Shown piece after piece: positions 1 through 64,000 of a stretch of DNA of 64,000 nucleotides (positions are counted from its first letter, which is position 1; the number at the start of each line of letters is the position of its first letter). This DNA comes from an uncultured Verrucomicrobiae bacterium (GTDB lineage: Bacteria > Verrucomicrobiota > Verrucomicrobiia > Chthoniobacterales > UBA10450), in contig CAVTMK010000001.1 in NCBI GenBank assembly GCA_963735805.1, positions 320,001-384,000 on the forward strand, in the 5' to 3' direction. Position numbers and translations under genes: made by a program. The notes beneath the pieces are model-generated. The model had not been told where the DNA came from. It saw only the letters and a program-made list of their open reading frames with translations, and did not search any database.

Positions 1-90
1 TTGGACGCCTGAAATCTGCCGGGAACGTGCCAATCGCGAAAACGCTTGGCCCGGGTTGGATCCCGCGGGGAGGAACCAAAATTCTCGCGA

Positions 91-636
91 TCAAATCCCC
101 GAATTCCGCACGCCGAGTTCTTCGGTTGAGACGAGCGTCCGATCGTTTGATTTTACATGGCCTTGGCTGCGTTTACGAAGCCAGGATACATTTTTGCGCT
201 GTACACGGTTTCCTTTTACAAGCGTGCGTGTTTTTCCGAGCTTTGGATCGAATACACTCACGTCAGCAGGAAGTGCTGCTAAAAATTCACAGAAATCGGG
301 CACTCCGTTGTATTTGAATGCTGCCTCTCGTACGGCTTTCGGCGTGAGCGAACGTCGTGTGTTTCCCGTTCGTGAATCGCGATCCTGAGAAGTCAAGAAT
401 GAGGGGGACGATTCGCGATAGAGAAAAGGAGCAGGCGTGGGCATCACCGACGATTCGGCAAAGGTTCGTGCCGGAATTTGCACCGTTTCTTCGTACGGAT
501 AGGCGCCGGGGACTTTGATGGACGGAGTTGCCGGTTCAACTTTTTCGACAGGGAAAGCGAGCTGGATCATCAGTCCGACGGCGATTCCCATAACTGCGAC
601 GAGTCTCGTGGTATAGTGTCTTTTCATATGGAGCAA
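91..636 (-). CDS. Hypothetical protein with N-terminal hydrophobic/signal segment; the true C-terminus may be frameshifted or run off the window
   Basis: 181-aa ORF with the segment MKRHYTTRLVAVMGIAVGLMIQLAF; no family recognised. Confidence 0.45.
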   Translation of the reverse strand: MLHMKRHYTTRLVAVMGIAVGLMIQLAFPVEKVEPATPSIKVPGAYPYEETVQIPARTFAESSVMPTPAPFLYRESSPSFLTSQDRDSRTGNTRRSLTPKAVREAAFKYNGVPDFCEFLAALPADVSVFDPKLGKTRTLVKGNRVQRKNVSWLRKRSQGHVKSNDRTLVSTEELGVRNSGI

Positions 637-1025
637 TGGCTACTTTCTGAAGAGATGGTGTGACAACCCGGCGACTTTCAAACTGCCCCAAGTTACACAC
701 CCCGAAGAGGACTAGAGAGCGCGGATTAATTAAAATCCATTTACGCGGACGAGTCAACCCACAATCTGCGTTGGTCACGATGAAAATTTGCCCTCCATCG
801 TCACACGAAAATTATGCGGGACTCGACAACACAGAAAGAGTGTGCGAAAACAAAACGCTTTCCGACCGGAAGAAAAATCTTTTCAGATGGTGCATGGTGC
901 ATGGAGAGATTCCATGACCGCCCTTTTCAAGATTTTGTGGCGCATGAAACACACTGTCTGATTCCCTGGACTTCAACAACGATGCAGCGTCGGACGGTGA
1001 ATCGCGCGGCATTGCATACTCGGTA

Positions 1026-1532
1026 TTAGCGTGACTCGAGACGGTCGTTCTCATTACGCGCGCCGCGTTTTTGGCGAAAAAAATCCCTAAGGATCCTGGC
1101 GCACTCGTCCTCCAGAACACCGGATGTGATATCGCACCGGTGATTCAAGGTGGGCATCTCCAGGAGGTTGATTACGCTTCCCGCGGCTCCGGCAACTGCA
1201 TCCGGGCAGCCAAAAACCACCCGCCTGATCCGAGTATGAACGAGCGCGCCCGCGCACATCGCGCATGGTTCCTTGCTCACGTACAGGTCGCAATCGGTCA
1301 GTCGCCAATCGCCTACCGCTGCCTCAGCTTGCGTCAAAGCCAGCATTTCCGCGTGAGCCGTGGCATCCTTGAGCAATTCCACCTGATTATGAGCGCGGGC
1401 AATCACTTTGCCCGCCCGAACAATAATAGCACCGACCGGCACTTCGTCGGTCATGGCTGCCTTGTTCGCCTGGCGCAATGCTTCATGCATGAAATACTCG
1501 TCGCCTCGCAGTTCAAGCATCGCTTTCAACAC
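1026..1532 (-). CDS. tadA: tRNA adenosine(34) deaminase
   Basis: EVPVGA, HAE and EPCAMC zinc-deaminase motifs. Confidence 0.93.
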   Translation of the reverse strand: MLKAMLELRGDEYFMHEALRQANKAAMTDEVPVGAIIVRAGKVIARAHNQVELLKDATAHAEMLALTQAEAAVGDWRLTDCDLYVSKEPCAMCAGALVHTRIRRVVFGCPDAVAGAAGSVINLLEMPTLNHRCDITSGVLEDECARILRDFFRQKRGARNENDRLESR

Positions 1533-1622
1533 GTTAAATCGTTAAAAAAGCCAGAAGGGTTACACTTACAACAGTATCCCTGCCATGCTCTTGTAAATTT
1601 GTAACTTTTTAACTTCTTAACC
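1533..1622. repeat. Inverted arrays of degenerate 8-bp repeats in the tadA-acs intergenic region
   Basis: GTTAAATC GTTAAAAA ... TTGTAAAT TTGTAACT TTTTAACT TCTTAACC (8-bp period); similar arrays at ~6679-6702 and ~6832-6850. Confidence 0.55.
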
Positions 1623-1677
1623 CGCACCCAACAGCGCGCTTGCCCTGAGAATTTCTTCGGCATATTAGGGACTGCTC

Positions 1678-3627
1678 ATGCACGACAACATCGAGTCGCA
1701 CCTGGTAGAGAAACGCATCTTTAAATCACCACAAGATTTTGCCAAAAACGCCCGGATCAAAAGTCTCACACAATATCGGCGAATGTACCGAGAATCGATT
1801 CGCCAACCGGCAAAATTCTGGGAACGCGAAGCAAGCGAGCTGGTCTGGCGCGCAAGATGGAAAAAGGTGCTGGAATGGAACGCGCCGTTCGCGAAGTGGT
1901 TCGTCGGGGGCAAACTCAACATTTCTGAAAACTGCCTCGATCGCCACCTGACCGGCCCACGCCGGAACAAGGCCGCTATTATCTGGGAAGGCGAACCGGG
2001 CGACAAACGCACCCTCACCTACCAGCAATTGCATCGCGAAGTGTGCCGCTTCGCAAATGTCCTGAAACGAAACAACATAAAAAAAGGCAATCGTGTCATC
2101 ATTTACCTCCCCAATATTCCTGAAGCGGCAATTGCAATGCTCGCCTGCGCGCGGATCGGCGCAGTGCATTCAGTCGTCTTCGGCGGATTCAGCGCCGACA
2201 GCATTCGTGATCGAGTCGCCGACAGCGGCGCCATCGCACTTCTCACGGCTGATGGCGCATATCGCCGCGGCGGAATTGTGCCATTGAAAAAAAATGTTGA
2301 TGAGGCACTCCGTGATAGCACGTCGGTCAGGTGCGTCATCGTTTTTCGTCGCGCGGGAAATGACATTCATATGGAAGAAGGCCGGGACGTTTGGTGGCAC
2401 CGCGAACTGGAGTATGTCAACGCGAAGTGTCCGCCTGTGCCACTCGATAGCGAGCACCCGCTTTATCTTCTCTACACCAGTGGCTCCACCGGCAAACCAA
2501 AAGGCATCCTCCACACAACAGGCGGTTATTTGGTCGGCGTTTACTCGACTACGAAGTACGTCTTCGACATTCGAGATGAGGATATCTATTGGTGCACCGC
2601 GGATGTCGGATGGGTCACCGGCCATAGCTATATCGTCTATGGTCCCCTTGCCAACGGCGCGACAACGCTGATGTATGAAGGCGCTCCGAATTGGCCCGAA
2701 CCGGACAGGTTCTGGAAAATCATCGAAGAATATCAGGTCAATATTCTTTATACCGCACCAACGGCGATCCGTGCATTTATTCGCTGGGGCGATCACTGGG
2801 TGGCGAAACACGATCTCTCGTCGCTTCGCCTTCTCGGTACAGTCGGCGAACCAATTAATCCAGAGGCGTGGATGTGGTATTACAAAAATATTGGAGGCCA
2901 GCGTTGTCCAATTGTCGATACGTGGTGGCAAACGGAGACAGGATCGATTCTCATTACTCCTCTGCCCGGCGCGATTCCTACGAAACCAGGCAGCGCGACA
3001 CTCCCATTTTTTGGCGTCGATCCAGCTGTCGTTGACCAGAAAGGAAACGAAGTCGGACCCAATGTCGGCGGGAAGCTGATTATCCGTAAACCTTGGCCGT
3101 CCATGTTGCGCACGATTTACGGCGACAAGGCCCGGTATCGACAGCAATACTGGAGCGAATTTAAAGGCAATTACCTTACTGGCGACGGTGCGCGGCGCGA
3201 TGAAGACGGCTATTTTTGGATTGTGGGTCGAATTGACGATGTCCTTAACGTGGCAGGTCACAGGCTCGGCACGTCGGAAATTGAAAGCGCCCTGGTCAGT
3301 CATGCCCAAGTCGCCGAGGCAGCCGTAGTTGGCAGGCCGGATGAACTAAAAGGACAGGGAGTCGTCGCTTTTGTGACGTTGAAGGCGAGCGTTGACACCA
3401 GTGGCGGACTGAAAGCGGAACTGCGCGAGCATGTGAGCAAGCACATCGGCGCAATCGCAAAACCAGATGAAATTCGTTTCGCCGAAGCGCTGCCCAAGAC
3501 GCGCAGCGGCAAAATCATGCGCCGCCTCCTAAAAGAAATCGCCAGCGGAGCAAGCGTTACTGGTGACACGACTACACTGGAAGACTTCAGCGTGTTGGCA
3601 AAATTGGCCGAGTCGGAAGAAGCGTAG
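1678..3627 (+). CDS. acs: Acetyl-CoA synthetase
   Basis: [14 protein letters not shown]-binding motif, [21 protein letters not shown]. Confidence 0.97.
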
Positions 3628-3645
3628 AGAAGGTAACATTAACCC

Positions 3646-5514
3646 GTGAGTTTCATTCGCACCGGCTTTCGCGAGATTGGATTAAAAATCCGGCGTCAGC
3701 GAACGCGCATAGCGCTTCGTCACGAGAAACGTCTTTTGCAAAAGAGCGAAATCGGCCTCGGACGCGAAGGAACTGCGCAGGCGGCCAATTTCCCCGAGCT
3801 CCGCAATGAGATCGTGGCTCTTAAGAAACTGGAGCAGGAACAAAAGGAAGTCGCACTTCGGATTGCCCGAATCGAAGAAGGGATAAAGAAAATTGAAGAA
3901 GAACGGCAACAAAATGCGCGCGAACAAGCGGAAGCCATTGCAAAGCTGGAAGCGGAAAAGAAGCCACTTCTCCAAAAGCGTAACCAAACGAAAACCAACG
4001 TTGGCGTCTGCGAGCGCGAACTGGCCGCAGTAGACCGCCGTATTCAAGAAAGCGAGGCTGCCGACCGCGATCTCTTGAAGCAGTTGGCCGACCTGCATGC
4101 GCTTGAGCCGGCTCCCGCGGACCTCGAAGCGCGCTCCGCCAGTATCAACATTCGACGCGCACGTCTCCCCGAAGAGCGGGCGGAACTGGTGCGGGCGCGC
4201 CTTGGTAGCGCGGAGGCAGCACGTTTAGCCAGGGAGAAATTGAACGCAGCGGAAGTGGAACTTTCGGTGATAGAAAAAAATATTGCGCGCACCCGGAGCG
4301 AATTTGAAGCGCGTAACCGAAAATTGAGTGATAACATCGGCGCGCAACAGGAAGCAGCGCGCAACGCGCGCGCGCGCCATCAGACGGTCGAAGAGCGGAA
4401 AAATCCCGCGTATTTGAACATTGGCCGGCACCTTGCAGCGCAGGGCGTTGCGCCGCCAAATGCGCCACATTTGCTGGCTGAGGCGCATCGTCGCCGCGAG
4501 GCAGTGGATCGGCATTTGGAGCACAAGACAGAGCTCGCCTTGCTCTCCAGTCGTATCGACAAGCAGGAACTGCGGAAATTTTATTTCAGCGTTTTCTCAG
4601 TGCTGGTCCTGCTCGCGATCACACTGCTCGTCATTTTTCAATCTCCACGAGGCCGCGAATGGCTGCCGCAGGAAACCGACACGATTTTGTCAATTAATGC
4701 CGACCAATTCGAACGAACAGACCTCGCAAAGCGGTGGCGCAAAGACCAGCCCAAACTGTGGCCGGGCTTAATCGGCGCGGCTGGATCCACTCCGGGATTG
4801 AACCTGTCCCAAGATGCGACCCGCATCACTCGTGCAATCACAGCCAGCGAAACCGGAGCAACGCAGGAGTTCATCCTGGTCGAAGCACGCCGTGCCGCAC
4901 CGAAGGTCATTCGTGCAATCGCAGCCGATAAGGCGTTTCAAAAGCGCGCTATCAGCGGCTTGCCAGTCTGGGAACGACCGCCGGATTTCGCCGTCGCCCG
5001 AGTAGGGCCAGCAACGCTGGCTGTGGGAGCACCGACCGCCGTGGATGAGTTGGTGCTGGTGCGCCTTGGAATGAAACCGGACCTGAAAATCACTGGCCAA
5101 CTCTTCGATCGTTTCCAGGCTCTCGACCGCGAGAGCGCGCTACGATTGATTTCGCGTGATCCCCCCGATCTTTCACGTGTTTTTAATCCAATCTTTACGC
5201 GCGAATTGCTCGAGGCTTCACAATTGCTCGGTCTTGCCGTCAATCTACAAAATCCGGTAAAAGCCAGAGTGCTCATAAAAGTGAATTCATCCAAACCCGC
5301 CGCCCAGCTTGCGCGAAATTTGCACGATCATCCAGAGCAATGGCTGCGTCTGCCGAACTCGGAGCTGGTGCTTTATTCGCGTCCACCCGAGGTTCAGAGA
5401 TCAAGCGATTCAAACCTGGAATTGCGATTCGAAGTCCCCGAAAATAGCGCTCGCCTTCTTCTTGAACGCCTGGCAAAAACGGAGCCTGCGCAGGCGATCA
5501 CAGAAGCGTACTGA
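3646..5514 (+). CDS. Hypothetical membrane protein: long N-terminal coiled coil, one TM helix, C-terminal extracytoplasmic domain
   Basis: 622-aa ORF; E/K/R/Q/A-rich helical N-half, TM FYFSVFSVLVLLAITLLVIF; co-oriented with neighbours. Confidence 0.8.
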   Translation: MSFIRTGFREIGLKIRRQRTRIALRHEKRLLQKSEIGLGREGTAQAANFPELRNEIVALKKLEQEQKEVALRIARIEEGIKKIEEERQQNAREQAEAIAKLEAEKKPLLQKRNQTKTNVGVCERELAAVDRRIQESEAADRDLLKQLADLHALEPAPADLEARSASINIRRARLPEERAELVRARLGSAEAARLAREKLNAAEVELSVIEKNIARTRSEFEARNRKLSDNIGAQQEAARNARARHQTVEERKNPAYLNIGRHLAAQGVAPPNAPHLLAEAHRRREAVDRHLEHKTELALLSSRIDKQELRKFYFSVFSVLVLLAITLLVIFQSPRGREWLPQETDTILSINADQFERTDLAKRWRKDQPKLWPGLIGAAGSTPGLNLSQDATRITRAITASETGATQEFILVEARRAAPKVIRAIAADKAFQKRAISGLPVWERPPDFAVARVGPATLAVGAPTAVDELVLVRLGMKPDLKITGQLFDRFQALDRESALRLISRDPPDLSRVFNPIFTRELLEASQLLGLAVNLQNPVKARVLIKVNSSKPAAQLARNLHDHPEQWLRLPNSELVLYSRPPEVQRSSDSNLELRFEVPENSARLLLERLAKTEPAQAITEAY

Positions 5515-5522
5515 CCGAGTCA

Positions 5523-6176
5523 ATGCGACGTCTTAACCTTCCTCTATTGGCTTTCATCGCGGCGGTCCTGCCATCACTGGACGCAAACGCCGGCGGCCCT
5601 CTGGTTGATATCCGATCAGTCGATCCGACGATCGTCGTTGAACTGCGTTACGCGGGACGAAATAACGTGGTTGGGTACCCTCTCTACCCGCACGGAACAT
5701 CCGCTTTGGCGCGTCCAGAGGTCGCTTCGGGTTTGGCTGTAGCACAAGCGTTGCTGAAGCGGTACCAATTTGGCCTGAAAATCTGGGACGCCTATCGCCC
5801 AGTGGCCGTGCAGGAGAAACTTTGGCAGGCATCACACAACAGCGACTACGTTGCGAATCCTGAGGCTGGCATCGGATCACTACACAGTTGGGGTGTCGCT
5901 GTGGATGCAACGTTAATCGATACCTGGAATCGTCCCGTGCGCATGCCCAGCGATTTTGACAATTTTACTCCGGCCGCAATGTGGCGCTATGCAGGTCCGC
6001 ATCCGGACATCAGGGCACACGTGCATTTACTTCAGATGGCAATGCGAAACGCTGGCTTTTGGGGATTGCGCACCGAGTGGTGGCATTTCACGATCGCGGA
6101 CTGGCAAAAATACTTGCCGAATCAAGCGGCACAAACTGCACAGGTTTGCGGTACCCAGTGGCAGGGCAAGTTATGA
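5523..6176 (+). CDS. ddpX: D-alanyl-D-alanine dipeptidase (M15/VanX-like), exported
   Basis: IWDAYRP, SxHxxGxAVD and EWWHF motifs; signal peptide. Confidence 0.88.
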   Translation: MRRLNLPLLAFIAAVLPSLDANAGGPLVDIRSVDPTIVVELRYAGRNNVVGYPLYPHGTSALARPEVASGLAVAQALLKRYQFGLKIWDAYRPVAVQEKLWQASHNSDYVANPEAGIGSLHSWGVAVDATLIDTWNRPVRMPSDFDNFTPAAMWRYAGPHPDIRAHVHLLQMAMRNAGFWGLRTEWWHFTIADWQKYLPNQAAQTAQVCGTQWQGKL

Positions 6177-6673
6177 TCGAGACATTGCTCCGTGCCTTGC
6201 GACAGCCCGAATACATTCATGTGTTGCTCAATCCATTGCCGATTTACGGTTTGCTCACAGGCTGGGTGGGGCTCGTGATCGCGTTGCTGTTAAGAAGCCG
6301 ACGCGCGCAAATTGCAACGCTAACGCTCGTGCTACTCAGTTCTGTTTCAGCGTGGCCGGTGTCTGAATTTGGTGAACAGGGTTACGACCGTGTTTTGTCG
6401 ATGGCTGACGACGACGGCCAAGCATGGCTCGATGAGCACATGCATCGTGCTCAGAATCTCATCTGGGTCTTCTATGCGCTTGCAGCTTTGAGCGCGGTTG
6501 CTATCGCTGCTCCGATCAAATGGCCCAAAACTTCCGTGCCGCTTGCTCTAGGTGTGGTTTTGCTGGGTGTGTTTACGTTGGGAACCGGTATTTATATCGC
6601 CTATGCAGGCGGCAGAGTCCGGCATCGCGAATTTCGGAACGAACCCGCTCCGCTGAAAAGACCCGACTACTGA
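6173..6673 (+). CDS. Four-TM hypothetical membrane protein (DUF2231-like, His-containing)
   Basis: ATG overlaps the ddpX stop (ATGA); HVLLNPLP...EH...GGRVRHREFR. Confidence 0.7.
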   Translation: MIETLLRALRQPEYIHVLLNPLPIYGLLTGWVGLVIALLLRSRRAQIATLTLVLLSSVSAWPVSEFGEQGYDRVLSMADDDGQAWLDEHMHRAQNLIWVFYALAALSAVAIAAPIKWPKTSVPLALGVVLLGVFTLGTGIYIAYAGGRVRHREFRNEPAPLKRPDY

Positions 6674-6720
6674 AAGTCGTTAAAGCGTTTAAACGTTGAA
6701 GCGCAAAAAGCCAACGGCAT

Positions 6721-6809
6721 TGTCATTCTGAGCGAAGCGAAGAATCTCTGACTATTTTCGAGAGCGTCGATCTCGCAATCAGAAATGTTTCGGTTCGCTC
6801 AACATGGCA
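6721..6809. repeat. CGTC/TGTCAT-type palindromic REP doublet
   Basis: TGTCATTCTGAGCGAAGCGAAGAATCT ... AGAAATGTTTCGGTTCGCTCAACATGGCA; same family at 19845, 22978, 26642, 35182, 37626, 38399, 62163. Confidence 0.85.
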
Positions 6810-6860
6810 GGCTACGCGGTGCCGACTCATCGTTTCAACTCTTCAACGCTTGACGAACCC

Positions 6861-8315
6861 ATGACAACCGAGCTCGATCGTGAAGAGCGCAAAGTCGAAG
6901 AACAGAGCGTTGCGCTCAAAAAACCACTTGGGTTGCGCGACCTCGTCGTGATGCAGATCGTCTTCGTCGTTGGCTCCAGCTGGGTAGGCACCGCAGCCAA
7001 GCTTGGTCAGTCACATCTCTTTTTCTGGCTGCTGGCGATTTTACTTTTCTACATCCCACAGGCTGCGGTGGTCATTTATTTGAATCGAATCATGCCGCTC
7101 GAAGGCGGTTTGTATCAGTGGGCAAAGCTGGGTTTTAACGAATTCGCGGGGTTCATGGTTGCATGGAATCTCTGGCTGCTTTCGATCACCGTAATCGCAC
7201 TGGCCGGGATGTTCATAACGACGAATATCTCGTACGCGCTGGGAGAGGATGCTGCCTGGATGCCGAATAACAAATGGTGTGTCTCTCTTATCAGTTGCGC
7301 ACTTGTAGTTGGTCTGGCATGGACCACGATTCGAGGGCTGTCGTTAGGCAAATGGCTCAATAACATTGGAGGAGTTGCCATGTTTTTGGCATATGGCGCG
7401 TTGATTGCTCTGCCATTCATCAGTCTCGCACGTGGCGAACTCAAGCACTACGATCCGCTGCCGATTGCTGCGCCGGCAATGTCCATCTTTTTTTGCTTCA
7501 ATATTTTTACTAAACTGGCCATCGGCGCGTTGACCGGGTTTGAGTATGTCGCCATCCTGGCGGGAGAAGCCCGGACACCGGCGCGCAACATTGGCCGCTC
7601 CGTCATGATCGCTTCTCCGATCATCGCGTTATTATTTATTTTCGGAACCAGCTCGGTTCTCGCTTTTGTTGGAAACAGACCGATCGATCTAATCGGCCCG
7701 GTGCCACAAACCCTAAGCCTTGGCCTGCGCTCTTTTCAGATCGCCGGCGCAATAGCTTCGTTAGGTATTCTGATGATGACCGTGCGCACGATTTCCTCTA
7801 CAAGCATTCATTTCACAGGCAGTTCGCGGCTTCCCATGGTCGCTGGATGGGATCAGCTTTTGCCGTCGTGGTTTTCACGACTGCATCAGGCTTACAAAAC
7901 GCCCATCAACTCAATTGTGTTCGTTGGGGCGATCACCTTGCTGATTGCCATTCTCAGTCAGATTGGCACGGGAATACAGGAGGCATTCCAACTCGTCGAT
8001 AATGCCGCAAACGTTTTCTATGGGATCGTTTATGCTGTCCTGTTCGCCATTCCAATCGTGGGCGCTCACGGCATTCGATCGCGGGCACGACTTTGGATTC
8101 GGATTGCAGCGGCATGCGGCTTCGGGGTTTGTCTGCTGGCAATCTTTTTCACTGTTTATCCAATTATCGACGTGCCCAGCCCTCTAAGCTTCGCTGCGAA
8201 AATCGTGGCAGTGACCGTGATTGCCAATGTAATCGGAGCAGCCATTTTCGGATTGGGAGAAAAAAGACGTCAGGGTGCGCTCAGAGCGCACCCTTCAGCA
8301 ACCCAGCTCAAATAA
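6861..8315 (+). CDS. APC-family amino acid permease
   Basis: About 12 TM segments; LKKPLGLRDL, EGGLYQW and GFEYVAILAGE motifs. Confidence 0.9.
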   Translation: MTTELDREERKVEEQSVALKKPLGLRDLVVMQIVFVVGSSWVGTAAKLGQSHLFFWLLAILLFYIPQAAVVIYLNRIMPLEGGLYQWAKLGFNEFAGFMVAWNLWLLSITVIALAGMFITTNISYALGEDAAWMPNNKWCVSLISCALVVGLAWTTIRGLSLGKWLNNIGGVAMFLAYGALIALPFISLARGELKHYDPLPIAAPAMSIFFCFNIFTKLAIGALTGFEYVAILAGEARTPARNIGRSVMIASPIIALLFIFGTSSVLAFVGNRPIDLIGPVPQTLSLGLRSFQIAGAIASLGILMMTVRTISSTSIHFTGSSRLPMVAGWDQLLPSWFSRLHQAYKTPINSIVFVGAITLLIAILSQIGTGIQEAFQLVDNAANVFYGIVYAVLFAIPIVGAHGIRSRARLWIRIAAACGFGVCLLAIFFTVYPIIDVPSPLSFAAKIVAVTVIANVIGAAIFGLGEKRRQGALRAHPSATQLK

Positions 8316-8602
8316 GCTGGCAATCCTCTGTCCACCGAGACAAAGACTATTTCCGGTACTTCGTATGGATGTAGTGAGCGGAGCCTTTCCTGAAATGCTG
8401 GCTGTCGAGTCACGGTCGTCTTGAAAAAAACGACGACTTCTCCAGCAGTCTCAATCTTTTCTTTCCAGCGATAGATCGAGTGAACAGCAGGCATGAGATT
8501 TGCACACGCCGCGAACTTTTCTTCGACTAATGTTTGGGCGACGCGACTGGCCGTCTCCGCGTCCGGAAAAGTGCTAATGGCCAGCAAAATTTGATCGGCC
8601 AT
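8270..8602 (-). CDS. cutA: Divalent-cation tolerance protein CutA
   Basis: AACAN, SIYRW and LHPYEVPEI motifs. Confidence 0.92.
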   Translation of the reverse strand: MADQILLAISTFPDAETASRVAQTLVEEKFAACANLMPAVHSIYRWKEKIETAGEVVVFFKTTVTRQPAFQERLRSLHPYEVPEIVFVSVDRGLPAYLSWVAEGCALSAP

Positions 8603-8609
8603 TAGAGGA

Positions 8610-9803
8610 TCAGGCGAGTGCAGGTGCCGCCGACCGGTTGATTGCCCCAAGGCGCTTCAGCGGATCGCTTCGGCGAATCCACCCACCGCCGACTACGACG
8701 TCATCACTGTAAAACACCGCCGCTTGACCCGGCGTCACCGCCCTTTGCGGTTCGTGCAGTCGTACCTGCGCACGGCCGTCTTCGAGCGGGGTTATCGTTG
8801 CGGGAGTTCCTATATGGCTGTAACGAATTTTGACTGTCGCGTCGATTTCTTCGTTGTAGCCGGGGGCGTTGCCCCCGGTTTCTTGCGCATCGATCGCGCC
8901 GCCGCGGTCATCGCACGCAGCGACAGGATGCCAGTTCACCCGGTCGATCTCGAATTCGGCTATCAGTAAGTTGTCAGCGTCGCCCACAATCACGCGATTG
9001 GTGCCGGGATCGAGATCGACAACGTAACGCGGCCGGGACGAACCGCCCGGCAAACCTTTGCGTTGTCCTATCGTGAAAAGCTCGATGCCGTCGTGTACAC
9101 CCAGGAAGTTTCCCTCGACATCATAGATCTCGCCGTGATGAAACTCCTTTTCGCCCAGATGAGAGCGTAAAAATTCCTTGTAATCATTACCGGGCACAAA
9201 ACAGATTTCCTGGCTATCGATCTTGTCCGCAACCTTCAGGCCTAACGAATGCGCGATCGCGCGGATTTGAGGCTTCGTCATTTCGCCGAGGGGTGTTAGT
9301 GCACGCCGAAGCTGTGGCTGGCGCAGACTGAAAAGGAAATAGGATTGATCTTTGCCCGGGTCGCGACCCTTCCGCAAGACTGCATGATCCGCGTAATGTT
9401 CGATGATCGCGTAATGCCCTGTTGCGATGTACTCGCAGCCCAATGCCGCCGCTTTACTCCAGAGATTGCCGAACTTGAGCTTCTCGTTGCACATCACACA
9501 CGGGTTCGGCGTACGGCCAGCCTGGTATTCGCTTGAAAAGTAATCAATGACCAGCCGCTCGAACTGGTCGGCTTCATCAACGACGTAATGTGGAATTCCC
9601 AGTGAATGCGCCACGCCACGGGCGTCAGCTATCGCCTGGGGTCCACAGCACTTATCTTCCGCCCGGGAAATACAATCCTGCGGCCATACTTTCATGGTGA
9701 CGCCGATGACCTCGTGGCCTTGCTCGCGCAACAGATATCCTGCCACGCTGGAGTCCACTCCCCCGCTCATCCCGAGTAAAACGCGTTGTCCGGCCTTATT
9801 CAT
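8610..9803 (-). CDS. mnmA: tRNA 2-thiouridine(34) synthase, with in-frame REP insertions
   Basis: MSGGVDS, TPNPCVMCN, ATGHY, KDQSYFL, SQEICF, TIGQRKGL, VTPGQ. Confidence 0.97.
   Translation of the reverse strand: MNKAGQRVLLGMSGGVDSSVAGYLLREQGHEVIGVTMKVWPQDCISRAEDKCCGPQAIADARGVAHSLGIPHYVVDEADQFERLVIDYFSSEYQAGRTPNPCVMCNEKLKFGNLWSKAAALGCEYIATGHYAIIEHYADHAVLRKGRDPGKDQSYFLFSLRQPQLRRALTPLGEMTKPQIRAIAHSLGLKVADKIDSQEICFVPGNDYKEFLRSHLGEKEFHHGEIYDVEGNFLGVHDGIELFTIGQRKGLPGGSSRPRYVVDLDPGTNRVIVGDADNLLIAEFEIDRVNWHPVAACDDRGGAIDAQETGGNAPGYNEEIDATVKIRYSHIGTPATITPLEDGRAQVRLHEPQRAVTPGQAAVFYSDDVVVGGGWIRRSDPLKRLGAINRSAAPALA
8854..8926. repeat. GTAG-type REP doublet inserted in frame in mnmA
   Basis: TTGTAGCCGGGGGCGTTGCCCCCGG ... 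CCGCGGTCATCGCACGCAGCGACAG; encodes PVAACDDRGGAIDAQETGGNAPGYN. Confidence 0.8.
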
Positions 9804-9845
9804 TTTGAGCGAAGAACTTCGATCAATCGCAGTGCGAGTCAATGA

Positions 9846-9896
9846 GGTGGATCGGCCTGCTCTTAGCAGCGCGTTGAGGATAACGCGCGCTCCACT
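9846..9896. repeat. GTGG-headed REP-like doublet
   Basis: GGTGGATCG ... CAGCGCGTTGAGGATAACGCGCGCTCCACT; related copies at 57987 and 19371. Confidence 0.7.
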
Positions 9897-10470
9897 ACAG
9901 TTTCACCGCCCGGCTTACGAATTCACTTCCCTTGAGCGTGAAGCGCCATGGATAGTGCGCGGACCGGGTGATACCGATGCGCTTGTCAGCGACCACATCT
10001 GCAGACTTTTTTGTTTTGCGGACGAAGCAATGAATTGGGTCGGAGCACAAATCCATTTCATGATGACGATTGGTGATGTCCAGCGCCTGCGTCAGCTTGC
10101 CAGGTCCCGAGCAAAGACGTTTCACGTCGTTAAGTCCGCGACGTTTCTTCATTTGTTCGATCCCTCTTCGCGGCTCCAACGCACGAATCAGGACGAAACC
10201 GTTCTCATCGCCTTTCACCAGCACGTTCAGCATCCAGTGCATTCCGTAATTGAAATAAATATAGGCCGCGCCGGCGTTGTTTCGGTCGATAAAATGACGC
10301 GCGCTTGGCCGTGTAAACGTATGCGCAGCCTCGTCGTTGATTGCCGCGTAAGCTTCCACCTCGACAACGATCCCCGAGCAATCGCCCCAAATTAGTTCTG
10401 TGCCGATCAACTCACGGGCGCACGTAAGCGGATGACGTTTAAAGAACGATGCGCGAACAATCGTGCTCAC
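9895..10470 (-). CDS. mpg: DNA-3-methyladenine glycosylase (MPG/AAG family)
   Basis: VEVEAY, YIYFNYGMH, VLIRALEP, SGPGKL, RIGI motifs. Confidence 0.93.
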   Translation of the reverse strand: MSTIVRASFFKRHPLTCARELIGTELIWGDCSGIVVEVEAYAAINDEAAHTFTRPSARHFIDRNNAGAAYIYFNYGMHWMLNVLVKGDENGFVLIRALEPRRGIEQMKKRRGLNDVKRLCSGPGKLTQALDITNRHHEMDLCSDPIHCFVRKTKKSADVVADKRIGITRSAHYPWRFTLKGSEFVSRAVKL

Positions 10471-10514
10471 TATCCTCTCTGCCCTGTCGTCAACCGGTCG
10501 CCTTGTGAACAGGT

Positions 10515-11276
10515 TTAGCTTTGTCGCTGTGGAGGTGGTTTATAGTAAACGTGAAGCGTGACTTTGCTGTCGACCGGCTTGCCGTCGCGAAATGCCGGGA
10601 TGAATTTTGCCCCATTGAAATCAGTCATTGCTGCTTCGCCGAAATTCAGAAACGGAGGTTCCTCGGACAGTACCTGCATGCTTTTCAGATTTCCCGCAGC
10701 GTCGACCTCCGCCTGGAGTTCGACCGCACCGGTCAAGCTCACCGTCGTAGGGACTTGAGGATAGTGCGTCCCCGTGAACTTCGAGTCCTGACCAACAAAC
10801 GGTTGGGGATCGATAAAATCGGTTTCCTTATCTATTTCCGGCAGTTGCTGATTGGCGAAGATGCGCAACCGCGGTTTGCCATTCACTACGGCGAACCTCA
10901 CTGTGCCGTAGAAAACGGCAAGAACCGGTTGATGATTGTGGATCGCTGGAATGAATTTCGTGGTGGCCAGACGTTTTAATACTTCTTTCTCGAGCAGCTC
11001 CGATCCCTTCGTGCCGCGATAAGTCCCGCTCGTCGCAATGTTCCCAGTCGGTGCCACGAGACAGGTAAACATAACCGCAGCGTCTTTTTGCCCCTTCTTA
11101 ATCAAATCGACAGTATCGATTGTGTTGATCAACGAGTTGGGACTTGTTCCGACCAGCGCGGGTCGGAACTCCGGCAGCGCCGGCGTTGGTGTCGGCGTCG
11201 CAGGTTTCTTCGTTTGTGATGATGCAAGGTTCGCGCCGAGAAGCAAACCAATCACACAGTAGGTCCGTAGTCGCAT
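10515..11276 (-). CDS. Exported protein with two TonB C-terminal-like domains
   Basis: Signal peptide, PT-rich linker, two repeats ending KFIPA..(N/D)..PV. Confidence 0.75.
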   Translation of the reverse strand: MRLRTYCVIGLLLGANLASSQTKKPATPTPTPALPEFRPALVGTSPNSLINTIDTVDLIKKGQKDAAVMFTCLVAPTGNIATSGTYRGTKGSELLEKEVLKRLATTKFIPAIHNHQPVLAVFYGTVRFAVVNGKPRLRIFANQQLPEIDKETDFIDPQPFVGQDSKFTGTHYPQVPTTVSLTGAVELQAEVDAAGNLKSMQVLSEEPPFLNFGEAAMTDFNGAKFIPAFRDGKPVDSKVTLHVYYKPPPQRQS

Positions 11277-11324
11277 GGCGGAATAGGCAAGCAAAACGCG
11301 GCGCTTTTGCAAGGAGAACTGAAT

Positions 11325-12953
11325 CTATGCCGCGACGGGCATCTGGTTCACCGCCGCGATTCGGTGCACAATTTTATGACGTTGGAAATAAGCAATGAGC
11401 GCATCACGGGTTTGCACAGGATGCCGAATGGAATTGGACTCCGGTCGGTCGAGGAACGCGCGTAATTTCATGAAATGATGGCCGCCGCTGCGTGCGTCGA
11501 AACTGTTAAACGCTATGGCGTATTTCTTGTTGCGATCCAGGGGCTCCCCGCTAGACAGCGTCATCGAGACGATTCGACAGCCGTCGCCGCGACCTTCTGC
11601 CTTCACGTCAAACCCAAGAAGGTTGCGCTTCTCGTGGCTGCCGAACACTTCCTCCATCGCAATTTTTATTTCCTGAGGCGAGAGGCGCGCTGTCACGATG
11701 TAGTTTTCGAACGGAATCACATTCCAGATATCGTTGACTGTTTTGGGCCCGGCGACCAAATCGGATTTGTCATCGAATGTTCCGTGCATGACACCACTAA
11801 CGGGTATATGTCGGTCCAGCAACGTTTCCATTATCGCCGTCCCGATCAGCATCTCCACGTCGCTCGGTCGACCGGGGGCACTTCGTCCTCGCAGCGTCTC
11901 GGCAACGTCGCCGATCGGATCGGACAACGTCTCCTCCGATTCGGCAAGCTGCGATTTTGCTCGTGAAACGATCGCACTATCAAAGGCGACCCGATTGTCC
12001 ATCAACTCGCAGATTGCTGCCCGCTGCAGCAGCTTTTTGGAATTGCGGTCGAATAGAAGGTCGACGCGCCCCACGTGAATCCCGAAATGATCAGCCTGCG
12101 TAAACAACACGCCATTTGTTAGCCGATTCGGAATGTCCTGGTGAGTATGGCCGGCGATAAAGGCTACGATCTCTGGAAATTCAGAAGTTAACGCCATTAC
12201 CGTATTGGCGAAGTCATCACCGCCGGTGCGATTCTTTAGTCCCATGTGACCCGTCACCACTATCGCGTCCGCGCCCTTGCTCTTCGCCCTCGCGATGGCG
12301 CGGCGAACGACCTCGACGGGGTGCCGGAAATCAAGTCCCCGGGTAAATTCCGGCCAAAGCCAAAACTGCATTCCCGGCGTAGTGACCCCGATAATTGCGA
12401 GTTTGATTCCCGCAATCTCCTTCAAGATGAATGGCTGAATTCGTGCAAATGGATGTTTCGCATCTGGCAATTCGCCGGCCAATTTTCCTTCCATTTGCAT
12501 GTTCGCTCCAAGAACCGGCATGTTTGATTGTTGCAATGCGTGCTGAAAGCATTCCATCCCCCAATCGAATTCATGATTGCCGACGACCCAGGCGTCGTAT
12601 TCGAGATGATTGAGCAGATCGATCATCAGCGCGCCATTGTTGCGGAGACTTACATCGGTGCCCTGATACACGTCGCCGACGTCGATCAGGATCGAGTTTG
12701 GATTTTCCTGCCTCCAGCGTTTGATTTGTGTCGCGCAGCGCGCCAATCCGCCGCGATCTGGGCTTCCATCGTAGTCGAAGGTTGGCAAAATATGGCCGTG
12801 CAAATCCGTCGTGTGGAGGATTGAAATACAAACCGCGTCGGGGTTGAGAGCGGCAGCAGCGCTGGCGAGAGTCGGAACAGCGCTGACCAGCCCCGCTTGA
12901 CCGGCGAGTTTCAAAAACTTCCGCCTGCTCCAGGATGTGTGCGCGTCAAACAT
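11325..12953 (-). CDS. Tat-exported bifunctional metallophosphatase / 5'-nucleotidase
   Basis: SRRKFLK Tat motif; HTTDLHG, GD, GNHEFD and GHTH motifs; C-terminal 5'-NT domain. Confidence 0.9.
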   Translation of the reverse strand: MFDAHTSWSRRKFLKLAGQAGLVSAVPTLASAAAALNPDAVCISILHTTDLHGHILPTFDYDGSPDRGGLARCATQIKRWRQENPNSILIDVGDVYQGTDVSLRNNGALMIDLLNHLEYDAWVVGNHEFDWGMECFQHALQQSNMPVLGANMQMEGKLAGELPDAKHPFARIQPFILKEIAGIKLAIIGVTTPGMQFWLWPEFTRGLDFRHPVEVVRRAIARAKSKGADAIVVTGHMGLKNRTGGDDFANTVMALTSEFPEIVAFIAGHTHQDIPNRLTNGVLFTQADHFGIHVGRVDLLFDRNSKKLLQRAAICELMDNRVAFDSAIVSRAKSQLAESEETLSDPIGDVAETLRGRSAPGRPSDVEMLIGTAIMETLLDRHIPVSGVMHGTFDDKSDLVAGPKTVNDIWNVIPFENYIVTARLSPQEIKIAMEEVFGSHEKRNLLGFDVKAEGRGDGCRIVSMTLSSGEPLDRNKKYAIAFNSFDARSGGHHFMKLRAFLDRPESNSIRHPVQTRDALIAYFQRHKIVHRIAAVNQMPVAA

Positions 12954-13060
12954 CGCCTATTTCAACAGGCATACATACTACTCCCTCACCGCCCAGTATC
13001 TCAATGAAAATGCTGAGACTCAGCAACTTGACCGTGAGACTGTTTCGCTGACACTTTCTC

Positions 13061-14440
13061 ATGCTTGACGAAAAAGCGATTGCCGATTTCAAGACGAACC
13101 TGCGCGGACGACTAATCGAGCCGGGCGACAAAGATTACGATGAAGCCCGCAAGGTGCACAACGGAATGATTCACAAAAAGCCTCGGCTCATCGCCCGTTG
13201 TAGCGATGTCGCCGACGTCATTAATTCCGTAAACTTCGCGAGAGAAAATAATCTTCTTGTCTCAATCCGCGGTGGTGGACATAACGCGGGAGGATTGGGA
13301 GTTTGCGATGACGGGTTAGTCATCGAGCTCAGCCCGATAAAATATACGCGGGTCGATCCAGCAGCGCGCACGGTCACTGTCGGAGGTGGATGCACATGGG
13401 GCGATGTCGATCACGCGACGCACGTGTTTGGGCTCGCGACGCCTAGCGGAATCATTTCCACTACCGGTGTCGGCGGATTGACCCTTGGCGGCGGAGTGGG
13501 ACATCTCACACGTAAATGTGGGTTGAGCATCGATAACCTCCTCTCAGCTGATGTTGTATTGGCCAATGGCAATTTCGTTAAAGCCAACGCCGATGAAAAT
13601 CCCGATTTGTACTGGGCGCTTCGCGGCGGCGGCGGAAATTTCGGCGTGGTAACGTCATTGACTTTCAAGCTGCATCCGATCGACATGATCTATGGCGGAC
13701 CGATGCTGTATGAATTGAGCAACACAGCCGACGTAATGAAATGGTATCGCGACTTTATTCCAGCAGCGCCTGATGATCTAAGCGGCTTTTTCGCTTTTCT
13801 CACGGTCCCGCCGGTTGCGCCTTTCCCGGAACATCTGCACATGAAGAAAATGTGCGGCATTGTGTGGTCGTATGTGGGAGCACAGGAGAAGGCAGAGGAA
13901 ACCTTCAAACCGATTCGCGCTTTTAAGAAGGCTGCTCTCGATTTTGTAGGTCCCCTGCCGCAACCGGCCCTTCAAAGCATGTTCGATGCGCTGTATCCTC
14001 CGGGTTTGCAGTGGTACTGGCGCGCCGATTTCGTCAATGAGCTGAGCGATGATGCCATTAAGCAACACATTCGCTTTGGTGAAGCGCTTCCAACCATGCA
14101 TTCCACCATGCATATGTATCCCATCGATGGAGCTGCATCCCGGGTTGGCAAGGGCGATACGGCCTGGAATTATCGGGACGCCCAATGGGCGCAGGTGATC
14201 GTCGGCGTTGATCCTGACCCAGCAAACAAGGATAAAATCGTTTCATGGACGAAGAGTTACTACGATGCCGTTCATCCATATTCCGCCGGCGGCGCATACG
14301 TAAATTTTTTGATGGGCGATGAAGGCGAAGACCGCGTGAAAAAAACCTACGGCGACAATTATCGGCGGCTTGCCACGACTAAGAAGAAATACGATCCGGA
14401 CAATTTCTTCCGCGTGAACCAAAATATTAAGCCGAGCTAG
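13061..14440 (+). CDS. FAD-binding oxidoreductase (berberine-bridge-enzyme-like)
   Basis: RGGGHN, LRGGGGNFGVV, AYVNF and KYDPDNFF motifs. Confidence 0.93.
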   Translation: MLDEKAIADFKTNLRGRLIEPGDKDYDEARKVHNGMIHKKPRLIARCSDVADVINSVNFARENNLLVSIRGGGHNAGGLGVCDDGLVIELSPIKYTRVDPAARTVTVGGGCTWGDVDHATHVFGLATPSGIISTTGVGGLTLGGGVGHLTRKCGLSIDNLLSADVVLANGNFVKANADENPDLYWALRGGGGNFGVVTSLTFKLHPIDMIYGGPMLYELSNTADVMKWYRDFIPAAPDDLSGFFAFLTVPPVAPFPEHLHMKKMCGIVWSYVGAQEKAEETFKPIRAFKKAALDFVGPLPQPALQSMFDALYPPGLQWYWRADFVNELSDDAIKQHIRFGEALPTMHSTMHMYPIDGAASRVGKGDTAWNYRDAQWAQVIVGVDPDPANKDKIVSWTKSYYDAVHPYSAGGAYVNFLMGDEGEDRVKKTYGDNYRRLATTKKKYDPDNFFRVNQNIKPS

Positions 14441-14521
14441 TTGTAGCGGCGCGCGCACGGATCGGGAAAAACACAGGCGCCCACCGCGGCCGACGCCTCG
14501 AGAACGAAGGAACCAGGGTTC

Positions 14522-15034
14522 ATGACAGCTGACGAGCTAAGATTGTCACAAGCACCGTTCAAGGCGAAGTATCGAGACCGTCCTGAAACGGCGCTTGTGA
14601 CTTTGCATGCGGAAGGTCGAGTCGGCGAAAATATCACCTGTAAAATCGAAACGGGAAAAGGCCGTGTCGAAACCGGGCTTCATCCGGCGACTGGCGGCGA
14701 TGGAAAAAGCGCGTGCTCAGCCGACATGCTGCTCGAAGCTCTGGTTGGGTGCGCAGGCGTCACCTTAAGCGCTGTCGCAACCGCTTTAAACATCCCGTTA
14801 CGCGGTGCGAAAATCCTAGCAGAAGGCGATCTAGATTTTCGCGGTACCCTCGGAGTTTCCAAAGATGTGCCAGTTGGTTTCAAAGAAATCCGACTCAATT
14901 TCGATTTAGATGCCGACGCGAGTGAAGAACAGCTCGCCACATTGATCCGACTGACAGAACGGTACTGTGTTGTCTATCAAACACTAAGCCAGCCGGCGAA
15001 CATCCACGTTTTGCATCGCCTGATATCGCGCTAA
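14522..15034 (+). CDS. OsmC family protein
   Basis: EALVGCAGVT, GDLDFRGTLG and TERYCVV motifs. Confidence 0.88.
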   Translation: MTADELRLSQAPFKAKYRDRPETALVTLHAEGRVGENITCKIETGKGRVETGLHPATGGDGKSACSADMLLEALVGCAGVTLSAVATALNIPLRGAKILAEGDLDFRGTLGVSKDVPVGFKEIRLNFDLDADASEEQLATLIRLTERYCVVYQTLSQPANIHVLHRLISR

Positions 15035-15045
15035 AATCTCCCCGT

Positions 15046-15882
15046 ATGCCGTTATACATGGACATTCACAATCTCCCGGAGGGAACGACTCCGGAAGATA
15101 TCGCGAAAGCCCACGCGAAGGATATGGAAACCCAGCGCAAATATGGCGTTGAGTACACCAAATATTGGATGAACGAGGGTGGACGGAAGGTCTTCTGCCT
15201 CTGCCATGCGCCAAACGCGGAAGCGGCAGAATGTGTACATCGTGAAGCACACGGGATGGCCGCGGAGAAGATTATTGAAATACAGCCCGAAGTAGCAGAA
15301 GGATTTTTCGGTAGTTCGGAAACGAATGGGGCAGGTGCGGTGGTGTTGCCGGGCGGGGGAGTTGATGCGCGCGATCCTGGAATCCGAACCGTTCTTTTCA
15401 CGGACGTTGTAAATTCCACGACGTTGACTCAATCGCTCGGTGACGAGGCGGCGCTCGCAATCCTCGGCGTGCATGACACGATTGTGCGGGACGCCTTGTC
15501 CGCCCTTGGCGGCCGCGAGATCAAGCATACTGGCGACGGGATCATGGCGTCCTTCATCTCCACAGCTGGCGCCGTTCGTTGCGCAATCCAGGTCCAGCGT
15601 GAGTTAGACAAACACGCAAAAACGAATCCCAAGGGCGCGCTCAAGGTTCGAGTCGGTGCCGCAGCGGGCGAACCTGTCGAGCAACACAATGATCTGTTTG
15701 GATCGACAGTTCAGCTGGCCTCCCGCTTATGTGCTCACGCGCAACCGGAACAAATCCTCGTATCGAACGCAATCGCCGAGTTATGTCTCGGAAAAGGCTT
15801 CCTCTTCGAAGATCTCGGCGAAATCATGCTCAAAGGCTTTGGTTCCCCGGTCCGCGCCCACGCCGCGGCATGGAAGCAGTGA
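15046..15882 (+). CDS. DUF4242 (SCO4226-like) domain fused to a class III adenylate/guanylate cyclase
   Basis: YMDIH...AHAKD...FCLCHAP...VHREAHG N-domain; FTDVVNST, KHTGDG and DLFG...ASRL cyclase motifs. Confidence 0.88.
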   Translation: MPLYMDIHNLPEGTTPEDIAKAHAKDMETQRKYGVEYTKYWMNEGGRKVFCLCHAPNAEAAECVHREAHGMAAEKIIEIQPEVAEGFFGSSETNGAGAVVLPGGGVDARDPGIRTVLFTDVVNSTTLTQSLGDEAALAILGVHDTIVRDALSALGGREIKHTGDGIMASFISTAGAVRCAIQVQRELDKHAKTNPKGALKVRVGAAAGEPVEQHNDLFGSTVQLASRLCAHAQPEQILVSNAIAELCLGKGFLFEDLGEIMLKGFGSPVRAHAAAWKQ

Positions 15883-15904
15883 ATTAGACGAAAAATAATT
15901 CGCG

Positions 15905-15939
15905 ATGTTTTACGAACTTTCGCCTAATCATAGTGAGGC
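15905..15939 (+). other. Putative attI-like recombination site at the head of the cassette array
   Basis: GCCTAAT-CATA-GTGAGGC inverted simple site directly before cassette 1; the core is one mismatch from the complement of the first attC R'' (GCCTAAC). Confidence 0.4.
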
Positions 15940-15951
15940 GTCTGACACGCC

Positions 15952-16408
15952 ATGACCTGGCTAATCTCACTTTGTTTTCGCGATCGCCGCCGCGATCTGT
16001 GCATTTTTTCGGCCCGTTTGGGCATGGTGCATCATTGCCCCACCGGAACTCTTTTTACTCTGGATGGCCTTCTCGTTATTCAGGCGTAGGTATCGAGAGC
16101 TGCCCATGCTCTCCCCGGACGCACAGACACTCTTCCAGCAGTATCCGCACTATTATTCCATGCCATTTGCCTGCAGTGATTTTGGTTCCGCTGCCGTCTA
16201 TCTCCAGTTTACGGGGATCGCGTTACTCATCATTGGACTTTTCAAGGGATTTTGGTGGGGCATCGCCATTGGCATTCTCAACACCGTTTTGATGGCCTTC
16301 TTAGCCTTTCGCTTCGATCCCAGACCTTATATCAGAGGCCAGTATCAGATCGCAGCACATCAAGAACTCATGAGCTATGTGTCTCCTGACACCAAGGCCG
16401 ACGCCTAA
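15952..16408 (+). pseudogene. Cassette 1: membrane protein with a +1 frameshift near 15971-15978 (possibly a sequencing error)
   Basis: Removing one T joins MTWLISL to VFAIAAAICAFFRPVWAW...MAFSLFRR (ORF 16064-16408); stop lies in the attC R''. Confidence 0.65.
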
Positions 16409-16528
16409 CCAGACGCTCCAGCCAACCGCTCTTTGGCGTTGCGCGTCGATGTCGATCTTGATTAATGTATTCTCAACTGTTAGTCGGCCTCGCTCCCAGA
16501 GCGGTGGCTGAGCTCCATGTCGTTAGAT
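16403..16528 (+). other. attC site 1
   Basis: GCCTAAC-CAGAC-GCTCCAGC-CAACCGCTCT ... AGAGCGGTG-GCTGAGC-TCCATGTC-GTTAGAT, with the two typical unpaired bases. Confidence 0.93.
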
Positions 16529-16536
16529 GTAACCGC

Positions 16537-16854
16537 ATGTCACGGATACTCCTCACGCTTGCGAGCACTGTGCTTTGCTCTACGATGGCACACGCCAAGA
16601 CTTCTGAGGTGTCACTCTCGGGCGGTGATGGCTCGTCGTTCGCAAAAGCAATTGTGGTCAAAGCGCCCACTGACCACGCGGGTGTCAACGCGCAGCATGA
16701 CTATATAGGCAAACACTTCGGGAAGTGGCGTACTATCGGCGTGCAGTCTGTTGAGCATAATAAACGGCTCTTCGACATCATGACTTTTACCACCGCTAAT
16801 GGAAAGAAACATACGCTATACTTCGATATCACGGATTACTACGGCAAGTTGTGA
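16537..16854 (+). CDS. Cassette 2: small secreted hypothetical protein
   Basis: Signal peptide (…TMAHA); GGDGSSFAKAIV...YFDITDYYGK; lies between attC sites. Confidence 0.8.
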   Translation: MSRILLTLASTVLCSTMAHAKTSEVSLSGGDGSSFAKAIVVKAPTDHAGVNAQHDYIGKHFGKWRTIGVQSVEHNKRLFDIMTFTTANGKKHTLYFDITDYYGKL

Positions 16855-16866
16855 TGGCACAAAAAC

Positions 16867-16989
16867 ATCTAACAAACGCTGCAGCCGACGGCTACCCGCT
16901 GTGCGTCCAGCTTTTATCATGATTAAAACAGTTCTGGAGTTTTTCAGCCGCGCTCCCGGTAGCCGCGGCTGAGCTTTTTCTCGTTAGGC
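16867..16989 (+). other. attC site 2
   Basis: ATCTAAC (complement of the preceding GTTAGAT)...GCTGCAGCCGACGGCTACC ... GGTAGCCGCGGCTGAGC...GTTAGGC. Confidence 0.93.
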
Positions 16990-16991
16990 GT

Positions 16992-17315
16992 ATGAGCGTC
17001 CACGATAGATTCACGTATACGAAGCGCATGATTCTATTCGGCATATTAATTCCGTGGAGCGTTGCTATGATTATCGGCGTTACCGGTGCCGCAGATCACA
17101 GCCGGTTGTTCTCGACCATTGGGGTGATCGCCGTTATGCTGCTCATGTCGGCTATTGGATGCGTTTACCTTTTCGCCTTCCGCTGCCGTCGTTGTCGGAA
17201 GTCCCTCGCGATGATCAGCAACCGCGGCGGTTCGTCATTCCCGCAAGACGTCCGCTACTGCCCGTACTGCGGGTTAGACCTGGAGCTAGAGACCGATGCA
17301 GCGCGAAACGCCTAA
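16992..17315 (+). CDS. Cassette 3: two-TM protein with a C-terminal CxxC...CxxC zinc ribbon
   Basis: CRRC and CPYC motifs; stop lies in the attC R''. Confidence 0.8.
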   Translation: MSVHDRFTYTKRMILFGILIPWSVAMIIGVTGAADHSRLFSTIGVIAVMLLMSAIGCVYLFAFRCRRCRKSLAMISNRGGSSFPQDVRYCPYCGLDLELETDAARNA

Positions 17316-17432
17316 CAAATCGCTGCAGCCGACGGCTACCCGCTGTGCAATCACATTTTTCATGACTAAAACACTAGAGGAGATTTTCACGCTCGCCGCC
17401 GGTAGCCGCGCCTGAGCTCTTTCTCGTTAGGT
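17310..17432 (+). other. attC site 3
   Basis: GCCTAAC...GTTAGGT; arms nearly identical to attC2. Confidence 0.93.
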
Positions 17433-17447
17433 GACTGAACGCGCAGT

Positions 17448-17912
17448 GTGCAAATCGAGCTCCTTGCAGACCGTCCCGAGTTCATCCCCACGCTCGCAGA
17501 GTGGCACTTTCGCGAGTGGGCCTACCTCCGGCCCGGGGATTCTGTGGCGAATCGCGTTCGACTACTGCAGGAGCGCTCAGGCCGCACCGACCTTCCCGTC
17601 ACGTTCGTTGCGTCCTCTCCCACAGGGCTACTCGGCTCGGCCATGCTTATCCACCATGAGATGGACACCCATCCACAGTTCACTCCTTGGCTTGCCGGCG
17701 TTTTCGTTGCTCCGGCCCATCGTGGCCACGGCATTGGGCGCACGCTCGCGGAACATGTCGTGCGCGAGGCTGCAGCGCGCGGTTATTCCACCGTTTATCT
17801 CTTCACGCCCAGCGCTGCGGATTTCTTTTCGCGTCTCGGTTGGAGTATCGTCGAGCACACGCGGTACAAAGGTGCCGATGTCGCTATCATGTCGCACACC
17901 CAACTCGCCTAA
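17448..17912 (+). CDS. Cassette 4: GNAT-family N-acetyltransferase
   Basis: WLAGVFVAPAHRGHGIG acetyl-CoA motif; FFSRLGW. Confidence 0.9.
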   Translation: MQIELLADRPEFIPTLAEWHFREWAYLRPGDSVANRVRLLQERSGRTDLPVTFVASSPTGLLGSAMLIHHEMDTHPQFTPWLAGVFVAPAHRGHGIGRTLAEHVVREAAARGYSTVYLFTPSAADFFSRLGWSIVEHTRYKGADVAIMSHTQLA

Positions 17913-18002
17913 CCAATCGATGAAGCCAACGTCCCCATTACGGGATACGATCAGCGTGTTTGCCACGACACCCTGCCGTGGCTTATCTCTTTCTCGTTAG
18001 GC
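17907..18002 (+). other. attC site 4 (shorter, different family)
   Basis: GCCTAAC-CAATC-GATGAAGCCAACG ... CGTGGCTTATC-TCTTTCTC-GTTAGGC. Confidence 0.9.
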
Positions 18003-18047
18003 CTCATTTTTGTCGCAGACACAGAACAAGACAGATAGAGATTCAAT

Positions 18048-18305
18048 ATGAAACTGAACATTAAATCATTCGCACTGGCTTGTGGCATCGTTTGGGGATT
18101 GGGGCTTTTTCTTCTTACATGGTGGTTCATTGCACTTGATGGAGCGACGGGAGAACCGACATTCATCGGCAAGCTTTATCGCGGTTATACGGTTTCTCCA
18201 ATCGGCAGCGTGATAGGATTGGCATATGCATTCTTCGATGCTTTGATTTGGGGTGCCATATTCGCGTGGCTTTACAACAAATTGGCAGGTCGTGCCGACG
18301 CCTAA
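18048..18305 (+). CDS. Cassette 5: small two-TM membrane protein (holin-like/DUF5676-like)
   Basis: 85 aa; MKLNIKSFALACG...YRGY...GAIFAWLYNKL. Confidence 0.8.
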   Translation: MKLNIKSFALACGIVWGLGLFLLTWWFIALDGATGEPTFIGKLYRGYTVSPIGSVIGLAYAFFDALIWGAIFAWLYNKLAGRADA

Positions 18306-18422
18306 CCAGGCGATGCAGCTAACGCCTTCCCGTACCGCGTTCACATTTCAGTTGCTTAGATTACACTTATTCCAATTTAGTCTCGCTCTCGGAAGGCGTA
18401 GCTTATCTTGTTCTCGTTAGAC
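18300..18422 (+). other. attC site 5
   Basis: GCCTAAC-CAGGC-GATGCAGCTAACGCCTTCC ... GGAAGGCGTAGCTTATC...GTTAGAC. Confidence 0.93.
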
Positions 18423-18452
18423 CTCTTAACACTTAACCAAAATGGCTTAATT

Positions 18453-18833
18453 ATGACTAATCGACTTTCACGGTCTCTTCTAGCGGCATCCGCTGCGGTC
18501 CTGGCTTTTGGGAGCCTGGTGCATGCGGCCTCATTCAACAAAGCGGCGTCGATCGTTGCTTCGTCCAACTTGCCCGTCTACTACGTAAACGTGCTCAAGG
18601 CATTTTGGCTGATGGACTCAGCAACGCTTATTCTTTTGGCTGTTACCTTCGGACTCATCGCGATCAGGCCCAATGTGGCAACGGGATCTGTCATCGCGCT
18701 TTTAGCGCTTATACCTGCTGCTATAGCTGCTCTGCTCTATACGTTTATTGGCATCGTCATACCTGCTCATATCCTCTTAGCCGCGGCAGCAATGGCGCTT
18801 TTTGCCGGGTGGCTGCGTGAACGAAGGGTCTAA
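18453..18833 (+). CDS. Cassette 6: four-TM hypothetical membrane protein
   Basis: Hydrophobic 126-aa ORF; stop lies in the attC R'' (GTCTAAC). Confidence 0.8.
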   Translation: MTNRLSRSLLAASAAVLAFGSLVHAASFNKAASIVASSNLPVYYVNVLKAFWLMDSATLILLAVTFGLIAIRPNVATGSVIALLALIPAAIAALLYTFIGIVIPAHILLAAAAMALFAGWLRERRV

Positions 18834-18951
18834 CCAATCGCTCGAGCCAACCGCTGGCCGTCACGATGCACGCATTTGATTTTATGAAACCGTTCTTCGA
18901 GTTTGCCACGCCGACTATCACCAGCGGTGGCTCATCTTCGTTTCGTTAGGC
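18828..18951 (+). other. attC site 6
   Basis: GTCTAAC (complement of the preceding GTTAGAC)...GCCAACCGCTGG ... CCAGCGGTGGCTCATC...GTTAGGC. Confidence 0.92.
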
Positions 18952-18978
18952 GCTCATCGCAGACTAGGAAGAGACGAC

Positions 18979-19146
18979 ATGAACAAAGGCATTCTTGGCG
19001 TCACCGACGATGATCTGGCGAAAGCTGCCGAGCGCATTCGTGCTACCGGTTATCCGCAGGCTGACGATTTTGCTGCACATAACATCTTGCAACCGCCATC
19101 GGAGGAAGAAATGCTTGAAGCGTTCGGCAAGGCGGAATTGGCGTGA
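18979..19146 (+). CDS. Possible cassette 7: 55-aa acidic hypothetical protein (below the ORF-track size cutoff)
   Basis: Manual translation MNKGILGVTDDDLAKAAERIRATGYPQADD...GKAELA, with AGGAAGAG upstream, directly after attC6. Confidence 0.55.
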   Translation: MNKGILGVTDDDLAKAAERIRATGYPQADDFAAHNILQPPSEEEMLEAFGKAELA

Positions 19147-19449
19147 AAACGCGATCGCTCCCTGATTAATCTTTGTGCAACAGATAGCCGTTGCTGAATT
19201 TCGCTTCGCTAGGGCCCCGTAAAATGCATGAAACGTATTAGAGCGCGTGTGAAGAATGGTGTAGCCGCCTCAGAGTCTACTCGCCGTGGCGAGTGTCGAG
19301 TCTTCTATCGCACTTGGCTTACTCGACTCGGCAAAAGTTAAGATTAGGCGCCAGAGCCGCGTCGGCTGCCAACGCGTTGAGGAGTCGCCGCGGCGACCGT
19401 TCCACCTTTATTGATTTGGGCAGTTCTGTAAGTTCTACATCAATCTCTT

Positions 19450-19842
19450 ATGCAACTTGAAGGAATTGATCATGTAGCTCTCGGTGTGCGCGATATCGAG
19501 GAATCGGTGAAATGGTATGTCGAAGTCCTCGGGTTCGAGCGGCTTCACGAAGGCATGTGGAATGGCGTCCCTACTTTTATCGGCAAAGGAAATACCGGGC
19601 TTGCGTTGTTTCCTGCGAAACCGGATACAAAACCGACATCGTCAAGTCACCGCGAACTCCGGATGCTTCACCTCGCTTTTCGGGCGAACTGGGAAAATTT
19701 CCTCGCAGCGCAGCGCGAACTGGAAAAGCGCGGTATCAAATTTGAATTCCAAGACCACGAAATTTCGCACTCGATCTACTTCCGTGATCCAGATGGACAT
19801 CACCTGGAGATCACAACTTACGAGCTGCCCGAGTCGTCCTGA
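19450..19842 (+). CDS. VOC/glyoxalase family protein
   Basis: IDHVALGV, HLAF and IYFRDPDGHHLEI motifs. Confidence 0.9.
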   Translation: MQLEGIDHVALGVRDIEESVKWYVEVLGFERLHEGMWNGVPTFIGKGNTGLALFPAKPDTKPTSSSHRELRMLHLAFRANWENFLAAQRELEKRGIKFEFQDHEISHSIYFRDPDGHHLEITTYELPESS

Positions 19843-19844
19843 CT

Positions 19845-19922
19845 TGTCGTGTCGAGCGAAGTCGAGACATCTCTTAAATTCCCGACGCAGTTAGAGGTTC
19901 CTCGATTTCGCTCGGAACGACG
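19845..19922. repeat. CGTC/TGTCAT-type REP doublet between convergent genes
   Basis: TGTCGTGTCGAGCGAAGTCGAGACATCTCT ... AGAGGTTCCTCGATTTCGCTCGGAACGACG. Confidence 0.85.
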
Positions 19923-19948
19923 AACTGGGAGGACAGCGGCGCTACTGT

Positions 19949-22945
19949 TTAGGCCACTCGTCCGCAGCAGTTTTTGTATTTCTTGCCGCTGCCGCAGGGG
20001 CACGCTTCGTTGCGACCAACTTTTGGTATGGAACGTCGGACCGGGAGATCGATCGATACTTCCCCCGCTCCCTCGCCATCTCCCGCCGCGACTCCCGCCA
20101 TTGCGCCAACCGGCTGACGTATGCGTGCGTCGGCGCTCGCGGTGGGCGCGGTCGGTGCGTGTTCGCGCATCAAGAATTGCGGCAGCGTCGCCAGGAAATT
20201 CTCGAATGCCTGCAAGTTCGACGTGCTGCGGAACAAATTGTTTAGCACTTCGTTCTTAATGTTCGCCATCAACTCGACGAACATGTCGTAGGCTTCGGTC
20301 TTATACTCGATCAGCGGATCTTTTTGAGCGTAGCCCCTGAGATAAACGCCCTCGCGTAATGCGTCCATGGCGTACAGATGTTCCTGCCAAAGCCGATCGA
20401 TTGCGTTGAGAATGATATAACGTTCCAGGCTTTTAACCGCCGTGGGCTCTTCGTAGGCTGATTTGCGCTCGTAAGCGTTCTTGATCTGTTCAACCAGGAA
20501 CTGCGAATTTTCATCGACAGTGCGGGTTTCGAATTGCGCTTTCTCCTTACCCAGGCCGAGAGGAAAAGTCGTATTCACCCAATGGACAAGACCAGTGTAG
20601 TTGGGTTCGTCCACGTCGAGATATTCCTTCACCTTGGCCGGAACGGCTTCGTCGATTACTTCAAAGATCAGTTTGCGCGGCTCCTCGGAATCGATCACTT
20701 CGTTACGATAGGTGTAAACGACTTCGCGCTGCATGTTCATCACGTCGTCGAAATCGAGCGTACGTTTCCGAATCAGATAGTTCCGTTGCTCCACGCGTTT
20801 CTGCGCGGTCTCGACCGATTTATTGAGCCATCGATGCTCGAGCTCCTGACCTTCTTCGAGACCGAATCGTTCCATGATTTTCGTCATGCGATCGGCTGCG
20901 CCGAAATTGCGCATCAGGTCGTCTTCGAAACTGACATAAAACCGTGATGCGCCAGGGTCGCCTTGACGCGCGCAACGTCCGCGTAGCTGTCGATCGATTC
21001 GGCGAGCTTCGTGCCGCTCGGTCGCAATTACCTTCAAACCGCCGAGCTCTGTTACGCCTGGGCCGAGTTTAATATCTGTACCGCGACCGGCCATGTTAGT
21101 TGAAATAGTCACGGTGCCCGGTTGCCCGGCGCGCGCCACAATCTCGGCCTCCTGCATGTGAAATTTCGCGTTCAACACGTTGTGCGGAATCTTCTCGCGC
21201 TTCAGCATCCGACTCAGTAACTCGGAAGCTTCCACACTCACGCTTCCAACCAGAACGGGCTGGGTTTTCGCATGAGCTTCTCTGATCTCCCTGATGACAG
21301 CGTTGTATTTTTCGCGGCGCGTCTTGTATATGCGATCGTTGAAATCGGTGCGCCGCACCGGGCGGTTGGTCGGAATGACGTTGACATCGAGTTTGTAAAT
21401 GTCGTGAAACTCTGCGGCTTCAGTCTCGGCCGTTCCAGTCATTCCCGCCAGCTTCTGATAAAGTCGGAAATAATTTTGAATAGTGATGGTCGCCAACGTT
21501 TGGGTCTCGCGATCGATCTGGACGCCTTCCTTCGCTTCGACAGCCTGATGCAACCCGTCGCTCCAACGTCTTCCCGGCATCTTACGGCCCGTGAACTCAT
21601 CGACAATCACCACCTTATTTTCTTCAATCACGTACTGGACATCCTTCTCGAATAAGCAATAAGCGCGCAGGAGCTGTGAGATGTTGTGAATGCGCTCTGC
21701 TTGCGAGTCGCAATGTTGCTGGCGCTCTGCTTTTCGCTTGTCCTTCTCCTCCGGCGTCAGTGCCCGATCGAGATCGATCTCGGTGAATTCACTGATCAAA
21801 TCCGGGAGCACGAACGAATTCGGGTCATCCGGATTGAGAAAACTGCGCCCTTGCTCGGAGAGATCGGCTTCGTTCGATTTTTCGTCGATCGTGAAGAAGA
21901 GTTCTTCCTTCAGTTGAAATAGCTCTTCCTTGCGCGTGTCCTGGAAAAATGAAAGCTCGGCTTTATCGACAGCACGGCGCTTGTCCGGGTCTTCCATCAT
22001 GCGCAGAAGCTGCTTATTGCGCGGTTGACCAAGTTTCACTTTGAACATGAGACGTCCGCCGATCTCGACATCGCCCTGATCAAATTTCTCGATCGCTTCG
22101 CTGGCGATTCGGTTGCAGAGCATGTTTTGCTTACGAACTAACTGCTCGATGAGCGGTTTCCATTTATCGTACTGATGCGTCGAGATCGTCGCCGGACCGC
22201 TGATGATGAGCGGCGTCCGCGCCTCATCGATTAGAATGGAATCGACTTCGTCGACAATGGCGTAGTGATAACCGCGCTGGACTTGTTGCTCGCGGGTCGT
22301 GGCCATGCCGTTGTCGCGCAGATAATCGAAACCGAACTCGCTATTCGTTCCGTAGGTAATGTCCATCGCGTATTGCTCGCGACGCTCGTCCGGCTCCTGA
22401 TCGTGTTGGATGCAGCCAACTGTGAGCCCGAGGAAATTATAAAGTTGGCCCATCCATTCCGCGTCGCGCCGGGCCAGGTAATCGTTCACCGTCACCAGAT
22501 GCGCGCCGCGGCCGGTGAGGGCGTTCAGATAAAGCGGCAAAGTCGCTACTAAAGTCTTGCCTTCGCCGGTCGCCATCTCCGCGATTCGGCCCCGGTGCAA
22601 AACGATTCCACCGAGCAACTGCACATCGAAGTGCACCATGTCCCAGACCATGGGCTGATCGCACACGGTGAAGCTGTATTGTCGCTCCTTCAGCCGGCGC
22701 GCCGCGTTTTTCACGACCGCAAACGCGTCCGGCAAGATTTCATTCAGCTTCTTCCATTGATCCTCCAGCTGCGGAATCTTGGAAAGCTCTTCCTTCCACG
22801 CCGCGGTCTTGGCGCGCAACTCGTCATCGGACAAGCTTTTGAACTGTTCATCCAACTCGTTCGTCTGGCGCACAATCGGCGCAAGCCGCCTAAGCTCGCG
22901 CTGATTTTTCGACCCGAGAATCTTCTTTAGAATCCAACCAACCAT
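19949..22945 (-). CDS. secA: Preprotein translocase subunit SecA
   Basis: [35 protein letters not shown] and C-terminal SEC-C ([13 protein letters not shown]). Confidence 0.98.
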
Positions 22946-22977
22946 GTGAACTCGTAATATCGGTCAGATTTCCGATC

Positions 22978-23085
22978 TGTCATCCCGAACGAACGTGAGG
23001 GACCTCTCAACTGGTGCTGGATCACGCTAGGAACCCCCGTGTGTTCACCGGCGCAGCGTAAGATCCTTCGGTCCGCCAGGATGAC
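22978..23085. repeat. CGTC/TGTCAT-type REP doublet
   Basis: TGTCATCCCGAACGAACGTGAGGGACCT ... AGATCCTTCGGTCCGCCAGGATGAC. Confidence 0.75.
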
Positions 23086-23143
23086 CCACCGCTTTGGCGT
23101 TGTGTGCTTTGTGCCAGTTGAATTTCCAGTTACAATCGCACCC

Positions 23144-23557
23144 ATGAAGAAAATCATTTCCACCAGCGAGGCTCCGGGCGCGATTGGTCCTTACTCGCAG
23201 GCGATTCGCAGCAGGAGCTTCCTCTTTTGCAGTGGGCAAATTCCGCTCGACCCAAAAACCGGCCAGATCGTTGCAGGCGATATCGCTGCGCAGACCCGAC
23301 GCGTACTCGACAACATCGGAGCCGTATTGAAAGCGGAGCACCTCACTTTCGATCATGTCGTGAAGACGACCATTTTCCTCACAAACCTTGGCGATTTTCA
23401 AACCGTTAACGAAATCTATGGCTCGTATTTTAAACAGGATCCCCCAGCCCGTTCCACCGTTCAGGTCGCGGCGTTGCCCAAAGGCGCAAATGTGGAGATC
23501 GAAGTGATTGCCATGGTCGATGATAGTGGACAAACTGCGTATGACACGTCTGGGTAG
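23144..23557 (+). CDS. ridA: RidA family enamine/imine deaminase
   Basis: APGAIGPYSQA, SGQIP, PPARS and LPKGANVEIE motifs. Confidence 0.92.
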   Translation: MKKIISTSEAPGAIGPYSQAIRSRSFLFCSGQIPLDPKTGQIVAGDIAAQTRRVLDNIGAVLKAEHLTFDHVVKTTIFLTNLGDFQTVNEIYGSYFKQDPPARSTVQVAALPKGANVEIEVIAMVDDSGQTAYDTSG

Positions 23558-23578
23558 ATCGACGATGACCAGGCATAA

Positions 23579-23643
23579 TTGTAGGGCGTTCGCCGCGGCG
23601 AACTCCGCCGCTCCAGTGAGCGTTTTACAAAAACGCCCTACAA
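23579..23643. repeat. GTAG-type REP doublet
   Basis: TTGTAGGGCGTT ... AAACGCCCTACAA inverted ends. Confidence 0.8.
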
Positions 23644-23644
23644 C

Positions 23645-24212
23645 ATGAGCGACTATATTCTCGCACTTTTCCGTAAAACAGGTGCGCTGTTGGATGGTCA
23701 CTTTATTTTGCGCTCTGGCTTACATAGCCGCGAGTACTTCCAATGCGCTTTGCTTCTTCAGGACACGGAAATCGCAGCCAAAGTCTGCGGATGGCTCGCG
23801 GACAAACTTCGTGAATTTGAGTGTAACACGGTGGTCTCCCCTGCCCTCGGCGGAATCATTGTCGGCCAGGAGGTCGGCCGCTCGTTAGGCAAACGCCACA
23901 TCTTTGTCGAAAAAGACGAGGGAAAACTTGTCCTGCGCCGTGGTTTTCAAATTTCGTCGAATGAAAAATTTGTCGTTGTCGAAGACGTGGTGACGCGCGG
24001 CGGACGCGTGCAGGAAACAATCGACATCGTACATAACCATGGAGGAGTTGTTTCCGCAGTCGGCGTGATCGTCGATCGAAGTGGTAGACTCAAAACCGAA
24101 TTTCGGCTGTCCGTTTGTGAGCCTCGTCGAGATGAGTGTTGAGAACTTTTCTGCAGACAATCTGCCACCTGATCTCGCGAAGATCCCTGCCGTTAAGCCT
24201 GGAAGCAAATAG
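23645..24212 (+). CDS. pyrE: Orotate phosphoribosyltransferase, with a +1 frameshift near 24083-24095
   Basis: GHFILRSG, VVEDVVTRG, VDRS; the +1 frame continues KPNFGCPFVSL...IPAVKPGSK to TAG at 24212. Confidence 0.9.
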
Positions 24213-24220
24213 CTGCCGGC

Positions 24221-24377
24221 CTGTAACTACGGGCCTCTGGCCAGTCGTCGACTATTGGGAAAGCGTGTGTTTGAGAAACGGCCCGCAGGGCCGTGGCTAC
24301 AGCGCGCGTAGGTTGTATGGCGTTTGTATGAAACGCCGATTCCATAGGTTCGTCGTGTGACACAAACGCCTCTACAA
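24221..24377. repeat. Two adjacent GTAG-type REP doublets
   Basis: CTGTAACTACGGGCC...GGCCGTGGCTACAG and TTGTATGGCGTTT...AAACGCCTCTACAA; the second supplies the stop codon of the yyaL-like gene. Confidence 0.8.
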
Positions 24378-26600
24378 CTTTAGCAAATCGCCGAGTTGCT
24401 TCGGATCGGTCACTGGTGCTTTACACGTGAAATTTTCGCAGACGTAGGCGGCTGGTTTCCCATCGATGAGCGACATGGCGCGAATGGCCTCATTTTTCTC
24501 GCCGAGATATTTTTGGCCTTCAGCCCCATCCGCGAGAACCAGGACTGTTTTCGGCAAGAAATGCCGGTTCGTCTCTTTGAGCAACGCTTTCGTTTCAGGC
24601 GCATTCCTGGTCCCTGCAATCACGATCTGGCGCGGCTTGCTTAACGAGTAGTCCAGCGCGACCAGCATTTGCGGCATGGCGCTGGGGAAGTGCGAGAGCG
24701 TCGTCGCAAACGCGTCGATCGTTTTTCGCCCGCGGTCCGTCATCCCTTTGTCATCACGAAATTGCGATAACCGCAAAAGATTCAAGGCCGCGACTGAGTT
24801 CGCAGCTGGCTCCGCGCCGTCATTGTCGTCTTTCATGCGGAGAAAGACGTTCTCATCCTTACCGCTGGTGCTGAAATAGCCGCCGTTCTTTTCATCGAAA
24901 AACAAGCGGTCCTGCACGTCCTGCAATTGGACCGCGAATTTCAACCACTCCACATCGGATGAAGCTTCGTAAAGATCGAGAAAACCCTGGATAACAAATG
25001 CGTAGTCGTCCGCAAAGCCTTCGATATCGCTGCGTCCCCCGCGATAGTTGCGATAGACCAATTTGCTCTTTTCTTCATAGAGATTTGTTCTGAGGAATTT
25101 GGCCGCGCGGTTTGCAATTTCCAGATAGCGAGGTTCGTCGAGCGCTCGCGCCCCACGGGCATAAGCCGAAATCATCAGCCCGTTCCAGGCAGCAATGATT
25201 TTGTCGTCGAGATGAGGTCGCGGTCGTTTCGCGCGAATGGAAAATAGTTTCTCGCGACATTGCGCGAGTAATTGTCCAATGTCTTCCTCGGTTTTCCGAA
25301 AGTGTTTTGCGGTTTCCACAATCGCGTGGCGTTCGATCAAAATATTTTGGCCACGGAATTCATCCTGGGGATCGCTTCCTTCCGGCGCATTTCCGTGTGC
25401 CTGCACACCATAATGAAAATCAAAAATCTCGGCGGCATCGCCCAGCGCGGCATCGATTTCTTTTTTTGTCCAGATATAGAATGCGCCCTCCTTGGTTTCG
25501 GGATGGGCGCGGTCGGCGTCCGCGGCGACAACGGGGCTGTCGGCATCTTCGGCGGAGAAAAAGCCGCCTTCCTTGGATATCATGTCACGGGCTACGTAAT
25601 CGAGAATGTCGCGCGCCACCTCTTCGTATTGCCGATCCCTGGTAATTTGGAATGCATCCATATAGGCGACGGCCAGTTGTCCTTGGTCGTAAAGCATCTT
25701 TTCGAAATGCGGCACATGCCAGTAACGATCGACTGAATACCGATGAAATCCGCCTCCGATATGATCGTGCATTCCGCCTGCGGCCATCTTGCGTAGCGTA
25801 AACAGAGCGATTTCGAGGGCGTGTTTGCCTGACTCGCTCTTGGGATCACGCGCATAAAACCGCGTTAGAAAATTGAGTGTCACCGGTCGGGGAAATTTTG
25901 GCGCATTGCCGAAACCGCCCTCCTTCGGGTCGTAACTACGCTCGATCTGCCGGTAAGCAGCCTCCAAAATCGGCGCATCGATTTTGCCTTCGACCTTTCC
26001 GGCTGACTGAGATTCGCGCAGCGCGTTAACGATCTTCCCGCCCTGCTCGACAATTTTGTCGTGATTCTCCTTCCAAGCCGTTGCGATTCGTTCGAGCACG
26101 GTTTTGAAAGCCGGCTGGCCGTAGCGGTCCTCAGGGGGAAAATAGGTTCCGCCAACGAATGGCTTCAGATCAGGCGTCAACCAGACACTCATCGGCCAGC
26201 CGCCTCCGCCGGTGGTTGCTTGCACAAAGGTCATGTAAACACGATCAACATCGGGACGCTCTTCCCTGTCCACTTTGATGTTCACAAATTCGCGATTCAT
26301 GATCGCGGCGATCTTCTCGTTCTCGAAGGATTCATGCGCCATCACATGGCACCAGTGACAGGTGGAATAGCCAACCGAGAGAAAGATCGGTTTGTTCTCG
26401 CGGCGCGCCTTGGAGAATGCTTCCTCGCCCCATGGATACCAATCAACAGGGTTATGCGCGTGCTGAAGAAGATAAGGCGACTTCTGCTGCGCAAGACGGT
26501 TCGTGTGCTCGGGACGTGCAGGCTTGGGTTCGGCTAATGTGTCGTTCGATGTCACCAACCACGTTAATGCGAGAAACCCAAAGCGGAAGGAAGTTATCAT
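24372..26600 (-). CDS. Thioredoxin-domain-containing protein (YyaL/SPATA20, DUF255)
   Basis: [31 protein letters not shown] and RPHLDDK motifs. Confidence 0.95.
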
Positions 26601-26641
26601 GACGCGACGCGCTACGCCGCAACCAGTTTACATACCGTTCT

Positions 26642-26741
26642 TGTCATTCCGAGCCAAGTCGAGGAATCTCTGGCTGTTTCCGGCGGATGCCTCGACGGCG
26701 TTCTTGTTAAACCGAGAGAGTTCGACTGCGCCAGACATTAC
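26642..26741. repeat. CGTC/TGTCAT-type REP with a degenerate partner
   Basis: TGTCATTCCGAGCCAAGTCGAGGAATCTCT. Confidence 0.75.
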
Positions 26742-26746
26742 AACGC

Positions 26747-27484
26747 ATGGATAGCACGCATTTCGTTCTTTTATTTCTTGCGATCGGTCTGATCGCATTT
26801 CTCTATTCATCGGTGGGCCATGCCGGTGCGTCGGGCTACATCGCAACCATGACGTTGTTCGGGCTCGCACCGAATGTTATTCGACCAACCGCGCTTGTGC
26901 TCAATATTTTGGTAGCCTCTATCGGCACGTATCAGTTCTGGCGAGCCGGTTATTTTTCGTGGAAGTTGTTTTGGCCGTTCGCGCTGCTATCCATTCCGGC
27001 AGCATATCTCGGCGGCTATCTTCAGCCGTCTGCTTCCGTGCTTCGAATCTTGATAGGCGTTGTGCTGCTTTTTTCGGCAATCCGGTTGATCTTTCGGCGA
27101 GGCGACCCACCGCAGACGATCCCCCCTTCGCGGCCGGTTGCAATAAGTGCAGGTGCAGGGCTTGGGTTTCTTTCCGGTCTGACTGGCACCGGCGGCGGAA
27201 TATTTCTCACGCCCCTGTTGCTGTTTTGTAAGTGGGCGCACATCCGCCAGGCTGCAGCCGTTTCGGCGCTGTTCATCTGGGTGAACTCAATCGCCGGTCT
27301 GGTTGGATACTTCACAAAAGTTCGTTCAATTCCTTCGCTCGGTCTGATGCTCGCCGCAGCCGCGATCATTGGCGGCACTGTGGGCTCGCATTTGGGCAGC
27401 AGGCGTTTTGCTGTCCGGGTGATTTCGCTTTTCCTCGCGACGGTGCTTCTTATCGCCGGAATGAAATTGATTTTCACGAGGTAA
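26747..27484 (+). CDS. Sulfite exporter TauE/SafE family protein
   Basis: YSSVGHAGASGY and SGLTGTGGGIFL motifs; about 8 TM segments. Confidence 0.9.
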   Translation: MDSTHFVLLFLAIGLIAFLYSSVGHAGASGYIATMTLFGLAPNVIRPTALVLNILVASIGTYQFWRAGYFSWKLFWPFALLSIPAAYLGGYLQPSASVLRILIGVVLLFSAIRLIFRRGDPPQTIPPSRPVAISAGAGLGFLSGLTGTGGGIFLTPLLLFCKWAHIRQAAAVSALFIWVNSIAGLVGYFTKVRSIPSLGLMLAAAAIIGGTVGSHLGSRRFAVRVISLFLATVLLIAGMKLIFTR

Positions 27485-27495
27485 CGTGGCTCTGC

Positions 27496-27568
27496 TTGTA
27501 GCCGTCTCGCTGCGTCGAGGCGAATTGCCCATCATCCACGTCATGCTGGCACAGCGCTGTGGTTAAAG
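27496..27568. repeat. Degenerate GTAG-type REP doublet
   Basis: TTGTAGCCGTCTCGCTGCGTCGAGGCG ... GCACAGCGCTGTGGTTAAAG. Confidence 0.55.
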
Positions 27569-28033
27569 CAGCTTCAGTTTTGGCGCGGTTTCCGGTGACC
27601 ACGGATTGGTCTTGTAATCGGATTCGACGATGCGATCGGCGCACCCGCACAACAGCTTACAAAATGCGGCAACATCCAGTCCGTGATGTTGCGGAGCGAA
27701 CCGGGACAGATTCCTCTCCGCGAGCCGGAATAGACGAACTGCAGGAGACAGCCGCCTGCTATGTTTCGCATGCAGTGGGTGCTCGAATCGCTTTTGGAGA
27801 TGAACGAAAGCCCCCGCCGCCTGAATCAATCCTTTGAAATAGTCTGCATCGGGTGATTTGGTCTTGAGCCAAAGCTGCTCGAGCACATCATGCGCCTCGT
27901 AATAACGTTTTTCATTCCAGCAATGGAAAAAGGCGCGATAGAATGGATGTTTCACGATGTCTTTCTGGTCCGGCTCGGCATTTTCAACACCCAACCCGAC
28001 TACGAACCGCGAAATCCTCTCGCCTTTGTTCAT
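27563..28033 (-). CDS. DUF309 domain protein
   Basis: YYEAHDVLEQLW and KGLIQAA motifs. Confidence 0.85.
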   Translation of the reverse strand: MNKGERISRFVVGLGVENAEPDQKDIVKHPFYRAFFHCWNEKRYYEAHDVLEQLWLKTKSPDADYFKGLIQAAGAFVHLQKRFEHPLHAKHSRRLSPAVRLFRLAERNLSRFAPQHHGLDVAAFCKLLCGCADRIVESDYKTNPWSPETAPKLKLL

Positions 28034-28161
28034 GAAGGCCTTAATTTGCTCACGGCTCAGACGATGAGCAAACCAGCGCGCACCAGTTTTCCCGCGGCGC
28101 AACACTGCCCGCCTCGCGGGGCCGACTTCTCGCAGCCAGTCTGGCTGTGCGGATACAAGAA

Positions 28162-29430
28162 ATGACCGCTGTCACCCTGGCCATTCTGCTGGTGGTCGTC
28201 TCGGTCCTAATTTTCTGTTCTGCTCTCTTTTCCGGAGTGGAAACAGCGCTTTTTTCACTCAAGGCATACCAATTGCGTCGTCTGGAAACAAATCACGAAA
28301 GACTCACGAAATTCATTCAATTTTTCCGGGAAAATCCACGCCGTGTCCTGAATGTCCTCCTGCTTGGTGATGGACTGGTGAATGTTCTGTTAATCGTACT
28401 GTGCCTTTTTTTCTTGTGGGAAGGTCCGCTCGCGGCGCGCATTCCCCAGTGGGCGGTAGCGCTTGTCATATTCGCAGTCATTGTACTGCTTTGCGATCTA
28501 ATCCCGAAGCTCCTGGCGCTTTCGGCACCCTACCGACTTTCAACGATCGGCGCCTTCGCGTTGCAAATATCCATGCCGGTTCTGGACCGTATCGGACGCA
28601 GCCTGGAGAGCGTCAGCGCCTACGTCGTCGATCTTCTCACCCCTTCGCGCTTGCGCACTCGAGCGCGCTTAAGCGACGAGGAATTAGAGACTCTGATCGA
28701 GATGAGCGAGGAGGAAGGCGCCTTGTATGAAGGCGAAGCCGAAATCATCCAGGAAATCATCAAACTAGGCGATAAAACCGCAAAGGACTGCATGACACCG
28801 CGTGTCGACAGTTTCATGCTGCCGGATGATTTGACGAATGAGGAAGTCATCGAGCGCCTGAGAACGAACCGTTACCGGCGTGTTCCGGTGTACGCCGATA
28901 CGCCCGATCAAATTCTTGGGATCATCGATGTGAAATTGTTTCTGCTCGCCCCCTCAGAGCATTACACCGAGAAATTAATCGCTCCGTCCTTCGTCTCCGA
29001 GACGATGGGAGCGTTGGAGCTCCTCAAGCTCTTTTTGTCTCGTCCTCAGGGAATGGGCGTCGTGGTTGATGAATTTGGAGGCATCGAAGGCGTCATCACG
29101 ATGGAGGACATCGTGGAAGAAATCCTTCGCGATGTTGTGCCGCGTGACGATGTCGCTCTTTATATCGAGCCGCTCGGCAACGGCAGGTTTCTTGTTAGCG
29201 GTAACGCGCGCCTGGACGATCTAAGCGAATATCTCGGTTTTCAAATCGATGCCGATGGAATCGACACGATCGGCGGATTTGTCTTTACGAGGCTGGGTTA
29301 TTTGCCTTCCTCGGGCACGAAATTGGAAATCCCAGGGCTTGTAATTACGGTGCGCCGCGCAGGCCGCAAGAGGATTGAGGAAATTTTGTTGGAGAAGACA
29401 ACTCCGAAAGCTTTCGACGCAGCGGCATGA
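28162..29430 (+). CDS. Hemolysin-family CNNM/CBS/CorC domain protein
   Basis: FSGVETALFSL, MTPR, VVDEFGG and a C-terminal CorC domain. Confidence 0.9.
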   Translation: MTAVTLAILLVVVSVLIFCSALFSGVETALFSLKAYQLRRLETNHERLTKFIQFFRENPRRVLNVLLLGDGLVNVLLIVLCLFFLWEGPLAARIPQWAVALVIFAVIVLLCDLIPKLLALSAPYRLSTIGAFALQISMPVLDRIGRSLESVSAYVVDLLTPSRLRTRARLSDEELETLIEMSEEEGALYEGEAEIIQEIIKLGDKTAKDCMTPRVDSFMLPDDLTNEEVIERLRTNRYRRVPVYADTPDQILGIIDVKLFLLAPSEHYTEKLIAPSFVSETMGALELLKLFLSRPQGMGVVVDEFGGIEGVITMEDIVEEILRDVVPRDDVALYIEPLGNGRFLVSGNARLDDLSEYLGFQIDADGIDTIGGFVFTRLGYLPSSGTKLEIPGLVITVRRAGRKRIEEILLEKTTPKAFDAAA

Positions 29431-30392
29431 TAATCGGCTTAAGCATTTTTTGTTGCTGGATTGTTTCGTTCTTTTTCAACGGAATTGAAAGCGGCCTGCT
29501 TTCGATTGATCCAATTCGACTGCGACAAAACGTGAAGCGGCGCGTGCCGGCAGCCGTGCGATTGAATCGCTTGTTGAAACAGCCTGAGCGATTGCTGGTG
29601 ACCGTCCTACTGATCACGAATGCGGCCGATATACTCGGTCTGTTCCTGTTAACGTACGAGTTAGTCCGGTTATGGGGCTATGCCGGCTACTTTCTCTCTG
29701 TGGCGATCGCGCTTCCAGTCTATTTGTTTTTGCTTTCTGTTCTTCCGAAATCTCTTTTCAGGCGATTCCCGTTTCGTGCGCTCGCTCAGCTTGCCGGCAT
29801 ACTCGAATTCGCGTCGCTCTTGTTCTCGCCATTGCTCGAGCTCGGTGCGCGATTCGGCAAGCTGCTCCTGCCGGAACGCGCGGCTCGGCGTGCTCGGCTC
29901 TTTGCCGGGCGCGAAGAAGTAAAACAGATCACCGAACAAAGTGAGCGCGAGGGCTCCCTCACTGCTACGGAACGCGCGATGATTCATAACGTGGTGGATT
30001 TCCGAAGCGTCAAAGTAAGCGACGTCATGTTGCCGTTGGCCCAAGTCGTCGCGTTGCCATCGAGTGCGTCGCCCCACGAAGCAGTGGAGCTAGGCGTTTC
30101 TTCCGGCCTTGATCGTCTGCCTGTGATCACACGCAAAGGCCAACCCGCCGGGTTGGTCAACGTTCTCGATATCTTGCTCGATCAGAATGGAAGCAACTCG
30201 CTGGATCATTATGTCCGGCGGATCGTAACGACCGGAGAGGAAGAATCCGCCTATCGAGTGGTACAGCAATTGCGCGCTGCGCGGCTTGGGCTTGCGGCTG
30301 TCCTCGACCGAAAGAAAAATTTCCGCGGGATCGTAACGATTGAGGATTTGATTCGGCGGCTTATTTCTTCAAGCGAGGCACGGGCTACCTGA
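29427..30392 (+). CDS. CNNM (DUF21)/CBS domain protein
   Basis: FFNGIESGLLS, LPKSLF and a CBS pair; translationally coupled to the upstream paralog. Confidence 0.88.
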   Translation: MIIGLSIFCCWIVSFFFNGIESGLLSIDPIRLRQNVKRRVPAAVRLNRLLKQPERLLVTVLLITNAADILGLFLLTYELVRLWGYAGYFLSVAIALPVYLFLLSVLPKSLFRRFPFRALAQLAGILEFASLLFSPLLELGARFGKLLLPERAARRARLFAGREEVKQITEQSEREGSLTATERAMIHNVVDFRSVKVSDVMLPLAQVVALPSSASPHEAVELGVSSGLDRLPVITRKGQPAGLVNVLDILLDQNGSNSLDHYVRRIVTTGEEESAYRVVQQLRAARLGLAAVLDRKKNFRGIVTIEDLIRRLISSSEARAT

Positions 30393-30449
30393 TTGGCGCT
30401 TCAACCGCTTGCTTTTGAGAGGGAATTCTTTACGGGACCCAGGATTAAT

Positions 30450-32249
30450 TCAAGTTGACGTCACAACTTCCTGTTCATCCTCAAGGACACGCGCGGCTGC
30501 AAGCAGGGCGACATGCGAAAATGCCTGCGGAAAATTTCCCAGCTGTCTTTTCCAGCGCGGATCGTACTCCTCGGAGAGAAGTCCCAGGTCATTTCGCACT
30601 TCAAGAAGGCGCTCGAACAGTTCGCGCGCTTCTTTCTTTCGGTCGAGTAGATGCCAGCAAGCGACCAACCAGAACGAGCATGGGAGAAAAACACCTTCAC
30701 GCCCTGGCAATCCGTCCACGCCGCATTCCTGTGGCTTGTAACGCAAGACAAAGCCATCTTCCATCAGTTCCCGTTCGATGGCCTCGACGGTATTACGGAC
30801 GCGTTCGTCTGTTGCAGGCAAAAACCCGACGAGTGGCATCGTCAACAGGCTGGCGTCCAGCGCATCGGAGCCGTAAAACTGGGTGAACGCCTTCCTCTGC
30901 GTGTTGTAGCCACGCTCGCACACCTCGCGATGGATTTGCTCCCTAACCTTTAGCCAGCGGCCGTGATGCTCCCCCGCCGCGCATCCGCATTCCTCAACCA
31001 GTTTCACCGCGCAGTCGAACGCAACCCATGCCATCATTTTCGAGTGCGTGAAATTCTTTCTTCCGCCGCGGACTTCCCAGATTCCTTCGTCTGGTTTTTG
31101 CCAGTTTGATTCCAGGAATTTCATCAAATGCACCATCAAAGCCCAATCAGGCTCCTGCATTTTGATCCCAGCACAGTCAGCTTCGAACATTGTCGCCAGT
31201 ACCTCGCCGTAGACATCAAGCTGAAATTGCATCGATGCAGCATTTCCGATACGTACCGGCACAGACTTTTCGTAGCCTGAGAGCCAGGGAATTTCGACTT
31301 CAGTGAGCCGACGTTCCCCGCTAACGCCGTACATGATCTGCATCTGGGCAGGGCTTCCGGCAACGGCTCGAAGCAGCCACTCCCGCCAGCCTTTGGCTTC
31401 TTCGAGGTAACCGGCCCGCAGTAGTGAGAGCAAAGCGAACGTAGCATCCCGAAGCCAGCAGTAGCGATAGTCCCAGTTGCGCGGTCCTCCTATTTGTTCA
31501 GGCAACGATGTCGTAGCTGCGGCTACCAGGCCGCCTGTCGGCGCGTAGGTCAATCCCTTGAGCACGATGAGCGAGCGCATCACCGCATCGCGCCATTTCC
31601 CCTGACCTTTGAACTGAGTAGACCATTCGTGCCAGAACTTTTCTGTGTCGCGTAGCGCATGCTCGTGGTGGACCGGCTTTGGCGGATCTTTGTGGGAGGC
31701 AAACCACGTCAGCACGAACGGAACCCTATCACCTTCGCTAACCGCAAACTTTGCAACTGTAGTCAGATCTTTGCCGCGTGTTTTAATTGGTGTTCGCAAG
31801 ATCAAGCCATCTGGTCCGGCGATCGCTTCCAGTCCGTCGTTTCGGTGTCGCACCCATGGCACGATCTGTCCGTAATCGAACCGGATAACCAATTCCATCT
31901 GCATGGTAACCTTGCCCCGCAATCCTTCCACGACGCGGATGATGTCCGGATTCTCGCCGCGCGGCGGCATGAAATCGATCAGGCGCACTGCACCGCTCTT
32001 GGTTTCGATTTCCGTTTCGAGAATAAGGGAGTCATCACGGTAACGGCGACACGTCGCGTCAACTTCTTCGTCAGGGAAAAAGCGCCAGTGTCCGTTTTTT
32101 GTTTCACCTAGCAGGGACGCGAAGCATGCCGGAGAATCAAACCGCGGAAGACAAAGCCAATCGACACAGCCATCCCGGCTCACCAGAGCGCCGGTTTGCG
32201 TATCACTGAGAAACGCATAATCCTCGATCTTTGTTCTTTCCTTCGCCAT
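30450..32249 (-). CDS. Glycoside hydrolase family 15 (trehalase/glucoamylase-like)
   Basis: RNWDYRYCWLRD, GIWEVR, LLSEE and GNFPQAFSH motifs. Confidence 0.95.
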   Translation of the reverse strand: MAKERTKIEDYAFLSDTQTGALVSRDGCVDWLCLPRFDSPACFASLLGETKNGHWRFFPDEEVDATCRRYRDDSLILETEIETKSGAVRLIDFMPPRGENPDIIRVVEGLRGKVTMQMELVIRFDYGQIVPWVRHRNDGLEAIAGPDGLILRTPIKTRGKDLTTVAKFAVSEGDRVPFVLTWFASHKDPPKPVHHEHALRDTEKFWHEWSTQFKGQGKWRDAVMRSLIVLKGLTYAPTGGLVAAATTSLPEQIGGPRNWDYRYCWLRDATFALLSLLRAGYLEEAKGWREWLLRAVAGSPAQMQIMYGVSGERRLTEVEIPWLSGYEKSVPVRIGNAASMQFQLDVYGEVLATMFEADCAGIKMQEPDWALMVHLMKFLESNWQKPDEGIWEVRGGRKNFTHSKMMAWVAFDCAVKLVEECGCAAGEHHGRWLKVREQIHREVCERGYNTQRKAFTQFYGSDALDASLLTMPLVGFLPATDERVRNTVEAIERELMEDGFVLRYKPQECGVDGLPGREGVFLPCSFWLVACWHLLDRKKEARELFERLLEVRNDLGLLSEEYDPRWKRQLGNFPQAFSHVALLAAARVLEDEQEVVTST

Positions 32250-32267
32250 CGACTCTTCTTTTGCCTC

Positions 32268-32777
32268 TTACTCTTGATCGACTCGCCCCGAGTCCGCGAG
32301 TGTGGCGATTTCATCACGCGTCAGTCGGAACACAGTCCATTCGTGCATGGGCTTTGCACCGAGTGTCCGATAAAACCTGATCGCAGGCTCGTTCCAATCG
32401 AGCACCGCCCATTCCATTCGGCCGCAGTCGCGTCGCTGCGCGATCTTCGCAAGCTCCACCAGCAACGCGCGTCCGTAGCCTTTCCCACGCATTTCCGGTT
32501 TTACGAACAAGTCTTCGAGATAAAGCCCGGGTCGCCCAAGCCAGGTGGAAAAATTGTAAAAGTATACTGCGAATCCGACCGGCGATTGTCCTTCAAACGC
32601 AAGAAGAACCTCTGCGGCTGGTCGCTCCCCGAACAAAACCTCGATGAGTTGTTCCTCTGTCGCGGTCACGTCGTTCGGCGCGCGCTCATACGTCGCCAAA
32701 TCGCGAATTAATTGCAAAATAACCGGCACGTCTTCCAAGTGCGCCGGACGAATGAGGAATTCGTTGGGCATCTTCAT
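32268..32777 (-). CDS. GNAT N-acetyltransferase (diamine acetyltransferase-like)
   Basis: NFSTWLGRPGLYLEDLFV and VLDWNEPAIRFY motifs. Confidence 0.92.
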   Translation of the reverse strand: MKMPNEFLIRPAHLEDVPVILQLIRDLATYERAPNDVTATEEQLIEVLFGERPAAEVLLAFEGQSPVGFAVYFYNFSTWLGRPGLYLEDLFVKPEMRGKGYGRALLVELAKIAQRRDCGRMEWAVLDWNEPAIRFYRTLGAKPMHEWTVFRLTRDEIATLADSGRVDQE

Positions 32778-32778
32778 T

Positions 32779-33858
32779 TCAATGGTCCGCAAGCGCTTGA
32801 CTAATGCGATCCAGACCTTCTGCGAACATTTCCGTGTTAACGCCCATGCCAATGCGAAAATGATCGGGCATTTCGAAAAAGCGACCTGGAACCACTGAAG
32901 TGTCGAATTTCGTGCGCAAACGTTCGACGAAATCATCGACGTTGCCATTTTCCAACTGCACAAACGATGTCGTGCCCCAATCGGTCCAGACCGCTGAAAG
33001 GCCAGATTGCTTTATGAGAAAATCCCGAAGCAGTTTCCGATCTGCGTTCACGATGTGGCGTGCTCTTTCGCGAGGGCGATTCAAGTGCTTGAACACTGCG
33101 ACGGCGAGAAGTTGCCCCGGGTAAACTGGCGTCGCACTATAGAGATCATTCAGACGGCGCATCTTCCAGGCCAGGTCGGGGCGCGCCAGGATCCAGCCGC
33201 AGCGCAGTCCGCTGACACCGTAGACTTTCGTCAGACTGCTTGTCACCACGAACTCGGGCCCAAGCAGGAAAGAAGTGCGCGGTGTTCGTTCGTAAACCGC
33301 ATCCAGATAGACTTCATCCACCAGGACCAGCGCTCCAATGCTGCGCGCGATGTCGCCGATTTCACGCAGAACCCATTCTGGCGTAAGCGCGCTTGTTGGA
33401 TTGTGTAAATTGGTAATCGCGATGAGCCGTGTTTTGGGCGTAATGCAATCGCGAACCGCCTTTGGATCCACAGCCCAACCGCTCTCTTCCATTCGTGGGA
33501 AGCGTTTCACATCAGCGTAAAGATATCGGGCAACGTCAAGAATCGGTCCGTATGCCGGATACTCGATTAAGACTTCGTCACCCGGTTCGATAATCGCAGC
33601 CATGGCCAGATGATTTGCCATGGAGGTACCCGCGGATTCCACAACGCACTCGGGATCAACACCGTGATGTGCGGCGATTGCGTTTTGTAAAGGCGGATAG
33701 CCATATCCGTCGTCTTTGCCATTTATTTCGAGTGTTTCCAGCTGGACTGGCAGTTCACGAAGCGGAAACGGCGCTACCCCACTTGTTGCAAGATTGAATC
33801 GTGCGCCACTTTGCGTCTTGGACCAGTGCATGTAATCGGACTGCTTGTGTCTAATCAT
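32779..33858 (-). CDS. PLP-dependent class I/II aminotransferase
   Basis: NLHNPT, DEVY and SLTKVYGVSGLRCGW motifs. Confidence 0.92.
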   Translation of the reverse strand: MIRHKQSDYMHWSKTQSGARFNLATSGVAPFPLRELPVQLETLEINGKDDGYGYPPLQNAIAAHHGVDPECVVESAGTSMANHLAMAAIIEPGDEVLIEYPAYGPILDVARYLYADVKRFPRMEESGWAVDPKAVRDCITPKTRLIAITNLHNPTSALTPEWVLREIGDIARSIGALVLVDEVYLDAVYERTPRTSFLLGPEFVVTSSLTKVYGVSGLRCGWILARPDLAWKMRRLNDLYSATPVYPGQLLAVAVFKHLNRPRERARHIVNADRKLLRDFLIKQSGLSAVWTDWGTTSFVQLENGNVDDFVERLRTKFDTSVVPGRFFEMPDHFRIGMGVNTEMFAEGLDRISQALADH

Positions 33859-35187
33859 GAATCCGCTCGTTTGAACCTGCTCCAATAGCAGTAAACCGGC
33901 AGTGCGGCCAGCATGATACCCAACGCAATTGCGCTGTTTGCTGATGAAGAGGCGATAGCGCTTCCCACAATTCCAACACAGGCCAAAACAAAAAGAATTG
34001 TCGTGAATGGATGTCCGGGTGCGCGATAAATGGCCGCGTCTGATCCAATCCGGCGCCGGCGCAAAATGAAGAGCGATGCCGCCGTCATTGCGAAAAAAAT
34101 GAAATCGACGGTCACTTCGAAATTCAAAATCTCGCCATACGTCCCGGAACAAGCAATGACGATCGCCGCCAGCCCCTGAAGAACGATGGCGACTACCGGC
34201 GCCCGCGAGTGCCGCGAGAGTTTGCCGGTGCTTGCGAAGAAGAGTCCGTCGCGCGCCATGGCGTAGTACACCCGCGGAGCTGTTAACATGCTTTGGCTTA
34301 GGAATCCCAGCGTCGAGACCGTTATTCCGATGGCAATCCATTGAGCGCCGCGCGCACCCAACGCCGCCTGCATTACATCGGACGCCGGAGTCGTCGTTGC
34401 GTTGAGACCCGCTGGGCCGAGTACACGCAAACACACAACATTGACGGCAAGATACAGGGCCACAACGCCAGCCACTCCCATCAGCAGTCCTCGAGATAAA
34501 TCGCGGCGTGCATCGCGCATTTCACCTGCGACGAAGGTCGCAGTCTGCCATCCGCCATACGCAAACGCGACGGGGACCATGGCAGATCCAACGCTCTTCA
34601 AAAGCCCAAACGAAACCGGTTGTCCTAACAATGGTTCCGATTTCAGTGAGTTTCCGCCGAGCACAAATCCCAGGATCACGAGTCCCGCGATAGCCGCGAT
34701 ACGTAAAAGCATAAAAGCGCTCTGCACATTGCTGCCGGCGCGCGCTCCCAGACAGTTTATTCCAGTTAGCAGACAGCAGCACCACGGCTGCGATTTCACT
34801 GTCGTTCCAGGCAACGCCTGTAAGCGAGCGAAAGTACGACGCGAAAATAACCGCCACCGCGGCCATACCTCCAGTCTGTGTCACCAGCAGCAACCCCCAT
34901 CCATAAACAAACGCAACGGCAGGATGATATGCCTCGCGCAAATAGAGATATTGACCCCCTGTGCCCGGCAAACGGGTAGCCAATTCAGCCCAGATAAACG
35001 CGCCGCATATCGCGAGTAGACCACCTAGTACCCAAACACCAAGGATCAAAAATGGCGTGTGAACGCGATGCGCGACCTCCGATGGATTAGCGAAGATTCC
35101 CGCGCCGACGATCCCGCCCATGACAATCATCGTGGCATCGAATAATCCGAGCTGACGTCGCGGCTTTAACGACTCCGATTTTGTCAT
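33855..35187 (-). CDS. APC amino acid permease, with a +1 frameshift near 34773
   Basis: N-part (LGLFDATMIVMGGIVGAGIF) and C-part (AYGGW, PRVYYAMARDG) lie in adjacent frames and join on removing one base. Confidence 0.88.
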
Positions 35188-35262
35188 GTCGAGCGAGGTC
35201 GAGACATCTCTAATTCCTCGAAGAGCACAGCTAGAGATTCCTCGACTTCGCTCGGAATGACA
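35182..35262. repeat. CGTC/TGTCAT-type REP doublet (near-consensus copy)
   Basis: TGTCATGTCGAGCGAGGTCGAGACATCTCT ... AGAGATTCCTCGACTTCGCTCGGAATGACA. Confidence 0.9.
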
Positions 35263-35292
35263 CGCTCGAAAAATCAAACATGATAGGTGCCC

Positions 35293-36972
35293 TCACCGAT
35301 CCGACGCTTTCAGTTTATAGATTCTAAATTCCGGGGTCGACTCAAGCAACGTTGCGGTTTCGCTGAGATGCCGGGTCAGCTCGGGGTAAGACGTCAGCCA
35401 CCAGGACGTATTCGTGACAAAGACAAGATGCGTTGCCCCCTCACGACGCAATCGTTCCAGATCGCTGATAGCCTGCTGGCTGTTCTTTGGATTGCCGCCG
35501 TAAATTCCATTTTGCTCGAGAAAATGCCAACCTTTGCGCTTCGCATAATAGAATATGGCTGGATTGCCACCGTCCACGGCGACAATCAACGCATCGCTCG
35601 GCGTAATCTTGTTTAGTTCAAGGCCGGCATCGCGATGTTGCGCAGCTGATGATTCGTAAAGGGGCCGCACGTACAAGAAGGCCAGAATCGCGAACGAACT
35701 CGCAAGCAAAATCGATAATGCCACGGCCGTCACGCGCGAAGAAATTTTCGATTCAAAAAAGGCACAACCCGCACCCGCAAACGCAGCGGCGATGGGCACG
35801 AATGGCAGCTGGTACCAGGGATGGCGATTGCCGTAGCCGACGGCTACGACGAACAAAATCATGGTGGCCAACCACCAATCAAAGAGGCAGCTGAACCTCC
35901 TACGCGGGCTGCCCACAGCGCTACAGCGTTGCAGGCGTGGCGCTACAAACAAACCAATCAACGCTAAGACTGCCAAAACCGGCGTGAGACTCGACGTTGC
36001 AATCTGTCGCGCAATCTCCGAGTACCACGAGAAACTCTCCAGCCGGACTCCGCCGGCGCCAAAGAAATGATGCGGATAAAATCTCTCGGAGATTTGATAC
36101 GCATGCCAATACCACGCGACCGAAGGTAAGATCGCAACGGCGGCAAACAAAACGACCGCGCGATAAATTATTGGGCGTTTGACTCGCTCGCTCCCGCTCG
36201 CTCGGTCTGGTGACCTGCCCGTCCATGTCGCTCGGCTCCCGCCGGCTCCATTCTGTGAAACGCCCGGCGTCTGGCACAGACGCCCTACAATGATATACGC
36301 CAGCGGCGCCGCGATCACGATGCTCGTGGCCTTGATCAGGATCGACAAGGAAATCGCAATCGCAGCCAGACAAAAAGAGATCATCCCGCGATCGCGAAGC
36401 CAAAGCAGGAAAAAATACAATCCGATGATCGCCAGGCTGAGCGACGGAACGTCTGGCATGAAAGAGCGTCCGGCAAAAACGTTCAGAGGCGCAAAAGCGT
36501 AGAAAAATGCAGCCCAAACGGCCGACGTATCGCCGAAAATCTCGCGCACCAACAAAAAGAAAAATGGGAATGAGATAGCAAAGAAAATCACCGACTGGCT
36601 ACGCCCAATCCACTCGTGAATGCCGGCAAACTTGTAACAAATCGCTGCAAGGAAAGGCAAAATGGGAAACTCCGTTCCTACGTAGCCGCCTGAGCCGCCA
36701 GCCCAATCGATTTGCGGATAACCAAAACGAAAACCGTGTTCGAAAAAATTGCGCGCAATCGCCGCCACGTCGCTTTGTCTCCAGCTCCAATGATCGACGT
36801 AAGGCTGATCAATCATGATCAACCGGACCGCCACGGCCAGGATCCAGATTGCTATTACAATGTTGGCGACATAGAGGCGGTATGGATAGCGCGTCGCAGC
36901 AAAGGTCCGGTCCAGATCATCTGGCCGGCGCAGCGTCGCGACCCTGGGATTTACGCGCTCTTTGATGCGCAT
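35293..36972 (-). CDS. ArnT/PMT-like (GT39/83) integral membrane glycosyltransferase with in-frame repeat insertions
   Basis: WRQSDVAAIARNF, EFP, GR, SFMPD and IK motifs; many TM segments; start uncertain. Confidence 0.88.
   Translation of the reverse strand: MRIKERVNPRVATLRRPDDLDRTFAATRYPYRLYVANIVIAIWILAVAVRLIMIDQPYVDHWSWRQSDVAAIARNFFEHGFRFGYPQIDWAGGSGGYVGTEFPILPFLAAICYKFAGIHEWIGRSQSVIFFAISFPFFFLLVREIFGDTSAVWAAFFYAFAPLNVFAGRSFMPDVPSLSLAIIGLYFFLLWLRDRGMISFCLAAIAISLSILIKATSIVIAAPLAYIIVGRLCQTPGVSQNGAGGSRATWTGRSPDRASGSERVKRPIIYRAVVLFAAVAILPSVAWYWHAYQISERFYPHHFFGAGGVRLESFSWYSEIARQIATSSLTPVLAVLALIGLFVAPRLQRCSAVGSPRRRFSCLFDWWLATMILFVVAVGYGNRHPWYQLPFVPIAAAFAGAGCAFFESKISSRVTAVALSILLASSFAILAFLYVRPLYESSAAQHRDAGLELNKITPSDALIVAVDGGNPAIFYYAKRKGWHFLEQNGIYGGNPKNSQQAISDLERLRREGATHLVFVTNTSWWLTSYPELTRHLSETATLLESTPEFRIYKLKASDR
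36168..36290. repeat. GTAG-type REP doublet inside the glycosyltransferase gene, interrupted by a 70-bp element
   Basis: GGCGTTT[70 bp + TT]CTGTGAAACGCC-CGGCGTCTGGCACAGACGCCCTACAA. Confidence 0.85.
36181..36250 (-). mobile_element. 70-bp micro-insertion element, copy 1 (AA/TT flanking duplication)
   Basis: Homologous to 38442-38510; removing it plus one TT restores a perfect hairpin. Confidence 0.7.
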
Positions 36973-37043
36973 CGTGCAAGCGTCTTGACAGCTGCTGTAA
37001 AGTCAATCGTGTAGGGGAATCTCAAATCCGGAGAAGAGATAGC

Positions 37044-37613
37044 ATGAAATCGACGGCTCTCATTCCTCAGCCGAAGTTGGGCTCCGTTGCAGGTTTGTTC
37101 GCACTAGTCCTGCTTTTCACTTCCGGGATTGGCGTGGTGCATGGACAAAACGAGCCGATTCTCGTGCCTGATGCCATCGATTATCAGAAACTCCTTCCTC
37201 TTTTGCCGGAGCCGCCTCAAGGCTGGGTCGCTGATAAAGCGGAAGGATCAACGGAAGACGTTGGCGGATTCAGGATCACAAATGTACATCGCGACTATCA
37301 CAAGGGCGACGGTGACAAGGTCCCAACAGCCGCGATCAGCATACTCGATTCCATATCGAACCCGGATTACGTGAATGCCACGACCACTGCCTGGAATAGC
37401 AACAACGAAAGCAGCGAAGGTTACGGCAAGTCCGTCACTATCGACGGCAATGCTGGTTTCGAAGCCTTCGAGAAAGAAAGCAAACACGCCACTCTCTGGG
37501 TAATGATTGCCAAGCGTTATTTCGTTCAGATCGAGCTACAGAACCAGGACCCGAAGGAATTGCAGGAATGGGTCAAACGCGTCGATCTAAAGAAATTAGC
37601 GGCAATCAAATGA
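37044..37613 (+). CDS. Secreted hypothetical protein
   Basis: Signal peptide ending VHG/Q; LLPEPPQGW...VDLKKL. Confidence 0.8.
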   Translation: MKSTALIPQPKLGSVAGLFALVLLFTSGIGVVHGQNEPILVPDAIDYQKLLPLLPEPPQGWVADKAEGSTEDVGGFRITNVHRDYHKGDGDKVPTAAISILDSISNPDYVNATTTAWNSNNESSEGYGKSVTIDGNAGFEAFEKESKHATLWVMIAKRYFVQIELQNQDPKELQEWVKRVDLKKLAAIK

Positions 37614-37625
37614 CAAGGTGCAGCT

Positions 37626-37653
37626 TGTCATCCTGAGCAAAGCAAAGGATTTC
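37626..37653. repeat. Single CGTC/TGTCAT-type REP
   Basis: TGTCATCCTGAGCAAAGCAAAGGATTTC. Confidence 0.65.
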
Positions 37654-37658
37654 ACTGT

Positions 37659-38375
37659 TCACTCCTGTTTCTGTTCCTCGCTTGCCATCGGCACGAAACG
37701 CACCGGCAACGTAGCGCTTTGTTTCAATTGGCCGTTTTTCTTTTCCAGCAGGTACAATTCCTGGGCGAACCTCTCGCCGACGGGAATGACCATGCGCCCG
37801 CCGTCTTTCAATTGATCGACGAGCGACTGTGGAACCTTCTCCGGCGCACACGTCACGATGATGGCGTCGAATGGCGCATGTTCCGGCCAGCCCTTGTAAC
37901 CGTCACCGGTTTTCAGATGCACATTTTTGTAACCAAGTCTCTGCAGTGTCGCCTCGGCATTTTTCGCCAACGGTTCGACGATCTCTATTGAATAAATCTC
38001 CGCCACGAGCTCAGCCAGAATTGCCGCCTGATACCCTGAGCCAGTCCCAATTTCCAAAACCCGATCGCCTGGCTGCAGCCGCAGCTGCTCGGTCATGAAC
38101 GCCACGATGTATGGTTGCGAAATGGTTTGGCCGTAACCGATCGGCATCGGGCCATCTTCATAAGTCGCAGCGCGCGAGTCCGGGGTCACGAATTCTTCCC
38201 GTGGAACTTTTGCCATTGCCGCGAGCACCCGTTGGTCATGGATACCGCGTGTCGCCAACTGCTGTTGAACCATGAGCTGACGTTGGGCCACAAAATCCGG
38301 GCCTGATGTTGGCCTTTGCCCACAAGCAGTTGCCGCGAGCGCTGCGATCACGAAGGATTGCCAAACTCGCTCCAC
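37659..38375 (-). CDS. pcm: Protein-L-isoaspartate O-methyltransferase, with a lipoprotein-like N-terminus
   Basis: GQTISQP, LEIGTGSGYQAA, APFDAI and VRFVP motifs; ATAC lipobox-like. Confidence 0.95.
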   Translation of the reverse strand: MERVWQSFVIAALAATACGQRPTSGPDFVAQRQLMVQQQLATRGIHDQRVLAAMAKVPREEFVTPDSRAATYEDGPMPIGYGQTISQPYIVAFMTEQLRLQPGDRVLEIGTGSGYQAAILAELVAEIYSIEIVEPLAKNAEATLQRLGYKNVHLKTGDGYKGWPEHAPFDAIIVTCAPEKVPQSLVDQLKDGGRMVIPVGERFAQELYLLEKKNGQLKQSATLPVRFVPMASEEQKQE

Positions 38376-38398
38376 CCGACAAAATAGTGCAGATTGCC

Positions 38399-38518
38399 TG
38401 TCATTCCGAGCGAAACCGCCCGTCCGGCTCGGAGTCGAGAACGGAGCGGTTGGGGAAAACGCGACAGAGACGGGCAGGCCGAGAGGCCGAGTGAGCGGTG
38501 CGAACGAGTCAAATCTCT
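38399..38518. repeat. CGTC/TGTCAT REP carrying nested insertions, directly upstream of thrS
   Basis: TGTCATTCCGAGCG[~19 bp]GAGTCGAGAA[69 bp]AAATCTCT. Confidence 0.75.
38442..38510 (+). mobile_element. 69-bp micro-insertion element, copy 2 (AA flanking duplication)
   Basis: CGGAGC...GCGACA..GACGGGCAGG...CCGAG.GAGCGG.GCGA.CGAGTC, shared with the reverse complement of 36181-36250. Confidence 0.7.
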
Positions 38519-38525
38519 AATCATA

Positions 38526-40574
38526 ATGGCTGAAGAACGCAAAACGTTAGAGCAACGCGAGCAAATGACAGATCTGGAACGTCTTCGTCACTCAGCTTCC
38601 CATGTATTGGCGACGGCAATCTTGAAAATCTGGCCCGAAGCGCAGTTCGCCGCGGGGCCACCGGTGGAGACCGGTTTTTATTACGATGTCGATCTTCCGC
38701 ACCGCATTTCGCCCGACGATTTCGAAAAGATCGAGGCGGAGATGAAAAAGGAGATCAAAGCGAACCATCCGTTCGAGCGGGTTGAAGTCTCGCGCGATGA
38801 CGCGCTCGCGCTTGGGAAGAAAGGCCGGCTTGCCGCACTTGGCGAGCGACCCGAGCCAAGCAAATTCAAGCTCGATATTATCGAAAACATTCCGGCTGAC
38901 GAAAAGATCTCGCTCTATCGCAGCGGAGATTTCATCGATCTTTGCGCTGGGCCACACGTGATGCGCACGGGAAATATTGGCGCATTCAAGCTCACGAGCG
39001 TTGCAAGCGCCTACTACAAAGGCGACGAAAAAAATCCGCAACTACAGCGCGTTTACGGTACCGCCTTCAAGACCAAAAAGGAACTCGACGAGTATTTCGC
39101 CATGCTCGAGGAAGCGAAGAAACGCGATCATCGCAAGCTTGGCAAGGAACTCGAACTTTTCGTTTTCGATGATGATGTCGGCCCCGGTCTCCCGATGTTT
39201 TTGCCGCGCGGGGCAGCCATCGCCGAAGAACTAGAGAAACTGGCAAAGGAAACAGAATTCGCAGCCGGCTACCAACGCGTGCGGACTCCGGAAATCGCAC
39301 GAGAGAGTCTCTACAAAAAGAGCGGCCACCTTCCCTACTACGCTGAATCGATGTTTCCGCCGATGACTTTGCTCGAGGAGAAGCATCGCAAAATTCTTGA
39401 GAATCTGAAGATCGCGCGTGTCAGCTTCTCAGCGAGTTTTGATGCAGCAAGTGAACGAGCTTGGCAAGACATACAAGCAGAACTTGCCTTGCCGGACGTT
39501 GACGAGGCTAAGCGCCAAAACATCAGTGAACGAATTGGACTGTTGAATCCGGTTCAGGATGAAGACCGCGCGGAGCTCGCGCGCATTGATGCAATGATTC
39601 AAACAGTTGGCGACAACTACTACCTCAAAGCGATGAATTGTCCGCATCACCACAAGTTATTCGCAGCGCTGCCTCGCAGTTATCGAGATCTGCCGCTGCG
39701 GCTCGCGGAGTACGGGACCGACTATCGGTATGAGAAAAGCGGCGAGTTGTTCGGGCTTATGCGGGTGCGCTCGCTGCACATGAATGACGCACATATCTAC
39801 TGCACCCCAGAGCAGTTCGAGGCGGAGTTCAACGCGGTGAACGAGATGTATCTGAATTATTTTAAGTTGTTCGGGATCGACAAATATCTAATGCGTTTCT
39901 CAACACATGATCCTTCGAAGCTCGGACAGAAGTTCGTCAACGAACCTGAGCTTTGGAAACAAACTGAAGAGATGACTCGGAATGTACTGAAGAATTCCGG
40001 AATCAATTATGTCGAAGTGCCTAACGAAGCGGCGTTTTACGGCCCAAAGATCGACGTGCAAGTCTGGAGCGTAATTGGACGGGAGTTCACGCTCGCCACT
40101 AATCAGGTCGATTTCGCGCAACCGCGCAATTTTGATCTTCGTTACAAAGACCGCGACAACACCGAAAAGATCCCGATCTGCATCCATCGCGCGCCGCTCG
40201 GTACGCATGAACGGTTCATCGGATTTTTGATCGAGCATTACGCCGGCAATTTCCCGTTGTGGCTGTCCCCGGAACAGGTGCGCATTCTCACGATCGGCGA
40301 CGATCCGACGCTATTGGATTACGCGCGATCGATTTTGAAGGAACTGCGATCTCATCAAGTCCGCGCGGAAATTGACGGCAGCAGCGACAAGATCAACGGC
40401 AAAATCCAGCGTGCCGAACAAATGAAGGTCCACACCATGTTTGTGATCGGAAAACGAGACATGGAAGCCGGCGCGGTGAGCGTCCGCGTTCACGGCAAAG
40501 GCAACCTCGGCGCGAAGCCGCGCACGCAGGCAGTCGCCGAAATCCTGGACAGTGTCAAAGCGCGCACGCCGTAG
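38526..40574 (+). CDS. thrS: Threonine--tRNA ligase (no TGS domain; large catalytic-domain insertion)
   Basis: RHSASH, DLCAGPH, RDHRKLG, MNCPHH, AFYGPKID and HRAPLG motifs. Confidence 0.97.
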   Translation: MAEERKTLEQREQMTDLERLRHSASHVLATAILKIWPEAQFAAGPPVETGFYYDVDLPHRISPDDFEKIEAEMKKEIKANHPFERVEVSRDDALALGKKGRLAALGERPEPSKFKLDIIENIPADEKISLYRSGDFIDLCAGPHVMRTGNIGAFKLTSVASAYYKGDEKNPQLQRVYGTAFKTKKELDEYFAMLEEAKKRDHRKLGKELELFVFDDDVGPGLPMFLPRGAAIAEELEKLAKETEFAAGYQRVRTPEIARESLYKKSGHLPYYAESMFPPMTLLEEKHRKILENLKIARVSFSASFDAASERAWQDIQAELALPDVDEAKRQNISERIGLLNPVQDEDRAELARIDAMIQTVGDNYYLKAMNCPHHHKLFAALPRSYRDLPLRLAEYGTDYRYEKSGELFGLMRVRSLHMNDAHIYCTPEQFEAEFNAVNEMYLNYFKLFGIDKYLMRFSTHDPSKLGQKFVNEPELWKQTEEMTRNVLKNSGINYVEVPNEAAFYGPKIDVQVWSVIGREFTLATNQVDFAQPRNFDLRYKDRDNTEKIPICIHRAPLGTHERFIGFLIEHYAGNFPLWLSPEQVRILTIGDDPTLLDYARSILKELRSHQVRAEIDGSSDKINGKIQRAEQMKVHTMFVIGKRDMEAGAVSVRVHGKGNLGAKPRTQAVAEILDSVKARTP

Positions 40575-40576
40575 TC

Positions 40577-41062
40577 ATGCCTAACGACAGAAAAATAATT
40601 CACGTCGGGGCTGGCGAAGGCCACGCATTCTCTGCGGCGGGAGATGTTTATCGCATTCTGGCTTCGGGCCGGCAAACAGGAGACGTATACGCACTTCACG
40701 AGATTCGCGTCTCACCAAACAACGGGCCGCCTCCCCACATTCATTCTCGTGAAGACGAATCTTTTTTTGTTTTGGAAGGCGAAGTCGAATTCCACGTTGG
40801 TGACGAGAAGATCACGGGCCTGCCCGGCACGTTCATTCGAGGATCGCGAGGCATTGCACACAGTTTTAAAAACAACACGCAACTGCCGGCGCGCATACTA
40901 GTGTTTGTCACCCCGGCCGGATTTGAGAATTTCTTCCACGAATTTGCGCGACCAGTCGCGTCATTCGATTCGCCGGCGATACCCGTAAGCAAAGACGAAG
41001 TCGATAAACTATTGGCAGCAGCGCCGAAATACGGCCTTCAGGTTCTGTCGCCGAACAAATGA
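40577..41062 (+). CDS. Cupin domain protein (quercetin dioxygenase-like)
   Basis: GPPPHIHSREDE and AHSFKN motifs. Confidence 0.88.
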   Translation: MPNDRKIIHVGAGEGHAFSAAGDVYRILASGRQTGDVYALHEIRVSPNNGPPPHIHSREDESFFVLEGEVEFHVGDEKITGLPGTFIRGSRGIAHSFKNNTQLPARILVFVTPAGFENFFHEFARPVASFDSPAIPVSKDEVDKLLAAAPKYGLQVLSPNK

Positions 41063-41118
41063 GAGTCATACCATTTTCGTGATGTGGATGAACACCTCAT
41101 ATATCTTTTCAGTTTATC

Positions 41119-41712
41119 TTATTCTTTTTCTTCTCTGATTTTCTTCTTGCTAATGACTTGGAATTTTCCGTGTTCTTCGAAGCGGACGGTAAACTGAATC
41201 TTCGCGTCACCTGCGCCGCCTCGGAAAATTGAGAATTGCTCCAGCACTAAGGTCCCCGGCTTCACCCAGCGCAGCGGTTTGACGTACTCATTGCGGACGT
41301 CGCCACCGGGATCGATCCCGAGATATTCTGTTTTGAATTCTTCGAAGCGATCACCGGAACGCTGGCAGACACGGGTCTCGGTGACGCGCTGACCAAGCGA
41401 CAAAGCATAGGCGAACCATCTCGAGTCCTGAGACCATATGACTTTTCCCTGCAGACCGCCTTCTTGGTCGCTGAAGTCCAACACGACTTCCTCGCCGGGC
41501 ATCGCAATCAGTTCGAGTTTTCGCGTCGCTTCGGCAGGGATCTCGTCTCCGCTTTCAAGAAGCAGACTCGGGTCGTAGGCAATCCGCACCGCGAATCGTT
41601 TGTCCGGTGAGAAATTAGTAATCGTTTCGGCGGTTGGGATTTCCTCTGCAAGCGCCGATGCACAGGCGAAAAACAAAGCCAGGACCGAGGCGTTGCCGAT
41701 CGGTCGTCTCAT
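41119..41712 (-). CDS. Secreted hypothetical protein (SPD...WSxDS paralog family)
   Basis: Signal peptide; SPDKRF...WSQDSRW. Confidence 0.78.
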   Translation of the reverse strand: MRRPIGNASVLALFFACASALAEEIPTAETITNFSPDKRFAVRIAYDPSLLLESGDEIPAEATRKLELIAMPGEEVVLDFSDQEGGLQGKVIWSQDSRWFAYALSLGQRVTETRVCQRSGDRFEEFKTEYLGIDPGGDVRNEYVKPLRWVKPGTLVLEQFSIFRGGAGDAKIQFTVRFEEHGKFQVISKKKIREEKE

Positions 41713-41774
41713 AAGGGAGCAGGTTGAGAAATTCCCGCGTGGAGTGTCAAGCAATCTCCTGATAGGATCGGCTC

Positions 41775-42623
41775 GTGAAAAGCTTCCAGAGCGTCAGACC
41801 GGCAACGAAGTCGATCTTGTATGCGACATCACTGATGATGGCGAACCCGTTTCTCGGTGCGAAAGCTGACGTACACCCAATTGTTGAAGTCCAGAGCGGG
41901 TATCTATTCGGCGCGACCGCCGACGGTAAGTGGATCAAATCGGAAGAAGCGGCCAAAGCTATCTCCGGTAAAAGGACGTACGAAATCTACGGATTGACCC
42001 AGTCACTCGGCCAAGCCAAGGGAGGCAAGCCGAAGCCGGCAGAAGAAGAAGTGTGTTCAGACGTGTTGACAGTTTCGCTCTCACCAAAGCCAGAGAACGG
42101 CGTGATCGCGCTTGCTGCACCGTGGAACGCGTTGCCGCGAAAACCGCGCGTGATGGATACGATCCAGCAGGTGTATGTCGAAGCTGTTCGCGATTTTTTG
42201 AAAACCAAAGGGATCGAGGAACCGAAGGTCAAAATCGACAACATCATTCGCGTTGATTTGGATGGCGATGGCGAAGACGAAGTGTTGATCAGCACAACGA
42301 ATTACAAGGAAGAGGGCATGCCGATGAGATCTCCGGCTGGCAGTTATTCGATGGTACTGTTGCGGCGGATCGTCTCTGGAAAGGTGGAAACACAACTGGT
42401 GGAAGGAGAATTTTATCCGAAGGCTTACCAGAACGGCCCTCACGATGACGCGAGCTTCAACGCACCGAACGCTTACAAAATAATCGCGGTGCTTGATCTG
42501 GACGGCGACGGTAAAATGGAAGTCGTCGTCACGTCGCAATACTACGAGGGAGGAACAACGACCATTTATCGGTGCGATCCGAAAAAGGTTAAAGAGTTAC
42601 TTTCCGTTACCTGCGGAGTGTGA
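41775..42623 (+). CDS. Secreted hypothetical protein with two DxDGDG (FG-GAP/VCBS-like) calcium-binding motifs
   Basis: VDLDGDGEDEV and LDLDGDGKMEV; signal peptide. Confidence 0.8.
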   Translation: MKSFQSVRPATKSILYATSLMMANPFLGAKADVHPIVEVQSGYLFGATADGKWIKSEEAAKAISGKRTYEIYGLTQSLGQAKGGKPKPAEEEVCSDVLTVSLSPKPENGVIALAAPWNALPRKPRVMDTIQQVYVEAVRDFLKTKGIEEPKVKIDNIIRVDLDGDGEDEVLISTTNYKEEGMPMRSPAGSYSMVLLRRIVSGKVETQLVEGEFYPKAYQNGPHDDASFNAPNAYKIIAVLDLDGDGKMEVVVTSQYYEGGTTTIYRCDPKKVKELLSVTCGV

Positions 42624-42802
42624 GCCAGCACGGCGCGAAATCCGGTGCGCCGCTCCTTGCGGTTTATGACGAATGGACAAGGAACGGCGGCGATTTTCCC
42701 GAAGGCAGCGAAACCGTTGCGATTGTGTTTGACGCTCAACACAAGGTTTCGATTCAATTAGGAATCTCAGCAGGCCTGCTGGGAACCAATCAGTATCCCG
42801 AT

Positions 42803-43588
42803 ATGAAAGTGAGTCGATTGATATTCACGCTTCTGTTGGCGTCGAGTATCGCTGTCGTTCAATTGGCCGCGCAACAAACCAATGCCGATCAAAAACCGAT
42901 TGACGAAGTCAAGGCGAAGGCAGAAGCAGGCGACGCAGAGTCCGAAGTGGAACTCGGTCTTCGCTACGACAAGGGCACAGGCGTGGTGAAGGATCATGTG
43001 GAGGCCGCGAAGTGGTATCGCAAAGCCGCCGAACAGAATCTAGCCAAGGCTCAATACAACCTGGGACTCTGCTACGGACACGGCGAAGGTGTGGTGAAGG
43101 ATCAGGTAGAGGCGGTGAAGTGGTTTCGCAAAGCCGCCGAACAAAATTACGCCGCGGCTCAATACAACCTGGGCGTCTGCTACCAACGGGGCGACGGCTG
43201 CCGCGACGGCGTGGCGGAGGATGATGTGGAGGCGGTGAAATGGTATCGCAAAGCCGCCGAGCAAAATTACGCCGCGGCTCAATACAACCTAGGCGTCTGC
43301 TACGATCGGGGCGACGGCGTGGCGGAGGATCACGTGGAGGCCGCGAAATGGTATCGCAAAGCCGCCGAACAGAATGACGCCGATGCGCAATACAATTTGG
43401 GCATCTGTTACGAACGGGGCGACGGCGTGGCGGAGGATTGGGTCGAAGCTTACAAGTGGCTGTTGCTGGCAGCGAGGCAAGGCCATGAGACTCCTAAGGA
43501 GCACATGACCTTGCTGGAAAGTAAGCTGCTGACGCCGGAGCAGGTTGCGCAGGGACAAAAGCGGGCGCGCGAGTTCAAGCCACGCTAG
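42803..43588 (+). CDS. Secreted Sel1-like repeat protein
   Basis: Five ~36-aa AQYNLG.CY..G.GV..D.VEA.KWYRKAAEQ repeats (108-bp DNA repeats); signal peptide. Confidence 0.95.
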   Translation: MKVSRLIFTLLLASSIAVVQLAAQQTNADQKPIDEVKAKAEAGDAESEVELGLRYDKGTGVVKDHVEAAKWYRKAAEQNLAKAQYNLGLCYGHGEGVVKDQVEAVKWFRKAAEQNYAAAQYNLGVCYQRGDGCRDGVAEDDVEAVKWYRKAAEQNYAAAQYNLGVCYDRGDGVAEDHVEAAKWYRKAAEQNDADAQYNLGICYERGDGVAEDWVEAYKWLLLAARQGHETPKEHMTLLESKLLTPEQVAQGQKRAREFKPR

Positions 43589-43637
43589 GTGGCGGTGACG
43601 ATCTTCATCAATAGGACTCTTTCTCCACACGGGAACA

Positions 43638-43746
43638 TGGAAATCGTCCCAGCCTCGAGCTTTTACGAAGGAGAAGCGACGACGATTTATCGTTGCGGTC
43701 CGAAAAAAGATTGAATCCTTACTTTCCGTCGCTTGCGGGGGGTAGA
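43638..43746 (+). pseudogene. Remnant copy of the 3' end of gene 41775-42623
   Basis: MEIVPASSFYEGEATTIYRCGPKK/IESLLSVACGG versus MEVVVTSQYYEGGTTTIYRCDPKKVKELLSVTCGV. Confidence 0.75.
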
Positions 43747-43940
43747 GCCGACACGGCGTCACGTTTCGTTACCGCATGCTTGTTCGGAATCCAGATAGCA
43801 AAACAAGGACTCGTACAAAAAGGAGCAAAGGAAACAAAGGTGGTATTTTGAGTTCAGGACTGATTGCGTCCGATGGGAACCACAAAGCCTCACTTCAGAG
43901 TGTCAGGGTTAGCCGAAAAGCGCAATCAGATGCCGAACTC

Positions 43941-44979
43941 TTACTCCGCGTAACGCTCGACGGCCAGGATTCGTGCTTGCGTGCTGTCTAGCATGTATTG
44001 CCAATAGCGACGTTCTGCTACTGATCTGCCGCCAGCTTGTTTGTAAAATGTCGCCCCGGCATCGCGTGTTTTGATCCACTGACGCTGATCTTCACGCAGA
44101 CTAGTTTGCTGGTCCTCGTCGAGCTTAGCCAAGATATCGTTGTAGGTTTTGTTGAGCTTGTTGTCCGCCTCTTCGTAGCGCTTCCTGAGTTCAGTTTCCG
44201 GCGGCAACTCAGCCAAGGGTTCTGCGCTAGCTGCTTCCGGAAAGATCGGCCTGCCGCTTTCTTCTTGGAAGAATGCTTTCCATCGGTTCCGTGCGTCTCT
44301 GTCGAGGCGCCGAAGATAGTCCGTGAGCTCAAGACGTTCGGTCTTGGTATTAAAATAGAGGTACCAAAGATAAATACCGTGGTTGCGTTCGTCGCCCACG
44401 CCGCCGCGAAGATCGACAAGTAGTCGAGCTGAGTCCGGACTCCACGCGACGAAATCAATGATCCCTTCATCTCCCTGCCGATATGGCACATCGTCAGGTT
44501 CGATGTGTTCCTGCCCGGCAAAGAATCGCCACGAAAGCTCGGCCAACCTTTGAGATTTAACCGGTTTGAATTTCAAGCCTTCGCCGCCATTGAATAATTC
44601 GCCGTCGCCCATGTGACTGCCGAGATGATAGGTGGCGAAAATCCAGCGTTCATCAGGCGAAATAAAATACTCCGCTGGCACGACCTGACGTTTGTCGCCT
44701 AACGGCTCGCGAATGTTTGGATCGGCAGTCGGAAACGACGTATTGCTGCTGGTACGGATCGATTGTCGGATCCTCGGCCGGAATGTACACGGTCTCGATC
44801 GTAAATGTTCCTTTCGGGCTGGTCTGTGGCGGCGGCCGTTCGATGCCAGGTGGGGGCGGTTGAGGTTCTGATTCGATCTTGAACGTCCCTTTAGGACTGG
44901 TCTGCGCTACAAGGACTCCATCGCTCCACGTTGCGCAGCAAAACACAACAAACAAGAAACCTGGCGATAGAACTTTCAT
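43941..44979 (-). CDS. Secreted protein (SPD/WSPDS family) with a C-terminal LprI (DUF1311) lysozyme-inhibitor-like domain; +1 frameshift near 44730
   Basis: ADNKLNKTY...LREDQRQWIKTRD LprI-like motif; the N-part (signal peptide, QTSPKGTF twice) joins on removing one base. Confidence 0.78.
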
Positions 44980-44992
44980 AATCGCGAAATCA

Positions 44993-45796
44993 TTATCGAT
45001 GGGTTTCCTGTGTGAGTAATCTGGTTGCTTGTTCAAGGTTCGCTCGGGTCGCTACCTTTTCCAGACCACGGTTCAGTTCGTCGTCAGACTTGGCACCGAG
45101 AGCGATGGATTCGTTGAAATCAGCGATCGCTCTTTGCAAATCCGCAATCCGAGAGGTCCGATCACTCGAAGCTTTTGCGCGGTGGAGATAAAGCATGCCC
45201 CGGTTCTGGTAAACAAATGGGGCAAACCGACCTTGCAGTTTGATCGCGTTCTCATAAAGCTTAAGCGCTTCATCATAATTTTTGGCTGCTTCGGCCTGCG
45301 CCGCCTTTATCGCGAGTCTCATATCGTCGGACTCGGCCGGCGCCGTAGCGTCATGTTCAGCCGAGGTTTGCTTGCTCCTGGCAGGAACGTTGTCGGGGTT
45401 AATATTAACAGACAATTGGATCGGCCATCCCGGGCGCGGTGGAGCAGGCAAACGTAAGTCACGCAATTTGGCGCCGACGCAGGCGGCCGCAGGTTGGTCG
45501 GGCGCAGTTAACACCTGTTCCACTTGACCATTGGCCGCAAAAACAAGAACAACCTCGAATTTTATTCGCGGCCCGGAGTCTTTAGTGCAAGCCCCCACCA
45601 CGTCACTCAGTCGCGGCGCAACAACCTTTGAGAATTCGACGTCGTATGCCTTTCCCTGATCCGTCTCTTCGAGATGCTTCGCCTCGGCTAAGGCCTCGGC
45701 AAAGGACATCTCACCAGCCTGTGCTCTGATTGAAATCAACACGGTTGGTAGCCCAGCGATCGTGAGAGCGATAATAAGTCTGCGGAGAGGCCTCAT
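44993..45796 (-). CDS. Secreted hypothetical protein with a C-terminal TPR
   Basis: Signal peptide; YQNRGMLY...AIADFNESI. Confidence 0.75.
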   Translation of the reverse strand: MRPLRRLIIALTIAGLPTVLISIRAQAGEMSFAEALAEAKHLEETDQGKAYDVEFSKVVAPRLSDVVGACTKDSGPRIKFEVVLVFAANGQVEQVLTAPDQPAAACVGAKLRDLRLPAPPRPGWPIQLSVNINPDNVPARSKQTSAEHDATAPAESDDMRLAIKAAQAEAAKNYDEALKLYENAIKLQGRFAPFVYQNRGMLYLHRAKASSDRTSRIADLQRAIADFNESIALGAKSDDELNRGLEKVATRANLEQATRLLTQETHR

Positions 45797-45803
45797 ACTT
45801 CTG

Positions 45804-46553
45804 CTAATCGCGCGAATTTTCACTTTTCTGCGAAGTCACTCCCGATACCTTTTTTTTTGACGTGAACTTTGCCTGCGCAATGTCCCAAACCGCCTTCAGC
45901 TGCGCCGACCATCTATGCTCGGAGAGCCCTTTGGGGTCAGTCGTCGCCTCGCCATTAATTACCACGCGATTGCTGCCGTCGAGCTTGAACACGGGGCCAT
46001 CCTCCGCGTCAAAAATAAAATCGAAAACGTCGTTGTAGGGTTCGGCTTTTGACTTGCGGTAACCCGGCAACAATAGATCGTGTGCCTTCGCGAGAAGGTT
46101 CGTCGTTCGAGCCAGCTTACCATCGTGGAATTCCAGTAGAAACACGTCGTGCGGACCCCACTTGCCATCGAGCGTAACCAGCGCGACCGAGCTATCATCC
46201 GACCATTCCGCGCTCACGCCACCATTACTCTCATGTTGGAAGTAAGGATACTTCGTTGGTAACTCGCCCAGGACAGTAAACGGCTGCAGCGCGACAATGT
46301 AGTTTTTGACGCTCTCCGGATGATTTGCATTCTCCGCAGCTTCATCTGCTTCTAGCGTCGGATAGATGAAAGCGACTTTTTTGTCCGGCGAAATCGTGCC
46401 GGCGGCTACTAAATAGTTTTTCGCGTAATCTTCAGGCAACCCTGCTGACGAATCCTCTCCGGCAGCTTCCGATTCTTCATCAGCCGCGAGAATGGAAAAA
46501 CCGCAGCCGATGGCGCAGCCGACGATTGCGACAAAGGTGAGAACTGTTCTCAT
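45804..46553 (-). CDS. Secreted hypothetical protein (SPD...WSxDS paralog family)
   Basis: Signal peptide; ISPDKK...WSDDS. Confidence 0.78.
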   Translation of the reverse strand: MRTVLTFVAIVGCAIGCGFSILAADEESEAAGEDSSAGLPEDYAKNYLVAAGTISPDKKVAFIYPTLEADEAAENANHPESVKNYIVALQPFTVLGELPTKYPYFQHESNGGVSAEWSDDSSVALVTLDGKWGPHDVFLLEFHDGKLARTTNLLAKAHDLLLPGYRKSKAEPYNDVFDFIFDAEDGPVFKLDGSNRVVINGEATTDPKGLSEHRWSAQLKAVWDIAQAKFTSKKKVSGVTSQKSENSRD

Positions 46554-47233
46554 TGTTCGTTACCTCTCTCTTTGAGCTCCTTCTCTGACATCCTATGGGG
46601 TTTGACGATCTTCGAGTTCCCTTCCGCATCGAACTTCAATGTGAAAAGGAAAGTTTGTTTGCGTGAGTTTTGTCCAGTTGAGCCCCAATCAACGTAAACG
46701 ATCGCAGTATCGGCGTCGGTCCATTGACGCGCCTTTACGATATCAGGGATTGGATCGGTGCGGTCACCGCTTATCGATAGCTGCTTGACCAGTTTTGCAA
46801 ACGTCGCAGGCGCCGAGTCCACATCAATAGGCGATTGCAGCTGCGTCCATTTGTTATCGCGAAGCTGATAAAACGCGACTGTTTCGTAGGTGGTGTGGGG
46901 CGGATGTGGCGGAGTGTAATTGAAAGCAAACCGTTTCGAATCCGGCGTCCAAACGATCGTTGCGTCGCGACAATAAGGAACCTCCACGTCATTGGAAAGG
47001 TCCAGCGCCATATGATTCGTGTCCGCTTTCACGATCGACGACCAGAGCCCGTCGGTGCACCGATATCCCCATTGTTTGTCCGGAGAAAACCAAGTCGGGT
47101 GCGGTTGCGCTGTTGCCTCGGACGCTGTGCTCTCAGGAACTGATGATGGTATTTGCGCCGGCGATGGAGACTCCTGCGCATCGGAGGTAATGGCGCACAC
47201 GACAGCAAGCACGAGCAACAAGGGATGTCTCAT
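46550..47233 (-). CDS. Secreted hypothetical protein (SPD...WTPDS paralog family)
   Basis: Signal peptide; FSPDKQW...WTPDSKRF. Confidence 0.78.
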   Translation of the reverse strand: MRHPLLLVLAVVCAITSDAQESPSPAQIPSSVPESTASEATAQPHPTWFSPDKQWGYRCTDGLWSSIVKADTNHMALDLSNDVEVPYCRDATIVWTPDSKRFAFNYTPPHPPHTTYETVAFYQLRDNKWTQLQSPIDVDSAPATFAKLVKQLSISGDRTDPIPDIVKARQWTDADTAIVYVDWGSTGQNSRKQTFLFTLKFDAEGNSKIVKPHRMSEKELKERGNEQ

Positions 47234-47250
47234 TTGTTGGGTGTTAACGG

Positions 47251-47667
47251 TTACTCATTAACATTATCCAGGCCGGCAAATTCCCAGCCGCTCTTGGTCA
47301 ATTCAAAGATGAAGCGAATGGGTGCATTTTCCATGTCGTCCGGCGTTTCCTTAAAAGGGCAGTAGATCTCATACTGCCGGAGCGATTCTTTCCGCGGTTT
47401 GGCGCTTGCAAAACATTGAGCGGCATTGGCCTCGCCTTTGAAAACCTCATTATAACGGTGCAAAAAATCCTGCTTGTCCTTTACGGCTTTTACCGAATAC
47501 GGCATCGACAGCGGGAATTTTGTCATGTTCGCCACCATTACCTTATCGCCAGCAATGACAGCCGACTTGAATTTGTTCCAGAATGCCAAAAACTCGGTCT
47601 GCGCAAACGCCTCCGGCAGGAAGAACAGAATCAGAATTGCCACCACCCAAGTTCTAAAAGACTTCAT
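47251..47667 (-). CDS. Small secreted hypothetical protein (DUF4348-like)
   Basis: Signal peptide AFA/Q; FWNKFKSAV..GDK...FPL. Confidence 0.75.
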   Translation of the reverse strand: MKSFRTWVVAILILFFLPEAFAQTEFLAFWNKFKSAVIAGDKVMVANMTKFPLSMPYSVKAVKDKQDFLHRYNEVFKGEANAAQCFASAKPRKESLRQYEIYCPFKETPDDMENAPIRFIFELTKSGWEFAGLDNVNE

Positions 47668-49286
47668 TCTTCGAGGTGCACTGAGTTCATGATATGATCG
47701 ATCTCTTTCTTTAACTCAGGATTCGTGTTGAGATTCGAGGTAAAAGTGATCTCTAACAGCTGGCCCTTGTAAGAAGTGGTTAGGAACCGCGTGTAAACTG
47801 GATTATGCGAATAATCCTTTATGCCCTTCCGCATTGGGACGTAACGCCAGTCCGCCCATTTTCGACCATCGATCGTCACGATTTCTTTCTTCAGCCATTC
47901 GAGGTGTGAATCTTTGGGCAACCACTTGAAGCCTTTGCTGTATTCAGCCACACGCATCTTCAGATAGCCCTCAAGTTTGTCCGGCGTCAGGCCATGGGTA
48001 CCGCGCAAGACTTCTCCCCACGCGCCATCCGGACCCGAGAACCTGGCCACAGTCTTTGGCTCTTTCGGATCATCAGGGTCGCGAGAAAAATCAGAGGGAA
48101 TATCGAGCTTGAGCTTGCCATTCAGGAGATTAACTGTCGTGGCCCCCGAAGAGGGACGGTCTTTTGAATCCGCAGGCGACTCTTCGCTGGCCAATTCTGG
48201 ATCGAGCTTCTGGGCGGCCTTAAAGTCGGCCTCAGCACCGTTTGCATCCCCTTTCTCCTTCCTCGCGACAGCGCGATTGTAATAGGCGCGTGCATAGTCC
48301 GGTTTGAGTTCGATTGCGCGTGTATAATCAGCAATTGCGCCTTCCTGGTCGTTATTCTCCGCTCTGGCATTGCCTCGGTTGTTGTAAGCGGCCGGGTTTA
48401 TGGAGCCGAGTTCGATTGCTCGCGTGTAGTCGGCAATAGCACTAACCGTGTCCTTTTTCAGCCGTTTGGCTTGAGCGCGGTTGTAATAAGCGGCGTCATC
48501 CCTCGGATTGAGTTCGATGGTACGATTAAAATCGGCCAAAGCACCATCCAAGTCACCGTTCTTCGCTTTTTCAATGCCACGGTTAACGAGGTCTGCATCC
48601 GACTCTTCGGCAGTTGGTGATGACGCCGGAGACGGCGACTCATGTACGGTTTCCTGAATCTCGACCGCGACCAAGTAGCTGAAACTGATGTCTACCTTCG
48701 CTTCACGAGCACCGAGTCGCATTGGACCGGCAAAATGCGAGAGTAATACTTGGTCGCTTTTGGCGTTCTTGTATCGCCCGAAGCTGATACGCGGATAGGA
48801 ACTGCCTTTCGACCTTTCTTTTGATTCCTCGAAAACAAATTCGTCTCGCTCACCCTCATCCTTCTTACCCAGAAATTTCATGACCGTCGCGCCTTGGTCC
48901 GGAGCGTTTGTAGCTGGCTCACCTTTCAATCGCGCGTCGATCAAACTAACCCAGTTGTTTAATCGCTTCGACGTTTGTGTGTCCACAGGCTTGCCTGTTT
49001 CGCCCCAATCATTCGACCTTAGCCAGGTCTTTCCATCCTTCCGGACAAATTCGCCGTCATCAGTCTGTATTCTTTCCGGACCGCTGTTCGGATAACGATC
49101 GTATTTGAATTCTGCTTTGCCGCCTGGACCAAAATCAAGACTCGCAATCGCCACGAAATGGACCTTGGAATAGAAATCGCGGCTGTACTTCAAGTTCTCC
49201 GCTGCGAATTTTGCGTCTTGCGCCCGCAACGGTGACAGAACGAGGACTAAAGTCGCAACCAGACCCGATAACTGGAGGGTTTTCAG
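47664..49286 (-). CDS. Secreted multidomain TPR protein; probable CTG start
   Basis: Four AYYNR-type TPRs; in-frame upstream extension (L)KTLQLSGLVATLVLVLSPLRA/QD reads as a signal peptide. Confidence 0.82.
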   Translation of the reverse strand: MKTLQLSGLVATLVLVLSPLRAQDAKFAAENLKYSRDFYSKVHFVAIASLDFGPGGKAEFKYDRYPNSGPERIQTDDGEFVRKDGKTWLRSNDWGETGKPVDTQTSKRLNNWVSLIDARLKGEPATNAPDQGATVMKFLGKKDEGERDEFVFEESKERSKGSSYPRISFGRYKNAKSDQVLLSHFAGPMRLGAREAKVDISFSYLVAVEIQETVHESPSPASSPTAEESDADLVNRGIEKAKNGDLDGALADFNRTIELNPRDDAAYYNRAQAKRLKKDTVSAIADYTRAIELGSINPAAYNNRGNARAENNDQEGAIADYTRAIELKPDYARAYYNRAVARKEKGDANGAEADFKAAQKLDPELASEESPADSKDRPSSGATTVNLLNGKLKLDIPSDFSRDPDDPKEPKTVARFSGPDGAWGEVLRGTHGLTPDKLEGYLKMRVAEYSKGFKWLPKDSHLEWLKKEIVTIDGRKWADWRYVPMRKGIKDYSHNPVYTRFLTTSYKGQLLEITFTSNLNTNPELKKEIDHIMNSVHLEE

Positions 49287-49346
49287 AGGGCCAGATTAAG
49301 AAATTCAGGCGTGCAATGTCAATCGCTCGATCGTTAGGATTAAAAC

Positions 49347-49943
49347 ATGAACTGGTGTCGAATTGCGATCGTGACGAAATGCATCTTGCTGTTCACGTCT
49401 GCATACGCGGCAAATCCATTTCTCAATGCGCAAGATGACAAGCCGGTGTCCGCCAAATTTCGCGGCACCGAGTGGGGCGACGAGATTCAACAGAACGATA
49501 TCCCGCTCAGTGCGCGAGTCGTTACGACGCGTGTTGCCAAGATGCCGTGGGGCGCGATTTTCAAAATCGAATTTACCGATCTCAAATCAAACGCACCGCA
49601 GAAGCGCGAAATCCGGCCTGATTATTTCATCGTCACAGACGACCGAATCGCTCTATTGAACGAGGAAGACAACGAGGCCGCGGTTAAGAAAATTTCAGCG
49701 CTGGATAAACCGCCGGAGTTCGAGTCGAGCGACATCTACGGAATTACCACCGGCAAATTCAGCCACGAAGATGGCTCATGGAAAACAACAATCGGAGTAA
49801 AAGGCAATCTATCCATTTACGATTCGAGCCATCCCTCGGGTCATTTTAAGAAGATCATTTGGAAAAAGGGAGTTGGATTGGTGGAGTATGCGAGCGGTTA
49901 CGGCGCGCATGCTGACGGTTTCCGTCTGCAACGCGAGAAATAA
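49347..49943 (+). CDS. Secreted hypothetical protein
   Basis: Signal peptide AYA/A; WKKGVGLV (DUF3108-like terminal motif). Confidence 0.75.
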   Translation: MNWCRIAIVTKCILLFTSAYAANPFLNAQDDKPVSAKFRGTEWGDEIQQNDIPLSARVVTTRVAKMPWGAIFKIEFTDLKSNAPQKREIRPDYFIVTDDRIALLNEEDNEAAVKKISALDKPPEFESSDIYGITTGKFSHEDGSWKTTIGVKGNLSIYDSSHPSGHFKKIIWKKGVGLVEYASGYGAHADGFRLQREK

Positions 49944-50023
49944 ATGGTCGTGTTCTCGACCGATCCGGTTGGCTGCTAAAAAGGCTTGGCTGCGACAGAG
50001 ACAACAGCGATGGACAAGGTGAA

Positions 50024-51871
50024 ATGGATCTGGCCCTGACGTTAAAGAAACATTTCGGCTATGATCAATTCCGGCCGTTGCAACGAGAAATCATTACCGA
50101 CGCGCTCACAGGTCACGATCTGTTTGTGCTGATGCCCACCGGCGGCGGGAAATCGCTCTGTTTTCAATTGCCAGCTTTGATACACGAGGGTCTGACCATT
50201 GTGGTTTCGCCACTCATTTCGCTCATGAAAGATCAGGTGGACGCGCTACAAACCAGTGGGATCCCAGCTACCTACTTGAATTCGACACTGGACCGAAAGG
50301 ACGCAGCCATGCGGTGGCGCGGACTGCATCGTGGGGAGTACCGGATGCTCTATGTCGCACCCGAGCGACTGATGCTCCACACGTTTCTGGAACGAGCAGT
50401 GAACTGGAACATCGCGCAGGTTGCCATCGACGAAGCACATTGCATCAGCGAATGGGGCCACGATTTCCGGCCGGAATATCGCGAGCTCAAGAAATTGCGA
50501 ACGCATTTTCCGGACGTGCCAATGATGGCGCTGACTGCGACGGCTACCGGGCGGGTGCGGGACGATATCGTAAAGCAACTGAAGCTGCGTGAGCCGCGTT
50601 CTTACGTCGCCAGCTTTAACCGGCCAAATCTTACTTATCGAATAATCCCAAAAACAGCACCCTACGATCAACTACTCGAATTCATTCGCAGCCGGCCTAA
50701 CGACAGCGGGATCGTTTATTGTGCGAGCCGAAAAAGCGCCGATTCACTGGCGCGGAATCTCAGTGAAGACGGTTTAGCCGCGAAGCCGTACCACGCCGGC
50801 CTAACGAGTTCAGAGCGCACGAAAAATCAGGAAGCATTTCTGCGCGATGACGTTCGAGTGGTCACTGCGACGATCGCGTTCGGAATGGGAATCAATAAGC
50901 CGAACGTTCGCTTCGTCGTGCACCACGATCTTCCGAAAAACCTGGAGAGTTATTATCAAGAGACCGGGCGCGCCGGCCGCGACGGGTTGCCCGGCGAATG
51001 CATACTGCTCTTCAGTGCGAGCGATGTCGCCAAGCAGCTCCATTTCATCGATGAAAAGAGCGAGGCCGAAGCGCGCATTGCCCGGACACAGCTCCAACAA
51101 ATGGTGCATTTCGCCGAGACACGCGAATGCCGCCGCGCGACCCTGTTGCAATATTTCGGTGAGCAATATCCAGAGACGTCGTGCGAAAGCTGCGATAATT
51201 GCCTGACGCCACGCGAAACGTTTGATGGCACAATTCCGGCGCAGAAGTTTCTCTCCTGTGTTCATCGCATCCACGCGAAAAGCGGATTCGGATTTGGTTT
51301 GAATCATGTGGTCGATATTTTGCGTGGCGCAGACACAGAGGCCATCCGGCAACGAAGCCACAACGAGTTGTCTACTTACGGGATTGGTCGCGAATTGAAA
51401 CGGGATGCCTGGCAGGCCATCGGGCGGGAACTGCTACGCCTCGGGTTCGTCGAATGCGCACCTGGAAAGTTCGCGACCTTAAGGCTCGCGACGGCAGGCC
51501 GCGACGCCCTGCGCCGGCGCACAATGATCACGCTCACAAAGCAGATTGAAGTTGTCTCGCAGGCGCGGGAGCAAAAGCTACGCACTGGCGCGATTGAATG
51601 CGACGAAGTGTTGTTCGAGCGTCTGCGCGGCTTGCGGCGAAAACTGGCTGACGAACGCAGTGTGCCCGCTTACGTAATCTTCTCCGATGTCTCGCTTCGT
51701 GAAATGGCAAAAAATTATCCGACAACTACCGTCGAGTTTCGGCGAATTCCCGGCGTCGGAGAGAAAAAGCTGAAGGATTTTGCCGACGCATTTCTCAACG
51801 AAATCAAAAACTACCTCGCCAAAAGCGGTTTCAATGTTGTTTGTGATCGCCCTCAACCTTCATATAGGTGA
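50024..51871 (+). CDS. recQ: ATP-dependent DNA helicase RecQ
   Basis: MPTGGGKSLC, DEAHCISEWGHDFRP, QETGRAGRDG, RQC Zn motif and HRDC. Confidence 0.97.
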   Translation: MDLALTLKKHFGYDQFRPLQREIITDALTGHDLFVLMPTGGGKSLCFQLPALIHEGLTIVVSPLISLMKDQVDALQTSGIPATYLNSTLDRKDAAMRWRGLHRGEYRMLYVAPERLMLHTFLERAVNWNIAQVAIDEAHCISEWGHDFRPEYRELKKLRTHFPDVPMMALTATATGRVRDDIVKQLKLREPRSYVASFNRPNLTYRIIPKTAPYDQLLEFIRSRPNDSGIVYCASRKSADSLARNLSEDGLAAKPYHAGLTSSERTKNQEAFLRDDVRVVTATIAFGMGINKPNVRFVVHHDLPKNLESYYQETGRAGRDGLPGECILLFSASDVAKQLHFIDEKSEAEARIARTQLQQMVHFAETRECRRATLLQYFGEQYPETSCESCDNCLTPRETFDGTIPAQKFLSCVHRIHAKSGFGFGLNHVVDILRGADTEAIRQRSHNELSTYGIGRELKRDAWQAIGRELLRLGFVECAPGKFATLRLATAGRDALRRRTMITLTKQIEVVSQAREQKLRTGAIECDEVLFERLRGLRRKLADERSVPAYVIFSDVSLREMAKNYPTTTVEFRRIPGVGEKKLKDFADAFLNEIKNYLAKSGFNVVCDRPQPSYR

Positions 51872-52385
51872 ACGATTTGAGCACTTCGTTGAGTGCCGTA
51901 AAATTCTTGCGATAGCTTACTTCGTCTCGTGCCGAGAATACGATGTAAGCGACTGCCTTGGGCAATTGAACGTAAGCGACCCTTTCCCACTGGGAATACG
52001 ATTTGGTGGCCGGGTATTCGTTGATGAAATACGGCTGGCCGTCGCCCGTTTTTCCGGAGTCGACTTTCTCTTTGGGTTTGCCATGCACTTTTTCCATTTG
52101 CTGAACAGACATGGCGACAAACTTTCCGACATCCTCGTAATCCGTGCCCGCGATCTTGGCGTACATGATTGCGTTCGCATCAGCCCAGGTCGACCCTTTC
52201 GGATAAAGAACGCACGGCAATCCCTGCTCGGCTCCGGCCCTGTTATCGAGAACCCACCCTTGCGGAGCATCGATCTTAAAGGCGGCCTTCGGGCCGTAAA
52301 CAACTCCACCCGGATACGTCTCCTGGGCCAAACCGCTGGCGCAAAGAACAACTGACACAATGCAGACAGGGAAAATTGTTTTCAT
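51831..52385 (-). CDS. Secreted hypothetical protein
   Basis: Signal peptide GLA/Q; FKIDAPQGW. Confidence 0.75.
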   Translation of the reverse strand: MKTIFPVCIVSVVLCASGLAQETYPGGVVYGPKAAFKIDAPQGWVLDNRAGAEQGLPCVLYPKGSTWADANAIMYAKIAGTDYEDVGKFVAMSVQQMEKVHGKPKEKVDSGKTGDGQPYFINEYPATKSYSQWERVAYVQLPKAVAYIVFSARDEVSYRKNFTALNEVLKSFTYMKVEGDHKQH

Positions 52386-52478
52386 ATTCTGCGAACAGTT
52401 TGAGGCGCTCCACGTGTGAAATCGATTCTTTTTCTCTCGACAATTTATCAATCTTCTGGCGAGAAATTAAGCGGGCCC

Positions 52479-53285
52479 GTGCAATTCTTACTTAATCTAC
52501 CGCCGCCGGTTTCATTCTTCATCGTTTCGGCGATTACGACCTTCTTTGCACTCGCGGGCCTTTATCTCGTGCGAAAGAAATATCCGGCGGAAGTCCTAAA
52601 GGAGAATCACGAAGTAGCTGCGATCATCTTCAATGCCTTTGGCCTTTTTTACGGCGTGCTGCTGGCGTTTGTGGTTTTTGTAACATGGGGCGGATACGAC
52701 GACGCCACAAAGAACCTCCAACTGGAGGCAAATGAGGTCGCTGACATTTTTCACATTACACAAGTATTTCCCGACCCCGCGGGTGAAGTGATACGGCAAA
52801 CACTGCAGGATTATGTTACTTCGGTTTATAATGATGAACTGAAAAGAATGGCGCAGGGCGAGATAAGCCTCCATTCCAACGAGGCAATACTAAAGTTGAT
52901 TACAGTGTTCTATCACGTGGATGAGAAGTCGGTCCCCAACAGAGAGATCTACGCCGAAGCATTAAAGCGGTTAAACAACCTGGCTGAGTACCGTCGACTA
53001 AGAATATTTGCGGGGAACGATACCGTACCGGGCGCTGTCTGGTTGGTACTACTTGTTGGCAGCGTGATCAGTATTTCGTACACCTACTTCTTCGGAATGA
53101 AGAACATCAGGGCGCAATACTTGATTGCGGGGTCGCTTACGGTAACGATCACGATGATTCTATTTTTGATATACGTTCTCGACCACCCCTTTACCGGAAC
53201 AAGCAGGGTGAGCTCCGACCCTTTGAAACAGGTCATGATGATACTGAAGAAGGATGGCCGCGTGCAGCCTTCGTCGATTCCTTAG
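52479..53285 (+). CDS. DUF4239 (bestrophin-like) membrane protein
   Basis: YGVLLAFVV, EANE, RRLR and LDHPFTG motifs. Confidence 0.85.
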   Translation: MQFLLNLPPPVSFFIVSAITTFFALAGLYLVRKKYPAEVLKENHEVAAIIFNAFGLFYGVLLAFVVFVTWGGYDDATKNLQLEANEVADIFHITQVFPDPAGEVIRQTLQDYVTSVYNDELKRMAQGEISLHSNEAILKLITVFYHVDEKSVPNREIYAEALKRLNNLAEYRRLRIFAGNDTVPGAVWLVLLVGSVISISYTYFFGMKNIRAQYLIAGSLTVTITMILFLIYVLDHPFTGTSRVSSDPLKQVMMILKKDGRVQPSSIP

Positions 53286-53467
53286 CGTCGCTTCTTTTTA
53301 GGCAATCCCTTGCGCTTCGTTTTTGCAAACTCGCGCAGCTGCGTCCTGCTCATCGACTTGTACATTCCACGCGAAGCACCTTTAAGCGATGACTTCGAGC
53401 GTTTCCCGCGCTTGGCAGCGAGAGCGGCGCCGGCGGCCATTTGTTGTTTCTTTGATTTTGCCGGCAT
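53282..53467 (-). CDS. DUF3008 family small basic protein
   Basis: MPAKSKKQQMAAGAALAAKRG...LKGAS..MY.SM. Confidence 0.85.
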   Translation of the reverse strand: MPAKSKKQQMAAGAALAAKRGKRSKSSLKGASRGMYKSMSRTQLREFAKTKRKGLPKKKRR

Positions 53468-53520
53468 ACAAACAGGTTTCGTATCTCAAACGCGAAATGG
53501 ATTTGTGAGAACGGAGATGA

Positions 53521-54042
53521 ATGAATAAGCGGTTGCAACGAGCGCTCTGGAAGTGTCCTCAATGCAAGCGACAATTCGCAAACCGGAATCAATCGCACTT
53601 TTGTGGAAAACATGATCTGGAGAGGCACTTTGGAGGTAAGGCGAAGGAAATTCGCGACATCTATCGGGCTGTGCTTAGAGCTATTCGGCAATGCGGACCA
53701 GTAAGAGTACTGCCGGAAAAGACTCGAATTGCATTTCAGGTCCGAATGTCTTTCGCGCAGTTGACCCCTCGTTCAAAATGGGTTGACGGGCATGTGGTTT
53801 TGGCGCGGAGACTTGAGCAACCGCGGTTTCGAAAGATTGAGACGATTTCGCCTAGGAATCACGTGCATCATTTTCGGTTGACGTCGGCAACGGAGGTGGA
53901 TGAGCAGGTCTTAAGATGGCTGCAGGCAGCTTATGCGGTCGGAGAACAACGCCATCTGCGGGCAGACCGGTCAAATCTCACGCAACTGCCGCGGCGCGTC
54001 CGCCCCAAAAGAAATAAACCGGCACACCGGTTAAGACGATGA
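53521..54042 (+). CDS. DUF5655-like protein with an N-terminal CxxC
   Basis: WKCPQC...QSHFC, KTRIAF and WLQAAY motifs. Confidence 0.8.
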   Translation: MNKRLQRALWKCPQCKRQFANRNQSHFCGKHDLERHFGGKAKEIRDIYRAVLRAIRQCGPVRVLPEKTRIAFQVRMSFAQLTPRSKWVDGHVVLARRLEQPRFRKIETISPRNHVHHFRLTSATEVDEQVLRWLQAAYAVGEQRHLRADRSNLTQLPRRVRPKRNKPAHRLRR

Positions 54043-55480
54043 GAATCCCGATTCCCGAAGTTGCGGGCGCCAGAAAACCCAGATCGACAACCAACAATCC
54101 GGCAAGCAGAATCGAGATAACCGGCACGACCGGATAACCCCAGGTGCGGTATGGACGATCAGCATTGGGTTTTGTGCGTCGCAAAACCATTAAGGCAACG
54201 ACCATCAGAATGTAAAAAAGCAAGTCCGCCGACACAATGTATTCGAGCAGTTGATTGTACACATTTCCATAAACGACCCGATGCGTCGTGGGATCCTGCG
54301 TCACTGTGCGCGGCAGAGTCAGAAGCACGGTCCAGATTGCCTGCGCGACCAGCGCCGCCGCTGGAACGTGAAAGCGATTGGTGGTTCCGATTCTTTCGAA
54401 GAACAAGCGGTCGCGCGCCATTGCGTAGTAAACGCGAGCTCCGGAAAGAATCAGGCCGTTGTTGCAGCCAAAAGTAGAGATCATGATTGCTGCTGCCATG
54501 CACATCGCACCGAGGCGACCGAAAATTGCATTCATCATGGCTACAGCGACCCGATTGTGAGGCGCGTGCTCGATTTCCGAGAACGGCAACACGCCGACAT
54601 AAGCAAGATTGGCCAGCACATAGAGGACGACAACGATGCCGCAGCCCACGACAAGCGCGCGCACAAGATTCTTTCCCGGGTCGCGTATTTCGCTGGCGAT
54701 AAATGTCACATTTGTCCACGCGGTTTGCGCGAAGAGCGGGCCGACCATTGATTTTCCAAACAGCAACGCGAGAGCGAGGCCGCCGGCGATCGTGAAGCCG
54801 GGTTGCGCGATTTGGGGGCTCCACCCATTCGCCCATGAGTTCCACCATGCCGAGTTCAACGCCGCAGAGTTGGCATTCCAGCCTAACGACAGGCCGATCA
54901 CGATCACGGCGGCGAGCGCGGCTGTTTTTGCGAACGTGAATGTGTTCTGCACGATTTTCCCGATTTCAAGTCCGCCCGTGTTGATCCACGTCAGCAATGT
55001 GATCAAGCCAACGGCGACTAATTGCTCGGTGGAAAGACTGATCGCATAGCCGCCGATTGAAATTGGCGCCACCAAATAATTGTCCGGCGATACCCCGGCG
55101 ACGAAGACGCCGAGAAATTTTGCAAATGCAATCGCCACCGCGGCGATCGTCCCGGTCTGAATCACCAGAAACAAAGTCCAGCCGTACAAGAACCCGATCG
55201 ATTTTCCGTACGCCTCGCGTAAGAAGACGTAAACGCCGCCCGCGCGCGGCATCATGGTCGCCAGCTCCGAGCAACAAAGCGCTCCGGTAATCGTTAGCAA
55301 ACCGGCAACAGCCCATGCCAGAAGGAGCCAGCCCGGCGCGCCGCTCAACCGTGAGGATTCTGCTGAAGTGATAAAAATCCCTGAGCCGATCATCGATCCC
55401 ATCACGATCATGGTGGCGTCGATCGGTCCGAGCGCCCGAACGAGACCAGATTGCCGTCGGTTATCGCTCTCTTCCGTCAC
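53978..55480 (-). CDS. APC amino acid permease
   Basis: GSMIGSGIF, AGGVYVFLREAY and RVYYAMARD motifs. Confidence 0.93.
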   Translation of the reverse strand: MTEESDNRRQSGLVRALGPIDATMIVMGSMIGSGIFITSAESSRLSGAPGWLLLAWAVAGLLTITGALCCSELATMMPRAGGVYVFLREAYGKSIGFLYGWTLFLVIQTGTIAAVAIAFAKFLGVFVAGVSPDNYLVAPISIGGYAISLSTEQLVAVGLITLLTWINTGGLEIGKIVQNTFTFAKTAALAAVIVIGLSLGWNANSAALNSAWWNSWANGWSPQIAQPGFTIAGGLALALLFGKSMVGPLFAQTAWTNVTFIASEIRDPGKNLVRALVVGCGIVVVLYVLANLAYVGVLPFSEIEHAPHNRVAVAMMNAIFGRLGAMCMAAAIMISTFGCNNGLILSGARVYYAMARDRLFFERIGTTNRFHVPAAALVAQAIWTVLLTLPRTVTQDPTTHRVVYGNVYNQLLEYIVSADLLFYILMVVALMVLRRTKPNADRPYRTWGYPVVPVISILLAGLLVVDLGFLAPATSGIGILIVLTGVPVYFFWGGRAAAVA

Positions 55481-56232
55481 AACAAATGCTGCGGTGCACC
55501 GATCCTGACCCCGTCGTGTTCCAACCGCTTTCGCAATTCACGCGCGAACTCAACGGCGCCGGGTGTATCGCCATGCACGCAAATTGTCTCACCGCGCACC
55601 TCGACGTCACGGCCGTCAACCGAGCGCACCTTGCCTTCGCGCAACATTCGAAGCACACGCTCGGCAGCTTCTTTTGGATCATGAAGCAACGCATCGGGCC
55701 GCGTGCGCGGAACGAGCCAGCCGTCATTCAGGTAATTGCGATCGGCGAAAATTTCGCGCGCGATTTGCAATCCATGCGCTTCGCCGCCACGGGCAAGCTC
55801 GCTCTTTTCCGGCGCGAACAGAATTAACTTCGGATCGACCGATTCGATAGCCCGCGCGATCGCGTCAGCCAGTTCGATATTCCAGACGGCCATGTTATAA
55901 AGGGCGCCGTGTGGTTTGACATGGTTTGGTCGCGCGCTCACGGCAGAGGCGATCGCTTGAAAAACTCCGAGCTGATAAGCCACGGCGTCGAACACTTCCT
56001 GGTTACTCACCTCTAGTTCCTTGCGTCCGAAATTCTCGCGATCGAAAAAGCTTGGATGCGCTCCGACCGCGACTCCATGTTTTTTTGCCTGAGAGACAGC
56101 AGCGTGCATCGTATCCGAATCGCCAGCGTGAAATCCGGTCGCGATATTTGCCGAGCTGATGAGCTCAAATAATTCGTCATCGTGGCCTGAGCCCTCACCG
56201 AGATCGGCATTGAGATCGACGATTAGCTTCAT
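55477..56232 (-). CDS. pxpA: 5-oxoprolinase subunit A (LamB/YcsF)
   Basis: DLNADLGE, HVKPHGALYN and TICVHGD motifs. Confidence 0.95.
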   Translation of the reverse strand: MKLIVDLNADLGEGSGHDDELFELISSANIATGFHAGDSDTMHAAVSQAKKHGVAVGAHPSFFDRENFGRKELEVSNQEVFDAVAYQLGVFQAIASAVSARPNHVKPHGALYNMAVWNIELADAIARAIESVDPKLILFAPEKSELARGGEAHGLQIAREIFADRNYLNDGWLVPRTRPDALLHDPKEAAERVLRMLREGKVRSVDGRDVEVRGETICVHGDTPGAVEFARELRKRLEHDGVRIGAPQHLL

Positions 56233-57197
56233 GAGGTATGTAAACTGAGTCCCACGCGAAAGAGTTCCAGTTGTCGCTCGCGCTCGAGTAAAAGCCGCTG
56301 CGCATCAGCTATCGAGGCTTCGGAAAAACGGACGTAATCGCCTGCGCGAAGTTGCGCTGCAAAGCCAAGGTCAACGGTGATCACATGCGCTATTTTCGGA
56401 TAACCGCCAATGGTTTGGCAATCTCCCAAAAGTAAAATCGGCTTTCCGCCAGGTGGAACCTGAATTGTGCCAGGTGCCACTGCTTCAGAGATTAGATCGC
56501 GCTCATCGACTCGGTTCAGCTCTGGACCCTCAAGGCGCACGCCCATGCGATCGGAATCCGTTGATACGGCGAACGCTTCACTCGTTAGGCGCTGCAGCGA
56601 TGAAGCGTCAAAGCGGCTCCAGTCTACGCCGCGGACAAAACGCAAAATGGGATCACGTCTCGCGGGGCTCACCCAATCATACGGCGCCGTCCACGAGGAG
56701 ATACCCGTAACCGGGGTTGGTGACCTCAGTCCCAAACCGAGCGGAAGAACATCGCCATCACGCAATGCGCGTCCTTCAAATCCGCCAAAATTCGCTCGCA
56801 AGTCAGTGGAGCGACTTTTGAGAACAGGCTCAACATGGATCCCGCCGGAAATTGATAGCCAGGATCGACAACCGGTCTTGGGCGCACCGAATTTCAACTT
56901 TTCGCCTGACCCAACCAAACAAGCGTGGCCGGCTGGCAATAACGTCGATCCAACCCGCACGTCGAATTCGCCACCGCACCACGCAACGACCTGTTCGTCT
57001 TCAAAGCGCAACTGTAAACCACCCAGCGTAATCTCCAGTCCCGCCGCGCCCTCATCGTTGGCGACCAGCAGATTCGCCACGCGCAACCCGAAGCAATCAA
57101 GTGCGCCGCCTGACGAAACGCCAAACTCGCGAAAGCCTGTGCGACCAAGGTCCTGCACGCTGGTAAGAAATCCCCCGCGCTCAACAATCAGATTCAT
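56229..57197 (-). CDS. pxpC: 5-oxoprolinase subunit C (KipA/AHS2)
   Basis: VQDLGR, SDRMG and QTIGGYPKI motifs. Confidence 0.93.
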   Translation of the reverse strand: MNLIVERGGFLTSVQDLGRTGFREFGVSSGGALDCFGLRVANLLVANDEGAAGLEITLGGLQLRFEDEQVVAWCGGEFDVRVGSTLLPAGHACLVGSGEKLKFGAPKTGCRSWLSISGGIHVEPVLKSRSTDLRANFGGFEGRALRDGDVLPLGLGLRSPTPVTGISSWTAPYDWVSPARRDPILRFVRGVDWSRFDASSLQRLTSEAFAVSTDSDRMGVRLEGPELNRVDERDLISEAVAPGTIQVPPGGKPILLLGDCQTIGGYPKIAHVITVDLGFAAQLRAGDYVRFSEASIADAQRLLLERERQLELFRVGLSLHTS

Positions 57198-57206
57198 GTC
57201 TGTCGC

Positions 57207-57923
57207 CTAACGTTTCAATGATTCAAATTCGTCACGCGTAATCTCTCGGAAGCGCACACGCTCACCTGCGCGCAAAAATACGGGCGGATTTTTTTCGGGA
57301 TCGAACAAACGCAACGGCGTGCGACCGATCAGGTTCCAGCCGCCCGGCGAACGCAGCGGGTAAATTCCCGTTTGTGCGCCGCCAATCCCGACAGAACCTG
57401 GCGGAATCTCTTTTCGAGGTACGCCTCGACGCGGGGTAGCCAGTTTCTTCGGAAGGCCGGCCAAAAACGGAAATCCAGGAACAAAACCTATGCAGGCGAC
57501 GCGATACTCAGCAGCGCTGTGAAGACATATGACTTCGCTCGGCGAAAGTTCTGCAGTCTGCGCGACATGATCGAGATCCACAGCAAATTCTGGATCGTAA
57601 GACACAGGAATTTCAACAATTCGCGACGCTGATCGCATCTTGTGGCCGGGGTCAGCGACCCCGGCTACGGCAGCGCGAATGCGCGTCGCTAACCATTCGA
57701 ATACGTTGCCCGACGTTTCAGTCGCTTTGGCGACGACAATTGGGTCGAAAAAAACTGCGACACTAGTGTAAGCTGGCGCGAGCTCAATCACTCCGGGGAT
57801 CGCAGCGCCTTGAAGTTGCCGAAACACGCGGAGGACCTTGTCCAACGTCTCGTCAGGCTCGTCATCGAATCGCTCGCGCACACGGACGATCAGCGCGCAA
57901 TCACCGATGGGAACAATTTCCAT
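57207..57923 (-). CDS. pxpB: 5-oxoprolinase subunit B (KipI/AHS1)
   Basis: PAYTS, GFVPGFPFL and SPGGWNLIGRT motifs. Confidence 0.93.
   Translation of the reverse strand: MEIVPIGDCALIVRVRERFDDEPDETLDKVLRVFRQLQGAAIPGVIELAPAYTSVAVFFDPIVVAKATETSGNVFEWLATRIRAAVAGVADPGHKMRSASRIVEIPVSYDPEFAVDLDHVAQTAELSPSEVICLHSAAEYRVACIGFVPGFPFLAGLPKKLATPRRGVPRKEIPPGSVGIGGAQTGIYPLRSPGGWNLIGRTPLRLFDPEKNPPVFLRAGERVRFREITRDEFESLKR
57642..57668. repeat. GTAG REP in frame within pxpB
   Basis: GTGGCCGGGGTC-AGC-GACCCCGGCTAC palindrome, encoding VAGVADPGH. Confidence 0.8.
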
Positions 57924-57986
57924 GGCAGGATGATATTTACGCGGAGGGCGATGTCGATCATCGCACGTGGCCTCGAGTGTGCGCGA

Positions 57987-58125
57987 GGTGGAACGCGTTG
58001 TCCTCAACGCGCTGGCAATGAAGCGAGGACGCGCCGCAAAAACCCCTGGCTGCCACGGTTTCGGTGCATCATTCTCGCGCCTTCCGCGGCTGATCAGGCA
58101 CCGTCTTCAGAGAAGCCTATCCACC
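57987..58125. repeat. GTGG-headed REP-like doublet
   Basis: GGTGGAACGCGTTGTCCTCAACGCG ... CTATCCACC. Confidence 0.7.
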
Positions 58126-58130
58126 ACGAA

Positions 58131-58709
58131 TCATTCTGCATGTTTCGCCTCGATCTCGATGTTGATCGTGACTGTCTGGCTGATTCCGGAGACTGACTCG
58201 GCCGCGGGCGCGAACATCAGGTTGAAGTCGCGTCGTGTGACTGGATCAACTGTTACGGCCCAGCGCGTCCGGTTCGTCTCGTTGAGCGGTGTTAGCAGTT
58301 TGACGTGGAGTGTGACCGGTTTGGTCACGCCATGCATGGTCAGGTCACCCAGGATGTCGCCGGTTTGTGACCCGGTTTGCTTTACTCTTCGGCTTTTGAA
58401 TGTCATTTCGGGGAATTTTTCCACGTTAAAAAATTCTGCGCTGCGCAAATGATCATCTCGTTTTTTGATCCGCGTATCAATGCTCCGCACCTCGATCCGA
58501 GCCGTCACCGACGAATTCTCCGGGTGCTGGCGGTCAACATCGATTTTGCCATTGAACTTCGTGAACTTTCCCGGAGTGGTGCCAAGAAATTGGTGAACGC
58601 TGAAACCGATCGTCGAGCCTGACGGATCGAACGTGTACGTCTCATTCGCCCATGCGGCAGAATTCAGCCCAGCGATTAAAACTGCAGCGATAAGATTACG
58701 TCGTTTCAT
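58131..58709 (-). CDS. YceI family lipid/polyisoprenoid-binding protein
   Basis: SIDT...RDDHLRS.EFF and GDLTMHGVTKPV motifs. Confidence 0.92.
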   Translation of the reverse strand: MKRRNLIAAVLIAGLNSAAWANETYTFDPSGSTIGFSVHQFLGTTPGKFTKFNGKIDVDRQHPENSSVTARIEVRSIDTRIKKRDDHLRSAEFFNVEKFPEMTFKSRRVKQTGSQTGDILGDLTMHGVTKPVTLHVKLLTPLNETNRTRWAVTVDPVTRRDFNLMFAPAAESVSGISQTVTINIEIEAKHAE

Positions 58710-59275
58710 TTGGAATTGTTCCGGCTTTTCGCCTTAGTCGCCAGTGTTTTCAACAGCGGCGTACGGGAAAGCGGCAGCCGGCCAAATAAATTTCCCAGGG
58801 CGAACGCAGGATCGGCTTTCAATTTTTTCTCGTCGTGCACGCCGGCAATTCGCGCGAGTTCTGTCTCAAAATGTGAAACTGCGCGGGCCGTCGGGTCGTT
58901 TACGTTGAGATAACCAAAAGCCCTGCGCAATAGCGCGAAAAGTTCCGGCTCTCGATGATCTCGCTCGGTGCAAATCTCAATTAACTCGACAAAATACGCT
59001 GCAGTCTGCGTGCGTATATAATTGCTGCGAATCCCGGCAAACGGATTTTTCAGCACAACTTCAGTGAGCGTATGCAGATCTGACTTCCTGCCCCGCACGA
59101 TGGAAATTTCAGCGTCAAAAAACAAATCCAACTTTCCTGCAAACGGACTCTTAGGGCGCCGCGCGCCCTTGGCCATTGTCTGGATGCAGCCAAAGTATTC
59201 TGTGCACCACGAGATGATCAGGCTCGTGTCGCTGAACTTTCGTCTCCGAAGAAGGATGGCAGCCGTGATCTCCAC
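58706..59275 (-). CDS. recO: DNA repair protein RecO
   Basis: SDTSLI, AKGARRPKS.FAGKLDLF; GTG start inferred. Confidence 0.88.
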   Translation of the reverse strand: MEITAAILLRRRKFSDTSLIISWCTEYFGCIQTMAKGARRPKSPFAGKLDLFFDAEISIVRGRKSDLHTLTEVVLKNPFAGIRSNYIRTQTAAYFVELIEICTERDHREPELFALLRRAFGYLNVNDPTARAVSHFETELARIAGVHDEKKLKADPAFALGNLFGRLPLSRTPLLKTLATKAKSRNNSK

Positions 59276-59301
59276 ACCACGAAAATAGCACACCGAGACA
59301 G

Positions 59302-59368
59302 TTGTAGAGATGCCTGTGCCAAGCACCTGTCTTGGATTCGGCGTTTGACACAAACGCCGCTACTACAT
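59302..59368. repeat. GTAG-type REP doublet
   Basis: TTGTAGAGATGCCTGTGCCAAGCACC ... GGCGTTTGACACAAACGCCGCTAC. Confidence 0.7.
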
Positions 59369-59413
59369 AACCACGCGTGATTTTGCAGTTGTCCCTTTCA
59401 CCAGCCATGATGA

Positions 59414-60715
59414 GTGATGCCGGAAGGGACTACTGAAACTGCTCGCGTACCAGAAGACGTGAGTGGACGGCCGCGTCGCGTGCCTATCGGCAGCGTGACA
59501 TGGCGGCACACATTCCGCGCGTTAAAGCATCGCAATTATCGGCTTTTTTTTGGAGGGCAACTAATTTCGCTGGTTGGCACGTGGATGCAGCAAACCGCGA
59601 TGAGTTGGTTTGTCTATGAAATTACGAATTCAAAGCTGCTGCTGGGTATCGTCGCTGCCATGGGGTCTGCTCCGATGATGTTGTCCGCAAGTTGGGGCGG
59701 CTCCCTCGCCGATCGTCATCCGAAGCGCTCGATCCTCCTCGCGACCCAGACGGCCCAAATGATTTGCGCATTCCTTCTTGCGGGCGGTGTTTGGGCGGGT
59801 TTCGCCACGCCCTCGTTCATAATCATTATCGCTGCGTTGAACGGTGTTGCCATGGGTTTTGATATGCCCGCACGGCAGGCGTTCACAGTCGAAATGACAA
59901 GCCGTGAAGATTTGCTAAACGCGATCTCACTCAACAGCTCGATCGTAAATGGCGCCCGTGTTGTCGGTCCGTCTGTCGCTGGTTTGCTGATCGGGTGGGT
60001 TGGCGTTGCAATGTGTTTTTTCCTGAATGGTCTCACGTTTGTTGCGGTAATCGCCGGTCTGCTCATGATGCGCTTACCGCCGTTTCAACGGCCGGCACAC
60101 GTCGTCTCTACCAGTCAACACGCCTGGAATGGCATCGTATATTCACTGAAACATCAGCGAGTGCGGACGATTCTGCTGCTCTTCCTCGCAGTGGGCGTGT
60201 TCGGGTGGTCATACGGTGTAATGATGCCGGCTTTCGCACGCGACGTCCTCGGCCGCGGCGCGAACGGTTTCGGCATCCTGATGTCGGCGAGTGGAATCGG
60301 CGCTTTAATCGGCGCCCTGGTAGTGGCCACTTATGGGCATCTGTTTGCACCGCGAAGACTGGCGCTCGGCGGCATCTGGTTGTTTTCGATTGCGCTATTT
60401 GCCCTTTCGCTTACCCGGAATTTTTATCTCGCACTCGTGTTTCTCCTTGTCGCCGGATTTGGAATGCTCTTGTTTTTCTCCACATCCAACACCGTGCTGC
60501 AGACCATTGTGCCAGATGAAATGCGAGGGCGCGTGATGGGTGTTTGGTCGCTTGTCTTCGGCGCGATGATCCCACTAGGCAGTCTCGAAGCCGGAGCGGT
60601 TGCGAATTGGCTGGGCACACCATTCGCGCTCGCGTTCGGGGCAATCATTTGTGCAGCCTCTGCGCTGGTGACGCTGCTCGTAATTCGGCGACGGGAGGCC
60701 GGGAACGCCAGATAA
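59414..60715 (+). CDS. MFS transporter (MFS_3/EntS-like)
   Basis: GTWMQ, GGSLADR, PARQA and MRGRVM motifs; 12 TM segments. Confidence 0.92.
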   Translation: MMPEGTTETARVPEDVSGRPRRVPIGSVTWRHTFRALKHRNYRLFFGGQLISLVGTWMQQTAMSWFVYEITNSKLLLGIVAAMGSAPMMLSASWGGSLADRHPKRSILLATQTAQMICAFLLAGGVWAGFATPSFIIIIAALNGVAMGFDMPARQAFTVEMTSREDLLNAISLNSSIVNGARVVGPSVAGLLIGWVGVAMCFFLNGLTFVAVIAGLLMMRLPPFQRPAHVVSTSQHAWNGIVYSLKHQRVRTILLLFLAVGVFGWSYGVMMPAFARDVLGRGANGFGILMSASGIGALIGALVVATYGHLFAPRRLALGGIWLFSIALFALSLTRNFYLALVFLLVAGFGMLLFFSTSNTVLQTIVPDEMRGRVMGVWSLVFGAMIPLGSLEAGAVANWLGTPFALAFGAIICAASALVTLLVIRRREAGNAR

Positions 60716-60746
60716 TTTCAAACGGTTCGCCTGGTTTCGCGGGCGA

Positions 60747-62153
60747 TTACCGGTTAATGATATGCAACGCGCGTTTCTCCACATTGAGCGCGGCTTCTCT
60801 GACTGCTTCGCTCAAGGTAGGGTGTGAGTGACAGGTGCGGCCGATATCTTCGGAGCTGCCGCCAAATTCAATCACCGAAACCGCCTCGGCGATCAGCTCC
60901 GAAGCGGTGTGATGCAAAATGTGTGCGCCTAGAACGCGATCGGTTCTTGCGTCGGCAACAAATTTCACCATTCCTTCCACATCATCGCTACATAGCGCCC
61001 GGCTATTGGCTCGGAACGGAAATTTTCCGATCCGCACATCCATCCCTTTTTCTTTCGCCTGATCTTCGGTCAAACCGACCCCGGCCAGCTCCGGATTTGT
61101 GTAAATGATACTGGCAATGGCCTCGTAGTTCACATGGCCGGCCTTGCCCGCAATGATTTCCACGCAGGCGATTCCTTCGTCTTCAGCTTTGTGCGCGAGC
61201 ATCGGACCAGCGATCACATCTCCGATGGCATAAATGCCTTCGACGTTTGTGCGGAAATGATCGTCGACTTTGATGCGCTTCTTTTCGTCAAACTCCACAC
61301 CGGCTTTTTCAGCGCCCAAACCGTCTGAGAACGGGCGACGCCCGACTGAAACAAGCACTTTGTCTCCTTCGAATTTCAGTTCCTGACCGTCTTTAGTGGC
61401 AGTTACCGTTGCGCGACCATTGTCCATCTTCACCGCGCTGACCTTTGCTTCCAGGTGGAAGGTCATTCCCTGCGCGGTAAGTAAACGCTGAAGCAGATTC
61501 GCGAGCTCAAGGTCGAAACCGAGTGCAATGCGGGGCAAAAATTCCAATATCGTCACTTCCGAACCGAGACGGTTCCAAACCGAGCCGAGCTCTAAACCTA
61601 TCGCGCCCGCCCCGATTACGACGAGCTTCTTTGGAGCCTCGGCGAACGTAAGCGCTTCGGTGCTGCTCACGATAGTTTTGCCGTCAAATTTCGCGAATGG
61701 CAGTTCCACAGGGGCGCTGCCGGTGGAAATGACGATGTTTTTTGTTTCGATCTCCTGCGTCTCGCCCGCGGAGGATTTAATCGAGACTTTTCCAGGCGCA
61801 GTAATGGTGCCTATACCTTCGAGGACCGTGACCCTGTTTGCCTTCATCAAGGAGCGCACCCCGCTGTTAAATGTCTTCACGACCTTGTCCTTGCGCTGTT
61901 GCATCTTCGCCAAGTCGGCATGCGCGCCCTCGATCACGATGCCGTGTTTGGCGGCTTCCTTTTTAACGAACATGAAATGATCGCTCGAAGTGAGAAGCGC
62001 TTTGCTCGGGATGCAGCCTACGTTCAAGCACGTGCCGCCCAGTTCTTTGCATTTCTCTACTAGCGCAGTCTTTAAACCAAGCTGGCCAGACCGAATCGCG
62101 GCGATATAACCGCCCGGTCCCGAGCCAATGATAACAACATCAAATTTTTCCAT
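60747..62153 (-). CDS. lpdA: Dihydrolipoyl dehydrogenase
   Basis: GSGPGG, GGTCLNVGCIPSK and HPTLSE motifs. Confidence 0.97.
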   Translation of the reverse strand: MEKFDVVIIGSGPGGYIAAIRSGQLGLKTALVEKCKELGGTCLNVGCIPSKALLTSSDHFMFVKKEAAKHGIVIEGAHADLAKMQQRKDKVVKTFNSGVRSLMKANRVTVLEGIGTITAPGKVSIKSSAGETQEIETKNIVISTGSAPVELPFAKFDGKTIVSSTEALTFAEAPKKLVVIGAGAIGLELGSVWNRLGSEVTILEFLPRIALGFDLELANLLQRLLTAQGMTFHLEAKVSAVKMDNGRATVTATKDGQELKFEGDKVLVSVGRRPFSDGLGAEKAGVEFDEKKRIKVDDHFRTNVEGIYAIGDVIAGPMLAHKAEDEGIACVEIIAGKAGHVNYEAIASIIYTNPELAGVGLTEDQAKEKGMDVRIGKFPFRANSRALCSDDVEGMVKFVADARTDRVLGAHILHHTASELIAEAVSVIEFGGSSEDIGRTCHSHPTLSEAVREAALNVEKRALHIINR

Positions 62154-62289
62154 ACGTTAATCTGTCATTCGGACTGAAGTGGAGCAATCATCCAGGCCGA
62201 AGCGGGACGGCATCCCAAAACGTGGCCGTCGCTGCAAGGTCATGTTAGGCTACCGTCTTGGTGTGCGGCAGTGCTTTGCCGCATTTATT

Positions 62290-63582
62290 CTAAAAATCCA
62301 CGGGTAGTTTTTTCGGATCCTCGATGCAGTCCTTCACTTTGACGAGAAAAGTGACAGCTTCCTTTCCATCGATCGCACGATGATCATAACTCAGTGCGAG
62401 GTACATCATCGGGCGAACTTCCACTTTGCCGTCCACGGCGACTGGTCGTGGCATGATCTTATGCATGCCGAGGATGCCGCTTTGTGGCGGATTTAAAATC
62501 GGTGTCGCAAAGAGCGACCCATAGACGCCGCCGTTTGTGATGGTGAACGTGCCCCCCTGCAAATCTTCGATCTTCAGTTTCCCATCGCGCGCTCGGCTGG
62601 CGTAATCGGCGATGTCGCGCTCCAAGTCCGCAAAGCTTTTCTTGTCCGCATCGCGAACGACTGGAACCACCAGTCCCCGCTCTGTGCCGACTGCCACTCC
62701 GATGTCATAGAAATTGTTTTGGATGAAATCCTCGTCCTCAACGTGGCCATTAACTACCGGCACGTCTTTAAGCGCTTCCACACATGCTTTAACAAAGAAC
62801 GACATCAAACCCAGTTTGACGCCGTTCTTTTTCGTGAACTCATCTTGCTTGTTCTTGCGCAATTCCTGGATGGCGCTCATGTCGCATTCGTTGAAGGTCG
62901 TGAGGATCGCTGCGGTGTGCTGCGCCATCACAAGTTGCTGTGCAATCTTACGACGCAACGGTGACATCTTTTTGCGAGTGAACCGCCCGTCAGTGGACGG
63001 TCCAACGTCGCGAGCTTCGACTTTTTCTTCGACTTTCACCGAAGTTACGGCGGACGAATCCGCCTTGCCGCGCTGTTGTGCTGCAGCCAGAACGTCTTGT
63101 TTTGTTAGGCGACCTCCTTCTCCGGTTCCGCGGATTTTTGCCGGCTCAAGCTTTTCTTCTTCGACAATCCGCCGCACCGCGGGCGAAAGAGTTGTTGTAG
63201 CCGCTGCCACTGGCAGCGGCTTGCCGCGGTCAGCGCCCGCGGTGACAGGAGCCTTTTCTTCGGCGGTCCTTTTCACGGACTCGGGCCCTTTTTCCTCAGG
63301 CTCTTTCTTTTTCGGTTTCTCTTCCCTTTTTTGGGCAGCCGGCCGGTTTGAGTCGTCGATTATGGCCACTACCTCGCCAATCTTTACTTCCTGTCCCTCC
63401 GGCACCTTTGTTTCCAGTACGCCCGCTTTTTCGGCGACGATCTCGGTAGAAACCTTGTCAGTTTCGAGCGTGAACAGGGCCTCGCCTTCGTTGACGAAAT
63501 CTCCGGATTTCTTGTGCCAGGCGGAGACAACACCGCTGGTAATTGATTCACCAACGGCAGGAATTTTTACTTCGATAGCCAT
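62290..63582 (-). CDS. sucB: 2-oxoglutarate dehydrogenase E2 (dihydrolipoyl succinyltransferase)
   Basis: ETDKV lipoyl site, peripheral-subunit-binding domain and SYDHR..DG. Confidence 0.96.
63195..63248. repeat. GTAG REP doublet in frame within the sucB linker
   Basis: TTGTAGCCGCTGCCACTGGCAGCGGC-TTG-CCGCGGTCAGCGCCCGCGGTGACAG. Confidence 0.8.
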
Positions 63583-63697
63583 GCGTGAGAATTACGTAAG
63601 CTAATCGAGCGTCGCGGTCGAGTTACGTTTCGTCAATAGATATGCCATGTCTTCCGCCTGCATCCGCAAGGGGGCAAGAGCCATGGGGATTATGGTT

Positions 63698-64000
63698 CTA
63701 AATCGAGAACGCGTCAGCCACTAAGCGGGCTTGTTCGCGCTTATGGCGAGCCAACGAGCCGACGGCTGGGCTGGCGCTGGCTTCGCGGCCTGCGTAGGCA
63801 ATTTCGGTGCAAAAAATCGTGCGCAACCGCGGTTCGATGAAAGTCCAGGCGCCCATGTTTTCCGATTCTTCCTGACACCAAACCAGTTTCGCGCTCTTTG
63901 GAAATGGCTTGAGCATTTCGCGTAGCTTCTTTTCGGCTAACGGATAAAGCTGCTCGACGCGAATGATCGCTGCGTCGTCGATCTTACGTTCGGTTCGATA
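63698..64000 (-). CDS. sucA: 2-oxoglutarate dehydrogenase E1, C-terminal part (truncated by window edge)
   Basis: IRVEQLYP, WCQEE..NMGAW and GREASASPAVG motifs. Confidence 0.95.
   Translation of the reverse strand, partial: YRTERKIDDAAIIRVEQLYPLAEKKLREMLKPFPKSAKLVWCQEESENMGAWTFIEPRLRTIFCTEIAYAGREASASPAVGSLARHKREQARLVADAFSI

Follow-up and report, generated by a model that had tools for sequence, protein, structure and literature searches.

RESULTS

Two copies of a small mobile element

We describe a family of gene-less mobile DNA elements of 65-85 bp in the Chthoniobacterales, which are gained or lost precisely, end to end, at sites of the GA^A type and whose purine-rich strand has a conserved fold; these two observations carry the explanation developed below. 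The element is real and mobile. In the window, the whole stretch of 64,000 nucleotides that was analyzed, two diverged copies share the sequence skeleton written out by a first-pass annotation and are identical at 49 of 70 aligned positions (Table 1), and the core pattern matches the window exactly twice, at these copies, compared with no match in 100 shuffles. On the purine strand, AA lies on both sides of copy 1 and of copy 2, as first described. Relatives carry exact empty sites at both loci, the kind of orthologue that the annotation had proposed to look for, bearing out its view of an independently mobile, non-autonomous micro-element. The empty form of host 1 was found in relatives L039, L041, L042, and L043, and the host 2 site is empty in 8 of 24 relatives and occupied in 3 by elements of other lineages.

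Table 1. Positions of the two copies, their predicted hairpins, and their hosts
Feature	Position	Strand	Remarks
Membrane glycosyltransferase gene	35293..36972	-	Pfam PMT_2, E 9e-14; copy 1 and its host lie in frame within it
Host 1	36170..36289	-	GTAG-type REP doublet, in frame
Copy 1	36181..36250	-	70 bp, 72 with one AA; 90 bits under model R1, whose build included copy 1
Copy 1, 3' junction AA	36179..36180	-	
Copy 1, H3	36183..36204	-	Two tandem G.A steps, GGGA loop
Copy 1, H2	36205..36214	-	GTC-ACCA-GAC; arm varying most
Copy 1, invariant GA	36222..36223	-	May pair with terminal TC (36181-36182), closing the three-way junction
Copy 1, H1	36225..36251	-	Begins at inner A of left AA; stem A-T, T-A, G-C, tandem G.A, G-C, C-G, variable inner stem, GGGA loop
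Copy 1, 5' junction AA	36251..36252	-	G before AA
Host 2	38399..38518	+	TGTCA-headed REP, directly upstream of thrS-like gene
Copy 2, 5' junction AA	38440..38441	+	G before AA
Copy 2	38442..38510	+	69 bp; 66 bits; H1 base decayed
Copy 2, H1	38441-38467	+	
Copy 2, H2	38478-38487	+	
Copy 2, H3	38488-38508	+	
Copy 2, 3' junction AA	38511..38512	+	
Threonyl-tRNA synthetase-like gene	38526..40574	+	Recognized by eye from translation; likely start 15 bp past copy 2

Deleting copy 1 with one AA restores GGCGTTTC-TGT-GAAACGCC, and deleting copy 2 with one AA restores GTCGAGAAATCTCT, both as the annotation had it; the second host had been called a CGTC-REP, but its head reads TGTCA. Copy 1 and its AA, 72 bp together, also leave the PMT_2-type glycosyltransferase in frame as claimed, with 560 codons falling to 536 if they are removed, a difference of 24 residues. 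Only 1 and 0 of 15 terminal bases are complementary in the two copies, so the absence of terminal inverted repeats and the rejection of a classical MITE stand, although the accompanying word "non-palindromic" hides a conserved, covarying fold with G.A pairs. Copy 2 is present in contigs of three of four sequencing runs and is therefore no assembly artefact, and no joint in the run contigs skips exactly either copy, with copy 1 spanned by no listed contig and neither copy reached by the contigs of the one RNA run; gaps in coverage carry no weight as evidence here.

Scanning the genome and its relatives, another step that had been proposed, gave 41 matches in the genome itself and placed the element in 116 of 121 family genomes and in almost none outside the family. 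The acidobacterial matches sit on 1-3 contigs per genome and are possibly misbinned. No match was found in plasmids and phages, and the 13 pattern matches in viral contigs were all judged by eye to be chance, none having the full pattern. Searches of Rfam and the literature found no description of the element.

Target sites and hosts

The annotation had proposed AGAAA or a hairpin position as the target and a strict two-nucleotide AA core; the actual target is GA^A, with G before AA in 131/152 and 89/106 copies compared with 30% genome-wide, and the target information amounts to about 3 nt, approximately GAA(W). AA is found on the right side in 270 of 275 copies, but one subfamily, at seven places, repeats a single A and its empty host reads GAT. 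The AA is thus neither a true duplication nor a strict core, a cut after AA is excluded, and the copies do not share a target-site duplication of fixed length.

Most insertions lie within other repeats. REPs are among the hosts, in line with the parasitism first suggested, but so are attC-like sites, duplicates of tRNA and thiC 3' ends, heptamer repeats, and the element itself. Subtype A occupies 60 unrelated host contexts among 185 copies, and at a single attC-like site the inserted copies belong to subtype A, B, or C (11/4/1). Exact insertions were seen in thiC duplicates, at four GAA sites, and in tRNA duplicates (where copies lie antisense), as well as at a hicB-hicA-like junction, in the element's own arms, and in tandem, where the junctions have the sequence expected of a circle joined at the core; the conserved thiC and tRNA sequence gives exact empty sites. 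An intron of tRNA or thiC was considered and rejected, as the intact gene adjoins and the element sits in the 3'-end duplicate. A self-encoded target guide was likewise rejected, as no element-to-flank complementarity was found (over 304 position pairs, each examined in two ways, the highest z was 3.3).

These non-REP insertions largely refute the reading that the element has no mobility of its own and goes back to an old insertion that REP amplification, gene conversion, and local duplication have since spread and rearranged, a reading further opposed by the three subtypes in one site and the many contexts of subtype A; we regard it as very improbable. It does agree with the clustering of element lineages by host on the tree (29 changes vs 63 shuffled), with the turnover of whole REPs at the copy-1 site, and with bursts in G327 and G406 confined to one REP family. 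Given this clustering and the seven near-identical copies of G327, all within one REP family, many of the copies may owe their spread to REPs that carried them along.

The small target also bears on the first-pass guess of IS110-like or serine recombinase chemistry, for which we found no support. A MITE-like element mobilized by an IS110/IS1111 bridge-RNA recombinase at an AA core, comparable to MITEPpu9/ssr9, would fit the near-constant right-side AA and the IS110 genes in 40 of 75 genus genomes, and IS110-family elements are described in the cited accounts as targeting REPs and attC sites, circularizing at a dinucleotide, and yielding tandem non-autonomous copies (PMC12288879, PMC11187229). 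Such a recombinase would be expected to read about 12 nt (10-14 bp), which is at odds with a three-letter target in 60 contexts, with junction sequences that differ widely between copies, with the single-A subfamily, and with the missing complementarity to the flanks. In addition, none of the IS110 loci (52 in all) has the element's ends, only three single matches occur in 51 loci, and the IS110 of G000 itself has different ends, making this explanation a poor candidate in our estimation.

Fold of the purine-rich strand

Covariation analysis, also suggested at the outset, finds structure: the purine-rich strand forms a 5' hairpin, H1, followed by H2 and H3, which make up a three-way junction, with tandem G.A pairs. 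In this fold 91% of cells are paired and 15 of 19 pairs show compensatory change, as against 0 of 500 shuffles and at most 40% in slid controls, and the pairs of highest mutual information are all nested. At the inner A.G position, T-A, C-G, G-C, or A-T replaces A.G in 20 of 79 sequences. The left ends differ (TGGAG, TCGAG, CCGAG, CACGT, TACGC), yet the fold persists. For H3, the purine strand gives 5.7 pairs, compared with 3.3 for its complement and 4.3 +/- 0.08 for shuffles. Mismatches in the fold carry little strand signal (G.T 40 vs A.C 31). The invariant stem closing the junction has only 2 bp, and because its GA never varies (79/79) we can only infer that it pairs with the terminal TC. 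The fold would bring both ends of the element together.

Among 114 H2 loops, 42 are GNA triloops, 30 GNRA, 9 GNYA, and none UNCG, weakly favoring single-stranded DNA over RNA. If the fold instead acted as RNA, it might be a small ribozyme or a retro-element that splices or reverse-splices at GA^A. Three-way junctions, GNRA loops, and tandem G.A pairs are characteristic features of RNA, and the folding of copy 1 is slightly better when it is treated as RNA (z -1.55). In 72 of 150 cases, adding 2 to the element length gives a number divisible by 3, and 8 of 11 copies within called genes are sense. Standard folding z-scores of the element are not significant, and thermodynamic folding is uninformative because G.A pairs are not modeled as pairs. 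We consider an RNA role rather unlikely, since GNA triloops outnumber GNRA loops, orientation is random between co-directional genes (19 sense vs 22 antisense), copies lie antisense to tRNA duplicates, G000 has no reverse transcriptase, and Rfam 15 covariance models match neither copy, nor the elements in eight further loci.

Search for the mover

The annotation's statement that the window encodes no mobilizer was correct, and its suggested hunt for longer elements with the same ends around a transposase or recombinase ORF yielded none. Where a left-end match had no right end close by, the 170-330 bases examined showed a nested or truncated copy or a chance match, and no ORF-bearing long form was among these left-end matches. 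A Pfam scan of 104 neighboring proteins gave no transposase or recombinase family, and neither the clustering of 843 nearby ORFs nor the genes between paired copies nor a resolvase hunt in G000 gave a partner. Y2 genes, present in just 3 of the 201 family genomes, offered no partner either.

Y1 genes are present in 141 of 151 family genomes, but the 51 loci sampled out of 790 Y1 matches contained no element. In G327, one Y1 gene lies between two identical element-bearing REPs; this is a direct duplication of about 270 bp, and the gene's own flanking repeats differ. By the IS200/IS605 rule, guide tetranucleotides 5' of the hairpins pair with the cut sites. The presumed pairing of the invariant GA with TC looks like one half of the right-end rule, but no left guide, no guide tetranucleotide from which a cut at AA or GA could be predicted, and no covariation with the flanks was seen. 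No autonomous parent of the IS200/IS605 type with the same ends was found in the sampled search.

The missing Y1 link in those 51 loci would agree with the same single-stranded fold and mobility served by another mover, a protein of the host or specific to the family, for example XerC/D, the integron integrase, a small protein of the GIY-YIG type, or some nuclease-ligase not yet described, which we hold to be unlikely. One of five tyrosine recombinase matches in G000 adjoins a cassette array with many copies. GIY-YIG genes are present in every one of 41 genus genomes, and one such gene is flanked by a TGTCA-REP, a repeat that shares the element's GA-GC-GAA-GC-GA grammar; against this, 60 GIY-YIG and four-helix-bundle loci held one element match and no partner. 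Integron integrases act at attC-type sites with a GTT/AAC core, which the element lacks, and the majority of copies are far from integrons. These integrases likewise read folded single-stranded DNA (PMC8266576).

DISCUSSION

The reading we prefer, tentatively and at slightly less than even confidence, is that the family is recognized by its shape on one strand and moved in trans by an HUH Y1 (RAYT-like) enzyme. The exposed purine strand would fold so that the two junctions lie side by side, and an enzyme supplied in trans would cut and rejoin at G^A or GA^, releasing a single-stranded circle that could insert after another GA(A) without a true duplication. The same insertion route might produce tandem and nested copies. 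Copies would persist chiefly where the DNA is neutral or repetitive to begin with, and there they may then also be copied along with the host repeat. The weakest step is the identity of the mover as an HUH tyrosine (Y1, RAYT-like) transposase; known RAYTs cut at C|T or C|A. Strand specificity, binding of imperfect single-stranded hairpins, cutting at a dinucleotide, and insertion with no target repeats are all attributed to Y1 enzymes (PMC8266576, PMC3479197, PMC3333891). It is also conceivable, but improbable, that the family represents a new class of mobile DNA, in which a non-Watson-Crick single-stranded fold with tandem G.A pairs aligns the junctions, GA(A) is the only target, and the element is moved by a domesticated or so far undescribed enzyme or itself contributes to excision as a DNA or RNA catalyst.

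How tiny gene-less bacterial repeats such as REPs and SDRs move is still unsettled. The family offers several hundred exact insertions whose empty sites are known, a fold supported by covariation, and a three-letter target, making the question testable with oligonucleotides and a handful of candidate enzymes from one genome. Repeats with G.A-paired stems are overlooked by palindrome finders and standard folding programs. The element changes proteins in frame and occupies cassette sites in one of the commonest soil lineages, and, if the enzyme is found, a scar-free insert of 72 bp targeted to GA(A) could serve as a compact cargo tag.

Comparison with known systems

Classical MITEs (ERIC, RUP, Correia) resemble the element in size, lack of genes, and insertion near or in genes, but the element has no terminal inverted repeats of the 15-30 bp that define them and no true target duplication. 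PATEs, which are non-autonomous IS200/IS605 derivatives, share asymmetric ends, hairpins, the lack of terminal inverted repeats, and insertion 3' of a short motif, and the element's commonest right end, TCAA, resembles the right cleavage site of IS608. Unlike PATEs, the element has no IS200/IS605 parent that we could find and no replication-strand bias (17 vs 15), and its H1 begins at the junction, leaving no room for a 5' guide.

The small dispersed repeats (SDRs; Elhai 2008) of cyanobacteria are also very small and insert precisely into other repeats; they are about 21-27 nt long, and no mover is known for them. The element is three times longer and has a G.A-paired junction. SDR5 is described as inserting into HIP1 (PMC4390886). 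The IS91 family (Y2, rolling circle) has HUH chemistry and no target repeat, and its reported target, GTTC/CTTG, is GAAC/CAAG on the other strand, near (G/C)AA (PMC13181058); the register differs from the element's by one base, and Y2 genes are rare in the family. MITEPpu9/ssr9, of the IS110-family ISPpu9, is a non-autonomous module in REPs, recorded with a dinucleotide at both ends and tandem copies (PMC12288879), features that the element shares. MITEPpu9 has 43- and 16-bp end boxes in common with its parent and a single REP target, whereas the element has no parent among the loci searched, ends conserved by fold, and many unrelated targets.

A further likeness in form is with REPINs/BIMEs (RAYT/TnpA-REP Y1), which are tiny, gene-less, and built on strand-specific imperfect single-stranded hairpins, and covariation suggests that the element also forms such hairpins on one strand. 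A short cut site, the lack of a target repeat, tandem arrays, and observed excision are reported for them (PMC3116915, PMC8266576, PMC3333891). Unlike a REPIN or BIME, the element carries no GTAG/CGTC tag in the alignment and, in the 51 Y1 loci sampled, flanks no gene as its cognate; it is a single asymmetric unit rather than an inverted REP pair, with tandem G.A stems, a three-way junction, and GA^A in place of C|T.

Two copies and a wider family

The first-pass annotation had described two diverged copies of a gene-less ~70-bp repeat (the micro-element), and both its coordinates and the skeleton that the copies share (49 of 70 aligned positions identical) held up; a core pattern matches the window only at these two places and never in 100 shuffles. 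As claimed, the sequence GGCGTTTC-TGT-GAAACGCC is restored, in frame, when 72 bp are taken out at copy 1, and GTCGAGAAATCTCT when 71 bp are taken out at copy 2. The first of these deletions shortens a PMT_2-type glycosyltransferase, with no stop, to 536 codons instead of 560. Read on the purine-rich strand, both copies have AA on either side, and copy 2 is present in contigs from three of the four sequencing runs examined.

Further copies were sought with R1, a covariance model built from 79 sequences, which gave 41 matches in the source genome (E <= 0.1, among the 150 of 1453 candidates scored). R1 matched 116 of 121 genomes and all 26 genera of the source family, a tally that includes unpublished genomes G300, G395 and G412, and, in a phylum-wide draw, 3 of 151 genomes: the source genome, another member of the family and a weak match at the level of the order. 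Named records matching the left-end pattern were mostly Candidatus Udaeobacter, Spartobacteria or Chthoniobacterales, among the 127 matches listed. Three main subtypes can be parsed by their right ends, GA(G/A)TC (~70 bp), GAGTTTC (~79 bp) and GATAC (~77 bp), and further forms keep the fold although their left ends are very different.

Coordinates of the micro-element copies and of elements seen nearby (G000, source genome; C, its contigs; L, loci; other G numbers, comparison genomes)
Feature	Location	Strand	Remarks
Copy 1	window 36181-36250	-	in GTAG-type REP doublet within glycosyltransferase gene
Copy 2	window 38442-38510	+	in TGTCA-headed REP upstream of thrS-like gene
Weak third R1 match	window 50987-51044	-	12.5 bits, E 0.11; probably chance
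Second GTAG-type REP	window 35880-35950		in frame, same gene as copy 1
Extra 19 bp in REP hosting copy 2	window 38413-38431		absent from other copies of that REP; possibly another small insertion
Small GIY-YIG genes	G000:C2:1241093-1242007, 797682-797974, 1433153-1433716, 1482313-1482927		directly behind tRNA genes
Compact IS110 (316-aa frame), attC-like sites	L001, L002 (G000:C2:245700-246700; C1:22400-23500)		two near-identical copies
Long cassette array	G000:C2:1256500-1279200		IntI-like tyrosine recombinase at 1278542; additional attC-like sites on C1 and C3
310-340-aa Y1 genes	L341:11800-12850 and 14620-15760		between short inverted repeats (TIRYT-like); numerous in source family
thiC 3' end duplicated behind intact thiC	L336:2000-2300 and 10600-12904; L148, L221, L201, L342		in several genomes; accumulates micro-element; resembles attachment-site remnant
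Different subtypes head-to-head	L584 (G305:C21), L582 (G029:C8), L140 + L149 region	opposite	around cassette sites; also three-deep nestings
First 60-90 bases of thrS-like gene duplicated	L007, L014, L020, L028		TGTCA-REP between copies

The tRNA-adjoining GIY-YIG genes end with the tRNA 3' end repeated; behind tRNA-Pro there are three such units in tandem, one every 308 bp. In relatives, versions with a 40-60 nt spacer and no gene occur. The arrangement resembles a mini-element that integrates at tRNAs and carries a nuclease but no integrase.

Mobility and hosts

Empty-site orthologues exist for both copies. Among 16 relatives' loci at the copy-1 site, the same REP is exactly empty in four and an empty variant occurs in one; one locus holds the element, one a remnant, four a different REP and two no REP, and three are unreadable. 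The gene tree rejects a grouping of the two filled alleles into one clade (p-AU 1e-61). At the copy-2 site, the REP is empty in 8 of 24 relatives, with other micro-element lineages in three, a decayed one in one and no REP in 12. In copy-1 orthologues different REPs are exchanged in frame, and one (L037, in G015) reads CACAG-TC-AAACGC, which looks like a deletion sparing only the final TC of the micro-element.

Taken alone, these two site patterns could be explained by REP turnover. Independent mobility is established by insertions at other hosts: at four different GAA sites, the fourth of them decayed and identified by eye, in thiC 3'-end duplicates, whose empty form is conserved coding sequence; in duplicated 3' ends of tRNA-Cys, -Arg and -Met adjoining intact tRNAs; in attC-like sites within cassette arrays, where a single site has received subtypes A (11), B (4) and C (1); in heptamer repeats; in head-to-tail tandems (15 of 256 copies); and within arms of other copies. 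The labels attC-like, thrS, thiC, hicB and heptamer repeat were assigned by recognising the sequences rather than from a database. The proposed targeting of REPs fits both window hosts but is too narrow for these insertions. Against a wholly free element, lineages group by host (the label changes 29 times, compared with 63 after shuffling, on a rough tree from few columns), and seven copies in G327, 0-1 base apart, all lie within one REP family (two left-arm variants).

A fold with tandem G.A steps

On the purine-rich strand hairpin H1 comes first and starts at the inner of the two left-hand A's; G-A, a loop of 5-7 nt, hairpins H2 and H3, and T-C-A-A follow in turn. Covariation supports a structured element: in A2, the alignment used for the fold, 91% of cells were paired and 15 of 19 pairs showed compensatory change, the structure being derived from the same sequences on which it was scored. 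None of 500 shuffles reached this pairing, a test inflated by sequence relatedness and with outer H1 letters preset by the search pattern, and slid controls stayed at <= 40%. Pairs with the highest mutual information are nested without exception. Of the three conserved tandem G.A steps, the inner one is A.G in 54 sequences and Watson-Crick in a quarter (T-A 10, C-G 5, G-C 3, A-T 2), swaps which show that those positions face each other. The invariant G-A could pair with the terminal T-C, bringing both junctions side by side, a pair that we only infer, given its lack of variation and its partial fit to subtype C.

H2 loops (n=114) comprise 42 GNA triloops, 30 GNRA, 9 GNYA and no UNCG, and GNA triloops are a DNA motif rather than an RNA motif. 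Orientation is random relative to transcription (19 vs 22 between co-directional genes, on rough gene calls) and to GC skew (17 vs 15), folding energy z-scores of the micro-element are not significant, and G.T vs A.C mismatches (40 vs 31) add little to the strand question. The complement strand is unable to form the G.A steps, which according to PMC8163305 stack strongly in DNA. We favour a fold acting as DNA rather than RNA, short of proof.

Target site

The base before the left AA is G in 131 of 152 copies and C in 20, many being tandem junctions; an independent metagenome set has G in 89 of 106, the genome-wide share being 30%. The left AA, preset by the search pattern in most collected copies, is found in 29 of 32 copies of an unbiased genome set, and AA stands on the right in 270 of 275. 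One subfamily (seven places) is inserted in GAGA^TAAG, and 10 of 12 empty copies of that host in the source genome read GAT, so that a single A is repeated there; one further copy lies in GAGA^CATC, which is how 15 of 23 empty copies of its REP read, more than show any other form. The cut would therefore be G^A or GA^, with A preferred next. A cut after AA is excluded by the GAGA^TAAG subfamily, unless that subfamily mutated. Of the AA duplication first proposed, the flanking AA stands, but the apparent duplication is one element A plus target letters. In 60 host contexts, no element position proved to pair with the flanks (304 position pairs, two ways each; highest z 3.3).

Candidate movers

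No mover emerged from the loci and genes surveyed. R1 had no match at 51 loci of Y1 genes (RAYT-type HUH tyrosine transposases), three at 51 IS110 loci, all single unrelated copies, and one at 60 GIY-YIG and four-helix-bundle loci. No transposase or recombinase is among the 104 proteins encoded nearby, and of the left-end matches read onward, none ran into a gene or belonged to a longer element with an ORF. The source genome (94% complete) gave no RT or resolvase match, five for tyrosine recombinases, three for IS110 and a weak one for Y1. Among kin genomes, Y1 genes occur in 141 of 151, IS110 in 40 of 75 and Y2 (IS91-type) in 3 of 201; the Y1 and Y2 tallies include the same unpublished genomes, with G552, also unpublished, one of the three Y2 positives, and only the family R1, Y1 and Y2 tallies use such genomes. 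The one exception is a Y1 gene in G327 that has an identical REP carrying the micro-element on either side, but these REPs belong to a direct duplication of ~270 bp and the gene has different repeats of its own.

A Y1 enzyme ranks first as candidate mover, since its documented traits match and it is nearly always present in kin, although we hold this somewhat less likely than not because both a guide motif, judged by the IS608 scheme, and a physical link are missing. Enzymes of this type recognise an imperfect ssDNA hairpin on one strand only, cut at a site of 2-3 nt and leave the target unduplicated (PMC8266576, PMC3479197, PMC3333891).

Comparison with known systems

The micro-element is real, mobile and family-wide; what defines it is a fold of one strand with G.A pairs, together with a GA^A target, and our confidence in its mobility and fold is high. 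It is apparently undescribed, with no match in Rfam and no earlier description in the open-access papers searched (subscription papers and ISfinder lay outside the search). Compared with systems described in PMC12288879, PMC11187229, PMC3116915, PMC3733652, PMC4390886 and PMC13181058, it departs in defining features from MITEs and IS110 passengers, and it works like a REPIN or an IS200/IS605 derivative, yet departs from both of these in defining features too.
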